Notes under the pieces: model-generated | Database searches by the model: none | What the model saw: the letters and a program-made list of their open reading frames with translations, nothing else | Told to the model about the DNA's origin: nothing | NCBI GenBank assembly: GCA_037310415.1 | Contig: CP147780.1 | Span: 2,432,001-2,496,000, forward strand | Direction: 5' to 3' | Source of the DNA: Candidatus Atabeyarchaeum deiterrae | Lineage (GTDB): Archaea > Asgardarchaeota > Atabeyarchaeia > Atabeyarchaeales > Atabeyarchaeaceae | DNA length: 64,000 bases | In this document: positions 1-64,000 of the stretch, one piece after another | How the letters are laid out: every line of letters begins with the position of its first letter | Position numbering within the stretch: position 1 is the first letter of the stretch | Program-made: the position numbers and the translations under genes

Positions 1-597
1 TCCACTTCAATTGAGAGAAACATGAAGATAGCGCTGCGAGAATTGAATAAGCTTACAACACTTCTTAATCTGCCGAGAACGCTAAGAGAGTCAGCAGTTA
101 TTTACTACAACAAGCTGGTCAAGGAAAAACTGACATGGGGTCGGCGTATCGAGGAAGTCGTTGCAGCGGCTGTCTTCATAGCGAGTAGACTGGCGGGGAT
201 ACCCCACGACCTCGAGGAGATCAGCCAATATGCGGAGGTAAAGGAGAAGAATGTCGGTAGAGCCGTGAGGCTGGCGTTGGATAAACTGAAGATACGTCTT
301 CCTCCGCCCTCGGCCAAGAACTACGTCCCCAAGTATGTCTCGGATCTTGGTTTGCCGTACGAGGTTGCCTCTCGCGCCATCAGACTTCTCGAAGAGGTTG
401 AAGCAAAAGGTCTAGCAACTGGAAGAGATCCCTCTTGCCTTGCAGGAGCTGCAATCTATATTGCCACTAAGCTTGAGGGGAGGCCGAAGACGCAGATCGA
501 AGTCGCGGGAGTTGTGCATTGCAGCGAACTAACAATAAGGAACAGGAGCAAAGAGATGGGGAAGTTCCTTGGCATAGATATCAAGATCGGAGGATGA
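1..597 (+). CDS. tfb: Transcription initiation factor IIB, 5'-truncated by window edge
   Basis: Frame is open from base 1 (STSIERNMKIALREL). Two cyclin-fold repeats with GRRIEEVVAAAVFIASR and GRDPSCLAGAAIYIA...KTQIEVA...SELTIRNR motifs. Confidence 0.95.
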   Translation, partial: STSIERNMKIALRELNKLTTLLNLPRTLRESAVIYYNKLVKEKLTWGRRIEEVVAAAVFIASRLAGIPHDLEEISQYAEVKEKNVGRAVRLALDKLKIRLPPPSAKNYVPKYVSDLGLPYEVASRAIRLLEEVEAKGLATGRDPSCLAGAAIYIATKLEGRPKTQIEVAGVVHCSELTIRNRSKEMGKFLGIDIKIGG

Positions 598-785
598 GGA
601 TCTCCACAGGCGACACGAACTTGTTTCAACCGTGTCCTCTGAAAGTGCAGACTGAGAAGTGCGTGGCCATTCTCTTGGACTGGGTTACTTGCGGTACTAC
701 CCCTGGCACTTTGTCGATCAGCAAGATACAGAATAGGCTTATATTATTCGGACATCGATTAAACACTAGTGAGTGTTGAATCACG

Positions 786-801
786 ACAAAAGGTTTAACT
801 T
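786..801 (+). promoter_or_regulatory. Putative BRE/TATA promoter for the longin-7TM pair
   Basis: acaaaaggtttaactt about 95 nt upstream of ATG 894. Confidence 0.35.
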
Positions 802-893
802 ATGGAAGTCAATGCCTAGAATACTCTTGATTACCAGAATCATGCAATTACTACCCGCTCGAAAAGACAACGCATCTAGAGGGGAAGATCAAG

Positions 894-1430
894 ATGATTG
901 AATCACTATACATCGTTGATTCCTCAGGCATATGTCTCTACTCTGCTCCCCTCTCATCCGCAAAACAGGTTGGCTCAGACATGATCTGTGGGTTCATAGT
1001 TGCTCAAAACCAGTATTTTCAAGAAGCATTTGGGGAAAGCACCAAGAAGTTCACGCTAGAGAAAAAAGAGATTCTCATCCAAACTGTTGACCTAAAGAGT
1101 AGAAATGTTCTCTTAGCTCTCTCCTATAACTTGGGTGACAAGAGGGAAGAGAGCTTCGCAAAGACAATTCTCGATGGTCTATCCAGAAGCCTGAAAGGTA
1201 AGGAACAGATCTTCAAGAACCTCCCAGGGATCTCGACAAAGGAGCTAGATGAAGAACTGTCCAAGATTCTTGAGAAGACACTGAAGAATATTCTCTGCCT
1301 ATATTTAGTCAAAGGGTTCTTAGGTATTACTAATCACTGTCGGAAAACCGATACTCCTATAACTGATGACCGTCCGTGTGACTTCAACTATGCAGTCTTT
1401 CACTGCGATCGGTATAATCTCAAAACCTGA
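894..1430 (+). CDS. Longin-like domain protein with C-terminal 4-Cys tail
   Basis: N-terminus MIESLYIVDSSGICLYS...DMICGFIVAQNQYFQEAFG...KKFTLEKKEILI follows the longin beta-beta-alpha-beta-beta-beta-alpha pattern. Tail is C-x13-C-x12-C-x8-C. Confidence 0.7.
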   Translation: MIESLYIVDSSGICLYSAPLSSAKQVGSDMICGFIVAQNQYFQEAFGESTKKFTLEKKEILIQTVDLKSRNVLLALSYNLGDKREESFAKTILDGLSRSLKGKEQIFKNLPGISTKELDEELSKILEKTLKNILCLYLVKGFLGITNHCRKTDTPITDDRPCDFNYAVFHCDRYNLKT

Positions 1431-1456
1431 TGCGCTGTCTTGATGGAGGTAAGACT

Positions 1457-2158
1457 ATGGTGTCGTTGGCGCCCTTACTGATGTCGACTAACGCTATCCT
1501 TTTCATCGCAGTGGGCCTTATATTGATTGCCAGGGTGAGAGAAGCAAAAGGCTCACTACTCCCTGCAAAAATCAGCGTCGTTCTTGCGACTTTCTCGGCA
1601 GCTGGGACATTCATAACGGAAGCTGTTTCAGCCTTGAACTATCAGAACGTGTTACTAGTAAAACAGCTTTACCCCATTGAAGACCTGTTTGCAATGTTGG
1701 TTCTGGCATTTCTTGTGTCTTTCGCACTTTTTGCAACTTATAGCGGTTTTGATCGAAACGTGGTAGTAGTGCTTGTCTTTTTGTTGGCTCTGATCCCACC
1801 CGCTTATTTGACTCTTTCATATAATGAGGCTGTTGTGGGCGGAATCGATGAATTTGGCACTCTCATCTTCTCATCACCACCTTTGACTCATATCCTGTAT
1901 GCGATATGCGGCATTCCGCTGGGAGTACTGCCAATCTTAGTATTCGCCAGAACCTTTTTGATGGCGAGAAAAAGAGGAGATAAGATGCTGAGCAACAGGA
2001 GTGCGATCATGCTCTCGGCAGTCGCTGTCAACGAGGTATGCTACCTTATCTACGTTTTTGGGGGAGGAATATTCTCGTTGGGTGCGCTTATAGCTTGGAT
2101 ACCGGCAGCATTCTTCCTGCTGTACGCTGTGCTTAAGATTACAAGTTCGATTAAGTAA
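1457..2158 (+). CDS. Seven-transmembrane protein (stand-alone sensor-like)
   Basis: Seven hydrophobic segments by eye. SD ggaggt at 1445-1450 precedes ATG 1457 (ORF track start 1430 overlaps the upstream stop). Confidence 0.75.
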   Translation: MVSLAPLLMSTNAILFIAVGLILIARVREAKGSLLPAKISVVLATFSAAGTFITEAVSALNYQNVLLVKQLYPIEDLFAMLVLAFLVSFALFATYSGFDRNVVVVLVFLLALIPPAYLTLSYNEAVVGGIDEFGTLIFSSPPLTHILYAICGIPLGVLPILVFARTFLMARKRGDKMLSNRSAIMLSAVAVNEVCYLIYVFGGGIFSLGALIAWIPAAFFLLYAVLKITSSIK

Positions 2159-2269
2159 AACAGCAGGGTCAAGAGCCTGCTCCAAGGCACATTCGGCGAA
2201 ATATCTTCTACGTAGATGAACAAATAGAGCCGGCAATCAAAAAGGATGTTTTGCTGGATAAACCAGCGC

Positions 2270-3079
2270 TTAAAGTTTGTCAATGAAACCTTTGACAGCT
2301 TTGTTGAACTCGCCGGGTGATTCTATCATCGAGTGATGACCTATCTTTGGCTTGATCACTACCAGCTGAGAGTTCTTTATGTGATCCTTCATGTACTGAG
2401 AGTTCTTTGGATCCATCTGCCCATCTGTATCACTTGATATTATTAACACCGGAATGTTGATTTGCGCCAGCTTGTCTGTGCAGTCGTATTCTGCTACCCA
2501 AGATTCGACGCAGTTTGTCAATACGTGTTCTGGGCACTTCAAAGTCTCTTGAACGAATTTCTGGAAAAAGTCTTTGTGTTCATTGATGAACTTCGAGTTG
2601 AACCCTGTCCGATTTATGTTCTCAGCTGCCTGTTGGCGTGATCCCAAGAGTCCTTTCTTCAAGGCTTCCCCTAGTCCCTTCATCCCGGGATTTCCTTTTA
2701 GAGCGTATGTTGTATGACAGAGTATCAGTGCTTTCAGTTTCCTCGATAATGTTGGATCGGTGGCATAGGAAAGAGAAATGAACCCGCCCATAGAGTGACC
2801 GCACAGGACAAACCTCTCCTTGCTTAGAAGTTTATCGAACAACTGATTCGATTCGTCCAGGAACTCACGTACGGTGTAGCGAGCTTGCGGTTTGTCTGAA
2901 GCACCGTGTCCCTTCAAGTCAGGCGTGATGACCCGGTAGTACTTCGAAAGATAAGTGATCTGGTTTTGCCAGACAAAGCTATTCATTGACCACCCATGCA
3001 ACAACACAAGTGGGGGTGCTCCACTTCCTTCTTCCTTGTAGAATATTTTCGTTCCATCCTTCAAATTAAAGAAGGTCAA
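2270..3079 (-). CDS. Alpha/beta hydrolase
   Basis: LLHGW oxyanion motif, GHSMGG nucleophile elbow, C-terminal His (IGHHSMIE). Confidence 0.92.
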   Translation of the reverse strand: MTFFNLKDGTKIFYKEEGSGAPPLVLLHGWSMNSFVWQNQITYLSKYYRVITPDLKGHGASDKPQARYTVREFLDESNQLFDKLLSKERFVLCGHSMGGFISLSYATDPTLSRKLKALILCHTTYALKGNPGMKGLGEALKKGLLGSRQQAAENINRTGFNSKFINEHKDFFQKFVQETLKCPEHVLTNCVESWVAEYDCTDKLAQINIPVLIISSDTDGQMDPKNSQYMKDHIKNSQLVVIKPKIGHHSMIESPGEFNKAVKGFIDKL

Positions 3080-3160
3080 AGCATATTCTCCTCCTTATTT
3101 CGCATTATGAATGCATGATATGCCATTCATTCTTTTGATATTTGTGCTCTTGCATCGCCT

Positions 3161-3177
3161 TGAAAAAGAAAAGAAGG
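3161..3177 (-). terminator. Oligo-T terminator after ThDP enzyme gene
   Basis: Minus strand reads ccttcttttctttttca shortly after the stop at 3213. Confidence 0.4.
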
Positions 3178-3212
3178 CTCCTACAAGAGAGAACCTATAT
3201 CAGGATTTCTTG

Positions 3213-4997
3213 TTATGCCTCCTCGGCTTCAGCTGGCGCCCTTTCAGCGACTTCCATTTCCTTCTCTGGCGCCTCAATCTTGGGAGCCTTGACACCTTCA
3301 AGCCAGATCGACAGTATCAATCCCAAGTCTGGAGGCACCAAATGTATGTCTCTATTAACCATGACATCGAGTACTGCTGGGAGATGGCTGTCAACGGCTC
3401 TTTTCAGAGCTGGTTTGATTTCGGTTGGAGACTCCACTCGCTCTCCGTAACAGCCCATAGCTTTTGCCACTTGGTCATAACGGACATCGGTGAAGTCTAC
3501 TCCCTCAAACCTCGATTCGAAGCTCAATTTCTGACCTCCCTTAATCATGCCCCATTGTATGTCGTTGATCACAACTGCTATGATGTTTGCGCCGACGCGT
3601 TTAGCAGTTTCAAGCTCATGTATACTCAGCATGAAAGCCCCGTCGCCTGCAAGCAAGTAGACCGGCGTGTCTGGCTTGGCAAGTTTCGCTCCGATAGCAT
3701 AAGGCAGTCCCACTCCCAGGTGCCCAGAGTCAACAGCCGCCAGAAGAGTTCTAGGTTCATAGAACCTGTTTGCGTATAGCGCCCACACCGAAGTGTTACC
3801 ACCGTCAAGGCAGCAAATGGCGTTTCTAGGGAAAAAGTCTCTAACCTCTTTGATCACCCGCAATGTATGAATCGGTTTGGCGTTTGAAGTCAATGCTGCT
3901 TGGAATCCTTTCAACCAAGCTCTCTGAGCATCCCTCGCCTTCTCGAGTTTTGGATTCTCACTTCTCCTTGAAGTCAGGTTCTTAACTTCTTTCAGCAGTA
4001 GCGACAGAGTTACCTTAGCGTCACCAATTATGGCTATGTCAACTGGACGATTAAGACCAATTATCGAACCAGAGATGTCAATTTGGATGAGCTTCTGCTT
4101 CTCCGGAGTTGCCCACATTATTGGCTTGCCCCACATCTCATAGTCACCGAGCCTTCCTCCGACAAGGAGCACGACATCCGCTTGAGGTTGTGCCGTCAAT
4201 AATCCGTAGCCAGGCGTTACTAAGGCAAGAGGATGATCCTCAGGGACTACTCCTCTGGCTGTCGGTGAAGTCGTGACTGGCGCCGCAAGGTGCTCCGCAA
4301 GCGCAACTAATTCCTTGGAAGCCTCTGATTGTAGCACTCCCCCGCCAGCATGAATCAGCGGGAACTCTGCCTTCACAAGCATCTGTGCTGCCTTTTTGAT
4401 AGCATCAGGGTTTCCTGCTGGAGGATTTAGACATCTGTATGATTCAGGGGGAAGGATAGTTTTGGTGTCAACTTCACCTTGAGTCCAAAGGACATCCACG
4501 GGTAGGTCAACATGCACTGGACCCGGTCTGCCACTCGTGGCTTCTCTGAATGCCCTCTGAATGATTTCGGGAATTCTTTGGAAATGGGACACAACTGCAT
4601 TCCATTTAGTAATGCCTTTGAACAAGGCAAATTGGTCTAATCCTTGCGTGGATCCATGATCAGGATATGATTTCCACGTCTGGTTCTGGGCAGTTAGCGC
4701 TAAGACTGGAATACTATCGGCATATGCTGGATATAATCCTGGAATCAAGTTCGCTGCACCAGGTCCAACTGTCCCCATACACACGCCGGGAATACCAGTT
4801 ATTCGAGCGAAAGCATCAGCCATATTTGCCGCCGCTTCTTCGTGTCGCGCCCCAATGTATTTTATGTCAGCATCTTCGCCAAGCCTTTGAATCGCGTCAA
4901 CAAAGGTTAGCAACTGTCCGCCGACTATTCCAAAAACAAACTTGACTTTTTCCTGCTCCAGACACTTCAGGAGCAGCTCACCGCCAGATAACTTCAA
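3213..4997 (-). CDS. Thiamine diphosphate-dependent enzyme (acetolactate synthase large subunit / 2-hydroxyacyl-CoA lyase superfamily)
   Basis: RHEEAAANMADAFAR, GPGAAN, GRPGPVHVDLP and GDGAF...VINDIQWGMIK motifs. Start reassigned to TTG 4997 after SD ggaggg. Confidence 0.9.
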   Translation of the reverse strand: MKLSGGELLLKCLEQEKVKFVFGIVGGQLLTFVDAIQRLGEDADIKYIGARHEEAAANMADAFARITGIPGVCMGTVGPGAANLIPGLYPAYADSIPVLALTAQNQTWKSYPDHGSTQGLDQFALFKGITKWNAVVSHFQRIPEIIQRAFREATSGRPGPVHVDLPVDVLWTQGEVDTKTILPPESYRCLNPPAGNPDAIKKAAQMLVKAEFPLIHAGGGVLQSEASKELVALAEHLAAPVTTSPTARGVVPEDHPLALVTPGYGLLTAQPQADVVLLVGGRLGDYEMWGKPIMWATPEKQKLIQIDISGSIIGLNRPVDIAIIGDAKVTLSLLLKEVKNLTSRRSENPKLEKARDAQRAWLKGFQAALTSNAKPIHTLRVIKEVRDFFPRNAICCLDGGNTSVWALYANRFYEPRTLLAAVDSGHLGVGLPYAIGAKLAKPDTPVYLLAGDGAFMLSIHELETAKRVGANIIAVVINDIQWGMIKGGQKLSFESRFEGVDFTDVRYDQVAKAMGCYGERVESPTEIKPALKRAVDSHLPAVLDVMVNRDIHLVPPDLGLILSIWLEGVKAPKIEAPEKEMEVAERAPAEAEEA

Positions 4998-5272
4998 GGT
5001 TATTTTTCGCCCTCCATTGGGATTATTTCTTCTTTTTGATCGATAATTGCTATTGCATTCGAACATGAACCTTCTGGATATAATGGTAATATCTGAAGCC
5101 AACCAAGATATCATCTTTTGCATTCTTCGTGGCTCAATAAGTCCGCTCCAATCACTCTGTATTGATATCTTGCCAAAAATGGGAAATGAGGAACCACTCT
5201 TGTCATAACTTTGCGTTTGAAGAACATCTTTCGGAGTGTACGTAAGCTTCAAAAAGAGGTGAAAAGGGATTC

Positions 5273-6433
5273 TTAGGTTCTGCCGTGTTTTCTGAATAGT
5301 AGCACGCCCATGAGGAGCACTGCGATGCTATAGGCTGACAATATTGCCATGTCGACTAGTATGATTGGACTTGTTACGGGGGCGCCTCTCAGCAGCAGTG
5401 ATGTCAAGGCGTCGGTAGCATAGTAGCTGGGTACGAACTGGCTGACTGCCTGCGCTGCAGACAATCCGGTTGTAACATATGTGCCTAGAAACATTAGAGG
5501 TAGTATGAAGATAAACGACAATCCCGTGGCAGCGCCTGAGGACTTGGCTAATGCGGCTGTGATTAGACCGAACCCGATGCAGCACAGCGAGAAGATCGAC
5601 ACGACAATGAATGCCACTATGATGTTTACAATATCGCCTTTTGCATGAAATCCAATGAGAAAAGCCGTCAGAAAGACTAGCGCGGCTTGAATGATTGCCA
5701 TAAGCATGTTGGATATAGCGCGACTTCCTAGGAACTCTGCGGGAGTAGTTGGTGTGATGTTGATTCTTCTCAACACGCCTGTTTGTCGTTCATCCACAAA
5801 TGACTGAGCGACAATCATGATCAGGAAGATTGCGGCGAAAGCGAAGAGACCTGGAGCCATGAAGTCAAAACCCGTATACTTAGTGACCTGCGTCAAAGAC
5901 GGGCTGCCAATCTTAATTGGGCCAGAAGTGGAGGTCTGATGAGATCCGAAGACCGTTGCCACTATTGCTTGTTGGACTATGGGAGGGATAGCTTGCGTGG
6001 CGAAGAGTGATCCGCTGTCAACATAGAGTTGGATCGTCGTGTTTGTCCACAGGCTCGAATTCGTTGGGTACTGTATGAATGAGACGCAGCTTTCGCTGAA
6101 GTTTTCCGGGATGATCATTACAGCCTGTATCCTGCCCTGAACAAGGTCTGCCTGTGCAGCTGCGTTGGTTGAGTAGTCCGAGACTATGATGATTTTGCTT
6201 TCAGTTAGGTTGCCTATTAAGTAGTTTGAAGACTGGTATGGAGGAGTCAAAGGATCTTGGTTGACAACGCCGACTTGGTAAGTAGTCGACCCCCCGCCGA
6301 TCGCCCCGAAGGACACTCCAAGTGCCAAGGTGAGAATCACAGGGAAAAGCAGAAGCAGGAAAAATGCGGCCGGTTCTCTCTTCAGTTTCTTGAGATCAGC
6401 TTTGGTGAGTGCAGAGACTCTTCTGAACTTCAT
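5273..6433 (-). CDS. ABC-2 type exporter permease
   Basis: N-terminal TM, large extracellular loop, ER-x-x-G-x-L-RR motif (ERQTGVLRR) and further TMs. Adjacent to the ATPase. Confidence 0.9.
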   Translation of the reverse strand: MKFRRVSALTKADLKKLKREPAAFFLLLLFPVILTLALGVSFGAIGGGSTTYQVGVVNQDPLTPPYQSSNYLIGNLTESKIIIVSDYSTNAAAQADLVQGRIQAVMIIPENFSESCVSFIQYPTNSSLWTNTTIQLYVDSGSLFATQAIPPIVQQAIVATVFGSHQTSTSGPIKIGSPSLTQVTKYTGFDFMAPGLFAFAAIFLIMIVAQSFVDERQTGVLRRINITPTTPAEFLGSRAISNMLMAIIQAALVFLTAFLIGFHAKGDIVNIIVAFIVVSIFSLCCIGFGLITAALAKSSGAATGLSFIFILPLMFLGTYVTTGLSAAQAVSQFVPSYYATDALTSLLLRGAPVTSPIILVDMAILSAYSIAVLLMGVLLFRKHGRT

Positions 6434-6434
6434 C

Positions 6435-7193
6435 TCACACTTCCTCCCTTATTCTTCTGCCCGTCAGCTGAATGAAAACATCTTCCAAGTTCTTTGCACC
6501 AGATCTTGCCTTCAGTTGCTTTGGAGCATCAAGTGAAATGAGTTTTCCGTGATCTATTATGCCGACTCGGTCGCAAAGTTCCTCAGCCTCCTCCATATAG
6601 TGAGTCGTCAGAAGCACGGTCTTGCCCTTCTTATTCATTTCTCTTATGAAATCCCAGACTGCATGACGAGATTGTGGATCCATTCCGACCGTTGGTTCGT
6701 CGAGAAACACTATCTCAGGATCATTAACCAGTGCCATCACCAAGTTTAGCCGGCGTTTCATGCCTCCGCTGTATGTTCCAGCTCGCCTCTTGGCATCTTC
6801 CAGCAAACTCATCTTCGCTAATAGCCCTTCTGTGTTCTTCTTAAGTCTGCCTTTCGGCACCAAATACAGATTTGCGAGAAGCTCAACATTTTCCCTTCCG
6901 GTGAGGTAAGGTATTATTGCTGAATCTTGCGGACAGACGCCTATCATCTGTTTGACTTTCATCGATTCCTTCTGGACGTTGTATCCGCCAACCGTGGCAG
7001 AGCCAGCTGTAGGTTCTACGAGACCAACGAGAACATTGATTGTGGTGGTTTTTCCCGCGCCGTTTGGTCCAAGCAGCCCGAAGAGTTCTCCTTTTGCGAT
7101 TTCAAGGTTCAGTTCGTCAACCGCAGTGATCTCCCCATATTTCTTTGTTAGATCATTTATAATGATTGCTGCCTTTTTCATGTTCTCACTCAT
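6435..7193 (-). CDS. ABC exporter ATP-binding protein (DrrA/NodI-like)
   Basis: GPNGAGKTT, YSGGMKRR, LDEPT and TTHYMEEAE motifs. Confidence 0.96.
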   Translation of the reverse strand: MSENMKKAAIIINDLTKKYGEITAVDELNLEIAKGELFGLLGPNGAGKTTTINVLVGLVEPTAGSATVGGYNVQKESMKVKQMIGVCPQDSAIIPYLTGRENVELLANLYLVPKGRLKKNTEGLLAKMSLLEDAKRRAGTYSGGMKRRLNLVMALVNDPEIVFLDEPTVGMDPQSRHAVWDFIREMNKKGKTVLLTTHYMEEAEELCDRVGIIDHGKLISLDAPKQLKARSGAKNLEDVFIQLTGRRIREEV

Positions 7194-7351
7194 CCCACAT
7201 TTCTAGGAACACTGCCAGCCTTGTGAAACATGATGACTCCTCGAGTAAGCTCCCGCCTACATTGCTTCCTTGAGAGAGTCTTTCGTATAAAAGGCTAGCC
7301 AAATGGATTTGTACTCAAGTGCAAGTGCACTGATCCTTCGACTTGACCTGA

Positions 7352-9757
7352 CTAGAGTTGATGCGCCGTCCGGGAGATTATCTCGTCTTGCATCTCTTTT
7401 CCAAGCATAACAAAGTAAGCGTTGTATCCTGTGACCCTCACTAACAAGTTCTGATAATTGTCGGGATGTTTCTGGGCATCCTTCAAAGTGTCCACATCTA
7501 CTAAGTTGACCTGCAAGCTTGTTCCGCCCAACTTATCGAATGCTCTAAGTAATGCTCCGAATTTCCTCAGGTGCTCTTCATCTCTGAAAGTTGCTGGGCT
7601 GAGTGTTATCACGTATGATGCGCCATTGGGAACGACATCGTATCCAAGTTTGCAGACAGACTTGAATGCCGCGGTCGGTCCCTTCACATCTCTTCCTTGT
7701 ACTGGAGAGACACCGTTTGACAGGAACCTTCCCCGTTTTCTGCCGTCTGGCGTGGAGGCGACCTTTGGTCCATTGTCAATGAAGTAATTCCATGAGAGGT
7801 AGCCAGCTCTGTATTTTCGTCCAGTTGCAGGCGAAGTGTATTTAATCACTTCTTGAGCCCAAAACCTTGACAGTTCTCTTGCTATGCTGTCAGCATACTC
7901 GCTGTCATTTCCGTATTTTGGTGCCTCATTTATGAGCATTTGTCTTAGTTTCTCGTTTCCTGCGAAATCTTTCTTGATAGTTTCGACGAGATCCTTCATT
8001 GAGACTTTCTTGTCATCATAAACCAGTTTCTTAACTGCTGTAACCGAGTCAGCGAGAGTTGCGATGCCAACTCCTTCCACAGTTATGAAATTGTATAATG
8101 TGCCACCTTGTCTTACATCCTTTCCTTTCTCCAAGCAGCCTTGCATTAGAGCCGAGCAGTATGGAATGGGCTCGAATTGAGCTCTTATGGCGTCGAAGCC
8201 GCTGGCCAAGTCGATGGTGTGCTTCAGGATCGCTTTAATCTGTTCTTTGACAGCAGTCATGAACTGGTCATATGTCTTGAGATTCGTTGGGTCACCCGTA
8301 TTCGGTCCGATTTGTTCGCCTGTTGCCATGTTCCTACCATCATTCAGTGCCAGCTCAATGGCTTTGGCTAGGTCGGGGTTAACGTCTACTGTGCCCGACC
8401 TGTCTCGCCCATATTGGGCCGTGTTCTCTAAGCAACCAACGACACCATAATCCCAAGCCTCCTTGGGGTCAATTCCTTCCTTGATGAGTGCAGGTATTAC
8501 TATTCCATCGAAGTTCAACAGGAATGGAGAACCATGACACTTCTTGATAGATTCGCACAGCCGGAGCATGAAACCGTCAGGTGTATTCTTGTGTATCCTG
8601 ATAGAACGCTTGGGCTCAAGTAAGTCTAGATCCTCGATCGCTTCCAGAAAAACATAGGTCAAGTCATTAGTCACGTCTTCCCCAGTCGGGCCTTGCCCTC
8701 CAAGCGTCATTAGCTGGCCGAAGCCTGCGCTTATGCCTTTGTCACCAAGGCGTGCGAAATCGTAGGCGTAGTTATGCTTGATCATCCAACACTCCACAAG
8801 CTCCTTAGCATAGTCACGCGTTAGCTCACCTGACTCCAAGTCTTTCTTATAGAATGGGAACAGGTATTGGTCTATTCTTCCGTGCGAGAGCCCTGGACCA
8901 GGGTAGGATTCTGCTAGCATGAACAACATGTGAGTGAGCCAAAGTGATTGTAGTGCTTCATGGAAAGACTTAGCAGGGGTCCAAGGAACTTTTTCGCAGA
9001 TCTCTGCAACCTTCTCCAATTCCTTCCTTCGTTGGGCATCCTTCTCCTGCCGAGCCAGTCTTCTAGCTTCCGCAACATACCTCTCAAAGAACTCTTTTGC
9101 GGCATCGCAGCAGATGACTATTGAGCGGGCTAGATTTTTCTTCTCTTCAGTGTCTGCTTTCTTCTCAAGGAATTGCTCTGCCTCTTCCTTTACTGATTTG
9201 AACCCCTCTTTTAGTACTCGTGGATAGTTTGGTATGATGTGACCTGGTATGGAGCCACAATTCATTACTCCAATGTTACATAGGTGGATCTCCTTGGCAA
9301 CAAGCTCATCCTCTCTCTTCTTCCACTCGGCAGCCTCATTTTGATCCAGGCAAAGCGAGAAGGCTGTGTTGAACTGCCCACCCACTACGAGTTCTCCTTC
9401 CAGAATTTGCACTGGGATCACGCGGAGAACTTGCTGCAAGAATATGGCTTTCCTGATAATCAGCGGTTCATCCCAGAACCCTTCAGGTAAGTCCACTTTC
9501 TGAGCAAGAGCTAGAAGGCTCTCGCAAATCGGCTTAAGGAAATCAATTTCCTCGGGAACCGTAATCCAGTTATGGGGGACAAACACGGCGTCCCAAGACT
9601 TGCCAGTAGTGTAAGGCATAACCTCATTCCTGAAGTAATCTCTATTGTCATAATCAAAATACTCATCTCTCAACTTCCTGACTCTAGGAGAAAGCGACTT
9701 GGAGGGCTCCCACGTCTCTAACTTGTTTGAAATAGGCACTTTAGCAACTTGAACCAA
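7352..9757 (-). CDS. Glycyl radical enzyme (PFL2/PflD-like)
   Basis: GRIDQYLFPF, thiyl loop GVVGCLE, PKYGND, TPDGR and C-terminal glycyl motif LLVRVTGYNAYF; 801 aa. Confidence 0.93.
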   Translation of the reverse strand: MVQVAKVPISNKLETWEPSKSLSPRVRKLRDEYFDYDNRDYFRNEVMPYTTGKSWDAVFVPHNWITVPEEIDFLKPICESLLALAQKVDLPEGFWDEPLIIRKAIFLQQVLRVIPVQILEGELVVGGQFNTAFSLCLDQNEAAEWKKREDELVAKEIHLCNIGVMNCGSIPGHIIPNYPRVLKEGFKSVKEEAEQFLEKKADTEEKKNLARSIVICCDAAKEFFERYVAEARRLARQEKDAQRRKELEKVAEICEKVPWTPAKSFHEALQSLWLTHMLFMLAESYPGPGLSHGRIDQYLFPFYKKDLESGELTRDYAKELVECWMIKHNYAYDFARLGDKGISAGFGQLMTLGGQGPTGEDVTNDLTYVFLEAIEDLDLLEPKRSIRIHKNTPDGFMLRLCESIKKCHGSPFLLNFDGIVIPALIKEGIDPKEAWDYGVVGCLENTAQYGRDRSGTVDVNPDLAKAIELALNDGRNMATGEQIGPNTGDPTNLKTYDQFMTAVKEQIKAILKHTIDLASGFDAIRAQFEPIPYCSALMQGCLEKGKDVRQGGTLYNFITVEGVGIATLADSVTAVKKLVYDDKKVSMKDLVETIKKDFAGNEKLRQMLINEAPKYGNDSEYADSIARELSRFWAQEVIKYTSPATGRKYRAGYLSWNYFIDNGPKVASTPDGRKRGRFLSNGVSPVQGRDVKGPTAAFKSVCKLGYDVVPNGASYVITLSPATFRDEEHLRKFGALLRAFDKLGGTSLQVNLVDVDTLKDAQKHPDNYQNLLVRVTGYNAYFVMLGKEMQDEIISRTAHQL

Positions 9758-9920
9758 CCCAAAACACCAGCCAAAATGAACTTCTCAGAACAGAGATTTC
9801 CCTGTCACAATAGTAACCTAGCGACAATTCGACGGTAATAAAGATTGCTTTCAGCACTCACTGCACCAGATTATTCCCTGATTCAAGCCGCATTCTGAAC
9901 GTGCAAGTCGGACAAGGACT

Positions 9921-10066
9921 ATATTTATATTCATTAACCAGCATTTACTACCACAGGAGTTAACTTCGGAAAATAGGCGAAGTTAAAGAACGTTCTTTTT
10001 TAGTTTTCGTTTTTTTGCCTCGCTTAGTTTCGAGTTCAACCCAGAATTTCAGCGAGGTGAAATAGT
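9921..10066 (+). promoter_or_regulatory. TATA box plus structured 5' leader with SD-sequestering hairpin
   Basis: TATA atatttatat 9921-9930; stem ttaacttcg/cgaagttaa 9960-9986; U-tracts; ttttgcctcgct (10013-10024) complementary to agcgaggtgaaa (10051-10062), which contains the SD. Confidence 0.55.
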
Positions 10067-10234
10067 TTGGGATTTGAGCGACGCGGCGGCAGCCGAGGAC
10101 CACCAAGAGGACCAAGAGAAATGCACAAGGCTACTTGCTCCGATTGTGGCAAGGAAACAGAAGTTCCCTTCAAGCCGACTGAGGGCAAGCCGGTATATTG
10201 CCGCGAATGTTACCAGAAACACAGAAAGTATTAG
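10067..10234 (+). CDS. Small CxxC-x17-CxxC zinc-ribbon protein (55 aa), absent from the ORF track
   Basis: SD gaggtga then TTG. Translation MGFERRGGSRGPPRGPREMHKATCSDCGKETEVPFKPTEGKPVYCRECYQKHRKY matches the family signature CxxCG..TxVPFxP..GxPVYCxxC. Confidence 0.93.
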   Translation: MGFERRGGSRGPPRGPREMHKATCSDCGKETEVPFKPTEGKPVYCRECYQKHRKY

Positions 10235-10235
10235 G

Positions 10236-10278
10236 TTTACCTGAGGTCTAGGTAAATCTATCCATTCCCTATTTTTTG
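10236..10278 (+). terminator. Hairpin plus T-tract after the CxxC gene
   Basis: tttacct-gaggtct-aggtaaa inverted repeat followed by attttttgg. Confidence 0.45.
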
Positions 10279-10579
10279 GATGCGATAAGCAGGCTGTCCC
10301 ACACGATGACAGCACTTGTCCGATTTTCTAAGGTCCAGCTGTTTTACGCACACAAGGGGCTATGATGTGAACAATAGTGCTTTCTGAACCTGCCAACAAA
10401 CGACGTTAGGCATTCTCATCATTCAGCAGAATCTCTATCTTGTTGCCCTAGTCCATACCAGTCCGTCGCATTAGCTTGTTGAGGTGCTGCTTGACAAAGA
10501 AGAAACGGTCTTAAGTCTGTACAAGTAATACGGTAAAAGACCTTAACTTACCTAGAACAGATTATGGGAAGCTGAGATC

Positions 10580-10966
10580 ATGGAAAAAGAGATAATCACA
10601 ACTTCGAAAGCTCCAAAACCAGTTGGTCCATATTCGCAAGCAGTGAAAGTTGGGAATTTGATTTTCGTTTCAGGCCAGATTCCGCTGGACCCAAGAACAG
10701 GAACACCGGTGTCTGGGGACATAAAGGAACAGACGAAAAGAGTTTTGGAAAACATTAAGGGAATCTTGGAAGCCGAAGGACTTACTCTAGACACTGTTGT
10801 GAAAACAACTGTATTCATGAGAAATATGGCCGACTTCTCAAAGATGAATGATGTCTATGCAACCTATTTTAAGAACAAGCCACCTGCCAGGACGACAATT
10901 CAAGCAGGAGACCTTCCAGCAAAGATGGACATTGAGATTGATGCGATAGCGCTCAAGAGCGAATAG
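10580..10966 (+). CDS. ridA: RidA/YjgF reactive intermediate deaminase
   Basis: APKPVGPYSQA, SGQIP, PPARTT and IEIDAIA motifs. Confidence 0.95.
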   Translation: MEKEIITTSKAPKPVGPYSQAVKVGNLIFVSGQIPLDPRTGTPVSGDIKEQTKRVLENIKGILEAEGLTLDTVVKTTVFMRNMADFSKMNDVYATYFKNKPPARTTIQAGDLPAKMDIEIDAIALKSE

Positions 10967-11034
10967 GATCAACCCCAAATGGACAAACATCTCATTGCAT
11001 TATGCATTTTTCACTCATCGGAGATGTCTATCCA

Positions 11035-12126
11035 ATGAACGGTTATGAGGGAATGCTGACTGCCCTGAAAAGAGATGGGGAACCTGACTTCCTTCCTATT
11101 TGGGAACTCATAATCAACGAACCAGTTATGAGAGCGCTATTTGGGAAGGTTAGTCTCTTCGACTTTGTTGAAAAGATGGATCTTGATGGCATTTGTGTAG
11201 CCGAAGACATTCAACTTCAGCGTGCTGAGACTAAGCCTCGTGTGGCAATAATCGATGACTTTGGGATCAAGTGGTCTTATTCGGGTGTGGTCTTCCAGCC
11301 TAGTGAGGGGCCGATCAAGAGAGTCGAGGATTTGAATGCTTATGAGATGCCTGACCCCAACAGTGAAAAAAAGTATGCTAGCCTGAAGCTCGTCATTCAG
11401 AGGTTCAAGGAAAAGAGGGCGATAGTCTTCCTCAGTCATGACTCCTTTGAGCACTCTGCATACTTGGTTGGAGGAATTGCCAACTTAATGCGGTGGTACG
11501 TTCTATACCCCGAAGCAGTAAAGGGATTAGCTGATCGGATCTCAGAGTACAAGCAGACAACTCTCAGAATTGCCTCCAAGATGGGAGCTGACATACTTCT
11601 CACTGGCGACGATTATGCCTTCAGAGACAGGTCAATGATGTCTCCAAAACAGTTCAAAGAATTCGTCTTGCCCTACTTAGAAAGGGCAGTCACAATAGCG
11701 AAGAGCAACAAGTTACCCTTCATCAAACACACCGATGGGAATCTCTGGGACATAATAGATATGATTGTGGGAGCAGGGATAGATGGTCTACATCCACTTG
11801 AGCCTGTGGCAGGAATGGACATTGGCAGGGTGAAGAAGCTTTACGGCAACAGAATTGCTGTCATCGGCAATATTGACTGCACATACATTCTTCCTCATGG
11901 AACCGAGGCCGAGGTCGTCGACGCTGTCAAAGAAACGATAGCGAAGGCGTCTCCTGGAGGAGGACACATAATCTCATCAAGCAACAGTATTCACCCGGGC
12001 GTGAAACCCGAAAACTATAGAACAATGGTCAAAGCCGCTAGGAAATATGGCAAGTATCCAATAGACAAGCAGTTGGTCGAAGAGAACAAGAAACGGAGCT
12101 ATGTGAGCCGACTCATGCCAAGATGA
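11035..12126 (+). CDS. Uroporphyrinogen decarboxylase / MtaA-CmuA-like TIM-barrel protein
   Basis: GDDYA...MMSP..FKEF, KHTDGN, GIDGLHPLEP, GNIDC and GGHIISSSNSIH motifs. Start placed at ATG 11035. Confidence 0.88.
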   Translation: MNGYEGMLTALKRDGEPDFLPIWELIINEPVMRALFGKVSLFDFVEKMDLDGICVAEDIQLQRAETKPRVAIIDDFGIKWSYSGVVFQPSEGPIKRVEDLNAYEMPDPNSEKKYASLKLVIQRFKEKRAIVFLSHDSFEHSAYLVGGIANLMRWYVLYPEAVKGLADRISEYKQTTLRIASKMGADILLTGDDYAFRDRSMMSPKQFKEFVLPYLERAVTIAKSNKLPFIKHTDGNLWDIIDMIVGAGIDGLHPLEPVAGMDIGRVKKLYGNRIAVIGNIDCTYILPHGTEAEVVDAVKETIAKASPGGGHIISSSNSIHPGVKPENYRTMVKAARKYGKYPIDKQLVEENKKRSYVSRLMPR

Positions 12127-12197
12127 AGTGAACCCACAAAGGGAATTTCCTAAACCATAATCAAGCTGACTCTCACGCGGTGAAGCGAGGAGCTGTT

Positions 12198-12797
12198 CTA
12201 TTTTGCCTTCTTTGCCTTAGCCATTGAGAGATATAGCTCTCTGATCTTCCGCTGTAAGGCCATTGTCTCGTCAAACTCCTCGTCAGACATTGAGAGATCA
12301 TGCGCAACCTCGACTGCCCTTTGCTTTGAAAGGAAGTCTACGTCATCGAATTTCGACACAGCCTCTTCAAGTTTAGAAGCATCACAAAGGTGGAAAACCT
12401 TGTTCTCAGTGTTGACTATCTCTTGTGCCGTGGCATCATTATACTCAAGCGTGAATCCGAGCCTATTCATGGCATCGACTATCGTCTTCACAAGCTTCTT
12501 CTGGAAGTCCACGCTGGCCCGAGATTCACCCATGGTGAAATCGAAGACCTCCGCCGTGGTCTGGTAGTAGCTTTCGATCAGGTGTCCTACGCGCTCCTCC
12601 TTGACAACTTCGACCATCTCGGCGCCCTTAAGCTTCTGGATGTGGTGATAAACGGTCTGAGGGGAGAGACTCAACTCTTCAGCAATTTTACTGACATTCA
12701 TGGGCTTTGCCCTAAGAAGAAAGATAATCTTCCTGCGAGACTCGTCTCCAAGAAGCTGGAAGCTCTCTGGATCACTGATCACTTTCATAGCCTTCAT
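12198..12797 (-). CDS. ArsR-family winged-helix transcriptional regulator
   Basis: LGDESRRKIIFLL...NVSKIAEELSLSPQTVYHHIQKL...ESYY. Confidence 0.9.
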   Translation of the reverse strand: MKAMKVISDPESFQLLGDESRRKIIFLLRAKPMNVSKIAEELSLSPQTVYHHIQKLKGAEMVEVVKEERVGHLIESYYQTTAEVFDFTMGESRASVDFQKKLVKTIVDAMNRLGFTLEYNDATAQEIVNTENKVFHLCDASKLEEAVSKFDDVDFLSKQRAVEVAHDLSMSDEEFDETMALQRKIRELYLSMAKAKKAK

Positions 12798-12850
12798 TCG
12801 GAATCACCACAATACCCCTATTCTAATCCTATATTGCCGTCTGTATTATA

Positions 12851-12990
12851 TTGTCACCATGATAGTAATTAACTCCAAACGCTTATATACTTAGCTATAT
12901 CTTCGAACTCTCATCACTACTTTATTTAGCCAGTCAAAACCTTTATATATCAGACGCATATATTACTATTATGATGGTCATCATAATAAT
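12851..12990. promoter_or_regulatory. Divergent promoters with related operator boxes
   Basis: TATA-like cttatatac (about 12882) and ctttatatat (12941-12950). Palindrome tattatgatg-gt-catcataata at 12967-12988. Related inverted box tgtcaccatgatagtaat at 12852-12869. Confidence 0.6.
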
Positions 12991-13026
12991 GAGACCACTA
13001 AATCTCGAAGGAGGAATGAACCCAAA

Positions 13027-13152
13027 ATGTTGAGAATAAGCCGAGCCGGAAACCGAAAGAGGTTGGCCGTAATGGAAGTCAGCCAGGAAACAATTAACCC
13101 AAGAGAATCTCTGGCAGGTCAAATTGCATACATCCACAGACGGATTATCTAG
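13027..13152 (+). CDS. Putative small protein (41 aa)
   Basis: Lies downstream of the TATA at 12941 and SD gaaggagg. Translation MLRISRAGNRKRLAVMEVSQETINPRESLAGQIAYIHRRII. No family recognised. Confidence 0.4.
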   Translation: MLRISRAGNRKRLAVMEVSQETINPRESLAGQIAYIHRRII

Positions 13153-13333
13153 GGGGAAATCGCTTAGAACCAACTTGCGCCTGCTAACCCATCGAAAACC
13201 ACAAAACAGACATTAGTCTTTGAGTGCCATACTATTCTTCCCCCCCAAAAAACTTCCTATTCACTACCTTTAACCTTAATCGGATGTCTTGACTATTTGT
13301 CGTTCACTCAGATCAACCTGTGTAATCAGGGTC

Positions 13334-14686
13334 ATGGTGTCTCGCTTGAGCTCAACCGAGAAAAATGGAAATTCAAAACCTCTTGACTTAACTCACAACG
13401 GATATGACAAGAGGCTTATGAGAAACGTCTACGTGCTCAGCATTACCATGGGTATTATGACCCTGTTCTTCGGCTGGCAAAACTACCAGTCAATCTACCT
13501 CCAACATGGTCTGGGTGCGAGCTACTTTGATGTTGGAGTTGTCTATAGTATTGGATACCTTGCTCACGCACTATCAGGTTTCCCCGCGAGTCTCATTAGT
13601 GACAAGCATGGAAGGAAGAAGTTCGTTATCGCAGGGACATTCATCAATGGATTCGTATACATGAGCTACGCGCTCTGCAATACTTGGTTCCTTATCACGA
13701 TCCCGCTATTTGTCATGAATCTTTCCCACGCTGCGTATATCAATCCCATGTTTGCCATGCTGGCCGAGTCGGCTCCTCCAAAGAAACGTGGTATCGCATT
13801 CGGAGCCTTTCAAGTCATTTCTGGGGTAATAAGCCTCTTTGCACCGCTACTGGCTCTCAGTGTAATTTCTCAATACGGGCAGGATCCCACAGTCTCTGTT
13901 CCCCTCGCGATGCCCTATCTGTACTTGATGTGTGGTGGCACCGTTGCGGCAATGGCTGTGGCTCGAGGCGTCGCTTTGAGGGAGACACATATTGGTGTTC
14001 TTCGACTTTCTCAACCATTGGATATAACACACACATCCCAAGAGACTGACGCGGCACCGCTCTCCAACAAGACAGGTACCCTTCGTGACTGTGAGGAACC
14101 GAGGCTTCGAAGCAGAACGGTGGCTGGCTTCTTTGTCTTTGTTTCACTTGCAGCAATAACGTCTGCAGTCATTAGCAACTTCATTCCGCTCTATGCGGCA
14201 AATGTCCAAGTGGGAAATGTTCACATATTCGATAATTTTCGGTTGATGGTGTTTTTCGTCGTGAGTTCTGGTGTTTCAACCTTGGTTCAGTTGCCCACTG
14301 GTCGTCTTGCAGATTCCTCAAAGAAGAGGATCATGTTGCTGATAAGTGTGCTTTTGTTTGCATTAGCTATCTTGATGTACATGATAGCGGATGATTTCTA
14401 CAAGTTTATTCTGGCGCAAGCCTTTCTCTCAGCGGCTAGCACTCTGCTCTTTAACACTGAGTTCACGATGATTTCGTGTTATTCCAGACGAAGGAACAGG
14501 AGCACAGCATTCGCGATTCAGACAGCGATCGGCGACATCGTGTCTATTCCTTTTCCATTGATTGGGGGTTTACTTATCAGTGTCTCTCCTCAACTGCTGT
14601 TCACATTCACCTTGGTCCTAACAGTCCCCACATTCTTTGCTGGCCTTCTACTTGTCCATGAACCTAGTAAGCCGACAGCCGAATAG
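13334..14686 (+). CDS. MFS transporter
   Basis: About 12 TMs; motif A-like SDKHGRKK and GRLADSSKKR. Start ATG 13334 preferred. Confidence 0.9.
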   Translation: MVSRLSSTEKNGNSKPLDLTHNGYDKRLMRNVYVLSITMGIMTLFFGWQNYQSIYLQHGLGASYFDVGVVYSIGYLAHALSGFPASLISDKHGRKKFVIAGTFINGFVYMSYALCNTWFLITIPLFVMNLSHAAYINPMFAMLAESAPPKKRGIAFGAFQVISGVISLFAPLLALSVISQYGQDPTVSVPLAMPYLYLMCGGTVAAMAVARGVALRETHIGVLRLSQPLDITHTSQETDAAPLSNKTGTLRDCEEPRLRSRTVAGFFVFVSLAAITSAVISNFIPLYAANVQVGNVHIFDNFRLMVFFVVSSGVSTLVQLPTGRLADSSKKRIMLLISVLLFALAILMYMIADDFYKFILAQAFLSAASTLLFNTEFTMISCYSRRRNRSTAFAIQTAIGDIVSIPFPLIGGLLISVSPQLLFTFTLVLTVPTFFAGLLLVHEPSKPTAE

Positions 14687-14758
14687 TAGCAAAGATCGTT
14701 CTGCCCACTCCATTAGAGCTGGTTTTGGACGAATCAAAGAAAATGGTTAAGGCACTTC

Positions 14759-15565
14759 TTAAGTGCGCAGTAACGCGTACACAAGCTTTCTCTTCTTTTG
14801 GAAGCCTATTCTCTCATATATTCTGACGGCCTGACTGTTGTCTTCCATGACGAACAAGCTCACTATTACGCCAAGCGAATGGAGTGCTGACGCCAAAGCG
14901 TACGTGTTATTAGTCGCATATCCTCTTCCCCGGTAGGACCAAGCTGTCACTATGTTTCCAAGCTGTGCAACTTGCGGGGTGACAAAATGGACACCTGCAA
15001 CACTAACGATCTCGCCGTCAAGTTTGACACAGTAATATGGCCCCGATTCAAACTGGACGGGGAGCCACGCAAGGGCTCCGTTCCCTTTCAGAAAGTGATC
15101 CAGTTTCGATAGTTCGGATTGTTGGACTAGTTCAACTTCCACATTCTTCTGTGGACCTTTTGGCAGAATAGGTTCTTTCAAAACCATTTGGTATTCCTTG
15201 TGCGATTTAACGATCTCCGCTCTTCCTCTGAACAAGTTCAATTCTTCTGGCTCACAGATGCAGGTGAAATCGCCGTCTATCTTTGTGAGAATGTGGTTGA
15301 GGAGTCTCTCTTTGAAAGGTGGAGCAATTCCCAAGACGATTGAGGGGTGACTGAACCCTCTGTAAACATTCGAGAAGTCATCCAACTTGCCATTCCGCAG
15401 ACCCATGTAGATCTCGCTCGAAGATAGGTGAGGTGGGTAGAGGTCTGCCAGAAGCAACAGATTCTTCTGAGAGTCTTTTGAAGCCAAGCGAGCACATTCA
15501 GGCAACAGATCAGACCTATCTTTCTGCGTGACGATTTTCTGGTTCATGCACCTAACAAGCTCCAT
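14759..15565 (-). CDS. GNAT-family acetyltransferase
   Basis: C-terminal GNIVT..SYRGRGYA and N..AVRIYERIGF motifs. Confidence 0.88.
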   Translation of the reverse strand: MELVRCMNQKIVTQKDRSDLLPECARLASKDSQKNLLLLADLYPPHLSSSEIYMGLRNGKLDDFSNVYRGFSHPSIVLGIAPPFKERLLNHILTKIDGDFTCICEPEELNLFRGRAEIVKSHKEYQMVLKEPILPKGPQKNVEVELVQQSELSKLDHFLKGNGALAWLPVQFESGPYYCVKLDGEIVSVAGVHFVTPQVAQLGNIVTAWSYRGRGYATNNTYALASALHSLGVIVSLFVMEDNSQAVRIYERIGFQKKRKLVYALLRT

Positions 15566-15611
15566 TACTGTCGCTTGGCTTTCGACATCTAGGCATCTCA
15601 GGTTTGGAGAG

Positions 15612-15896
15612 CTATTTCTCGATCTTGTAGACTACATTGAAGCTCTCACTTTTCCAATCCTCTTGGATGCCAAGTATTCTGACCTGGATTTTGGATTCGT
15701 CAAACAGCTCGTAGATGAGGTCTTCGAAGTAGTCGTAAAACCCGCATGTTCTGCAGAATATACCTGAGAATGATATTGTGAACTCTTCATCTTTCTCTTT
15801 GATTATCAGAAGCTTTGCTGTGACTTCGGGACTTCTGTACCTATTGTAGGTTTCTATTCCATTCTTTATCCTGAGCGCTAAGTCTTTGACAGCCAA
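15612..15896 (-). CDS. Small archaeal hypothetical protein with CxxC (NFU-like pattern)
   Basis: YNRYRSPE...FSGIFCRTCGFYDYFEDL; SD ggaggg upstream. Confidence 0.75.
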   Translation of the reverse strand: MAVKDLALRIKNGIETYNRYRSPEVTAKLLIIKEKDEEFTISFSGIFCRTCGFYDYFEDLIYELFDESKIQVRILGIQEDWKSESFNVVYKIEK

Positions 15897-16020
15897 TCTG
15901 AAATGAACCCTCCTCAGACTTCTTCCGAGACGATGGTTCCGTGGGTTAATGTCGGTTGTCTATGCATTTCATAGTTCATGACTTATTAAAGGAGTACAGG
16001 ACACGGGCTACTCGAAGATC

Positions 16021-16055
16021 ACTATTCTCTTGGTTTAGAATAGTAATATATCTTA
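16021..16055. promoter_or_regulatory. Inverted repeat abutting a TATA-like box
   Basis: actattct-N8-agaatagt followed by aatatatctta in a divergent intergenic region. Confidence 0.3.
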
Positions 16056-16098
16056 AGACTGAAGATATTCAACTGATTATTCGAGGGCTGGATATACT

Positions 16099-16572
16099 TT
16101 GAGGCAGATCAAAGTCGATGGAGGACTTGAGGAAACAAGGGAACGCGCGGTCTCATTGCTTAAGACCTCAGGCTTTGAAGTTCTCAGGGATGGTGACCGC
16201 TCGTTTCGGTTCAGGAAAGTGAGACTCGCTCCAAGCAGGAGGATACCGCTGCTTTTCTACGGAAGCGGCGTCATGAAGCTGGAACCCATGAAAGGGGGTT
16301 CGACAAGAGTCACCTATCGATTGAGTATTTCGCCTGCAACAGTTTTCGCCTACTTGGTGACCGGCCTCTCAATAGCAATCGCTGCCATCTTTGTCAATTA
16401 CCTCTTGCTCACGTCAGTGACGAGTTCAGGTCTGAATGTTACAGTCACTTTTCTGGTAACAAATGCCGTCTCGATCTTTGTGCTTTTCATAACCATCATA
16501 TCGTTCGTGAAGACCAAGAATCGGGCTGAGCAGTTTCTGCGCGCATTCTTGGAGAGATCCATTGATGTATGA
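16099..16572 (+). CDS. Hypothetical membrane protein (2 TM)
   Basis: Soluble N-domain and two hydrophobic helices. Confidence 0.7.
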   Translation: MRQIKVDGGLEETRERAVSLLKTSGFEVLRDGDRSFRFRKVRLAPSRRIPLLFYGSGVMKLEPMKGGSTRVTYRLSISPATVFAYLVTGLSIAIAAIFVNYLLLTSVTSSGLNVTVTFLVTNAVSIFVLFITIISFVKTKNRAEQFLRAFLERSIDV

Positions 16573-16602
16573 AATGCAGGTTCGAGAATCTATCCGTGAT
16601 TG

Positions 16603-17496
16603 TCATTGCCCGGCGTAGAAACTTACTAAGACAACTCCCATAACAATGAGAATCGTTCCTACGACAACCTTGGCTGTTACCTTTTCTCCTGCATACAGCG
16701 ATGTGAGCAACAAAGAGAGGAGGGGGCTTACAGATGAGAGCGGAATCGCCCTTGATGCCGCTATTAGAGACAAGCTTACAAAGAGGAGTATCCCTCCCAA
16801 GCCAAGCGCCAGAATTCCTGCAACTGCGAGCATTATTGTATCCTTCTTTTGCAGTTTTCTAAGCTGCTTTGTCTCTCTGCCAGCGATGACAGCAAGGAGC
16901 AGGAAGGGTATTGTTGCAGATGTTCTAATGAACGTTGCATAGATCAAGTCAATACTTCCCATGCTCAACGCCATCTTGTATGATACCAGACCAACACTCC
17001 AAAACAAAGCCGCAACAATAGATGCTGCAACTCCTTTAAGCGAACCTTCTCCATTCTTATCGCCGTCATTCTTTTTGCTCCTTGTCCAGCTCACTATGAT
17101 TATTCCAACAACGGTTAAGGGCGTGCCAATAATCACAGCGTAAGTCAGAGCCTCATTCAGAAACAATGCTGCGAGAAACATGGCGTAAAGTGGGTAAGTG
17201 CTCGATATTGGTTGCGCCCGCGAGACGCCAGCTTTCTTCAACCCAAAGAAGTAGAAGGTATCTCCTATGACAAGATTGGTGAATGCAGCGAAAACCAAAA
17301 GTGTATACGCCCCAAGCGTGATGGCCGATGATTGGAACTGTGACATTGGAAGCATGAAAAGGAGGAAAAGAACAGCGAACGCCGATCTTACAAGGTTGGC
17401 TGCAAGATAGCCAACGTTCGAAAGCACCCTCTTATACAGCACTGCTGATGCTGCCCAGCACAGGGCTGCTATCAGCGCTGCGATCTCGCCAATCAT
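16603..17496 (-). CDS. DMT/EamA family transporter
   Basis: Ten TMs in two repeats; GVSRAQPISSTYPL...FLNE motif. Confidence 0.92.
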   Translation of the reverse strand: MIGEIAALIAALCWAASAVLYKRVLSNVGYLAANLVRSAFAVLFLLFMLPMSQFQSSAITLGAYTLLVFAAFTNLVIGDTFYFFGLKKAGVSRAQPISSTYPLYAMFLAALFLNEALTYAVIIGTPLTVVGIIIVSWTRSKKNDGDKNGEGSLKGVAASIVAALFWSVGLVSYKMALSMGSIDLIYATFIRTSATIPFLLLAVIAGRETKQLRKLQKKDTIMLAVAGILALGLGGILLFVSLSLIAASRAIPLSSVSPLLSLLLTSLYAGEKVTAKVVVGTILIVMGVVLVSFYAGQ

Positions 17497-17628
17497 ATGA
17501 TAACGATCACCCAGGATTGCAGAGACGTTCTGGTCTGATTGTCCCTAATACTTTGTGATAAGATTGCTGCGCAGCGTTAAAGGATCTTGGATTTGTTATG
17601 AAAGGCTGCTAGGCAGTAAGCTTGCCAT

Positions 17629-18705
17629 CTATACTTTTATTGTATTTCCACCTGATGCTCTTCTCAGTCTGTTCATGATGGCTAAGCCTAGCCCTTGGAT
17701 TTTCACTCCTTCCACCACAATTGCGTCAACTTTTTCTTCGTCCATCTTCCGTAGAGTTGGAAAGAGCTTCTTTGCGATCAGTTCTAGCTTCTCTCGGTCA
17801 CCCAAGGACTTGACGGTGTCGGCTTTGTAACTGTATCCGCTAGGGGCTATTATTGCCACCTTCCTTTTTCCCTGTCTCTTGAGATTATCTGCTGTCTCTT
17901 GAACCTTTGATCTGACTCTTTCGAGGTTTTCACCTTCAACTAGAAACAGGACGGCTCTTGGAGCATAGTGTCTGTACTTCATCCCAGGTGATTTTGCTAG
18001 GTATTCGTCGAGCTTTATCTCAGCAAGAACCGTGGGATGTAACTCTATTTTTCCGATGTATGATTCTATGTCTTCAACGGTAGTTCCGCCCGGTCTGAGC
18101 ACCATTGGCGGCGTACACGTTATATCAAGCACAGTGGATTCAACTCCAATATTCGACTCTCCGCCATCCAGAATCATCTCGATTTTTCCATTCAAATCTG
18201 ACAAAACATGGTCGGCGGTCGTAGGGCTGGGTGAGCCTGAGACATTCGCGCTAGGAGCTGCAATCGGAGTTTCTGAGGTTCGAATCAGTGAAAGAGCGAC
18301 AAGGTGCCTGGGCATTCTCACGGCGACCGTGTCCAAGCCTGCAACCGTGATGTCTGGCACGGTCTGTTTCCTCTTGAAAAGGAGAGTGAGTGGTCCTGGC
18401 CAGAATCTGTCGATTAATACCTTTGCCAAAGGAGAGATCTCCTCGGCGACCCTCTTCAAGTCTCCCACTGTGGAGACATGCACGATTATGGGGTTGTCCG
18501 AAGGTCTACCCTTGGCTTCGAAAATCCTTAAAACGCCATCATGCGATAGGGCGTCTGCGCCCAAACCATACACGGTTTCAGTTGGGAAAGCCACTAAGCC
18601 TGCCCGCTTTATTATTCCTGCCGCTTCTTCTATGGCATCCTGGTCAGGATTCTGAGGATTTACTCTGAGAACCTTTGTATGGAATTCCTTCTTGTCCAGC
18701 TGCAA
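17629..18705 (-). CDS. sua5: Threonylcarbamoyl-AMP synthase Sua5 (YrdC + SUA5 domain)
   Basis: AFPTETVYGLGA, KGRPSDNP, WPGPLT, AAPSAN.SG, SPGMKYRHYAP and AIMNRL motifs. Confidence 0.97.
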   Translation of the reverse strand: MQLDKKEFHTKVLRVNPQNPDQDAIEEAAGIIKRAGLVAFPTETVYGLGADALSHDGVLRIFEAKGRPSDNPIIVHVSTVGDLKRVAEEISPLAKVLIDRFWPGPLTLLFKRKQTVPDITVAGLDTVAVRMPRHLVALSLIRTSETPIAAPSANVSGSPSPTTADHVLSDLNGKIEMILDGGESNIGVESTVLDITCTPPMVLRPGGTTVEDIESYIGKIELHPTVLAEIKLDEYLAKSPGMKYRHYAPRAVLFLVEGENLERVRSKVQETADNLKRQGKRKVAIIAPSGYSYKADTVKSLGDREKLELIAKKLFPTLRKMDEEKVDAIVVEGVKIQGLGLAIMNRLRRASGGNTIKV

Positions 18706-18986
18706 GCCTTGTTTTCACCCTTTTTGGAGAGATCAAGAAAGAAGCTTCTAATCCAAATTAAGTTTCCCGAATTCAAGCCATAGGTAGCCTCACCCCAAAC
18801 CAGTCAGGTAGATTAGGCTTGACTGAAGCGCCGGCATGCGGTAACCCAACTATTGTTCTCTAAATCTAGTAATGACTTGCCGTTTCCAATAAACAGATAT
18901 AATTCTTTTGCCTCTTTCATAAGGTAGGTACACACATCGCTCTCCGATGCCTTACTTGGAGGAAGAAAAGGGAGGCAACCAAGGAA

Positions 18987-19346
18987 TTGACCTCTGTGAA
19001 GATGACAGATTCGATCAGCGATGTCCAAGTGAGCTTCACGCAACATGCTTTGCAGAGGTTGCAGGAAAGATTTGGCGCCGCCCTTGACATCTTGGGCAAA
19101 CTACTTCATAATTCCTTCAGCTTTGAGTCGTTCTCCGCAGGTGGGAAAACCAATTGGAGAATGATAATACCTCTAAGATTTTGCCTGATCGGAGCATTTG
19201 AACAGGATTGGTTCGTCGTCAAGACAGTATTCTTCAATATTAGTCAGACTCAAGCGAAGCGAGTTAGCGGAGTCAAGAGATTGCGGATAATAAACATAAG
19301 TGTTCCACCACTCGAGTGGCGGTCGCCCGAGATGAAAGTGCAGTAA
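18987..19346 (+). CDS. Hypothetical protein, DUF4258/RelE-like pattern
   Basis: FTQHALQRLQER near the N-terminus and FVVKTV strand; SD gggagg upstream. Confidence 0.6.
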   Translation: MTSVKMTDSISDVQVSFTQHALQRLQERFGAALDILGKLLHNSFSFESFSAGGKTNWRMIIPLRFCLIGAFEQDWFVVKTVFFNISQTQAKRVSGVKRLRIINISVPPLEWRSPEMKVQ

Positions 19347-19368
19347 GGCGGAGACGAAATCTCATCGC

Positions 19369-20145
19369 TCAGAGGAATTCGTCGTCTTCCCCTTCTCCCC
19401 AAACGCTTTTGATTCTAACAGCGAGATCAGGTTCGTCGAATAGCATTATCAGATCCTTATCGGAGGGATATCCAAGAAAAGGACTCACCCTTAAGTCTTC
19501 AACATTTACGACGATAATCGAGAAACCACTTTCAGTAGCATTGTTCTTCTGGTTCCTGTAGAATGAAATAAAGGGGGCGGGTGTCTCTTCTGTGGGAACA
19601 ACCAAAATGGATCCCTTGCGCAGTTGACTAAAGAGTTTTGGCGCATCGCTAATTGACTCAAGGACTATAACTTCCACCTTGCTCCCATCCTCTTTCTCGT
19701 ATGTTTTGGGGCCCGTATTCTGGCGCTCTGCAATTCGCCTGTAGCCTGCCTTTGAAAACATGCTGTTAACAGTTTTTTCTGATTGCTCAACTCGCATTCT
19801 TCGCAATCTGAACAAAGCAGATTCAAAGTCTGATTCACCTGGATGAAATGTGTGTGAGTGATAGAAAAGCGTCCCTTCAAAATTGTCCTCCTCGTGAAGA
19901 AAAGGGCAACCTAACAAGTAGGGTGTCGCCCCAATAATACTTATGACCATAAGCTGATCTGGACGAAGGTCGTACTGCTCTCTGATGGATTTCTCTTCAT
20001 TACTGGACAAAGCGACTTTCATTAAACTCTCTCGTGATTTTACAAAGAGTTCCAACCGTGATACAACCTTCACCTCATTCAGATACTGAAGCATGTCATT
20101 ACATACAGTTCGTAACTTCCTCTCTAACTCAGTAGGTAGGCTCAA
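19369..20145 (-). CDS. Conserved-looking archaeal hypothetical protein
   Basis: 258-aa ORF; C-domain ILVVPTEETPAPF...IIVVNVE...SPFLGYP looks like a degenerate restriction-endonuclease-like alpha/beta fold (inference). Confidence 0.7.
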   Translation of the reverse strand: MSLPTELERKLRTVCNDMLQYLNEVKVVSRLELFVKSRESLMKVALSSNEEKSIREQYDLRPDQLMVISIIGATPYLLGCPFLHEEDNFEGTLFYHSHTFHPGESDFESALFRLRRMRVEQSEKTVNSMFSKAGYRRIAERQNTGPKTYEKEDGSKVEVIVLESISDAPKLFSQLRKGSILVVPTEETPAPFISFYRNQKNNATESGFSIIVVNVEDLRVSPFLGYPSDKDLIMLFDEPDLAVRIKSVWGEGEDDEFL

Positions 20146-20237
20146 TAATCCAAACCTCTTGTTTGATACTGCTGCGATATCGCGCTGCTATCTCGTCATC
20201 CACAATGAGCATGTCTGTCACTGGTCATGTAAGTTTC

Positions 20238-20927
20238 TTAAGCAGTGATTTTTCCTCCAGTTTTTGTGCGAGCTAATCCGACAAATCCAAATAACAGGGG
20301 GATCAAGGTCAATGTCCTTAGAGTAAACCATAACGGCAGTAGCGGCGTTTCTCTCCACAAGAAATAGAAAGGAACGACACAGGCGAATGTCAACCAAGCG
20401 ATGGCTATGAGTAGAGTGGACACCCGCTTAGAAGAGAAGAAGTCTACTAGGAAAAAGGCTGTGAAAAAAACAGAAAACGGAATCACGAAGAAGATTATGT
20501 GAATCGTTGAACTGAATGTGAAAACGACCAAAACATAATCGTAGTAAAATAACATAAGTTCTTGAATGGCAAAGAATAGCAGAGTGGACAGAGCTCTGAG
20601 GGATTTCCGTCTAAATATGAAAACAGTGCAGCCAGCGTAGAAAAAGATTAGCATCAAGGATACAAGGGTCTGCCTGATGAAGTATGTAAGGCTGTCCACA
20701 TTGATTAGACCAGCCGAGAAAGCAAATTCCGCCAGATGAGAGAACCCATAGCATGTTAAGGCGATTCCCCAAAACAGTATTCCCCGCATCCTATTGCGGA
20801 AGTATCTTATCAGTACAAAGATACCTACGCTCAGCATCAACAACCCGCTGACCAACGGCGCTAACCAGTCTAATCCAATCGTAGAGGACAATCTCAGACC
20901 CCACAATAATGAATACTCGTACCTCAA
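20238..20927 (-). CDS. Seven-transmembrane sensor-like protein
   Basis: Seven hydrophobic segments with no cytoplasmic output domain. Directly downstream of the KaiC-like gene. Confidence 0.8.
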   Translation of the reverse strand: MRYEYSLLWGLRLSSTIGLDWLAPLVSGLLMLSVGIFVLIRYFRNRMRGILFWGIALTCYGFSHLAEFAFSAGLINVDSLTYFIRQTLVSLMLIFFYAGCTVFIFRRKSLRALSTLLFFAIQELMLFYYDYVLVVFTFSSTIHIIFFVIPFSVFFTAFFLVDFFSSKRVSTLLIAIAWLTFACVVPFYFLWRETPLLPLWFTLRTLTLIPLLFGFVGLARTKTGGKITA

Positions 20928-20935
20928 TATCCTCG

Positions 20936-21688
20936 CTAGAATCTATCCAGCGCTGCTCGAATCTTCTCCTTAGCTGAACCAGATAATTCAACTCCCTCGT
21001 GAGTTATCTTATATGGCAACCATCCTGTAAATTCATGCTCCGGACCGTATTTCTCGATACGCATCCTTCGCTCCGGAACGTTTCCAGACTTCTCAACGCG
21101 CATCTCCATGATTCCGTCCGCTATACCTGAGAACGATGCCACCTGTTCTTTTGGTAGCGAATCACTAGTTATCATCGTCAGGCCAATTAGGTTAAGCTGT
21201 TCGAGTCTAGATTGAAGGAAGTTGAAGAAAGTGAGAGCTTTTTCGAAACCTATGTGGTTAACGAGTGTCGAGAATGTTTCTGTGATTCCTACTCCTTCTT
21301 CTCCGACTTCGTTTCTAGCCATGATCATGGAGGATCTTAGCTCTGCTATGTTCTTCAGATTCTTAACATAGTATTTCTCTGAGCTCTGCTCCAACCCGAG
21401 CCAGTAGATACTGCAATCAACAAATCTGAATTTCCCCTTCTTATCGAATTGCCTAAGGTCCCAGCCAAAGTAATTCATTTCTTTCCTGATACGTTCAGGA
21501 GTCGAGTCAATTGTGGCATAGAGACCAGATTTACCTTGCTTGAGGGCGTTAAACAAGATCTGTCTCGCAAATATCTCGTATCCTGACCCTGGTTCCCCAA
21601 GGACAATGTAGTGTCCGGCGAGTAGACCGCCTCCAAGGACATCGTCCAGTTTGCCGATGTCTGTGCGTAGAACAGGGCTTTTCGCCAT
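20936..21688 (-). CDS. KaiC/RAD55-family ATPase with degenerate Walker motifs
   Basis: TDIGKLDDVLGGGL, Walker A GEPGSGYE, ADGIMEM...RRMRIEK. Confidence 0.88.
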   Translation of the reverse strand: MAKSPVLRTDIGKLDDVLGGGLLAGHYIVLGEPGSGYEIFARQILFNALKQGKSGLYATIDSTPERIRKEMNYFGWDLRQFDKKGKFRFVDCSIYWLGLEQSSEKYYVKNLKNIAELRSSMIMARNEVGEEGVGITETFSTLVNHIGFEKALTFFNFLQSRLEQLNLIGLTMITSDSLPKEQVASFSGIADGIMEMRVEKSGNVPERRMRIEKYGPEHEFTGWLPYKITHEGVELSGSAKEKIRAALDRF

Positions 21689-21890
21689 TGGGCGGACTCC
21701 ACCTCACTTCATGGACCAAGCGAGGGCCAGTTATTAGATTCCTCTTATGCGAAAGTGAAGTGACACCAGGTCAGTGACAACGTATAGGATTGTTCCAGTA
21801 CTTAAACTACTAAGCATGATCTCAGCAAGCGTTGGATTGCTTCAGCGAAGGTCGCATTAGACAGGAAAACCTTGATGAGGACACCTTCGC

Positions 21891-22105
21891 ATGGACATGA
21901 TTGATGTTCACTTGATTCTTTCTCAAGGATCCTTCACTGTTACAAGACAGTTCCGATCTCAGCTTCTAGTAAGGGCAAAAGCAATGTGATGGCTGCGGTT
22001 GGAATAATCCCAGTGAGCGTTAGCCCGCCGATTCTCGCAATAGGTATTGATGTACAAGCTTGGCAAGCAGGGACCTTTGCTACACTTGGGAGGAGATGTA
22101 TTTAA
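21891..22105 (+). pseudogene. Frameshifted, truncated flavin reductase-family remnant
   Basis: MDMIDVHL then, in a shifted frame, FSRILHCYKTVPISASSKGKSNVMAAVGIIPVSVSPPILAIGI, resembling the flavin reductase N-terminus (G..NVMA..W..PVS..PP.LA). Stops at 22105. Confidence 0.65.
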
Positions 22106-22203
22106 TACGACGGATAGAGAAACAACTCAGGCGAGGTCATGAGTTGCCTCGTGTATGAGGAGATAAACCGTGAATCGCGAAACAGAAGGAAGGAGGCAAG
22201 CCA

Positions 22204-22638
22204 ATGGTCGGAGGTTCAACGGCACTGAATCTGACTCAGGTGATTGTTTGTAGGCTGGATCCTGGTCAGGATCTGATCGAAGGAATAAAGAAAGTCGCTA
22301 GAAAACATGGAGTCGTAAGCGCATCCTTTAATGCCATCGGTGTGTTGAGCCCTGCACGGGTTGGATACCTTGACAAGAAGACAATGACGTACAAGACAAT
22401 TGAGTATACTGAACATGTTGAACTGATCTCGTGCAGCGGTCTCCTGACTCAAAAAGATGGAGAGGCAGACGTTCACGCCCACTTGGTCGTTGCAGACAAA
22501 GAGGGAGAGGCCCATGGAGGACATGCATTGGATGGCTGTCGCGTTGACGTCACATGCGAACTTGTCATGTATGTTTTTGATAAAGTAGTTAGACGAAAAC
22601 CCATTCCCGGAACAAGTAGGAACTTGCTGGATGTCTAG
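22204..22638 (+). CDS. PPC domain / DUF296 protein
   Basis: RLDPGQDL, AIGVL, ELISCSG and HAHLVV....GEAHGGH motifs. Confidence 0.92.
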   Translation: MVGGSTALNLTQVIVCRLDPGQDLIEGIKKVARKHGVVSASFNAIGVLSPARVGYLDKKTMTYKTIEYTEHVELISCSGLLTQKDGEADVHAHLVVADKEGEAHGGHALDGCRVDVTCELVMYVFDKVVRRKPIPGTSRNLLDV

Positions 22639-22677
22639 CACAGAGTATCGATCCCAGAAGTGGATGGGGCTGATCTC

Positions 22678-23586
22678 CTATTTGTCGTACAGATGTTCGC
22701 TGATTTCCTGGATAGCACTTTCACTACCTTCGTTTACCGGAATCAACTCAATCTCATCAGTTGTGCTAATACCCATCCCCAGCTCAGATGCCCTAGCTAA
22801 CTGTTCTATTTCGAGTATCTTTCCTTTCGAGACTTCACGGGTTGTACCGTATTTCCTAAGCACGGCAACTCCAACGGCGTCTAACGCGACTCTGTCATTC
22901 CCCGCAATGAGGAGACCTGGTTCTACTACCGTGCCTTGGTGTGGCCCTCCAGTTGTGAACGCTTTGATCCCATCCATGATTACGAAGTCGGGTTTGTATG
23001 CTTTGTTAATCTCAGCGATCATGAGACGCTGAAATTTCGAGCTATGAAGTTCACCCATGTACGGGTATCCGACTACGGGATCTGTTTTGGCTATCATGCC
23101 GACGGAGTTTTTTAGAGACATTGTGATGTGTCCGCCAAACTGGTGAGTCTTTAGACAACAAGTCTGTATGATCTTGTCTGCTTCCAAGAATGCTTTTGCA
23201 AATAGGTAGCCTCTCTTCCAATGAGTGCCATCTGGTCCCTTCTTCAGCCACCCTTCCTTTCCGACATTATCCAGATCGACGACTTCGAAACCCATTTTCT
23301 CGGCTAGATCCAGAACACCACGGTCTTGAAGAACCTCGGTCGTGATTCCCATCCCACTTCGTTCCGCCAAGATTATGTTTCCCGCTTCGGCATCTTCCTT
23401 CAGATACTTCACTATTGTAGTGAGTGTATCTATATGAGTTGAAGCTGGGTAATCATCCGCGCTGTTGTAATTTGCTTTCAGAGCAACCTCTTTCCCGCGG
23501 TAGTCGGATGGACTGACCATCTTAGCAATTAGAGACTTCACTCCACCTACTCTATCATGGCTCTTGAGAATGAATACCTTGCTAAT
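22678..23586 (-). CDS. DUF362 family protein (probable non-canonical ATT start)
   Basis: LKANYNSAD, ERSGMG, CLKTH..GG..TMSLKNSVG and DRVALDAV motifs. Frame is open to ATT 23586 after SD ggagatga. Confidence 0.85.
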   Translation of the reverse strand: MSKVFILKSHDRVGGVKSLIAKMVSPSDYRGKEVALKANYNSADDYPASTHIDTLTTIVKYLKEDAEAGNIILAERSGMGITTEVLQDRGVLDLAEKMGFEVVDLDNVGKEGWLKKGPDGTHWKRGYLFAKAFLEADKIIQTCCLKTHQFGGHITMSLKNSVGMIAKTDPVVGYPYMGELHSSKFQRLMIAEINKAYKPDFVIMDGIKAFTTGGPHQGTVVEPGLLIAGNDRVALDAVGVAVLRKYGTTREVSKGKILEIEQLARASELGMGISTTDEIELIPVNEGSESAIQEISEHLYDK

Positions 23587-23691
23587 GATTCATCATCTCC
23601 AGAAGACGCATTCTTGCGCTTTGCACTATTCAACATTGGTACATACGTTAATCATAGTCATAAGAATTGCATTTATGGCAGTTTGGATCGT

Positions 23692-24285
23692 TCATTTTTC
23701 GCGGGAAGCCAAGGCATGTTTTATGAATGACTCGATCTGCTTTGCTGACACGTTTCCAATGATCTGGCTCTGCCCGAAGACGAATGTTGGGACTAGCTTT
23801 ATCTTATCGGTCACAGCATCACGCTCTGATCTCGCCAGTATTTCCTCATATGAGTCGCGCCCAGTAGCCAATTGGTCTCTGAATTCCACTGGATCCAGAC
23901 CGATCTTTCCCACGACCTCCGACAATGAGTGAAGCTGCCCTATATTCTCGTCGTGATTCCAGAGAGCGTCGAAAACGGCATCCGTGTACCTAGCTTCCTT
24001 GCCGCGCGCTTTTGCGTAGAAGAATCCCAGCAGGGCCATGTGGGAATTTGGCTGGATTTTTGGAGCACGCATCCATAGGCCTGCTTCCTCAGCGAGTCTC
24101 GCAATCCTTGGATCCACGGAATCATATTCTAGTGTGATCCCTTCAACGGGCGCTTCGGGCACAATCTCCCATGGACTGTAATCGAAGTGAACAGCAGGAT
24201 ACTTTGCAGCAAAACGGTGAATGTTTTCATTTGCCACTAAACAGTAAGGGCATACATAGTCAAAGTAGACTTTCACTTCAATCAT
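23692..24285 (-). CDS. DsbA/FrnE-family thioredoxin-fold protein
   Basis: YFDYVCPYC and VPTFVF cis-Pro loop. Confidence 0.9.
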   Translation of the reverse strand: MIEVKVYFDYVCPYCLVANENIHRFAAKYPAVHFDYSPWEIVPEAPVEGITLEYDSVDPRIARLAEEAGLWMRAPKIQPNSHMALLGFFYAKARGKEARYTDAVFDALWNHDENIGQLHSLSEVVGKIGLDPVEFRDQLATGRDSYEEILARSERDAVTDKIKLVPTFVFGQSQIIGNVSAKQIESFIKHALASREK

Positions 24286-24407
24286 GACTCAAACGCGCCC
24301 CAATGCTGCGTGAGGTTAGAACAGTCGATTCATTCTGTAATTGCCTTAATCAAACCTTGGTCGCTTAGACAGTTATCTCAGTCAGAAATACTGTGAAAGG
24401 CTCGAAG

Positions 24408-25517
24408 TTACCTCTTTCTCAATTCCATATTGATTCTCTCTCTGAGCAAAACAAGTTCCCTTACCGTAAGCCTATCTAGTTGAGCCTCCAACTCTTCTAT
24501 AGAGGTATGCTTCATTGCAGCATCGTAGGCTTGATTCGCTTTAACACTGGGACCAGTAGAGATCTCAGCAAAATGAGTTTCCACAGGATGAGAAGCCAAT
24601 TCCTTTGTGACATCCTTCGTGCTAATAATACCCATTCCACTACTCGTTACCAGCAGTCCCTTCCCTACGGTTGTGTCAGGCTCCGCAGTCTTACTTCTGA
24701 GGATTGGAGTATAGAAAAAGCCTTGTGGGGTGAAATTCTGTTCAACAAGACCAGCGCGTACGAATGCCATCATCATGCCGACTACATCAGGAACACTCAT
24801 TCCTACTCTCTTGGCAATCTGACGAGCTGATTTGCCTTCATGTAGATTCAGTGCTCTCAGCACAGCCCTCTTGATCAATGTTCTTATCTCTTCTTCCTTA
24901 TCCGCAACTCCTCTATTGAGCCTTGTCGTTTGCATTTTTATGGCCCGGATTTCTTCTTCCGTCGGAAAATGCGCAGGGATCCCTAGGTCCTTGACTGGAT
25001 AGTAGAAAAACTGCCCTCGAGTGACGTGCTTTACTCCAATCATTCCATGATGGGCAAATGGTTCAATCACTTGGTGAATCTGCGCCGCGTCCATTCCAGT
25101 TTCCTTCTCAATCTGGGAAAGTGTCTTGCCTTCACCTAGGTTTAGAGATTTGATGGATTCTACCTGGCTAGCGATTCCCAGCAGCCGTTCTTTCTTTGCT
25201 AGGTCTTCCTCAAGTCTTCTTATCTCTTCCTTGAATCTTACAACTTCTCCTCGCAGCCTTTTGATTTCTTCTTCTCTTGGGGTAAGACCGTCATGCTTCT
25301 CGACGTATAGTGGGTAGTATATGTCATGTCGCCAATCGTCGGTCACTCTCTTGCGCGCCGCGAGTCCTGCGCCAACAAAAGGAACAACCATACAGACCAC
25401 GTCAGACTTGCTGAATCCAAACTCACTGGCAATCTCAGAGACCGACTTACCGTTCCCCAAATCAAAGAGTCTCAATGCAGTGAGACTCGATCTCCCGAAT
25501 CTTGGGTTCCCGATCAA
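24408..25517 (-). CDS. Triple winged-helix / coiled-coil repeat protein
   Basis: Three repeats L..L.L..GK(S/T)..(E/Q)I....G.....V......F...G(L/M)...(Y/F)Y.P separated by heptad helices; SD ggaggg. Confidence 0.8.
   Translation of the reverse strand: MIGNPRFGRSSLTALRLFDLGNGKSVSEIASEFGFSKSDVVCMVVPFVGAGLAARKRVTDDWRHDIYYPLYVEKHDGLTPREEEIKRLRGEVVRFKEEIRRLEEDLAKKERLLGIASQVESIKSLNLGEGKTLSQIEKETGMDAAQIHQVIEPFAHHGMIGVKHVTRGQFFYYPVKDLGIPAHFPTEEEIRAIKMQTTRLNRGVADKEEEIRTLIKRAVLRALNLHEGKSARQIAKRVGMSVPDVVGMMMAFVRAGLVEQNFTPQGFFYTPILRSKTAEPDTTVGKGLLVTSSGMGIISTKDVTKELASHPVETHFAEISTGPSVKANQAYDAAMKHTSIEELEAQLDRLTVRELVLLRERINMELRKR
24702..25478 (-). repeat. Three internal wHTH repeats (about 25478-25308, 25160-24993, 24863-24702)
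   Basis: Protein-level self-similarity, partly visible in DNA (ggcaatct...ttgccttca-like segments). Confidence 0.75.
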
Positions 25518-25862
25518 GTCTACCCCTCCACTTCAAACTTGAGTAAAGCCCACATTGTCGGCAGGAGTCAAGTAATGACCCATACAGGAAGACACATTAA
25601 TGGGACGTTTTCAATCTCCTTGAATATAGAGGTACTTAGTAATCTTAAATAGTATGTGTCTCAAGAATACCTCCGATACGAACTGAGGAACGCAGAGGAA
25701 GTCACTATCATTTTCCCGATGGTTCCCTCTGGAATCCCCGTGATGGGAGCGATCTAGCTCCTTGAGTGGGCAAGTATGATTTTTCAATCCGTGATCTCAG
25801 GTCTGCGCCAACGACCTTTCTACTGCTGAACATAACCGAACATCGCCAACCTCTCAGAGAGG

Positions 25863-26624
25863 CTACTTACACGCGCTTCCTTCGTAGAGTTTCAGTTTAG
25901 TGTTCTTCGTCAGATTTATTTCCTGCACATCTATTTCACCGTTCTCATCGATATCGATAACGTTAAACGAGTTGCCGAGTCGAGCACGCGTCCTGACGCA
26001 TGATAGTGTTCCTGCATTGACGAATAGCGTGTTGTTGATCTTGATTGCACGCTGCACGTGCCTGTGTCCCATGATTACGAGTTGAACATTGTTTCGGAGT
26101 AGAAGCTCAAGCACGTCCCCAGCATCTTCAAGCACGTTTATCTCTCGACCTGAGTACGGAACTGGGACCACATGGTGGTGGAGGGCCACGATCTTGAACA
26201 CTCCACGGGGTAACTCCTTTATTTTGGATTCAAGGAAGTCTTGTCTTCTCCGCCCAAGTCTTCCTTCGTCTCTGTCGGGTTCGGGACTGTTCATGACGTA
26301 GATTACCAAGTCTCCTTCCCTTTCTTCAAAGTCTGGTCTTCCGATGAGTTCCTTGAACAACTCTTGACCGTAGTTTCTTTCATCGTGATTGCCTGGAACG
26401 AATACTTTTTTTTCCGGCAGCAAATCTATTTTCTTTAATGCAAGTTCATAGTCTTCAAGAATGCCCCAGTCGGTTAAGTCCCCCGTGTGTATCAGAAGGT
26501 TTGGCCTTGGTTCGAGTCTGTTGATTTCTCTGACTGCTTTCTCAAAGAAGTCTGGCTTGAATTGACCGACAGGCGATATGTGAGTATCCGAGATGTGGAC
26601 GATTCTTGTCTTGATATCTCTCAA
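25863..26624 (-). CDS. Calcineurin-like metallophosphoesterase (Icc/CpdA-like)
   Basis: SDTH, TGDLTD, PGNHD, LHHH and GHRH motifs. Start TTG 26624 after SD ggaggtg. Confidence 0.92.
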   Translation of the reverse strand: MRDIKTRIVHISDTHISPVGQFKPDFFEKAVREINRLEPRPNLLIHTGDLTDWGILEDYELALKKIDLLPEKKVFVPGNHDERNYGQELFKELIGRPDFEEREGDLVIYVMNSPEPDRDEGRLGRRRQDFLESKIKELPRGVFKIVALHHHVVPVPYSGREINVLEDAGDVLELLLRNNVQLVIMGHRHVQRAIKINNTLFVNAGTLSCVRTRARLGNSFNVIDIDENGEIDVQEINLTKNTKLKLYEGSACK

Positions 26625-26727
26625 TCCAAAAACACCTCCTGTCCATGAACAGTGACTTGTCAAGCTGCCCTACGATTTGATTGCAGATACAGATAAACTT
26701 GTTCTTAGGCTGGGATTCTTGCTTCAC

Positions 26728-27396
26728 TCAGAGGTGCTTGATTAGATAACTAGTAACGAGAGAAACAACAGTCTTCCCTTTGGCGGTGTAGATATGATTC
26801 GCACCGTCGATTAGTTGAAGAGTTTTCTCCTTCGCGTTTTCCAGTGACTTGAGTACCTTCTCTGATTCAGAGTATGGAACCATCTCGTCCGCTGTTCCAT
26901 GCACGAGGAGAACTGGACTACTCACTCTTGGAGTAAATTCAAGCACATCGAGTCTTGTCTCAGTTGGATTGGTTGAAGGACTGATGGACACAATCACTTT
27001 GGCATTCACCCTCTCGGCAGCCATGAGTACGAGACTCCCACCAAACGAGTAGCCAACAAGAGCGATTCTTTCGCGATTGACATTCTGCTGTTTGCGGATG
27101 AATTCCACTGCTTTTATTACATCTTCTAACTCTCCTCGACCTTGGCCATATGTTCCAGTGCTCTGGGGGACTCCACGATAGTTGAATCTGAGCGTGTTGA
27201 ATCCCTGTTTTGAGAATTCGCGAACAAGATCGGTAAGGAGGTAGAAATCCATAGTCCCTCCGAAGTTCGGGTGGGGATGGCATAGGACAACTCCAGGAGA
27301 GTTTCGAGATCCTCGATGCATAAGTCCTTCAAGATATACGCCAGACTCACCGAATCTCACCTTTTCTTCAAGAATCGCAGACATCTTAGGCATCAC
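26728..27396 (-). CDS. Alpha/beta hydrolase
   Basis: CHPHPNFGGTM, RFNYRG, GYSFGG, HGTADEMV and GANH motifs. Confidence 0.92.
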   Translation of the reverse strand: MMPKMSAILEEKVRFGESGVYLEGLMHRGSRNSPGVVLCHPHPNFGGTMDFYLLTDLVREFSKQGFNTLRFNYRGVPQSTGTYGQGRGELEDVIKAVEFIRKQQNVNRERIALVGYSFGGSLVLMAAERVNAKVIVSISPSTNPTETRLDVLEFTPRVSSPVLLVHGTADEMVPYSESEKVLKSLENAKEKTLQLIDGANHIYTAKGKTVVSLVTSYLIKHL

Positions 27397-27622
27397 ATCC
27401 TGAAGCGTTACGTCTCCGAGTTTTGCAGCAGAAACAACATACCGAAATCAGGACAACTAGCTGTGGAGTAGTCGGAATAATCCAGAGCATTTAAGTGTTT
27501 CTTGTTACAGATTACCGATATTGTTAAAGGGCATGACCTAAGAGTTTTTAATTCTGCAGAATCGATAATAGGCCGTACTAGTTTTTGATCAGGACAAGAG
27601 CAGTTGTGTGGTTGATTCTCAT

Positions 27623-28978
27623 ATGAAGGTCGCTATCCTCGGTGGCGGTTTGACGGGGCTCACCATTGGATATCTCTTAAACCAGAGGGGAACTGATATT
27701 GAGATTCTTGAGAAGGAAGAGGAATGCGGGGGGCTAATGAGGAGTCTGGTCGAGAATGGTTTCACCTTCGATTATGGCGGCGCACATATCCTCTTTTCCA
27801 AAGACAAAGAAGCGTTGAACTTCATACTCGATCTCCTCGCTGAGAACAAGGTGGCAAACAAAAGGAACACAAAGATCCTATACAAGGAACGCTACGTGAA
27901 GTACCCCTTTGAAAATGGTTTAGCCGATCTACCAATAGAAGAGAATTTCGAGTGCCTATATGATTTCATTCAGAATCTGATCAGAAAAGAGAAAGGGGAA
28001 TCAAGGAAACCCAGAAATCTCAGAGAGTGGTTCTACTACACTTTCGGAAAAGGTATGACCGAGAAATACATGATCCCATACAATGAGAAGATCTGGAAGC
28101 ATCCCACGGAGGATATTTCGCTCGAATGGGTTGAGAGAATCCCGAATCCACCAGTAGAAGACATAGTGAAGTCATCGTTAGGCATTCAGACAGAAGGTTA
28201 CACCCACCAGCTAGACTTTTTCTATCCTATTGTTGGCGGAATACAGTCGGTCATCAGGGCCATCGAAGAGAAGTTGAAAGGACACATTGTCAAGAGATTC
28301 CAAGTGAAAAGCATTCGAAAAAAAGGAAACAAATGGATTGTATCAAGTGGCGATAGTGAAAAAGAATTTGACAAAGTGATCTCGACGATTCCGATACACG
28401 ACATTATTGGGGTCTTCAAGAATGGAGGAATCAGCGTTCCCGCGACAGTACAACGTGCAGTTAGACAGCTGAAGTATAATTCACTTATTACTGTCATGCT
28501 GGGAGTGCAAAACCGTAAGCTCAATGAGCTCCATTGGTTGTACATACCAGAGAAGAACGCACTAGCGCATAGAGTGAGTTTTCCATCCAACTTTTCTCCC
28601 AAAGCCGCTTCCAGCGGCAAATCATCCGTGATGGCTGACATAACATGCAACTATGGTGACAGAGTCTGGTCGATGAAGGACGAAGACCTCATCACCGAAA
28701 CAATCGACAACCTGAAAGAACTTAGGATTATTGACAAACAAGATTCAGTTTGCTTGTCTAAGGTTCGGAGATTCAAATACGCGTATGTCATAAGCGACTT
28801 AAATTTCGAGAAGAACATAGTGACGACCACAAAGTACGTTAGGAGAGTTGGGATAGATCTGGTCGGTCGGTTTGCAGAATTCAGATACTTCAATATGGAT
28901 GCGTGTGTCAGAAGAGCAATGGAATACACCTCATCCTTGAGACTACAGAGAGGAATGCAAAGTAAAGGTTTATCTTAG
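27623..28978 (+). CDS. FAD-dependent oxidoreductase, UDP-galactopyranose mutase (eukaryote-type) / HemY-like
   Basis: GGGLTG Rossmann fold, FDYGGAHILFS, KYPFEN, PYNEKIW, W.ERIP, FYP..GG and GRFAEFRY.NMD motifs. Confidence 0.8.
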   Translation: MKVAILGGGLTGLTIGYLLNQRGTDIEILEKEEECGGLMRSLVENGFTFDYGGAHILFSKDKEALNFILDLLAENKVANKRNTKILYKERYVKYPFENGLADLPIEENFECLYDFIQNLIRKEKGESRKPRNLREWFYYTFGKGMTEKYMIPYNEKIWKHPTEDISLEWVERIPNPPVEDIVKSSLGIQTEGYTHQLDFFYPIVGGIQSVIRAIEEKLKGHIVKRFQVKSIRKKGNKWIVSSGDSEKEFDKVISTIPIHDIIGVFKNGGISVPATVQRAVRQLKYNSLITVMLGVQNRKLNELHWLYIPEKNALAHRVSFPSNFSPKAASSGKSSVMADITCNYGDRVWSMKDEDLITETIDNLKELRIIDKQDSVCLSKVRRFKYAYVISDLNFEKNIVTTTKYVRRVGIDLVGRFAEFRYFNMDACVRRAMEYTSSLRLQRGMQSKGLS

Positions 28979-29060
28979 TAGTCAAGGAAAGTTGTAGCAT
29001 GAAAGATAGACCCCATAGAGGATGTATTCTACTCGGAGCTAATAGGAGGCGAGTAGCCAG

Positions 29061-29468
29061 ATGGCTAAGATGCCGCCACAGGTAATGGAGAAGTTCAACG
29101 ACCTTAGTGCTTTCAAATTCATGGCTACAGTTGATGAGAATGGGAACCCAAACGTTGTACCGATAACTTCCATCATCGCTGTTGACGCTGAAACCCTAAT
29201 GTTTGCCGACATCATGATGTGGAAGACCAAGAGGAATCTGCTCAAGAACGGTAAGGTCGCATGCGCCGTAATAACAAAGGAAAATGTAGCGTACCAAGCC
29301 AAAGGAAGATTCCAAGGGTTTCAGAAGGGTGGACCACTCTTCGACTTTGTAGCAAGTGTTCCGCTTCTTAGGTATAATGCATATTGGGGTCCCAAGGCAG
29401 TAGGCATAATAAAAGTTGATGAAGTCTACTCCGCTTGCCCACCGCTTCCTGGCAAGAAGATAGCGTGA
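29061..29468 (+). CDS. Pyridoxamine 5'-phosphate oxidase-like FMN-binding protein
   Basis: MATVDENGNPNVVP...KTKRNL..N split-barrel motif; SD ggagg. Confidence 0.88.
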   Translation: MAKMPPQVMEKFNDLSAFKFMATVDENGNPNVVPITSIIAVDAETLMFADIMMWKTKRNLLKNGKVACAVITKENVAYQAKGRFQGFQKGGPLFDFVASVPLLRYNAYWGPKAVGIIKVDEVYSACPPLPGKKIA

Positions 29469-29510
29469 ATTTAGGCCAGTGAAATGAACAGAAGGGTAAG
29501 TGTCTGAGAG

Positions 29511-30728
29511 GTGAGAAATACGAAAGTCACTCTCCTAGGTGGAGGTGGAGCAATAGGCAGCTCGGCGGCAAAAGCTCTGGTCACTTCACGTGTTTTTGAT
29601 GAGGTCTTGCTGGCCGATGTTGAGATAGAGAAGATCAGGAAACTTGCCAAAGTGCTTGGAGAGAATACTTCGGCGGCGAAAGTTGACATTCACAGACCAG
29701 AGACGATAAAGGATGTCACAAAGAACTCAGATGTGGTTCTGAATTGCACAGGTCCCTTCTATGAGTGTGGTCCAAAAGTCCTTGAAGCAGTAATAGAGGC
29801 AGGAAAGAACTACGTCGACGTATGCGATGACTATGATGCGACTGTGAAAATGCTTGGCTACGACAAGAAAGCAAAAGACGCGGAGATCTCAGCTTTGATA
29901 GGTATGGGAAGCTCGCCTGGCGCTTCCAACCTGTTCGCCAAGTTCTGCACCAGCTACCTTCAAGTGGAATCCGTCGACATCTACCATGCGCATGGAGGGG
30001 AGCCCTATGAAGGTCCTGGAGTCATAAAACACAGGCTACATGGAATGCAAATGGACATACCTGTCTTTGACGAAGAACTCAAGACGGTTCAGTTCTTCGG
30101 GGAAGACGGAAAGGCTTTGATACAAGAAATAGAGTTTTCTGGGCTTGGGAAATACCCAGTTTATCCATATCCGCATCCAGAGACGATAACATTACCCAAG
30201 TATCTCAAAGGGGTAAAGTGGGTCATGAACCGTGGAGTCGTGCTTCCTGTCGAATATATGGAATTGATCATGGATATGGTGAGATTAGGAATAGTAAGCG
30301 AAGAACCTCTCGACGTCGGCAGTAAGAAAATCATCCCACTAGATTTCGCGGTCGCATACATCATAAAGAAGAGAGAGGAATTGAATAAGAAGACTGGTTT
30401 CACTAAGCCGATGGGCGGAGTCAAGGTGGTCGTTAAAGGAAAAGAGAAAGGCAAAAATGTTCAATATGTGGTGAACGCTGCCTCCACCGGTGGAATGATG
30501 GAAGGAACCGGAACACCAGCCGCGATAGGTGCAATACTAATGTCAAGTATCAAAGGGAAGACTCCAAAGATCAAGATGAAAGGAGTGTTTCCGCCTGAAG
30601 CTGCGGTTGATCCAGTTGACGCATTTGAATGGGCTGGTAAGTTCAAGGAAAAAGGCGGAGGCATTGGAATCAAGGTTGAAAGAATAGATGAAGAAGGAAA
30701 AGTCAAACCAGTAGCACTTCCGATATGA
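29511..30728 (+). CDS. Saccharopine dehydrogenase-family oxidoreductase
   Basis: GGGGAIG, NCTGPFY, YVDVCDD, GMGSSPG, HPETITLP and GVFPPE motifs. Confidence 0.92.
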   Translation: MRNTKVTLLGGGGAIGSSAAKALVTSRVFDEVLLADVEIEKIRKLAKVLGENTSAAKVDIHRPETIKDVTKNSDVVLNCTGPFYECGPKVLEAVIEAGKNYVDVCDDYDATVKMLGYDKKAKDAEISALIGMGSSPGASNLFAKFCTSYLQVESVDIYHAHGGEPYEGPGVIKHRLHGMQMDIPVFDEELKTVQFFGEDGKALIQEIEFSGLGKYPVYPYPHPETITLPKYLKGVKWVMNRGVVLPVEYMELIMDMVRLGIVSEEPLDVGSKKIIPLDFAVAYIIKKREELNKKTGFTKPMGGVKVVVKGKEKGKNVQYVVNAASTGGMMEGTGTPAAIGAILMSSIKGKTPKIKMKGVFPPEAAVDPVDAFEWAGKFKEKGGGIGIKVERIDEEGKVKPVALPI

Positions 30729-30822
30729 ACTGGGAGTTCTTATAGATTCAGATTGCTGATACCATGCTCCATCCTTTTTTCGATTTGTTCTTCTGGAAGC
30801 AATCCAAGAAGCTGGTGATTCA

Positions 30823-32391
30823 GTGCCCGACAAACTGTTTCTCGCATATGATGTCGGTACGACAAATCAGAAGACAGCCCTTGTGGACGAGAAGTTCAAT
30901 ATCCTTGGAATGTCGTCGGGCAAGTACCCAGTCCACATCCCAAAGAAAAACTATGCTGAGCAGGACCCCCTGGACTGGTGGCACATGATCACAAAAACAA
31001 CAAACCAGCTAAGACGAGAAAGGAACCTGCACTTCAATGACATCGCGGCAATAGTCTTCTCAGGGCAAGCGCTGAGCACCGTCCTAATAGACAAAAACGG
31101 CGAGCCCCTAATGAACTCAATGATCTGGATGGACGCAAGAGCCGCCAAACAAGCCAAAGAATTGATTGGAAGTGGACTGATAAAAATCAGCGGGTACAAT
31201 TTGTTCACCTTGCTGAAATTCTTGCGGATTACAAAAGGAGGCCCAGGGCTTGCTGGCAAAGATGTCATACCAAGAATTCTCTGGCTTAAAGAAAACATGC
31301 CAGACATCTACAAGGAATGTTACAAGATCCTTGATTGCAACAGTTACATGATCTACAAGACAACGGGAGAGGCCGTCATGAGTAGATTTGACGCTAACCT
31401 CTCTTGGATGATGGACACGCGTCGGGATGCTATGAACTGGTCAGAGTCTATCCTCGACAAGTACGGAATAGACAAGAGAAAACTCCCTGAGATCAAGCCA
31501 TCGACCAGCATCGCTGGAACACTACGCAGAGAGGCGGCGCATGAACTCAATCTTCCCGAAGGAATTCCAGTCATTGTTGGCGCCGGAGACATTCCATGCG
31601 CTGCAGTCGGTTCGTCCGCGGTGAAGGAAAGGGAGTTCTTTGTCTACATCGGAACTAGCGACTTCATGGGGGCGCATATACGTGAACGGGACGTGGATAT
31701 CTCTCACTACATGGGAAGTCTCTGCAGCGCGATTCCTGACATGTATCTGTATACAGGCGAGCAAGAAAGTGCAGGGTCATGTTTAGACTGGGTTAAGAAT
31801 GAATTTTTCAGGGATGCTGAGAAGGATATGGGCGGTGAAGCATACATAGTCATGGACGACGGGGCAAGTAGAATTGCCGCTGGCTCCGAAGGTCTGATGT
31901 TCGCACCCTGGATGGGTGGAGAGAAAACACCCGTAGATGATCCTTGCATAAGGGGAGGATTCCACAATCTTAGCCTAGAGCACACTAGGGATCATGTAAC
32001 TAGAGCGGTCTTGGAAGGAGTTGCACTCAATATCCGCTGGGCATTCAGATGCATGGAGAAGAAAATAGGAGAGGCCGATTATGTCAACTTCAGCGGCGGT
32101 GGCGCCAAAAGCAGAGTATGGTGCCAGATAGCAGCAGATGTTCTCAACCGAGAAGTGAGGCAAGTTGAGAATCCAGCTGCGGCGGGTGTAAGGGGAGCGG
32201 CGATGATAGCTGCCGTGGGCTTGGGGGTCTACAAGAACTTTTCTGCAGCGGCAAGAAGACTGAGGATCTCCGGAGTCTTCGAGCCTAATGCGAGATACGC
32301 CAGGCTGTATGACAGGCTCTTCCTCGAATTCCAGAAGCTCTATAAGAGTACTAAAGGTGTCTGCAAGGATCTCAATGCTAGAAGTACTTAA
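30823..32391 (+). CDS. FGGY-family carbohydrate kinase (xylulokinase-like)
   Basis: YDVGTT, EQDP.DWW, WMDARA, GAGD, YIGTS, GEKTP and GGGAKS motifs. Confidence 0.93.
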   Translation: MPDKLFLAYDVGTTNQKTALVDEKFNILGMSSGKYPVHIPKKNYAEQDPLDWWHMITKTTNQLRRERNLHFNDIAAIVFSGQALSTVLIDKNGEPLMNSMIWMDARAAKQAKELIGSGLIKISGYNLFTLLKFLRITKGGPGLAGKDVIPRILWLKENMPDIYKECYKILDCNSYMIYKTTGEAVMSRFDANLSWMMDTRRDAMNWSESILDKYGIDKRKLPEIKPSTSIAGTLRREAAHELNLPEGIPVIVGAGDIPCAAVGSSAVKEREFFVYIGTSDFMGAHIRERDVDISHYMGSLCSAIPDMYLYTGEQESAGSCLDWVKNEFFRDAEKDMGGEAYIVMDDGASRIAAGSEGLMFAPWMGGEKTPVDDPCIRGGFHNLSLEHTRDHVTRAVLEGVALNIRWAFRCMEKKIGEADYVNFSGGGAKSRVWCQIAADVLNREVRQVENPAAAGVRGAAMIAAVGLGVYKNFSAAARRLRISGVFEPNARYARLYDRLFLEFQKLYKSTKGVCKDLNARST

Positions 32392-32524
32392 TGGCGGAGA
32401 ATTGCAGATTATCTGCTCGACCATATTCAGGAAGTTCAAGTCCACACTAAATCAGAAAAGTGATTGTCGGTAGGCTTATCTACCACGTTTCTGAATAGCT
32501 GCACCTAGTGCATCATGTACTGCC

Positions 32525-33238
32525 GTGGATGATGAATTGACTTTGACTAGGGCTATCGTCTTCGACTTCGACGGAACACTGTTTCATTTCCTCATCGATT
32601 ACATGGGTATGAGGAACGCCGTAAGGAGAGAAGTCATCGCGTCAGGTGTTCCCGCTTCAAAGTTCTACGAGGATGAGAGAATAAGAGACGTTGTGAACAA
32701 GATGCTTGACTATTCAAAATCTGAAGGCTGGTCCGATTCCAAGGTTAGTTCGCTCATGAAGAAAGTGGACTCCATCATGGATGAATATGAATGGGCGTCT
32801 GCTCAAGGCAATACCCCCTTGGATGGGGCAGAGGAGGTCTTGCGCAGATTGAGAGGAGAGAGATACAAAACTGGACTTCTTACAAACAACAGCAGGAGAA
32901 GCATCGAGTTTCTGCTTGAGAAGTATAGTTTTTCGCTTTTTTTTGATGTGATTGTTACTCGCGATGAACTAGTAGACGTAAACAATTTGAAGCCTAGTCC
33001 AGTGGGACTCAGACGTATTCTTGGCGAGCTTGAGGTGGAGCCGAACGAGGCGATGTACGTCGGAGATAGCGTGGTGGATGTAAAGGCAGCGTTGAGCGTT
33101 GGCGTAACGCCCATCTTCGTGACCACAGGATATTCTACGGAGAAAGAAGTCAGGGAAGTCTATCCGGACGTCCTCATCATTAACGATCTGAGGCAACTTC
33201 TGACCTTCCTTAATCAGAAGGATACTTCGGCTACATAG
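32525..33238 (+). CDS. HAD-superfamily hydrolase (phosphoglycolate phosphatase-like)
   Basis: FDFDGTL, LTNN, KPSP and YVGDS..D motifs. Confidence 0.92.
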   Translation: MDDELTLTRAIVFDFDGTLFHFLIDYMGMRNAVRREVIASGVPASKFYEDERIRDVVNKMLDYSKSEGWSDSKVSSLMKKVDSIMDEYEWASAQGNTPLDGAEEVLRRLRGERYKTGLLTNNSRRSIEFLLEKYSFSLFFDVIVTRDELVDVNNLKPSPVGLRRILGELEVEPNEAMYVGDSVVDVKAALSVGVTPIFVTTGYSTEKEVREVYPDVLIINDLRQLLTFLNQKDTSAT

Positions 33239-33277
33239 CGAAACTGTCAACCTAGAAGGATGGAGTAGAATGATGCT

Positions 33278-34138
33278 TCAACTAACCTGCATGAATCTCC
33301 AGAACTGCATGGGGGCGCGATTGAAGACAACTGAAGTATCATGCTGAAGAACGTACGAATGTTGAAAAGCGGTCGTCTTGATTTTGAAGTTTTCGGCGTA
33401 TGCCTTGCCCAACCTATACTTAATGGCGATAAGAGACATTCCCATGTAGAGGCCATCTTTCAGGATGTTAACATGTGTTTTTAGACCCGATCTCTTTTCA
33501 GTAAACTTCACTGGAACCTCAGTTACTTTGTATCCAAGTCGTCTAGCCAGTGAGATGACTTCAGTGTCCCATGCAAAACCTTTCTCCTGAACATATTGGA
33601 TTAGTATATTGGCAACATGGCGACTAATAACTTTCAGCCCGCACTGGTGGTCACGAATGTCATCTCCGAATAGAAAGCGCACGAGTCCGTTATAGAGTTT
33701 AGTTGCAACTCTGCGCACAATCGGTCGAGAGTCCGCGACACCACTTAGCACTCTCGAACCCAGAGCTATTCCGTCAGTCTCTCTAGCTGTCCTAATCAGG
33801 CTCGGAAGAGTATCCAGACCGCTGTCAATATCCGCATCGAGAGTCACTATCAGATCTCCACGTGAAATCCCGATTGCGTTCTTCAGGGCAGCTCCTTTCC
33901 CCAGCTTCATTACAGAGCAGGAACAACGAACATTAGGATTAGCTGATGCAATCCTGTTGACAATTTCTCTGGTGCTATCAGTGCTACCATCTTCAGCTAC
34001 GATTATTTCATAAGAATACGCGAAGGACTTGAGGCGCCCCTCGACCTTGTCTATACAACGTCTAGCGTTCTCTGATTCATTACGCATCGGTATTACTACC
34101 GAGAGTTCAACACGGCCAGATGTAGGGGCGACAACCAT
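33278..34138 (-). CDS. GT2 glycosyltransferase (dolichyl-phosphate glycosyltransferase-like)
   Basis: SVVIPMRNE, EDGSTD, GKGAAL, DAD, GSR and DHQCGLK motifs. Start ATG 34138 preferred. Confidence 0.9.
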   Translation of the reverse strand: MVVAPTSGRVELSVVIPMRNESENARRCIDKVEGRLKSFAYSYEIIVAEDGSTDSTREIVNRIASANPNVRCSCSVMKLGKGAALKNAIGISRGDLIVTLDADIDSGLDTLPSLIRTARETDGIALGSRVLSGVADSRPIVRRVATKLYNGLVRFLFGDDIRDHQCGLKVISRHVANILIQYVQEKGFAWDTEVISLARRLGYKVTEVPVKFTEKRSGLKTHVNILKDGLYMGMSLIAIKYRLGKAYAENFKIKTTAFQHSYVLQHDTSVVFNRAPMQFWRFMQVS

Positions 34139-34513
34139 TTTTCCTACACCAACAAAACTAGATAGGCTCAGACAATAGACATGTGTCAATTAATGTGAGT
34201 GATCGCCTATATTATTATCGGCTAAAAAAGAAAACTCAAGACACTGACGAGATAGTAACAACGGCTGCCAAGACTAGCCTAACACGTTCTTTCCTTAAAC
34301 AATACTTTGAAAGACAAGAGGAAAACGAGGTTGCTCCTTGACATTATGCGAAATAAGATAACGCCGTGAATATGGTATTCTGCAGCAACCAAATGGAGGC
34401 TGAAAAAGGAATCTTCGATAAATAGGTTCAACTGAGTCAACTGGAGACAGAGCAAGTAATTATATATACGGGGTTAAAGATGTGAGCCAGTGTTTTGACT
34501 AGACTCCAAGCGC

Positions 34514-35677
34514 TTGACCGTGATACTTCCGAAGCGAAATGATAGTTATTGGGAGAGAAGGAGATTGCGTGTACTATGGTTCAACTGGCGATCTTGGGTT
34601 CATCCATTAGCTGGAGGCGCCGAGGTACAAATCAGGGAAATCGCTAGGCGGTGGGTTAAGTGGGGTCATGATGTTACAGTTTTCTCCGGAGGATACAAGG
34701 GTGGAAGAGAACACGAAGTACTCGAAGGCGTTGAGACTATAAGAAAAGGCAGCCAATTCACAGTTTATATGTACGCAGCCTGGAACTATATGCGACACTT
34801 GAAAAAGAGTGACTATGATGTGATTGTTGACGACATCAATGGCATTCCCTTCTTTACTCCGCTCTACGTTAGAAGTCCCAAGATGGCAATAGTACATCAC
34901 TTGGTCAAAGACATTTTCTTTAGAGAACTATCTTGGGGGAAAGCGCTGATAGGCTACATGTCTGAAAAAATGATTCCATTTGTCTATCGCAAAACACCGA
35001 TTGCTGTAGACTCGGAGAGTACCAAGAGCGATCTTCTAGCCATCGGAATGCATGAAGGGAAGATACGCGTTATGCACAACGGAGTTGATCAAGAAGTCTA
35101 CAGGCCCAAGCCGAGCGCCAAGAGCCCTCACCCCAACGTGATCTGCCTGGGGAGAGTCATGAAATACAAGAACCTGGATCATTTGTTACTGTCATTCAAG
35201 AGCATATTGGATCAATCGAAAGGAAAGGATTTGAAGGGCATCAGACTGACGATAGCTGGAAAGGGTTCTTACAAAGAACTAGAGAAATTGGCTGAGAGAC
35301 TCAAGATTTCGTCTAACGTAGACTTACTGGGAGAAGTAACTGAAAAAAAGAAAGTGAAGCTGCTGCAAAACGCCTGGGTCTATGTGACGACATCAATGCG
35401 GGAAGGATGGGGTCTGACCGCAGTGGAAGCGATGGCTTGCGGAACGCCTGTTGTATGTTATGATGTCGAAGGACTAAGGAATGCCGTGAAGCATATGAAG
35501 ACTGGTATCCTTGTCCCCGCAGGAGACATCGACGCACTAAGCAAAGCAATAGTACGTTTGCTCAAGGACGACCAGCTCCGTGCAAAACTCGCCAAGAACG
35601 CATCAGAGTGGTCGACAAAACAGAGTTGGGACATAACTGCTCGGGAACTCATGGACATAGCAAGATGCGCTTGCTAG
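34514..35677 (+). CDS. GT4 glycosyltransferase
   Basis: NWR..HP.AGGAE and EGWGLTAVEAMACGTPV motifs. Confidence 0.93.
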   Translation: MTVILPKRNDSYWERRRLRVLWFNWRSWVHPLAGGAEVQIREIARRWVKWGHDVTVFSGGYKGGREHEVLEGVETIRKGSQFTVYMYAAWNYMRHLKKSDYDVIVDDINGIPFFTPLYVRSPKMAIVHHLVKDIFFRELSWGKALIGYMSEKMIPFVYRKTPIAVDSESTKSDLLAIGMHEGKIRVMHNGVDQEVYRPKPSAKSPHPNVICLGRVMKYKNLDHLLLSFKSILDQSKGKDLKGIRLTIAGKGSYKELEKLAERLKISSNVDLLGEVTEKKKVKLLQNAWVYVTTSMREGWGLTAVEAMACGTPVVCYDVEGLRNAVKHMKTGILVPAGDIDALSKAIVRLLKDDQLRAKLAKNASEWSTKQSWDITARELMDIARCAC

Positions 35678-35715
35678 ACGAAATGCTTTGCACTCTTCGT
35701 TGGAGTTGACTTGAG

Positions 35716-36756
35716 TTGAGCGACAAGAAAAGAGCCACGCCGACGGTGTCCATAATCATAGTCAATTTCAACGGTCTAAAACATCTGAACAAGTGTCTCT
35801 CTTCAGTCTTGAAAACTGAATATTCCAATTTTGAAATAGTACTCGTCGACAACGGTTCATCGGACGGGAGCGTAGACTACGTCAAGAAGAACTTTGCCGT
35901 CGAACGATTGAAGCTCATTGAGCTACCGCAAAATAGGGGTTTCGCTGAGGGTAACAATTCTGGAGTCAAGAAGGCCAGGGGAAAGTACATCGTGTTACTC
36001 AACAATGATACTGAGGTCGATTCGGAATGGCTAACCCCTCTCGTCAACACCATGGAGTCCGATGCTGGCATAGGCGCTGCGCAACCCAAAATACTTCTAA
36101 TGAATCGACGAAATAGATTTGATTCAGCTGGCAACTTCATAAACCTGATCGGCTCTTCGTACGCCCTGGGACTTCTGCAAGTTGACAAAGGACAGTTTGA
36201 TTCCACCAATGAGATCTTCTATGCAAAGGGCGCTGCAATGATAACGACAAAGACTCTTTGGGAAGAACTAGGTGGGTTGGATCCGATTCTGTTTCTTAGT
36301 TTCGAGGACACTGATTTCTGCTGGCGAATTTGGAGGCACGGCTACCGAGTGGTCTTCGTTCCTGCCTCGAGAATCTATCATGTAGGTTTTGCCTCAACTT
36401 CCAAGGTTCCCGAAATCAAGAGATTTCATGATACAAAGAATCGCCTCATGATTCTATTGAAGAATCTTGATGCAAAGCAGTTGGCTCTATACTCTCCCTT
36501 GATAATCTCTTCATTCATGGTGGAGTTTCTTCTATCTTGGCTCAGGCGCGATGGTGAAGCAAGGCCTATCCTCAAAGGAATGGGTTGGGTCGTTCTTCAT
36601 TTTAGGAAAGTCTGGTCTCGCCGAGTAATAGCTCGTTCACAATCAGAAATATCTAGCAACGACATAATGAAGAAGTTCCTAAAGGCGATGCCATTCCTCA
36701 AGAGAGTTGAAACGCGCACAATGTACAAAACCCTTAAACTTGGAGGAATAATCTGA
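35716..36756 (+). CDS. GT2 glycosyltransferase (WbbL-like)
   Basis: SIIIVNFN, VDNGSSDGS, NRGFAEGNN, LLNND and EDTDFCWR motifs. Confidence 0.93.
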   Translation: MSDKKRATPTVSIIIVNFNGLKHLNKCLSSVLKTEYSNFEIVLVDNGSSDGSVDYVKKNFAVERLKLIELPQNRGFAEGNNSGVKKARGKYIVLLNNDTEVDSEWLTPLVNTMESDAGIGAAQPKILLMNRRNRFDSAGNFINLIGSSYALGLLQVDKGQFDSTNEIFYAKGAAMITTKTLWEELGGLDPILFLSFEDTDFCWRIWRHGYRVVFVPASRIYHVGFASTSKVPEIKRFHDTKNRLMILLKNLDAKQLALYSPLIISSFMVEFLLSWLRRDGEARPILKGMGWVVLHFRKVWSRRVIARSQSEISSNDIMKKFLKAMPFLKRVETRTMYKTLKLGGII

Positions 36757-36786
36757 ATTAACAGAGCCATTCTCAGCAGGCTCTCA

Positions 36787-37932
36787 TTATCTCAGAGAGA
36801 GCTCTTTATAAACTTGGTAGCACTCCTTGGCACACTTGCTCCAAGTGAAATTCAAACTCCGCTTATAGCCCTTCTCAGAAATGCTGGCCCTGAGATCATT
36901 GTTCTTTGAAAGTTCGTACATCCAGTGGGCGAAACCCTCGACGTCGAAGGGATCCAACATTATCCCACTGTCACCAATTATCTCTGGAATAGAGGATCGA
37001 TTTCCCGCTAGAACTGGTAGACCTGAGGCCATTGCTTCAAGCGGCGGGAATCCAAACCCTTCGTGGTACGAGGGGAAGCACAGCATATCCGCTGCATTAT
37101 AGTAGTAAGCTACTTCCCACGCTGAGGGGTACTTATAGATCACCTTGCCGTCGAGTCCTAGCCCTCTAATCAGGCTGTCACTCTTCTCCGATCTCTGACC
37201 TATCCTCACTAGTATAGCGCCTGGAACATATTTCAATAGATTCTTAAAAGCATTAAGTAGGGTTACGATATTCTTTCTGGATTCTTCTGTGCCCACGTTT
37301 AGAACTGTCACCCTGTCAACTGGCAGATTGAGACCAAGTCGCGTTCTCCGTTTATCCCGACGTCTGAACAAGTTATGGTCGACACCAAGGTACACGACTC
37401 TGGTCTTCTTTGGTTCTACGTCCATCATCCGGATTACGTCCTTTCTTGTGCTCTCTGAGTCACATAGAACCCTGTCCGCGTGAACTATGTCTCTCGTGCT
37501 TAGTTTCAAGAAGAAGTCTATGAACGAGGATCTAATCCAAGGCATGAATGGAATTAGGTCATGAACTGTGACAACAGAAGGCTTGAACCGTCTTGCGATG
37601 GGACTTAGACTCGCATTAGTCAAGTGGTAAACCTGATAGCCTGCTGGAACTCTGTAGGACCCCAAAGTCTTCCATGATACGTTCATCACTTGCCCAATTC
37701 TGTGCAAGAGCGGGTGTCCACTCGCCTTGCTCAGCAACGAGTTGAGAGTGCCACTGTCTAGTGATAATACTTCCACATCTTGACCACCGATCTTTTTCGA
37801 CTCGGTAGCCAAAGAAAAAGCGTATCTTCCTATTCCAGAAGTAGAAGGCATATCCTCAATCAACAAAACACGCATCTGGATCACTCGGTCAACTGCAGTT
37901 CTGTTCAGGAGCAACCTCTGAGCACTACTCAT
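36787..37932 (-). CDS. GT4 glycosyltransferase
   Basis: GIGRY, TVHDL, RKN and EGFGFPPLEAMASG motifs. Confidence 0.93.
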   Translation of the reverse strand: MSSAQRLLLNRTAVDRVIQMRVLLIEDMPSTSGIGRYAFSLATESKKIGGQDVEVLSLDSGTLNSLLSKASGHPLLHRIGQVMNVSWKTLGSYRVPAGYQVYHLTNASLSPIARRFKPSVVTVHDLIPFMPWIRSSFIDFFLKLSTRDIVHADRVLCDSESTRKDVIRMMDVEPKKTRVVYLGVDHNLFRRRDKRRTRLGLNLPVDRVTVLNVGTEESRKNIVTLLNAFKNLLKYVPGAILVRIGQRSEKSDSLIRGLGLDGKVIYKYPSAWEVAYYYNAADMLCFPSYHEGFGFPPLEAMASGLPVLAGNRSSIPEIIGDSGIMLDPFDVEGFAHWMYELSKNNDLRASISEKGYKRSLNFTWSKCAKECYQVYKELSLR

Positions 37933-38912
37933 GTGGTTGGTCTTGCTTCCATGAATGATCTCCAGTAACTTATTGTTTTCTTTAGTCCTTCATCTAGACT
38001 GGTCTTCTGTCTCCAGCCTAATTCGTTTCTAGCCTTGTTCGGATCAAGTATGATGTATGGTTGATCAGAGATGGCTGGTCTAACGGGATATCCTGGTGGA
38101 TAAGCACCTAGGACAATCTTGCTGCCGTCGTAGCCAACCATTTTCGCGATTCTTTCCGTTATCTCTCTGTTCTTCATGCCCTCTCCTGTGCTTATGTTAT
38201 AGACTTCACCTTGCACTCCTTTCTCCATGGCTGCTAGATACCCACCAGTGTGGTCATCAACGTATATGTATTCACGGATTGAATCAGGAGCCCCAATATA
38301 GACTCTTTCCTTTTTCAACATGGTGGTAATCAAGTACTCGACCATGAAGTTGGTCTCAAACTTCCTTCCAAATGTGTTGACTGGACGCAAGATTACTGCA
38401 TTCAGTTCGTATGCTCTTGCAGCCATTCTCAGATACATATCTGCGGCTGCTTTTGACACCGAGTATGGTGAACTTGGGTTCAGTTGGTCCTCCTCTTTCA
38501 AAGGTCTTCCATGGGTATGTATTCCATATACCTCAGCGGTTGATGCGGCGATCATTTTTCTTTTCTTATAATCCGGCAAATCCGTTAATGCGTGAGCCAC
38601 GTTCATGGTTCCAAGGTAGTTGACTTTTTCATACTCGAAAGGCCTCTCAAAAGATAATCTAACCGGCGAAAGCGCGGCCAAGTGGCAAATGTAGTCTGGA
38701 TCCGCTGTCCTAAGAGCGTGAAGGATTGACATATGGTCTGTAATGTCTGCAGACAAGAGAACAATATCATTCGCAATCTCCTTAATGGGCAGAAGCATCC
38801 TACTTGCGACTGGTCTTTCTATACCGTACACGGAGTAGCCTTTTTCGATTAGCCTTTTTGCTAAATGACTTCCAATAAACCCAGTTATTCCTGTTACAAC
38901 TACGTTAACCAA
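37929..38912 (-). CDS. NAD-dependent nucleotide-sugar 4,6-dehydratase/epimerase
   Basis: TGITGFIGSH, HLAA, STAEVYG and PYSVSK motifs. Start TTG 38912 overlaps the upstream stop. Confidence 0.92.
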   Translation of the reverse strand: MVNVVVTGITGFIGSHLAKRLIEKGYSVYGIERPVASRMLLPIKEIANDIVLLSADITDHMSILHALRTADPDYICHLAALSPVRLSFERPFEYEKVNYLGTMNVAHALTDLPDYKKRKMIAASTAEVYGIHTHGRPLKEEDQLNPSSPYSVSKAAADMYLRMAARAYELNAVILRPVNTFGRKFETNFMVEYLITTMLKKERVYIGAPDSIREYIYVDDHTGGYLAAMEKGVQGEVYNISTGEGMKNREITERIAKMVGYDGSKIVLGAYPPGYPVRPAISDQPYIILDPNKARNELGWRQKTSLDEGLKKTISYWRSFMEARPTT

Positions 38913-39616
38913 GCCTTTTCGCCCACCTTGTTTTTCAATACGCATTCGGTGTTCTCCAAGTCTTTCAGAGTGTCTACAGTCATCCATTCTCCTTTTATCC
39001 TGCAAGCTCCAAGAAGCTTACGTTCAGCAAGTAATGGAAAGGCTGTTTTCTCGATTGCACCCGTTTCTGGCAGGTACTTCACAATTTCGCGATTGAATAT
39101 GTAGGCTCCAGTGCTTATGAAGAGAGTTGGTATGATTGGCTTTTCTTCGAATGATTCTATCAACCCATTTTTCCCGACTCTTATCACTCCGAATGGGCTC
39201 CTAGGGTTTGTTACTGCTATAGTGGCGACGAGTCTATTCTTCAGATGGTAATCTATCATCTCGCTCAAACGAAAATTCGTTATTTGATCACCATTCGTGG
39301 CAAAGAACACGTCGTCATTAACATGTCTGGTTATAGCAAGCCTGAAGCCTTCCCCAGTTTCTCCTTCAACACTATGAACGCTGTACTTTATCTTCACGCC
39401 GAACCTGCTTCCGTCTTCAAAGTAAGACTTAACAGCTTCTTTCTTGTATGCCACGCCTATCACGAAATTCGTGATGCCGTTAAACTTCAGCCATTCAATG
39501 ACCCATTCAAGCACAGGTTTGCCTGCGACTTGGAGCATTACCTTGGGTTTGTCATTCGTTAGCGGCCTTAGTCTGAGCCCTGCGCCGCCTGCCAGTATCA
39601 CTGCCGTATTGATCAT
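38900..39616 (-). CDS. Sugar-phosphate nucleotidyltransferase
   Basis: ILAGGAGLRLRPLT..KPK, NGD and FEEKP motifs. Confidence 0.93.
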   Translation of the reverse strand: MINTAVILAGGAGLRLRPLTNDKPKVMLQVAGKPVLEWVIEWLKFNGITNFVIGVAYKKEAVKSYFEDGSRFGVKIKYSVHSVEGETGEGFRLAITRHVNDDVFFATNGDQITNFRLSEMIDYHLKNRLVATIAVTNPRSPFGVIRVGKNGLIESFEEKPIIPTLFISTGAYIFNREIVKYLPETGAIEKTAFPLLAERKLLGACRIKGEWMTVDTLKDLENTECVLKNKVGEKAWLT

Positions 39617-39735
39617 GATTCTGAACCTCGAATCGGATCTGAGGTTGCATACGTTGCTCTCTGCAATAGAGCAGTTTGATATGTGTTGTATTGCCACTTA
39701 TTAATATTACATGTGCTAGAAAAGACCAGCTAGAA

Positions 39736-40803
39736 TCATTGATTCGCATGCACTCGGTCAAATACCTCAGGGTAGAGTGATTGTAGCTTGCTGTACGAAA
39801 AGAGGAAGACGACATCGCCAACAACTGGAAACTCCCTATCACAGTGGGTACATTGAAGCGAAGATCCTTTCCAGACCAACTTCGATTCCAGCCCATCTTC
39901 AGTGCAGGAGGGGCAGATCAGTGCTTCATTTATCTTCAGGATTCCTTTGGTTAACTCGCCTGACTTGCGACAAAACGCAGAAACTTTACCTCCAAATAGC
40001 CCTCCTCCGAGATAGGCTAGGATGAATTTCACGTAGTTGGTAGGTCTGAGCAATTCATATTCCATTCCGAGGTTGGTTTTCAGTTTCACATTCTTGTTAT
40101 CAAAGAAACTCAATGCCCTTCTCCATTGAGTCACCGACAACTCATCGTTTTCCACAATGCCATGCTCAAGTTCGTTACAACTGCGTTTAGCGAAGAGCCG
40201 ATCAGCCATGCGCTTCATGATGCCTGCGCCCATTGACTCTTCTGAGTATAGTTTCCTACCCTCGTACAAGTTGAGGTGGAAGATCCTCGCGAAAGGTTCC
40301 TCGTCGAAGAAGAAATGTCCTCCAGGAGACAAGACTCTATGGATTTCTTTGACTATAGGAGTGGGATCGGGAAAGTGGTGAAGTGTTTCGTAGCAAAATG
40401 CAAAAGGAATTGATCCGGCCATGAAGGGCAAGTTGTAAGCGTCACAGCATATTCTCAAAGGCATCTTGCTTTTCTTGAACACGCTTCTGTAATGGTCACA
40501 GCTTTTCAAAGAGTAGAAAGATATGTCTACAGCCGCACCACTCGCACCGAGATCATTTTCCATGACAAGGGACCGCTGACATCTTTCTGCACCAAGCTCC
40601 AGATAGGGAGACACAGTTATTCCGTTTCTCTTTAGTAGTGAAACATGCTTGTAAGTCTCCTTCATCCTGTTGAGGAGCACCCCTTCGATGTTTTTTGAAT
40701 CAAGCTCGTCTCTGAAGATATGCTTGCCGTCGACTTGTTGTTCGGAAACTTTCTTTCTGAACTGAATTTCACCCTTCTTGGATTTGAGAGACTGTGTTCC
40801 CAA
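39736..40803 (-). CDS. SAM methyltransferase-like protein with C-terminal Trm112-like zinc ribbon
   Basis: YLELGAE, CCDAYNLPF, TLHHFPDP, RVLSPGG; tail LICPSC...CTHCDREFPV. Confidence 0.8.
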   Translation of the reverse strand: MGTQSLKSKKGEIQFRKKVSEQQVDGKHIFRDELDSKNIEGVLLNRMKETYKHVSLLKRNGITVSPYLELGAERCQRSLVMENDLGASGAAVDISFYSLKSCDHYRSVFKKSKMPLRICCDAYNLPFMAGSIPFAFCYETLHHFPDPTPIVKEIHRVLSPGGHFFFDEEPFARIFHLNLYEGRKLYSEESMGAGIMKRMADRLFAKRSCNELEHGIVENDELSVTQWRRALSFFDNKNVKLKTNLGMEYELLRPTNYVKFILAYLGGGLFGGKVSAFCRKSGELTKGILKINEALICPSCTEDGLESKLVWKGSSLQCTHCDREFPVVGDVVFLFSYSKLQSLYPEVFDRVHANQ

Positions 40804-41098
40804 GTTAGACCAGCCTTCGAGGTTACCCGTTTCAGGTTTGCAGGCCGTTGTACCCGTAATCCTCGAATTAATATAGTTGTTTCGCCCACCAGCAACGACG
40901 ATTCCACTAGGGGCGACTGAGCTGGAGCGGTCAGTATTTTCCTAGTCGTTTCTGAATTGTTTGCTCGAGTAGAGGATCAAACCCGCCTTGAGCGCCTTTC
41001 TTTGGGCACAACTGGTGAACAGAGATAGACACCCTTTTATCTTGGGTCAAGAGTTCTAAAAAGAATGAGTCAAGATCGCTGGGCGACGAGCCAACTGG

Positions 41099-42535
41099 GT
41101 GTTCCAGATGCAGGTGAAGACGGCCTCCTCTGTTGGAAGGTTTTCTCAGAGCATTGCCTTCCTGCCACGTACTATCGTTAAACATCCGAACGCGTTCGTA
41201 GTTCTGTGCTTCAAGGCATTTTTATCAATGATTACACCGCTTAGCGGAGACTTCCTCGGTATCACTTTGTGGGCAGTGGGAGGCCAAAATTACTATAATG
41301 GTTCGTACATTGCATGGGTTGCCATGTCCAGATTGATTTACGTATTCTGGCTTGCTTTACCAATTGCACACCCATCAGTAACGGCCTTCCTTGGTATTTG
41401 GTTTTACAACCCTGTCCCAAGCATGGTTCTCCTACTCTTCCTGCTCAAGTTACCTATGCTGATAGCTGATGCAGTCATAGGCGTGCTGATTTACAAGATT
41501 ATTCTTTCTAGGCGCAATTCGCATGAAGAGGCCTACAGAGGCTTTAAGGCATGGTTCTATAATCCTCTTGTCGTTCTCCTCGGTGTGATGTTTGGTTCGA
41601 TAGACATCGTCGCAAGCATGCTGGTCCTTGCAAGCGTATATTGCTTCGCGAGAAATAGGATTCTTCCAAGCTTCCTACTTCTTTTTGTCAGCATAGTGCT
41701 ACGAACTTATCCAATCTTGCTCACACCTATTCTACTCATATTGTTGTGGCAACGAGAAGGGACAAGAAGAAAGCTCATGATCGGACTCATAGCAGTGACT
41801 GGGTTCGCAGTCATCCTGATCATGTTTTGGTTAAACATGGTAACAAATGGGCTATTCTTTCTCACCATTACGATCCTTCAGCATGATTATTTGTTCTTTC
41901 TTAGTTCTCTCATATACCCCGCGAGTGGGACAGGCGGTGAACCCATTGCTTTAACAGTAGTCTTACTCGTGCTCACAATGTTCTTAATTTACGACCGAGG
42001 TGCTGGGAAAGAGGCGCGGTCTGGTACTTTTGATAACCGTTTTCAGGTCTTAGATTATGTCTCTCTGTTCCTCCTTGTATTGTTGGGATTCTCATATTGG
42101 AATCCGCAGTTCTTGTTGTGGATTCTTCCCTTCGCAGCGATAGACCTTGGCCTGAGGAAATCATCCAAGTGGCTTTTCTCATTCTTTATCCTAACGGCAG
42201 CACTTGTAATAATCATCTCTTTTGGATTCTATTTGACATCCCTAGGCAACTCATTCTTCTTCATCCAGAATTCTAATCCTCTAATGGCGCAGTTGTCACA
42301 ATGGATCAATACTCTGAGCAACGATGTAAATCAGACTCTAATCTCTGTTGTGTTAAGGTTTCCTTTCATCGCCGTTTGCACGGTCTATCTTCTGAAGGGA
42401 AGCAAGCGGCTTATTTTTGCTGAGAAAGATGCAATCTCAGATCCCGTGCGTATCAGAGGCGGAAAACACGTGGAAAGGAGACCAGCACTTCAAAAGAGTG
42501 TCAAAGGATCAGTTCCCCGAAAAGTGAACCACTAG
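41099..42535 (+). CDS. GT-C membrane glycosyltransferase (GT87/PIG-M-like), paralog 1
   Basis: Polytopic; LLKLP.L.AD, WFYNP...GSIDIV and WNPQFLLWILPF motifs. Confidence 0.75.
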   Translation: MFQMQVKTASSVGRFSQSIAFLPRTIVKHPNAFVVLCFKAFLSMITPLSGDFLGITLWAVGGQNYYNGSYIAWVAMSRLIYVFWLALPIAHPSVTAFLGIWFYNPVPSMVLLLFLLKLPMLIADAVIGVLIYKIILSRRNSHEEAYRGFKAWFYNPLVVLLGVMFGSIDIVASMLVLASVYCFARNRILPSFLLLFVSIVLRTYPILLTPILLILLWQREGTRRKLMIGLIAVTGFAVILIMFWLNMVTNGLFFLTITILQHDYLFFLSSLIYPASGTGGEPIALTVVLLVLTMFLIYDRGAGKEARSGTFDNRFQVLDYVSLFLLVLLGFSYWNPQFLLWILPFAAIDLGLRKSSKWLFSFFILTAALVIIISFGFYLTSLGNSFFFIQNSNPLMAQLSQWINTLSNDVNQTLISVVLRFPFIAVCTVYLLKGSKRLIFAEKDAISDPVRIRGGKHVERRPALQKSVKGSVPRKVNH

Positions 42536-42555
42536 CAAGGCGGAGTAGAAAAAGC

Positions 42556-43950
42556 ATGCACCGAATGACAATGAGGAGCAGAGTATCGGACCTATACCAA
42601 GAGGGGTCCAGATTCATCAGCTCTTGCGCACACATTCTGTCACAGAGACCTGTCTTTCTGCTCATGACAGTCTCATTGAAAATCGCTTTAATGTCAATCA
42701 CGCCACTAAGTCCAGAATTCGTAGCGTTCACCCATGTGACGACAGCTAACGATATCACGTACACATTATCTTCAGGTTCCTTCATGGTCTGGAGCTTAAT
42801 GCTGAGACTCATCTATGGCTTTTGGCTTGTACTCCCCGTGGAGCATCCAAGTGTCTGGAATACAATTGGATTCTCGTACTACAATTCCTCGCCTAGCATA
42901 AATCTACTGGTCTTCCTACTGAAAACTCCGCTGCTAGTCGCAGACATCTTTATGGCACCAGTGATATACAAAATCCTAACACAACTCAAAGTGTCCAAAC
43001 ATAGGGCTCAACTCGGAATGAAATTGTGGCTCCTGAACCCTTTCGCAACTTTGATTGCCGAGATGGGTGGCGCGCCTGATATCGTCGCTCTATTATTCGT
43101 AACTGTTTCTGTCTACGCGTTGATGAGAAGAAGGTTCACCATAAGCTCGTTCATGTTGATCTTGAGTTCACTAATTAGAATGTACTCGTTATTTCTGATC
43201 CCCATCTACTTCATGATTATTAGACGAGAGCTAGGCAACAAAGAATCATTACGATTCATTCTCCGTTGTTACGCATTCCCCATGGCGATCGCGATAGCGT
43301 TGCCTATCCTATTGGCTAATCAAGCAGTTGTAAACGGACTGATTGCAGGTTCGCCGAGATACTGGTTCCTTCTCGGGCCACTAGTCTTTCCGTTCTATTT
43401 CGCACCTGATCTTCCAACAGCACTAACCGTTGGTTTTTCCTTCGTACTGATTCTGGCCATGTGGCTCGGTTTTTGGAAGGCAAGTTCACAGAACGCCGGA
43501 GACTGCATATTCATCTTTCTTCTGTCCCTTTTTACATTTCCATATTGGAATCCAAACTTTCTGCTCTGGATTATTCCATTCATGATACTGGATTATGGTC
43601 TCAAGAAGGAGGGAAGGATATATTTGATCTCATTCTTCATTGTTGCTCTCGCATACCTATTGCTAGGTTACAGCGACTACTTTGCCTCCGCTGGAAACAG
43701 TGTGTTTTTTATACCGAACTTTAATGAGGCTATGACCTTCGTATCAACTAATCTGTACTCTCTGCAAAGCATCATATGGATAAGTAGACTCTCGATAATA
43801 ACCATCCTAAGGTCGATGTTCGCGGGGATCTGCTTGGCGTACGCACTCAGGTTATCATTGGAGAATCTCCACCAAGGCTCACGCACGACCACAAGAGGCG
43901 CCAAGCGCCAAGAAAAAAGGCTGAAAGAATCTGTTGCTCTTCCAGGCTAA
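42556..43950 (+). CDS. GT-C membrane glycosyltransferase (GT87/PIG-M-like), paralog 2
   Basis: LLKTPLLVAD, WLLNP...GAPDIV and WNPNFLLWIIPF motifs. Colinear with 41099..42535. Confidence 0.75.
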   Translation: MHRMTMRSRVSDLYQEGSRFISSCAHILSQRPVFLLMTVSLKIALMSITPLSPEFVAFTHVTTANDITYTLSSGSFMVWSLMLRLIYGFWLVLPVEHPSVWNTIGFSYYNSSPSINLLVFLLKTPLLVADIFMAPVIYKILTQLKVSKHRAQLGMKLWLLNPFATLIAEMGGAPDIVALLFVTVSVYALMRRRFTISSFMLILSSLIRMYSLFLIPIYFMIIRRELGNKESLRFILRCYAFPMAIAIALPILLANQAVVNGLIAGSPRYWFLLGPLVFPFYFAPDLPTALTVGFSFVLILAMWLGFWKASSQNAGDCIFIFLLSLFTFPYWNPNFLLWIIPFMILDYGLKKEGRIYLISFFIVALAYLLLGYSDYFASAGNSVFFIPNFNEAMTFVSTNLYSLQSIIWISRLSIITILRSMFAGICLAYALRLSLENLHQGSRTTTRGAKRQEKRLKESVALPG

Positions 43951-43997
43951 AGGTTATGCTGTTGATAGGTTCATGGCTACCGAGGCCTCCAGAAATG

Positions 43998-45206
43998 CTA
44001 TCGACACTTCTTGACTCTCGAAATTGACATCATTTGCTGTTTCACTGATAGGTTTCTCTCCAGCTGATCTACAATGTCAGTTAGGCTGGCCGCTTTCTCA
44101 ACAAACAAGCGGGCAGATTTGCCCATTTTCTCCTTCAGTTGCTCATTGTTAAGGATCTTCAGAATTGCTTCTTCAAGTTCTCTCCGGTCATAGTTAATTG
44201 TTATTCCTGCCTGATGCTCATCTAGTCCCGGGATAGAAGCTTGTTTCGTCACTATTACTGGAGTGGAACTCGCGCAGGCTTCTAAGGCTGCCTTGGAAGT
44301 CTCTTCAAAGTGCAGAGATGGCATGACGAAGACGTCGGCGTCAACATATGCCTCTATTCTGTCTTTCCCGTAGAGTGGACCAGTCAGAACCACTTTGTCC
44401 CCAAGCCCTAAGGCTTTTATGAGTCTGAGTGTGGCCTGTAGATAGCCGTCGTCTCTTCCCACAATAACCAACTTGCTCTGCTTCTTTTTCTCGCTTACCA
44501 TGGAAAAAGATTGAACCAGCAAGTCTAGCCCTTTATATTTATGCAACCTGCCTAAGAATAGTATTACTTTTTCATTGCTTTCTATGTCCAGTTTTCTTCT
44601 GAAATTGCCTCTCGGCGGCAAAATCCGAAATTCAGAAAAGTCGACATTTAGAGGCATCAATTTCACTGCCGAATTTGAGGCGCCATATTTCCTAGCTTCC
44701 TGCATCTCATGCTGAGTTTGCGCAAGCACCATTGAAGCATCTCTCAGCGTTCTGTAACCAAAGAGAGGATCTATTACCCATTTCATGAGTTTCTTTAGTC
44801 CTGTCCCTCTGGGCAGTGAACCGTATGGGAACAAGACGTAGGGCTTGCCGAATTTCCTTGCATAATGATAACACAGCAAGTTGAAGATTGTTCTAATAGA
44901 TGCGAGCAGAATTATGTCGAAACGCTCAATCTTTTCTCTAAGTAGCTTTCTTAGTCCGATGGGGATGAAGACTTTTGTGTTCCAAGCGAGCCATCTGCTC
45001 AAGGTCCTCAGGTAGAATACTTTGATTCCTTCAAGAACATCGTAACTCTTCTCTGTTTCCCTCTGTTCGTCGAGAACATTTGTTGTGAAGACTGTCACCA
45101 AATGTCCTCTTTTGACAAGTTCTCGTGCTATTTCAAACAGAACTTTTGGTGGACCGCCGAAACCCCATGCTGGCGCAAAGTACTCCGTCACAATCAGTAT
45201 TCTCAT
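43998..45206 (-). CDS. GT4 glycosyltransferase
   Basis: FGGP, FLGRLHKYKGLDLL and E....ALEACAS.TPV motifs. Confidence 0.92.
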   Translation of the reverse strand: MRILIVTEYFAPAWGFGGPPKVLFEIARELVKRGHLVTVFTTNVLDEQRETEKSYDVLEGIKVFYLRTLSRWLAWNTKVFIPIGLRKLLREKIERFDIILLASIRTIFNLLCYHYARKFGKPYVLFPYGSLPRGTGLKKLMKWVIDPLFGYRTLRDASMVLAQTQHEMQEARKYGASNSAVKLMPLNVDFSEFRILPPRGNFRRKLDIESNEKVILFLGRLHKYKGLDLLVQSFSMVSEKKKQSKLVIVGRDDGYLQATLRLIKALGLGDKVVLTGPLYGKDRIEAYVDADVFVMPSLHFEETSKAALEACASSTPVIVTKQASIPGLDEHQAGITINYDRRELEEAILKILNNEQLKEKMGKSARLFVEKAASLTDIVDQLERNLSVKQQMMSISRVKKCR

Positions 45207-45371
45207 GGCGGTTGTCCTTCAGAGGATCCCTTGTTTCTTTACATCAATTGCCCCGTCGCATTATAAGAATTATGTTTTCAGTGTCATTCAAGGGGTTTCT
45301 TGTTAGAATGTTGGTTCCCGCGGGGTACGAAGAGTCTGACTTCATCCATGGGAAAAATGATTGAGGACTAA

Positions 45372-46328
45372 TCAGATCCTCTGGTCTAAGGTTCTATTTT
45401 GCAGGTACCAGTCAATGGTCTTTCTCAGTCCTTCTGAAAAATCAGTTTTGGCTTCAAACCCGAATTCTCTTTTTGCTTTGCTTGTGTCTAAGCACCTTCT
45501 TGGCTGTCCGTCGGGCTTTGAGGCATCCCAGGCGATTCGTCCACTGTATCCTGTAAGGCGAGTTATTACATCGACAAGTTCCTTGATTCTTATTTCCTTC
45601 CCGGAACCCAAGTTCACGGGATCCGGCTTATCATATTTCTTGGTCGCAAGGATTATTCCTTCTGCCGCATCTTCAACATAGAGGAACTCCCTGGAAGCTT
45701 TTCCCGTTCCCCAAATGACAACTTCTCTTTGTCCTTCAAGTTTTGCGTCCACCATTTTCTTTATGAGTGCGGGAATCACGTGCGATTGATCGGGATCGAA
45801 ATTGTCTTTTGGTCCATACAGATTGACTGGCAATAAGTAGATGGCATTGAACCCATACTGCTGTCTGTATGCTTGAGCTTGAATTAGTAACATTTTCTTT
45901 GCAAGACCGTAAGGTGCATTTGTTTCTTCCGGGTAACCGTTCCATAGATCTTCTTCTCTGAATGGGACTGGTGTGTACTTTGGATACGCACACACTGTTC
46001 CCAATGCGACAAACTTCTGCACACTTTCCAGTCTTGCCGCTTCCATCAATTGGATTCCCATGATGGCGTTTTCATAGAATAGTGCGCCGGGGAATTTCCT
46101 GTTAAATCCTATGCCACCCACCTTGGCTGCCAAATGTATTACAATGTCAATTCCCTTGACAACTCTGAGGCAGTCTTCCCATTTTCTGAGATCTGTATCT
46201 TTGCTTCTTGGAACAAGGATGTTGTCTGGATCAACCTTTTCATCATTAATCAATTTGTCAGTTATGAAAGATCCTAGGAATCCAGCGCCCCCTGATACCA
46301 GTATTCTCTTACCGCCCCAGAATCCCAT
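45372..46328 (-). CDS. fcl: GDP-L-fucose synthase
   Basis: [49 protein letters not shown] and KPDGQPRR motifs. Follows gmd. Confidence 0.95.
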
Positions 46329-46330
46329 GT

Positions 46331-47374
46331 TTAGTCCACCTTCCACCATCTCTTCGGGAACCTCTGTATCAGCGTTTTGTCTCCGTCTCCAGGCGGCTCC
46401 AGATTCATTTTACGCACGTCAGCGTCAATCATTATCTTCACCAAGTCCTTGAATCTGATCTCCGGCTTCCAGGATAACTCCTTCTCTGCTTTTCGTGCGT
46501 CTGCAGACAACAATTCTGTTTCAGTAGGTCTGAGATACCTTGGATCTATTCTCACGTATTCTTCGTAGCGGAGATCGACATATGAAAATGCTTCTTCGAC
46601 AAATTCCTTAACCGAATGAGTTTCTCCGGTACCTATAACGAAATTGCCAGGTTTCTCCAGTTGCAGAATCTTCCACATTGCTTCTACGTACTCGGGGGCA
46701 TATCCCCAGTCTCTTTTTGCATCTAGATTGCCAAGGTAGAGAGTCTTTTGACTTCCTGCCAGAATGCTAGCTACTGCCCTAGTTATCTTTCTGGTTACGA
46801 ATATTTCACCTCTGCGGGGAGATTCATGATTGAAAAGAATCCCGTTACTTGCAAAAAGACTGTAAGCTTCTCTGTAATTCGTTGTCATCCAATAGGCATA
46901 TGCTTTTGCAATTGCGTAGGGACTTCTTGGTCTCAAAGGGGTTTCTTCGTTCTGAGAAGGTGGAGAATCGCCAAACATCTCACTGCTAGAAGCCTGATAG
47001 AATTTGGTATTGTTTCCGCTTCTTCTAATGGCCTCCAAGATTCTAGTTGTGCCTAATCCAGTCACGTTACCAGTGTATTCAGGCATGTCAAAACTAACCT
47101 TAACGTGACTCTGCGCCCCCAGGTGGTAAACCTCATCTGGTCTCATGTTATAGATAATATTCGTTATCTGTTCACCGTCTGAGAGATCCCCGTAGTGAAG
47201 GAAAAGTCTTGCATTCGGCTCGTGAGGATCTACGTAGATGTGGTCTATTCTGGAAGTATTGAAAGTACTACCTCTTCTGATGATCCCATGCACTTCATAA
47301 TCTCGGGAAAGCAAAAACTCCGCTAAATAGGAACCATCTTGTCCAGTAATTCCAGTGATTAAGGCGGTTTTCAT
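46331..47374 (-). CDS. gmd: GDP-mannose 4,6-dehydratase
   Basis: [40 protein letters not shown] and [10 protein letters not shown] motifs. Confidence 0.97.
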
Positions 47375-47468
47375 TGGTCTTCACCTTGTATATTTGGCAG
47401 TTCTGATCGCAAGTTGCTCCATAGCTGATAGGGGCATACGATGCAGGATAAACACTTCGGCACGCGCT

Positions 47469-48818
47469 TTACGCTTTTCCTAGTTGTCGATCATGTTCAT
47501 TTGGTGCGATCTTAGTGAAGATACGAGTTATCTCCTTTTTGAAAACGTCGTTTGAGAAGAGATGCAAAGCCAGCTTCCTGGCATTTGTGCCCATTTTTTT
47601 TCTCAGAGTGTCATTTTCCTTGAGCGTTAGCACGGCTTCTGCTAAGCCAATGTGATCGTTTGGCGCTACGGTTAAACCTGCTTTTGAACTTGAAACGAGT
47701 TCTGGAAGATATCCCTCTGCGCAGCATAGAACAGGCTTTCCGCAAGATATGTAGTCGAGAAGCTTCATTGGCATAGATGCGTCAGGGTACTCACATTTCT
47801 TCATTGGAAGAAGATATGCATCAGCAATATTCAAGTATTCGACCAGCACTCTACGGTCCAGCATTCTGTCATCTAAGACAACATTCTTCAATCTGTGTCT
47901 GCTGATGTGGCTCGCTATGGTCTTCTTCATCTCACCGTCTCCTCTTATTATGAAGACGATGTCGCCCCGATCTCGTAGTTCTTCCGCACAACTCAACACA
48001 GTTCGAAAATCGTAGTTTGAGCCAATGTTCCCAGAGTACATTACGATGAATTTTCCTTTGAGTTCTCTCGGTCTATCAACTGCAATCGGCGCGAACAAGT
48101 CGGTGTCGCCTGGATTTCTCAGTATCTGTAGCTTTCCTCTTGAACTTCTCCACTCACTTGATATGAAAGAACGCATTGCCTCAGTTAGTGTCAGAATACA
48201 GTTGCTTGTCATAAAAATGTAGGAAACAAATGCACTTATCATCACAAACAATTTGCTTTTCGTCTTCAGATAGCCTGTGTTGACCAGGGCTTGCGGCCAG
48301 ATATCAGTCATGTCCGTAACCAAAACAGCTCTTTTCAAGGACTTCAGCAAAGTGGCAGGCAATGATGAAAAGACCTTTGGACTAAAAGCCCAAACTATGT
48401 CTGTCTTCCTGACCAGAGGCAGTGAGAAAGACGAAAACATGGCAAATGACAAGTATAACAATAAACGATTAAGAAAACCCTCATGTGGACGGGACATAAT
48501 TGGAACCCTGATAATGTCTATTCCTTTCCAATGCTCTCGGTAGAACCTCTTGCCTCTGTACTTTGGAGGGATCCTTCCCAAAGGATAGTGAGGAACTGCC
48601 GTTACAAGAGTGACTCTGAATCCTGCAGTCATCAAAGCATCTAGAGCGCCTAGGAGCCGAGTCACGTCACCATTCATGTCTGGAAGGAAGTATTGTGAAA
48701 TGACACAGATGTCTGTACTCTTGAGACATATTCTGTTGCCTTCACGATCGTGCATCGGGCTTGGGCGAGTAGAGCCGTATTTACCAGCTGACAAACCATC
48801 TTTGTTCCTTCTGAACAA
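47469..48818 (-). CDS. GT4 glycosyltransferase (WbuB-like); true start probably downstream
   Basis: SQYFLPD, PHYP.G, DIWP, YSGNIG and P.KL.DY..CGKP motifs. Confidence 0.9.
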   Translation of the reverse strand: MFRRNKDGLSAGKYGSTRPSPMHDREGNRICLKSTDICVISQYFLPDMNGDVTRLLGALDALMTAGFRVTLVTAVPHYPLGRIPPKYRGKRFYREHWKGIDIIRVPIMSRPHEGFLNRLLLYLSFAMFSSFSLPLVRKTDIVWAFSPKVFSSLPATLLKSLKRAVLVTDMTDIWPQALVNTGYLKTKSKLFVMISAFVSYIFMTSNCILTLTEAMRSFISSEWRSSRGKLQILRNPGDTDLFAPIAVDRPRELKGKFIVMYSGNIGSNYDFRTVLSCAEELRDRGDIVFIIRGDGEMKKTIASHISRHRLKNVVLDDRMLDRRVLVEYLNIADAYLLPMKKCEYPDASMPMKLLDYISCGKPVLCCAEGYLPELVSSSKAGLTVAPNDHIGLAEAVLTLKENDTLRKKMGTNARKLALHLFSNDVFKKEITRIFTKIAPNEHDRQLGKA

Positions 48819-49076
48819 GTTCGCGCCTCAATGTTTCGATTGTTCTGAAAGCGACGTTGCGAGTCCTGAAAGGGTTTGTTCGACTATTGCACTTGCTGAG
48901 CGCGTCCCGTTCCTATGATGATCAACGTTGGGTTATTGTCAACGAGACCTTTTGACCCAACTCTCAGCATATTCTTTCATCACGCATTCTGGCTTAGAGC
49001 AACGCATTGAGCTCCTAGGACGCATCCTCTTCCAGCGGCAACGCACATTTCTCACGACTCCTCCTAAACGGCACAT

Positions 49077-50003
49077 CTAATTCGAGGGGCGCCGGTAGCT
49101 CTGTCCCTCGACGATCGATGTCTCTCTCACGACACTGACCAGCACCCACAGGATCACGGCTGTTGTCAACAGCATTAGGCCCACCATCGTTGCTCCAATC
49201 GCTATCAACGTGACATTAGTTATTACTTGTCTTGTTGCCGCGAAGTTCTGGATAGTCCATATCCAAAATATAAGAGAAATTGACAATGCAACAACCCCAG
49301 GTATGCCATAGAAGCTTAACGGTCTTCGGATTGATAATCGTTTTATCACACTTAATGCAACACCACCAGCTTGCGACACGGAGCCCTGCTTCGATGGGTA
49401 AGGAACATCGTATCTAACCGTTATTGGCACTTCAACCATTCGCAGTTTCTTCTCTTCCGCTTTCATAATGAGTTCCGAATCTACGCCTATGCCCATCTCT
49501 GTCGGAACCAAACACCTTAAGGCCACCCTACTATAAGCTCTGAAACCCGATTGGGTATCAGCGATATGCCTGTCCGTAATCGCATTCAGCATCTTATTGC
49601 CAATCGCTCGGCGCCTAGGAACCTTAGTCTTTCCTTTCATTTCCTTCATGAATCTCGATCCGACGACTATATCAGCACGTCTTGCCTGCAAAGCTTTGGT
49701 AAGTTTTGGTATTTCGTTGGGATCGTGTTGTCCGTCAGCATCGATTGTAACTACAATGTCGGCACCGACGCTCCTAGCAGTATTGAAAAGAGTGCGCAAG
49801 GCAGAGCCTTTACCCATGTTTCTAGCATGCCTTAACACGGTTACGCCAAGAGCTTCTGCAATATCGTAAGTCATATCTTCCGATCCGTCGTCGCATACGA
49901 TGATCTGATTCACGTACGGTCGCGTCTGAAGTATGACCTTGGCTATTGTTGCCTCTTCGTTGTACGCTGGTATAACGGCGACGATCAAAGGTTTCCTACT
50001 CAA
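49077..50003 (-). CDS. GT2 polyprenol-phosphate glycosyltransferase with 2 C-terminal TMs
   Basis: IPAYNEE, DDGSED, NMGKG, DADGQH and DTQSGFRAY motifs. Confidence 0.92.
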   Translation of the reverse strand: MSRKPLIVAVIPAYNEEATIAKVILQTRPYVNQIIVCDDGSEDMTYDIAEALGVTVLRHARNMGKGSALRTLFNTARSVGADIVVTIDADGQHDPNEIPKLTKALQARRADIVVGSRFMKEMKGKTKVPRRRAIGNKMLNAITDRHIADTQSGFRAYSRVALRCLVPTEMGIGVDSELIMKAEEKKLRMVEVPITVRYDVPYPSKQGSVSQAGGVALSVIKRLSIRRPLSFYGIPGVVALSISLIFWIWTIQNFAATRQVITNVTLIAIGATMVGLMLLTTAVILWVLVSVVRETSIVEGQSYRRPSN

Positions 50004-50257
50004 ATTCCACCCGCCCCGTCAGTCAGTGAACTTTCCTGGTCTTCCCAAGTTGCCGACACTCCTCTGCGAGCTGGATAGTCTATATCTGTAGCACGGGTTT
50101 TCAGAACCAAAGTCAGATTTGTGCTTTCCAGAGGATCGATGTCTGCTCGTCGCAGAAGCATGTGCAACGCCATACATACTTGAACGGAATCACTTTTCTG
50201 CTACTAGTCTCTATAGAATACAAGAGACACCCATCTGTAAGATCCTAATGAATCTTG

Positions 50258-51490
50258 CTATTTTCCGTGATTCCTCATCACATAGGATATGGCTTGAATG
50301 AACCCCTGAATCATTTTGTCGACAGAAAAACGCTTCTTTATCATTTCCTTGGATTTCAGGCCCATCTTAGAGGTAAGTGAGTCTGACGTTATCAACGTAA
50401 CGAATCGATCAACAAATGCGTCAAGATCACCTTCCTTGACAATGAAGCCATTTTCGCCTTGCCTGACGATGCCAGGAAGCGAAAGGAGAAGGTTGTTCTG
50501 ATCCGAGATAACTATAGGTTTTCCGCATGCCATAGCTTCGACCACTGTGATTCCTCCCTGCGATGGCAAGCAAAATACGTCCGAAAGATCGTAGTAGAGA
50601 GGCATATCTAAATAGGTTATCTTGCCCAAGAAATGAACGTCCTTCAGGCGCTTTTCGGCTTTCAACTTCAACAAGTAATTCTTGTCAGGACCATCACCTA
50701 TAATCAAGAGTGCAGCGTATGGGACTTCGCCCTTTAGCCTTCTAAACATCTCAAGGAGATGATCTACTTTCTTACGCCTCTCCAAAGAACCCACGTACAC
50801 TATTGTCTTCTTTCCCTGTAACCCTAACCTACTCCGCAGATTGGCTATCTCATTTCCTCTTTTTGAGATTATCCTTTCAAATAACTTGTTGTTCACGGTG
50901 TTAGGTGCGATGAATATCTTTCTCGAATCTGCACCTAGATAAGTCTGAAAATCTTTCGAGCCCTCACCATACACGACAGCAGCATCCTCATGTCTAGTTA
51001 TGAACCGCACAAAGATGTAAGCAACTTTCTTAATTATGCTATCAGTGGATTTTGGCGCATTGTCTTTTATGTTTCCGCCATCCCATATGATTAGACGCTT
51101 CCCAGCTAGCTTACAAAAGACAAAAAGCGGAATGAGGTTCAGAATAAAACCTGCTCCTTCAGTAATAACAACATCATGCTTGCCTTTCGCTATCGCTGGT
51201 AAGAGAGTTGGAAGAAGGTTAAGAGCACGCTTCCAGTGAAAAGGTGACTCCTGCAGACTTCCAGGGTAGACAAATGTTGGAAGAAACCTGTATTTGAAAG
51301 TAAAATCTAATTTTGACAGCTCGGATTCGGTAAATGACATGTGCTCGCGGTTCTTGCCAGGATTGCCGAAGTAGAAGACAAAGTCTACGCCTTCGGATCT
51401 GGCCAGCTCTTCGTAGAAGCCTGAATTGTAAGGAGTGCACACATTCTGAATAAACGCTACTCTTAGAGCGTCATTTCCCGCATGTGGCAA
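50258..51490 (-). CDS. GT4 glycosyltransferase
   Basis: YVGSLERRK and VEAMACGKPIV motifs. Confidence 0.92.
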   Translation of the reverse strand: MPHAGNDALRVAFIQNVCTPYNSGFYEELARSEGVDFVFYFGNPGKNREHMSFTESELSKLDFTFKYRFLPTFVYPGSLQESPFHWKRALNLLPTLLPAIAKGKHDVVITEGAGFILNLIPLFVFCKLAGKRLIIWDGGNIKDNAPKSTDSIIKKVAYIFVRFITRHEDAAVVYGEGSKDFQTYLGADSRKIFIAPNTVNNKLFERIISKRGNEIANLRSRLGLQGKKTIVYVGSLERRKKVDHLLEMFRRLKGEVPYAALLIIGDGPDKNYLLKLKAEKRLKDVHFLGKITYLDMPLYYDLSDVFCLPSQGGITVVEAMACGKPIVISDQNNLLLSLPGIVRQGENGFIVKEGDLDAFVDRFVTLITSDSLTSKMGLKSKEMIKKRFSVDKMIQGFIQAISYVMRNHGK

Positions 51491-51670
51491 TTCAATTTAC
51501 CCCGAGAATTTCTCAAGCCAAAGTTGGCGTCATTGCGTCAGACTTTACGGACTCACTTTGTCTTTATTTAAATCTTTCCGACTTTCTAATTCTCGGAGTA
51601 ATCGCTTGAGGTTCGCGATGATATTGAGGGCGTACTTGGCGATCCATAGCCTCAGCAGTCTCTGGAATAT

Positions 51671-51930
51671 CTATCTCGTGCTTCTTGGATTGATAGCTTT
51701 GACAACTACATCTCCGCCTAGATGCGAAGACAAGATGCTTAAACCTGAGAATCCGACAGCGCGAGTCAAGTTAATGATGCTGAATTTCGACATTTTCAGA
51801 TCACTAGTCATTGTCCGTTTAGTGAATCTTGGACGCGTGCTCAGTCGGCACCACCCAAGCCATATTGAGTTGGCTACCTGCCGCACGACAAGGTAATGCC
51901 GTCGTAAATACGATCATCCTGTTGGATGTT
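51671..51930 (-). pseudogene. Possible frameshifted C-terminal remnant of a class I SAM methyltransferase
   Basis: MIVFTTALP...EH in one frame, then FTKRTMTSDLKMSKFSIIN...LGGDVVVKA in another. Resembles type-11 methyltransferase tails. Confidence 0.35.
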
Positions 51931-51983
51931 TGCTCAGGGCCAATCATCCTGCGATGGGTGGGCAATGTCTGGATTCCAGAAAA

Positions 51984-52982
51984 TCAAAGATAGCTCTGGA
52001 TTCTGTTGGAATAGAATTGAACGGTGTTCTTCAATCCTTCTTCAAGCTCCGTCTTGGGATACCATCCTAAGAGTCTAACTATCTTCCTAATGTTCAAAGA
52101 GACGTCTCCAACTTCCGTTGATTTTCTCTCAGGTGGCCATGGAAGAAATCTCCATTCTCCCCTGCCAGTCACTTTTATTATCAGTTTAACCAAATCTATG
52201 AACTTGTAGGCCTTGCCTGATGCCACGAAGAATACTTCACCATTAGCCTCGGTAGACTGGGCAGCCAAGATCATTGAATCGACGACATCGTCGACATAGA
52301 CGCAGTCACGTGTTTGCGTCCCGGGTTCGTATACCGTTATGACTTCGTTCAAGAGGGCCATCCTGATGAGATAGTTTATTATCCCGTAGCCCTTCTGCTT
52401 TATTTGAGCTCTTGGACCATATGTGTTGCTCAATCTAAGAGAAGTTGTCGGAATACCATAGACAGAATGGTAAATCAAGTGATACTTTTCAGCTGCAGAC
52501 TTGTTTGCGGCATAAATATCAGTCGGGAACTCGGGGTGTCTTTCATCTATTGGCGAGTACTCCATTTTGCCCACTTGCGAACGTGTTCCTGTGTAGACTA
52601 TCTTGACATCGTCATTGAACCGTCTTGCCGCCTCAAGGAGATTGATTGTTCCCCTGCAGTTTATGTCAATATCGGTACCTGGATCGTTCATGGATTCTGT
52701 ATGACTTGCTTGTGCTGCGCAATTAAAGATGAGGTCTTTGTTCTTAACATGTTCCTTTAATCGATCGAAATCACGTATGTCTGCTCTCACATCCGCGACT
52801 TTGTCCTTGATTTCTTGGATATTCACCAAGCTGCCGCCATATTGCGGTAACAAAGCATCGTAACTTGTCACATTTGCCCCAAGCTTAACCAAGATATGAG
52901 CTAAGTTGCTACCGACGAACCCCAACCCGCCAGTAATCAGAACGTTTTGGTCATCCATTCTCTTGAGTTCATATTCGCGCAT
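51984..52982 (-). CDS. NAD-dependent nucleotide-sugar epimerase/dehydratase
   Basis: TGGLGFVGSN, YAANK, NTYGPR and RDCVYVDD motifs. Confidence 0.93.
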   Translation of the reverse strand: MREYELKRMDDQNVLITGGLGFVGSNLAHILVKLGANVTSYDALLPQYGGSLVNIQEIKDKVADVRADIRDFDRLKEHVKNKDLIFNCAAQASHTESMNDPGTDIDINCRGTINLLEAARRFNDDVKIVYTGTRSQVGKMEYSPIDERHPEFPTDIYAANKSAAEKYHLIYHSVYGIPTTSLRLSNTYGPRAQIKQKGYGIINYLIRMALLNEVITVYEPGTQTRDCVYVDDVVDSMILAAQSTEANGEVFFVASGKAYKFIDLVKLIIKVTGRGEWRFLPWPPERKSTEVGDVSLNIRKIVRLLGWYPKTELEEGLKNTVQFYSNRIQSYL

Positions 52983-53115
52983 TGTCTTTGCACCTTGATT
53001 CTCTCATGGCCGATGACGGCTCCTTCCAATAAGGCTTGAAGCCAGACCAAATAACGCTTCTGGCAGATCCTGAGACTGTGCTCATGTCAGTTGTCTTTGA
53101 TCATCTATAGAGATA

Positions 53116-54222
53116 TCATTGCTTCTCTTCGAAGAATATTTTGATCATGCCGGCAACTTTCTCAACTTGCTCTCCCTTGAGTTCGGCGAAAATAGGCAAA
53201 CTCAGTATTTCGTCTGCGACTTCTTCTGTGAGCGGCAACGAACCTCTGCGCATCCCCAAGTCCTTGTATGCCATCTGCAGATGGATGGGGATCGGATAGT
53301 GAACCAGAGTAGTTATCCCTTTTGATTCCATGAAGCGTTGCAACTGATCTCGTTTTCGGCACCTAACTACGTAAAGATGGTATATGTGTCTGGCATAATC
53401 CTTCTCCACTGGGCAGGCCAGATCAGTCCCTTGAAGCAATTCATTATAGAGTCTGGCGATATCTCTTCTCTTCCGGTTCCATTCATCCAAATGTCTCAGT
53501 TTTACTCTGAGTATCGCCGCCTGCATTTCGTCAAGCCTGCTGTTAATTCCCTTGAGTGAATGCACGTATCTTGTTTCCTGACCGTAGTTCCTCAGTAGAG
53601 AAACTTTCGCAGCTATTCCATTGTCATTTGTAATTACGATTCCAGCATCTCCATAAGCGCCCAAATTCTTTGTTGGATAAAAGCTGAAGCAGCCAACGTC
53701 ACCTAATCCCCCGACTTTTCTGGCGTTGTACTCTGTGCCATGAGCTTGGGCTGCGTCCTCAATAACTAGCAGGTTGTTTGCGTGTGCAAGTTCCACCAAG
53801 GGATCCATGTCGACGGGGTGACCGAACAGGTGCACGGGCAGAATGGCTTTGGTTCTCTTGGTTATTCGCTCTTTGATTTTTGACGCGTCCATTTCATAAG
53901 TTTCTGGGTCTATGTCAACAAATACAGGTTTCGCACCTGAAAGGGAAATTGCAAGGGCGGTTGCTACTGCCGTGTTGGCCACAGTAATAACTTCATCCCC
54001 GTCTCCTATTTTGTGGGCAAGTAAAGCCAGTTGAAGTGCTTCCAGTCCGTTGCCTACGCCTACTGCGAATTTGACTCCACAGTAATCTGCGAATTCTTTT
54101 TCGAATGCCTTAACTTGCGCACCTAGGATATACCAGCCGCTTTCCAGAACTTCGGAGATCGCCTTGTCGATTTCTTCTTTGATCGAGCAGTATTGTAGCC
54201 TGAAATCATTCATGGGGATCAT
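53116..54222 (-). CDS. DegT/DnrJ/EryC1/StrS sugar aminotransferase (FdtB/QdtB-like)
   Basis: [21 protein letters not shown] and [10 protein letters not shown] motifs. Confidence 0.95.
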
Positions 54223-54475
54223 TGATTACACCATCGAGTTTGAGCTGATGCTCCTGAATACTGGAATATGCTTTTTCTTAAGGTTATCCTTCGATCGTGA
54301 TCAAATAGGGAAACAGCTTTTTTCGTTAGCTCACCTCTACTGTCTTCTTACGTTGGCAACAAACGTCTAGTTCAATTGATTCGTCAGTAGGACATAGCCC
54401 CTTGATACTAGAAAAGCTCAGTATCAGAGCCTTTTGAGGCGACCTCTAAAGCCCATCTTTTCTAGTCAATACAAT

Positions 54476-55240
54476 CTATTTCAGTACCTTGAACATGTAG
54501 AAGAAGTTAGTGTCGTAGTACTCGTAGTCAGAAGTAATGGGCAGCTGGTAACTCGTCTTTCCTGCGAGATACACGGGAAGAGGGATCCACCAGCCTTTTT
54601 TGCAGCTCTTGATGAGCTTGAATCCACGTGATTCCAGATGAGTAATGAACTCATCAAAAGTCCACTTGTTGCGATGATCTGGATTCTGCCCCTTTACGTG
54701 ATACTTGTAGCAATAATTGTTCGGGATGCTTACAAGGAACAACGCCTTCGGTCTCGCCACACGGCGAATTTCATCTAGGGCTTTATCTACTTGTGGAATA
54801 TGTTCTAACACTTCAGTAGCAGTCAGTACATCCACTTGATTTGAATCTAACGGTATCTTGGTAGCAGATGCGATGGCAATATTTGTAGATTTAGATCTCA
54901 ATGCTAAATCTAGGGTGTATTCCGAGAACGAGATATCAAACGCATTATAGGTTAATTGTCTCGGTAACTGCTTTTTTAGCCTCAGATCACCACATCCAAT
55001 ATCCAAGAAAGTTGTACCCTTGTTCACGTTTTCCCTGATCCACCCGCCAATAATTCCATGTATGAAACCAGAAACAAAGAAGTAGTCGCGTAAATACGCG
55101 AGAGGTTTGGCAAAAGACATTACTCTCCTCATGAGGGGGGAATATTGCAGTATTGGATTCATGGGGACTTCCTCGCCCACAGGAATTCTGCTACCCTTGA
55201 GAACTAGGTATTTCGATACTTTCCACTCTAGCGCGCCCAC
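54476..55240 (-). CDS. Class I SAM-dependent methyltransferase (type 11)
   Basis: LDIGCG, EVLEHI and SIPN motifs. Confidence 0.9.
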   Translation of the reverse strand: MGALEWKVSKYLVLKGSRIPVGEEVPMNPILQYSPLMRRVMSFAKPLAYLRDYFFVSGFIHGIIGGWIRENVNKGTTFLDIGCGDLRLKKQLPRQLTYNAFDISFSEYTLDLALRSKSTNIAIASATKIPLDSNQVDVLTATEVLEHIPQVDKALDEIRRVARPKALFLVSIPNNYCYKYHVKGQNPDHRNKWTFDEFITHLESRGFKLIKSCKKGWWIPLPVYLAGKTSYQLPITSDYEYYDTNFFYMFKVLK

Positions 55241-55519
55241 GACCCATTAACCCCCTAACGCCTTATCGACAATCGCTTCTTGCAGGCAATCCGAATGATC
55301 AATTTCGAAAAGTCTTCCTTCAGCCGGGTTGCCTTGCTCATTCTAATCTCATTGGCGTCTTATATTCAAGAACACTCGCATATATGCATTACTATTAGCT
55401 GTCAGAAAAGTTTAGCCAAACGTTTCTCGTTCATCTCTGGCACTTGCTGGGGTCTTGGAAGCGGACTGCTTCTCGGAGCCGCATAGTCGTCGGACCGTGT
55501 AGGGTTAGGCCAAGGAGTT

Positions 55520-57052
55520 TCACGTTTTCTGTTCGCCATAAAGGATTCGAAGCAACCAGCGGAGTCTTTCACCTGTCCGAGCAACTTTTTCCTTTGAGGC
55601 AAAAGCCAGAGCTATATCTGATAGATCGCTGCGTTCGATCACGCCTAGTCTTCCATATGCTAAGACCGATACGAGAAATATGATCATACCTCCGATAAAC
55701 CAGTCTAGTCTCAGGAAGAAATCTAGCATCGCTACAGCCAAGGGGACTGCGATTGTTGCAGTGATCTTCCATATTGATGCTTGAAACCGTGTTGCTTTCG
55801 AGACGATCACAGCTGCGACCAGACCCGTGATCGAACCTAAAAGGAATGTCAAGGCAGCTCCAAATCCGCTATAGATTGGAACAAAATAGAAATACAGAGC
55901 GACTCGCGGAATATTCGTTGCCAGACCGATTCCAAGTACTTTTCCATAGCAGCCTTTGGCATATACAAAGCTAGTGATAGCTGAAATGATCGTCAGAGGG
56001 ATTACGCTCAAAGCTAGAAGGGACAGGGTGGATGCTGCATCCGTGAATCCTGCACCCAAGAATGAGAGTGGAAAACTCGAATAAAATGCAAGGAAGATCC
56101 CGAAAGGACATGCTATCGCTAATGAGAGTTTCAGCACTTTCCATTCCATTCCTCGACTTGTATCATCAGAACCACTAAGGAGCGGGAAGAGTATTGACAA
56201 GAAGCTGGTTGGCAACATGGCGAGGATGCCAAAGATTGCGTAGGATACATAGTATGTTCCTCCTTCGGCAAACCCTTGAATGCCAGAAACTGCTAGGATG
56301 CCCAATTGTTGACCGACTAGAGCCATAAGTTGGGGAAGCCAACTCGGGAAACCCGCTCGCACGGATTCGCGCAGTGCCTTCGAAGAGAGGCGCACCTCCG
56401 CACTACCTAGGCGCTTCAATTGCCTAGAAGTGAAGATCATCATCAGGGTTATGAGAGCTAGATTGCCCAGTAGTATTCCGATTACTGCTCCAAACCATCC
56501 GAAGCCCATGTAGACCAAGAAAACGCCAAAAACAACTTTGACAATGCTCGAAATGATATATGCAACAGCCCAATACTGTGTTTTTAAAGTTGACGTGAAA
56601 AATGCGTCAAACATCCCTGAAAAGCTCAGCAGAATCATGAACCCCGCCAAAATCAGCATTGTGTTGTCGAATTGCCAAATGGTCACGCCAAGCAAGGCCA
56701 CAACCCAAATGAAGACTGCTGACAGCAGGCAAAACATCGCAGTGAATACAAAAGACGACCAGAAATGGGTTCTTAGACTTTTGATATTCCTGTGACCGAA
56801 ATCTCGACCTAGAAACCGTTGAACTCCAATTGGCACTCCTAATGTGGCGAACCATGAGACAAGCAAACTCAAACTGTAGATGGAACTCGCTATGCCAACG
56901 GCTTGCCTCCCGCTGAGAATCAAGATGAGAAACCAGTACGCGTATGCAAGTACTGCTGTTACAACCGATCCCACGAAAAGGAACAACCCACTGCGTGCAA
57001 CGCCACCAATACTCAAATCGTGTTCCAAGCCTCCATTGGTTCCATAGCTCAA
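55520..57052 (-). CDS. Oligosaccharide flippase (Wzx/AglR-like MOP exporter)
   Basis: About 14 TMs within the glycan locus; LGV..GVQRF and G..GAA patterns. Confidence 0.85.
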   Translation of the reverse strand: MSYGTNGGLEHDLSIGGVARSGLFLFVGSVVTAVLAYAYWFLILILSGRQAVGIASSIYSLSLLVSWFATLGVPIGVQRFLGRDFGHRNIKSLRTHFWSSFVFTAMFCLLSAVFIWVVALLGVTIWQFDNTMLILAGFMILLSFSGMFDAFFTSTLKTQYWAVAYIISSIVKVVFGVFLVYMGFGWFGAVIGILLGNLALITLMMIFTSRQLKRLGSAEVRLSSKALRESVRAGFPSWLPQLMALVGQQLGILAVSGIQGFAEGGTYYVSYAIFGILAMLPTSFLSILFPLLSGSDDTSRGMEWKVLKLSLAIACPFGIFLAFYSSFPLSFLGAGFTDAASTLSLLALSVIPLTIISAITSFVYAKGCYGKVLGIGLATNIPRVALYFYFVPIYSGFGAALTFLLGSITGLVAAVIVSKATRFQASIWKITATIAVPLAVAMLDFFLRLDWFIGGMIIFLVSVLAYGRLGVIERSDLSDIALAFASKEKVARTGERLRWLLRILYGEQKT

Positions 57053-57332
57053 ATGAGTTACCGCTACAATTTATTTCATGATTTCTTGCTAGATTATCTG
57101 GGGGCACGTCCCACTTGATCCGTTACAGCTTGGACCTTCTTGGATTACTACCGATGGTCTTCAGCTGAACTCATTTGGCCATAGGGCTCTGGTTTACCGA
57201 TTCAGAAGTTTGTCATGCAACGCAAGTGATGGTAGTATAAGATCTCTTTTTAGCGTTCCTATAAATACTATAGGTGTCGTTAGTAGTAATGAACTGAAGA
57301 CTGCTAGGTCATCTTTCGAAGATGGCGATCAA

Positions 57333-58643
57333 ATGATCTCGATAGTCGTCGTTTACAATGACAAGCGATCACTAAACCAAATTCTACTTAGTAGTCTGAA
57401 TAAGCAAACTTCCAAGTTTGAGTTGTTAGCTCTTGATAACACTAAGGGCAGATTCGTATCTGCAGCAGAAGCGCTGAACTACGGGGGAGCAAAAGGAACT
57501 GGAAAGTACTTGATGTTTGTCCACCAAGACGTAGAACTAGACTCCGAGTCGTGGTTGAAGAAGGTCGAGCAGGTTCTTGATCGCATAGATGACCTCGGAG
57601 TTGCTGGAGTAGCTGGCATGAGCGAAAGAGGAAGGACAAATAGGGAAAGGGGAAGGGGGTGTATAAGTAACAACGGCGTGATTTGGGAATGGGGTAACCC
57701 CGTCAAAAAACCTCAGCCAGTACAGACCCTAGACGAGTGCCTATTAATAGTACCAAAAGTGGTTTTCAATAAGGTCAAGTTCGATCAAAAGACATTTGAC
57801 TACTGGCACAGTTACGGTGTGGACTATTGTCTGACTGTGAGAAAAAAGGGGCTAAAAGCATATGTGATTCCTGCGTTTGTCTACCACAGGTCACATAAGA
57901 CGAACGTCAAAGATCTGCATAAATACGAAAGGAGATTGTTGGACAAACACAGGGAATATAAGCGCATCTTCACGTGCTCAGGCGAGGTTTCCAGACAAAA
58001 ACTTAGAGTGAATTCGCTCACTGATTTTATCCGGCCCTACTACAAGGAAATGTTTCCCGACAGGGTTGCGCTCTTAAAAAGAGAGTTTTTTAATGGTGAG
58101 TCCGTCTTGGATTTGGGTTGCGGTTATGATTCCCCAATTCAGTATTGTAGAGTAAGGTCTTCGCTTGGCGTCGATCTGTCTGAATCCAATCTGCAAGAGA
58201 GTAAGAAGAAATTTATTCACACACAGTACATCAAAGCTGACGTAAAGGACATACTTTTCAAACCCAAATCGTTTGATGTAGTCATGTGTCTAGAGGTTCT
58301 CGATTATCTGACCAAGGAAGAAGGCTACGGTCTGATCTTAATAATGGAGCAACTGGCAAGAGGCAAAGTCATAATATCCACTCTAAGCGGATATCTGCCG
58401 CGAGGGAAGGATGAGAATCTTGTGCGGAATCCTAAGTCCAGTTGGTCAATTGAAGAACTCGGCAGGCTTGGCTTTAAGACACGAATAGCCTACGGCTGGA
58501 GAAGACTCGCGCTCTATAGCAAGACAAGCTACAATTCTTCTTTCTTGTGGGAGAGAGTATTAGAGCTGTCCCAGAAATTTACTCATCATTTTCCAAAGCA
58601 GGCATACCAGTTGCTGTGTGTGAAAGATATCGGGCAACGCTAG
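57333..58643 (+). CDS. GT2-like glycosyltransferase fused to a SAM methyltransferase
   Basis: N-domain ISIVVVYN...ALNYG...FVHQDV...TLDECL...YGVDYCL; C-domain VLDLGCG...FDVVMCLEV. Start ATG 57333. Confidence 0.85.
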   Translation: MISIVVVYNDKRSLNQILLSSLNKQTSKFELLALDNTKGRFVSAAEALNYGGAKGTGKYLMFVHQDVELDSESWLKKVEQVLDRIDDLGVAGVAGMSERGRTNRERGRGCISNNGVIWEWGNPVKKPQPVQTLDECLLIVPKVVFNKVKFDQKTFDYWHSYGVDYCLTVRKKGLKAYVIPAFVYHRSHKTNVKDLHKYERRLLDKHREYKRIFTCSGEVSRQKLRVNSLTDFIRPYYKEMFPDRVALLKREFFNGESVLDLGCGYDSPIQYCRVRSSLGVDLSESNLQESKKKFIHTQYIKADVKDILFKPKSFDVVMCLEVLDYLTKEEGYGLILIMEQLARGKVIISTLSGYLPRGKDENLVRNPKSSWSIEELGRLGFKTRIAYGWRRLALYSKTSYNSSFLWERVLELSQKFTHHFPKQAYQLLCVKDIGQR

Positions 58644-58707
58644 ACTAATACGAATTCTCCACAAACAAACTTGTCACCAATATGGAACGACGCTCCTTGC
58701 AGCGCCC

Positions 58708-59832
58708 CTACCTTTTGTAAGCGTCCTTCATTTCCTCTATTTTGGAGATAACGAATTCTTGATCCTTTGCCTTCATCGAATGAAACATTGGAAGGGCAAT
58801 TAGGTTCCTATACAGCTTGTCCGCTATCTCTAAGTTGCCTATTTTCCTCGCATTTCTAAAGGCTGGCTGCAGGTGTAGCGCATATGTACCAATTTGTGTC
58901 TCGACGTTCTGCTTATTCAGGTCTGCGATAATTCTGTCTCTAATCCCGTCGATTTCCAAATACGCAGCGTAGGTCTGGTAAACATGTTTGGCATTCTTGT
59001 CTTTCATGGGAGGTCTCATGAAATCTGTCTTCGCTAGGAGCCTCGTGTATTCATTTGCCAATTCAATTCTCCTTGCAATTATCTTGTCTATTTTCCTCAT
59101 TTGTGCAACGCCTATTGCTGCAAGAACATCGCTCAGTTTATAGTTTGTCCCAATCCTTTCAAAACTCTTTGACTCTTTTGTCGTTCTCATGCCAAAGGTC
59201 TTCAAGGACCTGATCTCTGTCGCAAGCTCCTCGTTGTCGGTAGTAATCATCCCTCCCTCTCCAGTAGTCACCAATTTTCTGGGGTGGAAACTAAAACAGG
59301 TAATATCCGCCATCGTACCTGTCTTCTTTCCGCCATATTCCGCCCCCAACCCACAGGCCGCATCTTCTACGATTGATAGACCATACTCCCGTTTCACTTC
59401 ATCTAGCAGTTCGCAGTTTAATGGGTTGCCCCCCCATGAAACTGGAATGATGCACTTGGTCTTATTGGTTATTGCTTTCTTGACTTCCTTCATGTCTATG
59501 TTATAGGAGTGAGGCTCCACATCGACTAACACTGGTTCGGCTCCGACTAGTCTCACGACATCGGCGGTTGCAGGGTGAGTAAAATCTGGTACTATGACCT
59601 CATTTCCTGGTCCTATCTGAAGTGCTCTCAGTGAAATCTCCAAGGCTGTTGTGCAGCTTGTGGTAGCTACTGCGTACTTGGCACCGGTGAACTTTCTCAC
59701 ACTCGCCTCAAATTCCTCTGTCACTTTACCCTCTGTCAGCCATCCAGATTCGAGCACTTTCTGAATCATTTGAAGTTCTTCTTTTCCTACTACAGGCTCT
59801 ATTAGCTTGAGTCTTCTATGTTCGGCGTTCAT
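58708..59832 (-). CDS. DegT/DnrJ/EryC1/StrS sugar aminotransferase
   Basis: EDAACGLG and SFHPRKLVTTGEGG motifs. Confidence 0.95.
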   Translation of the reverse strand: MNAEHRRLKLIEPVVGKEELQMIQKVLESGWLTEGKVTEEFEASVRKFTGAKYAVATTSCTTALEISLRALQIGPGNEVIVPDFTHPATADVVRLVGAEPVLVDVEPHSYNIDMKEVKKAITNKTKCIIPVSWGGNPLNCELLDEVKREYGLSIVEDAACGLGAEYGGKKTGTMADITCFSFHPRKLVTTGEGGMITTDNEELATEIRSLKTFGMRTTKESKSFERIGTNYKLSDVLAAIGVAQMRKIDKIIARRIELANEYTRLLAKTDFMRPPMKDKNAKHVYQTYAAYLEIDGIRDRIIADLNKQNVETQIGTYALHLQPAFRNARKIGNLEIADKLYRNLIALPMFHSMKAKDQEFVISKIEEMKDAYKR

Positions 59833-60815
59833 TTTGGATCCCTCTTATCAGATGACTGCGACTCGTACCAGCGTATGGTCTTCTGCAGTCCGGTTTCAAA
59901 GTCGGTCTTTGGCGAGTAACCTATTAGTTTCTTTGCCAATGAGATATCTCCTTTGTGTCTTCTGACATCTCCTGGCCTCTCTTCTCCGTGGATAATTTCT
60001 CCATCGTAGTTTGTGAGTTTGACAATCAAGTTGATGATATCCTTTATACGGATTTCTTTCCCACTTGCAATGTTTATGGTTTTGCCTCTTGTCGAAGAGA
60101 TTTCATATATGCTAGCGATCGCCTCAGCCGTATCTTCAACGTATGTGTAATCCCGCGTCTGAAGACCATCACCATGGATAATTGGAGGTTGCCCAGACAG
60201 GATTCTACAAATGGTGATCGGGATGACGGCAGCGTAGGAACCTTCGTTCTGACGAGGACCGTATGCATTAAATGGTCTTGCTATCGCTATGTCAAGATTG
60301 TATGTTCTGTAGTATGACATAGCGATGTGATCGCACGCAATCTTGCTGGCGGCATAAGGAGTTAGTGGGAAGGTGGGATGCTTCTCATCCATTGGAACGT
60401 ATAAAGCGCTGCCATATGCTTCTGACGATGAGCAGTGAACAAGAGAAGCACATAACTTATTTCGTAGGAGTTCGCATACGGTTGAAGTGATTGATATGTT
60501 CTTGTCTATTGTTTCTTTAGGCGCTTCTAGAGATTTTGGCAGCGGAATTACCGCTAGATTAAACACAACTTCCACGTGATTTTTCTCGAAGAGATTTGCC
60601 ATCTCAGAGTAGTTGGAAGCATCCAACCTGTGTATCTCAACGATAGGGTTTTTCGCTAATTGCTCGATATTTCTCATTTTGCCAAGAGAGAAATCGTCAA
60701 TTATCAGGAGCTTGCTGGGTTCAAAAGCAATCAACTTGTCACACAGGTGACTTCCTATGAAGCCTGCGCCTCCTGTGACTACAACTACTTTACCCGATAC
60801 TTTGTTGGTTTTCAT
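59829..60815 (-). CDS. NAD-dependent nucleotide-sugar dehydratase/epimerase
   Basis: TGGAGFIGSH, SSSEAYG, PYAASK and RPFNAYGPRQ motifs. 4-nt overlap with the DegT gene. Confidence 0.94.
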   Translation of the reverse strand: MKTNKVSGKVVVVTGGAGFIGSHLCDKLIAFEPSKLLIIDDFSLGKMRNIEQLAKNPIVEIHRLDASNYSEMANLFEKNHVEVVFNLAVIPLPKSLEAPKETIDKNISITSTVCELLRNKLCASLVHCSSSEAYGSALYVPMDEKHPTFPLTPYAASKIACDHIAMSYYRTYNLDIAIARPFNAYGPRQNEGSYAAVIPITICRILSGQPPIIHGDGLQTRDYTYVEDTAEAIASIYEISSTRGKTINIASGKEIRIKDIINLIVKLTNYDGEIIHGEERPGDVRRHKGDISLAKKLIGYSPKTDFETGLQKTIRWYESQSSDKRDPK

Positions 60816-61249
60816 GCTTGCTCCACTATCCTTTCAGGGTTACATGCATGATATCATTATTCAGTCTTGCTTCCAATTTCACATTTAGGCATCTGACTTT
60901 TTTCTACGCGGTTTGTCATTGAATTCATCCAACTTTCTTGTCTCCGATCCTCAATATATTTGTTCGCCAAACACCTAGTTGATGCCTTACTCAGGACTGG
61001 TCCGTGTCATCAATATCGCCAATGGGGAAAAGTGCACTCAATGGTTTGCACGATGATCCGAGGTGACTTTCATCGATTTTAGCTTTCGCATACTTGGATT
61101 TTGTCATCAGATGGTAGCTGAGACAATCTCGTGCGTACCGGCTATTGAATAGGGGAAAGAAGCGAGTCTACAACAAAACTTGGCAATCGCTGGGCAGAGA
61201 GACTCTGCTGATAGGAGACGAGTGTTTGCAACGAGGTCTTTCGTTTATG

Positions 61250-62596
61250 TCAGGACCTTAGTACTCTCGCCTTGAGTTCGTTCTCACTTAGATGGTGACC
61301 ACACATCGGGCAGATTCCCTTGACGTGCAACCATTCTATGATATGATCTTCGTGGGCAGAGTTCCCGCAATATGGGCAACGGACAATTCTGTCTACGGAA
61401 CTCAAACCCAATCCGCACACCATGCAGATCGACCCTGATGGCCTCTGTTTCGTCTCATCCTTCAACGCAGTGACTCCACTATCCACTTGTGGGCTCATTC
61501 CAACCCTCCAAACAGAAGCTGCACTTCGTGCAACTATACCGGTACCATTCGTGATAGTAGTTACGGTAGGCGGAACCTTAAGCCCAGATCCCTCTTCAAG
61601 AGAAGTCGAAACACTATCTCTGGGCTCGACGCGACCTGGGTCACGTTGCTCTCCATCCGCTGCACTTCTTCTTCTCATGTATGCTGGTGCTACAAAAAGC
61701 ATTAGCACTACTACCACGATAATACTCACTGTCACTACATTTGAAGCAGGTATTACGAAGTTACCAGATTGCACCGTCACGGTCATGTTAGTGTCAACTG
61801 GCACAACATGTGTGTCCTGAACAGCTGCGGCGCTACTCGTTGGGCTTACGGACGTTGTATAAGTTGTCGCGCCGGAGTTCAAGGGATTAACGCTCGTCAC
61901 ATGGGATGATGCGCCGCTAAATGGATCCCAGGCAATGCCTCCACCAGCATCCAACTTGACAACCCAAGCATTACCAAAACTAGGACCAAACGAGCATGTC
62001 CATCCTGCCACGATGTACCCCCCATCGGAGGTCTGCTCACATGACGCCGCATTATCGCTGCCGCCACCTCCGTAGGCACTCTGCCAAACCACGCCTCCAA
62101 CGGAATCAAGCTTCAAAACCCAGAAATCATACCAGCCTGCGCCAAATGACCATGTGCTTCCCACTACTATGTAACCGCCGTCCGCTGTCTGCTTGACACC
62201 GTATGCGAAATCGTCGTTAGTCCCTCCATAGGTCTTCTGCCAAACCACACTTCCTGTGGAGTCGAGCTTCAAGACCCAGAAATCACCCATATTATCAACA
62301 GTATTTCCTCCTAAACCAAACGAACCTGTCCATCCTGCTACTATGTAGCCTCCATCAGAGGTCTGCTGAATAGAGTATGGCGTATCTTCCATATCGCTTC
62401 CGTAGGTTTTCGCCCAGTAAGTCATGGTTGCAGGGGAATTCTGTCTAACAGCTGAGTTCTTTGGGCTGGGGGTCTGCTGGCTCGGGTTGCCTAACACCAC
62501 TATTGTCGGCAGGGGAGCTATTATCATGAGTACTGTGATTAGTGTAACAAATCCTCTCTTGGTCGCTCTCGACGATCAACTGTATACAAGCCCCAT
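61250..62596 (-). CDS. Type I membrane protein: signal peptide, 3 beta-propeller blade repeats, S/T-rich stalk, TM, cytoplasmic RING finger (in-frame TGA at 62578-62576; uninterrupted ORF 61250..62527)
   Basis: W.KTYG...QTSDGGYIVAG.T.SFG...DFWVLKLD repeats; TM VVTVSIIVVVVLMLFVAPAYM followed by RRR; RING CMVC-x12-CPYC-x4-HEDH-IIEW-x6-CPMC; SD ggagg 5 nt before ATG 62596. Confidence 0.8.
61945..62420 (-). repeat. Three ~50-aa propeller-blade repeats
   Basis: Repeated QT(S/A)DGGYIV(A/V)G and W(V)(L/V)KLD; DNA repeats such as ccatc(a/g)gaggtctgct and agcttcaa.acccagaaatca. Confidence 0.85.
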
Positions 62597-62758
62597 CCAT
62601 TCCTCCGTCCGCGAATCTTCCTCGTGTTCGTACTTTAATGTCTTTCTCTGCTATTTACGTTTTGCCCGTTCGTGGGCAACTATGTTGTTGTGGCCCGTCA
62701 CCATTTTATCAGGCGCGATTACTTCGTGGTTATTAGTTTATGGTCGTAATTGTCTCTC

Positions 62759-63838
62759 TCATGAAAGAAGAGAACAAGGTGTGCCATATGCTTTGGATGG
62801 CTTAGACGAGAAGCTTGCTCTAGTCCAGAGGCATTTGTATAACTCTATTGTCTGTCTTGCGATGGTTCTAGAATCATGCATTCTTCTTACGTACTTCCTG
62901 CCATCTGCTCCAAGCTTCTTGCGCAGGTCGGGGTTTTCGATTAGCAGTTTGACGTTATCATAAAGATTATCACGATTCGTATTCAGGATTGGCAAACCTG
63001 GATAGCATTTTACAAATGCCTTATCGATGCGACACAGCACAGGCTTCCCCAATGCCATGCACTCGACAGCAAAAACGCCATAGGTCTCCGACAGCAACTG
63101 GTCAATGACAATGTCCGCTTCTCTGTATATTTCCAGTGCTTCTTCATGTGGTTTGTTTTCGACCAGTACAAAATCAATATTATATCCTTCTTCTTTGAGT
63201 CTTCTTATAACTGGTAGTACATACTTCGTCCCTTTTCCCTTTCTATTTGACGGCGCGTGAACTATTCTTATTCTATCATTATTCGTACCACAACCTGCAA
63301 ATCTGTATTTTGTCAGATCAACTGACTTCTCAATAACGAGGCTGTTTGGTACGTAGGGCAACAGTGGATAGTCTCCTACTACCAACGCATTAGCATATTT
63401 GCTGACTGTCCTTATTCTTCTCCTTTTTGCATCATCATTATCTTCTTCAAACTTCTCCTTGGCAAGTCGTGTGTAATTTGCCGCAATGTCCATTTGCCTG
63501 ACTTCAGACCCCCAATAATGCATGACTATTTTCTTTCTGAATAACTTCAGAATAGGTAAATCCAGGTAAAAAGGTAACAAACTGGTGCCAAAGTGGAAAT
63601 GAAATACATCATACTTGGCGAAGCATTTCACAAAATTCGCGATCAATGTGATCGCTTTTATCATAGTCGGCTTTTCATTTAGATTAAGGTTTAGATCATA
63701 TTTGTAATTAAGGGCATGACTGCTGCTGACAATCACTTCACTTCTGACACCCAGTGCTCTCTGCGCTTCTGCTATTGTACTCAGTTGTCCAGCAACTTCA
63801 TGAAGTGCGTGTAGCACTCTCGGGGGTCTGCCTCTCAA
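62759..63838 (-). CDS. GT4-like glycosyltransferase
   Basis: MHYWGSEVR, HAPSNRKGKGT and YGVFAVECMALGKPV motifs. Confidence 0.9.
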   Translation of the reverse strand: MRGRPPRVLHALHEVAGQLSTIAEAQRALGVRSEVIVSSSHALNYKYDLNLNLNEKPTMIKAITLIANFVKCFAKYDVFHFHFGTSLLPFYLDLPILKLFRKKIVMHYWGSEVRQMDIAANYTRLAKEKFEEDNDDAKRRRIRTVSKYANALVVGDYPLLPYVPNSLVIEKSVDLTKYRFAGCGTNNDRIRIVHAPSNRKGKGTKYVLPVIRRLKEEGYNIDFVLVENKPHEEALEIYREADIVIDQLLSETYGVFAVECMALGKPVLCRIDKAFVKCYPGLPILNTNRDNLYDNVKLLIENPDLRKKLGADGRKYVRRMHDSRTIARQTIELYKCLWTRASFSSKPSKAYGTPCSLLS

Positions 63839-64000
63839 TAGTCTGCTACCTCCATAACAACACCCACAGCACTATCACAGTTGTCAGCAACATTAGACCT
63901 ACAAGTGTTGTCTCTAAAGGATTTAGTGATTTCACAAGTCATATCAATTGGGCCATTATCACATACTATGATACTACCACAAAGGGTTTCGTTAGAAGGG

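Follow-up and report, generated by a model that had tools for sequence, protein, structure and literature searches.

What a longin protein does beside a stand-alone seven-transmembrane (7TM) protein is the question raised by two adjacent genes of Candidatus Atabeyarchaeum deiterrae, here called gene A and gene B, in a 64-kb stretch of genomic DNA (64,000 nucleotides, the window). Few eukaryotic signature proteins have expanded in Asgard archaea as much as the longin and roadblock proteins, and to our knowledge almost none of the Asgard longin or roadblock proteins has a known partner. In the cultured Lokiarchaeon, the genes of these proteins do not, as a rule, share operons with those of GTPases (PMC10933270), and thus the wiring of Asgard longins is hard to guess. 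A sequence-only reading of this locus had proposed that the 7TM protein recruits the longin and couples an extracellular cue to small-GTPase regulation. Here, we find that genes A and B are a real and undescribed Asgard membrane module built of known parts. Our best explanation, which we give an even chance, is that the pair is an operon for a split membrane-signaling module in which a 7TM sensor works with a longin-Cys4 adaptor.

Genes A and B (Table 1) are real genes and not chance ORFs, judging by their relatives. Gene A has 24 homologue clusters, all of the Njord/Atabey type (E down to 1e-71), and gene B has 36 (E down to 1e-78), at identities of 44 to 65%. On the opposite strand, the pair is faced only by ORFs of 62 to 99 amino acids. 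The two genes are co-directional, and the spacer between them (positions 1431 to 1456) is exactly 26 nt long and contains the Shine-Dalgarno sequence of gene B. Thus, the ORF positions, the 26-nt gap, and the clean Shine-Dalgarno sequence of the sequence-only reading agree with the ORF list, the start and stop codons, and the starts of the homologues. Spacing this short with a dedicated Shine-Dalgarno sequence suggests an operon. All homologues of gene A begin with MIESLY. An alternative ATG for gene B at position 1430 overlaps the stop codon of gene A (TGATG) and is disfavored, as the homologues begin with MV.., which corresponds to position 1457. Transcription of gene A from a start 5' of position 768 could account for a contig found in a wetland metatranscriptome, as could DNA carry-over, and three further RNA runs gave no coverage of the locus. 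Searches of both proteins against Pfam and NCBIfam returned sub-threshold noise only, and sequence and profile searches of the PDB with the two family profiles returned nothing meaningful. Finally, an Rfam scan of positions 1 to 3200 found no RNA family, and a search of positions 600 to 2300 found no meaningful repeat.

Table 1. Features of the gene A-gene B locus, in coordinates of the window
Feature	Position	Strand	Description
Divergent TFB (TFIIB) paralogue, 3' part	1..597	+	Context only; directly upstream of gene A
Metatranscriptome contig	768..1037	+	270 nt, 100% identical; wetland library, run X1, depth 5
Shine-Dalgarno-like GAGGGG of gene A	879..884	+	9 nt 5' of the start codon; direct sequence reading
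Gene A (P0001)	894..1430	+	ATG 894 to TGA 1428-1430; 178-aa cytoplasmic longin-Cys4 protein
Longin domain, residues 1-134	894..1295	+	Predicted fold (AF2), Foldseek, VIA-align
Cys4 tail, residues 135-178	1296..1427	+	C135-x13-C149-x12-C162-x8-C171; invariant; probable metal-binding module
Shine-Dalgarno GGAGG of gene B	1445..1449	+	ATG 7 nt downstream; within the spacer; direct sequence reading
Gene B (P0002)	1457..2158	+	ATG 1457 to TAA 2156-2158; 233-aa stand-alone 7TM protein

How gene A folds was addressed by prediction. Longins lack the N-terminal helix of roadblock/LC7 proteins and have two C-terminal helices (PMC10933270), and DSSP analysis of the AF2 model of gene A (pLDDT 79.6, pTM 0.78) found exactly this topology: β1-β2-α1-β3-β4-β5-α2-α3 with no N-terminal helix (strands at residues 4-9, 14-19, 52-55, 58-66, and 71-79; helices at 28-46, 83-101, and 115-131). 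Foldseek matched the model in the PDB to TRAPP Bet5, CPLANE Fuzzy, AP2 sigma, zeta-COP, and MglB (E 1.5e-4 to 1e-3, probability 1.00). VIA-align superimposed it on solved longins, including Trs23, Mon1/Ccz1, Fuzzy, BLOC-3, AP sigma, Sec22b, and VAMP7, with Z of 10.1 to 12.5 over 115 to 146 aligned residues; for these longins other than BLOC-3, the rmsd was 2.6 to 3.8 Å over 115 to 134 residues. In all, 228 chains reached a Z of at least 8, and LAMTOR, MglB, and SR-α, a non-GTPase longin, were also among the structural matches. The longin pattern noted from the sequence has thus held up in topology and superposition, and the predicted fold confirms that residues 1 to 134 form a true longin domain. 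By profile, the relationship is transitive only. At E≤1, the Pfam longin profiles (PF13774, PF19036, PF04099, and others) matched neither gene A nor the 24 members of its family, and the connection runs through distant Asgard relatives found with the gene A profile. One of these, L035, matches Fuz_longin_1 at 27.9 bits, above the cutoff of 26.1, and two others, L040 and L024, match it below the cutoff. Longer proteins were also screened for fused forms of gene A, and this weak search yielded none. The longin relatives that come closest in Lokiarchaeota (hhalign 97.6%, E 4.7e-12) carry a fused polytopic membrane domain, and thus the longin clade of gene A works at membranes.

Gene A is more than a longin. 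All four cysteines of its C-terminal tail are invariant across the 24-member family, and they are among only 10 columns that are invariant across the relatives from Atabey/Njord, Frey/Jord, and Borr archaea, at an identity of only about 20%. We conclude that the longin-Cys4 proteins are a previously unnamed family that spans at least three Asgard classes. The tail was modeled by AF2 at a low pLDDT of 47 to 70, and Pfam searches with the isolated C-terminal tails of the Atabey, Frey, Borr, and Loki-TM proteins gave no match. The tail most likely binds a metal, either zinc or possibly an Fe-S center; in general, a Cys4 site most commonly holds a structural zinc. The sequence-only reading did not mention the tail, and any mechanism must account for it. 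We note that the Borrarchaeal longin-Cys4 protein carries an extra tail of 90 amino acids that resembles a winged helix-turn-helix (wHTH) by eye, a resemblance that Pfam did not confirm.

Gene B, as the sequence-only reading had it, is a 7TM protein that carries no output domain. The AF2 model is a confident seven-helix bundle (pLDDT 90.2, pTM 0.87; helices at residues 4-25, 34-60, 65-94, 99-124, 144-173, 176-202, and 204-228) with a β-hairpin at residues 126 to 139 on the outside, between TM4 and TM5, and the chain ends 5 residues past TM7. The topology is N-out/C-in, with lysine and arginine counts of 4, 5, and 2 in the inside loops and 0 in the outside loops. When compared with the ESM Atlas, the model matched clusters that bear the HisKA_7TM domain (PF16927) with TM scores of 0.77 to 0.81 (by query) and an rmsd of 2.5 to 3.1 Å over 215 to 224 residues; 75 to 100% of the members of these clusters carry PF16927, and both sides of the comparison are predicted models. 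The Atlas's own model of gene B scored 0.75 to 0.83 against HisKA_7TM, and two independent predictors therefore agree. We conclude that gene B has the predicted fold of a HisKA_7TM-like sensor module.

In primary sequence, gene B is an orphan. It did not match PF16927 at E≤10 (the membership cutoff is 28.6 bits), and a PF16927 search of this genome and its relatives was negative, whereas other Asgards yielded true members. Comparison of the gene B family by hhalign with the Asgard PF16927 segments (probability 5.4%) and with the Lokiarchaeal longin-TM fusion was not significant. Moreover, a profile search of 1.84 billion representatives of any length recovered only the gene B family itself (12 hits) and no distant, longer, or fused relatives. 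Seven-helix bundles converge easily. Solved structures that resembled gene B were GPCR/rhodopsin-type bundles only, at Z of 13 to 16.3, values that helical bundles reach by common arrangement according to the structure tool's own note (rmsd 3.4 to 4.2 Å, 6 to 15% identity; Foldseek E 1.6e-3 or worse), and none of the Pfam 7tm families matched. A microbial rhodopsin was rejected, as gene B lacks a conserved Schiff-base lysine midway along TM7. The sole lysine of TM7, K227, sits at the cytoplasmic end and is an arginine in many homologues (..AVLRITS..). Annotations of single homologues as "O-acyltransferase-like" or "Mg-transporting ATPase" found no support in family searches and were treated as spurious.

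Where gene B might receive its signal is suggested by conservation, which is highest in TM3, TM5, and the cytoplasmic loops and lowest in the outside loops, which are short. Thus, sensing of any signal is more likely to take place within the membrane or on its cytoplasmic side, and the extracellular cue of the sequence-only reading is speculative.

The pairing of the two genes is conserved. Every Atabey/Njord locus with sufficient flanking sequence (the window, Atabeyarchaeia-1, LC30, and three other distinct metagenomic contigs) has a gene of the A family directly followed by a gene of the B family, at a spacing of 26 to 67 nt in the relatives. In Atabeyarchaeia-1, tandem paralogues of the longin gene are present. 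The neighborhood is syntenic beyond the pair and includes TFB, longin, 7TM, hydrolase, and TPP enzyme genes, and thus adjacency in these archaea is partly inherited gene order. In Freyarchaeia/Jordarchaeia, a longin-Cys4 orthologue of gene A (hhalign probability 98.3%, E 2.4e-14) is followed by a 7TM protein of 260 to 275 amino acids in all six of the six genomes; WED07_03535 and WED07_03540 are one such Freyarchaeal pair. Because the Freyarchaeal flanking genes differ, the pairing outlives local synteny, and the adjacency across Asgard genomes on which the sequence-only reading depended is found in both groups. The Freyarchaeal 7TM protein has no detectable sequence homology to gene B (hhalign probability 1%) and, by TM counts and language-model features only, appears to be the same kind of partner. 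Intergenic gaps in Freyarchaeia are 110 to 480 nt, and some longin-Cys4 paralogues of Freyarchaeum have no 7TM neighbor. In all of the Atabey/Njord loci examined, the pair has a TFIIB gene on its upstream side; in the window this gene is the lowest scoring of the three TFIIB genes of the genome, and 297 nt separate its stop from the start of gene A. A TFB link was rejected as a general feature, as no TFB gene is near the pair in Freyarchaeum.

Whether the two proteins might bind was addressed by complex prediction. The score for genes A and B had a median of 0.60 (runs of 0.03, 0.60, and 0.64), and the best control scored 0.00. Of 80 solved complexes, 58 reached the mark set for this score, as did 2 of 110 mismatched pairs, but scores above the mark and no higher than 0.60 included only 7 of the 80 solved complexes together with both passing mismatches, counts that hold only roughly for genes A and B because custom alignments were used. 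According to the prediction tool, scores in this band are more often wrong than right unless the prior is strong. At least 55% of contacts are common to the runs, and partner pLDDT is at least 77. Thus, the interface expected from the sequence-only reading is sustained by the median and by the controls and is weakened by the one run at 0.03 and the band in which the score falls. The models give weak support to physical binding of the two proteins.

One alternative is that genes A and B are merely neighbors by inherited gene order and are not coupled in function. Gene A might then be a soluble trafficking-like protein or scaffold that acts elsewhere, and gene B might be a transporter, an enzyme, or a membrane-homeostasis factor. 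The reach of the Atabey/Njord synteny block well past the pair would fit, as would the wide gaps in Freyarchaeia, the lack of detectable homology between the two 7TM proteins, and the weakness of the predicted complex. The spacing and dedicated Shine-Dalgarno sequence argue against mere inheritance, however, and an independent longin-Cys4-then-7TM arrangement in six of six genomes of a second class, with other flanks, is hard to obtain by chance. Moreover, none of the controls for the predicted complex scored above 0.00, and the fold class of gene B is otherwise fused to signaling outputs. We consider uncoupled neighbors unlikely.

We favor instead the split module, and the sensor-adaptor reading of the pair is plausible. 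The 7TM module is fused in bacteria and archaea to GGDEF, HisKA/HATPase, HD, PP2C, STAS, and DUF835 outputs. Gene B would be a stand-alone sensor-type 7TM protein of HisKA_7TM-like fold, with the helix arrangement of GPCRs and rhodopsins and no output domain of its own. Its fold fits a receptor role, and a sensor fold with no output domain needs a partner. Gene A would be the cytoplasmic half, a longin that is probably dimeric like other longins and that bears the putative metal-binding tail. In the most likely model, it would dock on the conserved and positively charged cytoplasmic face of gene B, which is formed by loops 1 and 5 and the C terminus. Residues R26, K31, R171, R173, D175, and R181 of loops 1 and 5 would be candidates for this contact. 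Gene A could relay a conformational change of the 7TM bundle, or gene B could hold gene A at the membrane or release it, and gene A would then serve as an adaptor for a downstream partner. The direction of signaling, the signal, and the effector are inferred here along with binding.

What the downstream partner might be is suggested by the structural matches of gene A. The 7TM protein may recruit the longin as a GEF/GAP-type platform for one of the small GTPases of the genome and so convert a cue into switching, which is a special case of the split module with the effector named and would be an archaeal counterpart of Rag/Rab signaling from a membrane sensor through a longin/roadblock platform. 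The best matches include the GTPase-platform longins (TRAPP Trs23/Bet5, Mon1-Ccz1, Fuzzy-Inturned, and BLOC-3) and MglB, and the genome encodes approximately 30 small GTPase genes of the Ras/Rab/Arf type. The distant relative L040, moreover, is fused to a P-loop/GTPase-like region (weak RsgA_GTPase/AAA hits in addition to Fuz_longin_1), and longin-GTPase fusions are known in Asgards (PMC10933270). No GTPase gene was found in the operon, in the window, or in the related loci examined, however, and the nearest lies 7.9 kb upstream, outside the window. Equally good matches are non-GTPase longins (AP sigma, Sec22b, VAMP7, and SR-α), and known GTPase platforms have nothing comparable to the invariant Cys4 tail. 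Coupling to small-GTPase regulation is thus speculative, and a GTPase platform strikes us as improbable. More doubtful still is the broader proposal that a GPCR-like archaeal 7TM protein signals through a longin-Cys4 adaptor to a Rab/Rag/Arf-like GTPase in a manner conserved in at least Atabey/Njord- and Freyarchaeia. If true, it would be a prokaryotic forerunner of the Ragulator/GATOR-type logic, in which a polytopic sensor acts on a longin/roadblock platform and the platform on a small GTPase.

Least probable, and in our estimate very unlikely, is a redox- or metal-responsive module in which the cysteines sense as a thiol or metal switch, the 7TM protein tethers gene A at the membrane, and transcription is the output. 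In its favor, no feature of the family is more conserved than the Cys4 pattern, and the gene upstream, which diverges most among the three TFB paralogues, is syntenic in all Atabey/Njord loci. The distant relative L035 has a winged-helix match (HTH_47, 23.3 bits, below the Pfam cutoff of 27.1), and the extra Borrarchaeal tail looks wHTH-like. Against it, that tail lacks Pfam confirmation, Cys4 sites are mostly structural, 297 nt separate the TFB gene from gene A, and the absence of a TFB gene near the Freyarchaeum pair means that the TFB link may be mere synteny. A possible route for such an output would be the divergent TFB paralogue, loosely like a sigma/anti-sigma pair.

The split module resembles several known systems in part. 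Residues 1 to 134 of gene A share fold and topology (β2-α-β3-α2) with eukaryotic and Asgard longins (TRAPP, Mon1/Ccz1/Fuzzy, AP sigma/zeta-COP, and Sec22b/VAMP7), but the invariant Cys4 tail is absent from these families, and gene A has a 7TM protein beside it in place of a GTPase, a SNARE, or a coat subunit. HisKA_7TM is the N-terminal 7TM sensor of histidine kinases, diguanylate cyclases, HD phosphodiesterases, PP2C phosphatases, and archaeal DUF835 proteins. Gene B shares its predicted fold over nearly the full length, including the outside hairpin between TM4 and TM5, but lacks both sequence membership and a fused output domain. HisKA_7TM is a recognized archaeal sensor domain (PMC5847659). 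NPRL2-like longin domains of Asgards are often fused to two-component signaling domains (Liu et al., bioRxiv 10.1101/2020.10.19.343400). These fusions are a precedent for the split module and share a theme with genes A and B, a eukaryote-type longin wired to prokaryotic signal transduction parts. They differ in that genes A and B form an apparent operon, the 7TM protein is bare with no kinase or receiver, the longin has the extra Cys4 tail, and NPRL2 is not among the top structural matches of gene A.

Roadblock/longin platforms beside a polytopic membrane sensor are also seen in MglB-MglA, in Ragulator/Rag with SLC38A9, and in GATOR1 with the GPCR-like LYCHOS. MglB and LAMTOR match gene A, and the GPCR-like domain of LYCHOS matches gene B (Z 13.4). 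The likeness is a functional analogy only, as genes A and B have neither a sequence relationship to these systems nor a linked GTPase partner. Against these systems, the locus stands as a concrete and conserved two-protein pairing of a eukaryote-type longin with a prokaryote-type 7TM sensor fold. If the two proteins bind, the role of Asgard longins at membranes could be studied in a small system. Should a GTPase act downstream, the pair would bear on the pre-eukaryotic origin of signaling from membrane sensors to GTPases.

The window, positions 2432001-2496000 of an Asgard genome of 2.76 Mb on one contig, encodes a longin-type protein (gene A) followed 26 nt later by a seven-transmembrane (7TM) protein (gene B) behind a Shine-Dalgarno sequence, as the sequence-only reading had it. 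An ATG at 1430, overlapping the gene A stop codon, was rejected as the gene B start because all homologues begin at the MV.. of 1457. The homologues, in 24 clusters for gene A and 36 for gene B (44-65% identity), lie on Njord/Atabey-type metagenomic or MAG contigs under the names Njordarchaeota and Atabeyarchaeia, all without annotation, and neither protein was matched by Pfam or NCBIfam. The opposite strand held nothing beyond short ORFs, and an Rfam scan and repeat search found no Rfam family and no meaningful repeat at the locus. Genes A and B are both real genes. A 20-nt direct repeat of 75% identity (TTGAATCAC...) is probably due to chance. A single 270-nt contig from a wetland metatranscriptome library, 100% identical, is compatible with, but not proof of, transcription of gene A from its own promoter; it bears on gene A only and is uninformative on gene B or cotranscription.

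Features of the locus and of related loci (window positions, or own coordinates where a locus in a relative, L-number, is named)
Feature	Coordinates	Strand	Remark
TFB (TFIIB) paralogue	1-597	+	upstream of pair
Metatranscriptome contig	768-1037		
Direct repeat	776-795, 898-917		gene A leader and first codons
GAGGGG before gene A	879-884	+	
Gene A, longin-Cys4	894..1430	+	178 aa
GGAGG before gene B	1445-1449	+	7 nt ahead of ATG
Gene B, 7TM	1457..2158	+	233 aa
Alpha/beta-hydrolase	2270-3079	-	convergent block downstream of pair
TPP-dependent enzyme	3213-5252	-	679-aa ORF from TTG start; homologues called at ~594 aa
ABC transporter pair	5273-7193		between TPP and glycyl-radical enzymes in window
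Glycyl-radical enzyme	7352-9757	-	convergent block downstream of pair
Tandem longin-Cys4 copies	L017: 651-1190, 1495-2037		Atabeyarchaeia-1
Tandem longin-Cys4 copies	L065: 5001-5570, 5729-6271		
Tandem longin-Cys4 copies	L068: 4167-4688, 5001-5543		
Borrarchaeum P0093	L021: 1222-2016	-	264 aa
Borrarchaeum P0093	L023: 1474-2268	+	264 aa
Lokiarchaeal longin fusion	L022: 1063-1872	-	
Lokiarchaeal longin fusion	L025: 1501-2301	+	
Second Freyarchaeal 7TM paralogue	L061: 1486-2313	-	G028:C322
TPR-repeat protein	L012: 1-1896	+	
TPR-repeat protein	L007: 2143-3423	-	

Gene A is a longin with an added tail. Its AF2 model, built from a 24-member alignment (pLDDT 79.6, pTM 0.78), runs beta-beta-alpha-beta-beta-beta-alpha-alpha without an N-terminal helix, and under published definitions (PMC10933270) the predicted topology is longin, not roadblock. 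Foldseek against the PDB returned TRAPP Bet5, Fuzzy, AP2 sigma, zeta-COP, Mon1-Ccz1, LAMTOR, and MglB (E ~1e-4 to 1e-3), and VIA-align placed residues 1 to ~134-138 on Trs23, Mon1/Ccz1, BLOC-3, AP sigma, Sec22b, and VAMP7 (Z 10.1-12.5). Thus, the proposed longin fold is confirmed by topology and by both structural comparisons. Not reported in the sequence-only reading was the tail (residues 135-178), which is poorly modelled (pLDDT 47-70) and carries four cysteines, C135, C149, C162, and C171, invariant across the family (Cys4). The longin-Cys4 design is common to Atabey/Njord, Freyarchaeia/Jordarchaeia (hhalign 98.3%, E 2.4e-14), and Borrarchaeum, and in a joint alignment of these three lineages at ~20% identity, only 10 columns are invariant, four of them these cysteines. 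The pattern looks like a metal site, and the tail may bind metal.

The longin clade to which gene A belongs is broad. Searching with the family profile, we saw distant relatives in 72 of 301 Asgard genomes. Most are longins without additions or have a different architecture (TPR-longin, longin with sub-threshold HTH_47, and longin with weak P-loop matches), and some of them reach Pfam Fuz_longin_1. Within Lokiarchaeota, the closest relatives of the longin domain are proteins of ~266 aa (hhalign of their alignment, A6, with the gene A profile, A1: 97.6%, E 4.7e-12), fused to a C-terminal membrane domain of 4-6 helices that has neither a Pfam match nor sequence similarity to gene B; the fusion again puts the clade on membranes. 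The Borrarchaeum operon encoding the longin-Cys4 protein P0093 has no 7TM partner. P0093 bears an additional 90-residue C-terminal tail, winged-helix-like by eye (..SPRKALEIMSKLEEKGLL..) and not recognized by Pfam. Large TPR-repeat proteins of other Asgards (630-750 aa) also have a domain related to this clade, C-terminal in the L012 protein.

Gene B is a stand-alone 7TM protein without an output domain, as first read: its confident AF2 model (pLDDT 90.2, pTM 0.87) has seven helices, with TM4 and TM5 separated by a short beta-hairpin, and a C-terminus 5 residues past TM7. Lysines and arginines put loop 1 (4), loop 5 (5), and the C-terminus (2) inside, and the N-terminus and loops 2, 4, and 6, with none, outside. 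Solved structures gave a generic GPCR/rhodopsin arrangement only (Foldseek E at least 1.6e-3; VIA Z 13-16.3, values that, by the tool's own warning, helical bundles can reach through common architecture). A rhodopsin was rejected, as the sole TM7 lysine is terminal and is Arg in many homologues. In the ESM Atlas, gene B matched clusters bearing HisKA_7TM (PF16927) with TM 0.77-0.81 and rmsd 2.5-3.1 A over 215-224 residues, the domain there being fused to GGDEF/GAF, HisKA, HD, PP2C, STAS, or archaeal DUF835, and the Atlas's own independent model of the exact protein agrees. In archaeal kinases, HisKA_7TM is an established sensor module (PMC5847659). When 1.84 billion representatives were searched by profile, nothing outside the gene B family came up, PF16927 was undetected in the window genome and its relatives, and hhalign to true Asgard HisKA_7TM segments was insignificant. 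Gene B is therefore a sequence orphan not classed as a HisKA_7TM member, but judging from the models it resembles that sensor module and probably functions like it.

How the pair might work is suggested by conservation within gene B. Within the membrane, mean top-residue frequency is highest in TM3 (0.84) and TM5 (0.72; GIPLG..P motif), cytoplasmic loops 1 and 5 reach 0.78 and 0.75, and outside loops 2, 4, and 6 are least conserved (0.44, 0.58, and 0.28). The pattern fits a conserved cytoplasmic docking face and intramembrane core, and it argues against a conserved extracellular ligand site. Thus, the extracellular cue of the earlier proposal is disfavoured, if unproven.

A longin-Cys4 gene and a 7TM gene are paired in two Asgard classes. 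In each Atabey/Njord locus with enough flank (the window, Atabeyarchaeia-1, LC30, and three further distinct metagenomic contigs), an A-family gene is followed directly by a B-family gene on the same strand, 26-67 nt apart. In three of these loci gene A is duplicated in tandem ahead of the 7TM gene, where the window has one copy; the copies farther upstream make up a divergent subgroup of their own (~46-51% identity), a hint of a heterodimerizing longin pair. Synteny runs well past the pair, from the TFB gene through A, B, and the hydrolase, TPP, and glycyl-radical enzymes, whose order is kept across the clade, so adjacency within the clade alone is weak evidence. Stronger is Freyarchaeia, where a longin-Cys4 orthologue precedes a 260-275-aa seven-helix protein in 6 of 6 genomes (e.g., WED07_03535/03540) amid other flanking genes, such as a CoA-ligase-like gene downstream. 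The Freyarchaeal 7TM family has no sequence similarity to gene B. Language-model features give both the same two neighbours, an unnamed Promethearchaeota cluster and a 10%-HisKA_7TM cluster, a lead rather than proof. A second Freyarchaeal 7TM paralogue (L061), 51% identical, has no longin gene alongside and lies next to a third copy that is present only as a broken fragment (one internal TAG).

The upstream gene offers a rival explanation. Among the genome's three TFB paralogues it diverges most (bit scores 65 and 57 versus 95/83 and 80/66), it keeps its place beside the pair in every Atabey/Njord locus, and together with the Cys4 tail it suggests a sigma/anti-sigma-like module. Freyarchaeum, however, has no TFB near its pair, and we therefore rate this idea low. 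Binding of gene A by gene B was predicted using our own alignments, with scores of 0.03, 0.60, and 0.64 (median 0.60) against 0.00 for all three controls; runs share at least 55% of contacts, with partner pLDDT at least 77. The tool grades this "weak support": 58 of 80 solved complexes reached its mark, as did 2 of 110 mismatched pairs, and scores of 0.60 or less belonged to just 7 of those 80 and both passing mismatches. We take the result as no more than a mild plus for binding.

Whether the pair acts on a GTPase cannot be read from gene positions, which neither support nor exclude such an effector. The genome has ~30 Ras/Rab/Arf-type genes, the nearest 7.9 kb upstream; none lies in the 64-kb window, and no GTPase gene adjoins the pair in any related locus examined. 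Asgard GTPases are generally not in longin operons (PMC10933270). A downstream GTPase step, as first proposed, is speculation and rather unlikely. That genes A and B form a split membrane sensor/adaptor module is the likeliest reading, to which we give about even odds. The original observation is confirmed and sharpened to a longin with a Cys4 tail beside a stand-alone 7TM with a HisKA_7TM-like fold, and the proposed module, assembled from known kinds of parts, is open to direct bench testing. Neither this pair nor a longin-Cys4 family turned up in full-text literature searches, and in the Atabeyarchaeia genome paper longin domains figure solely as an ESP category. The closest published theme is that of NPRL2-like longin domains in Asgards (bioRxiv 10.1101/2020.10.19.343400), which are fused to two-component domains, whereas here longin and 7TM are a pair of separate proteins.
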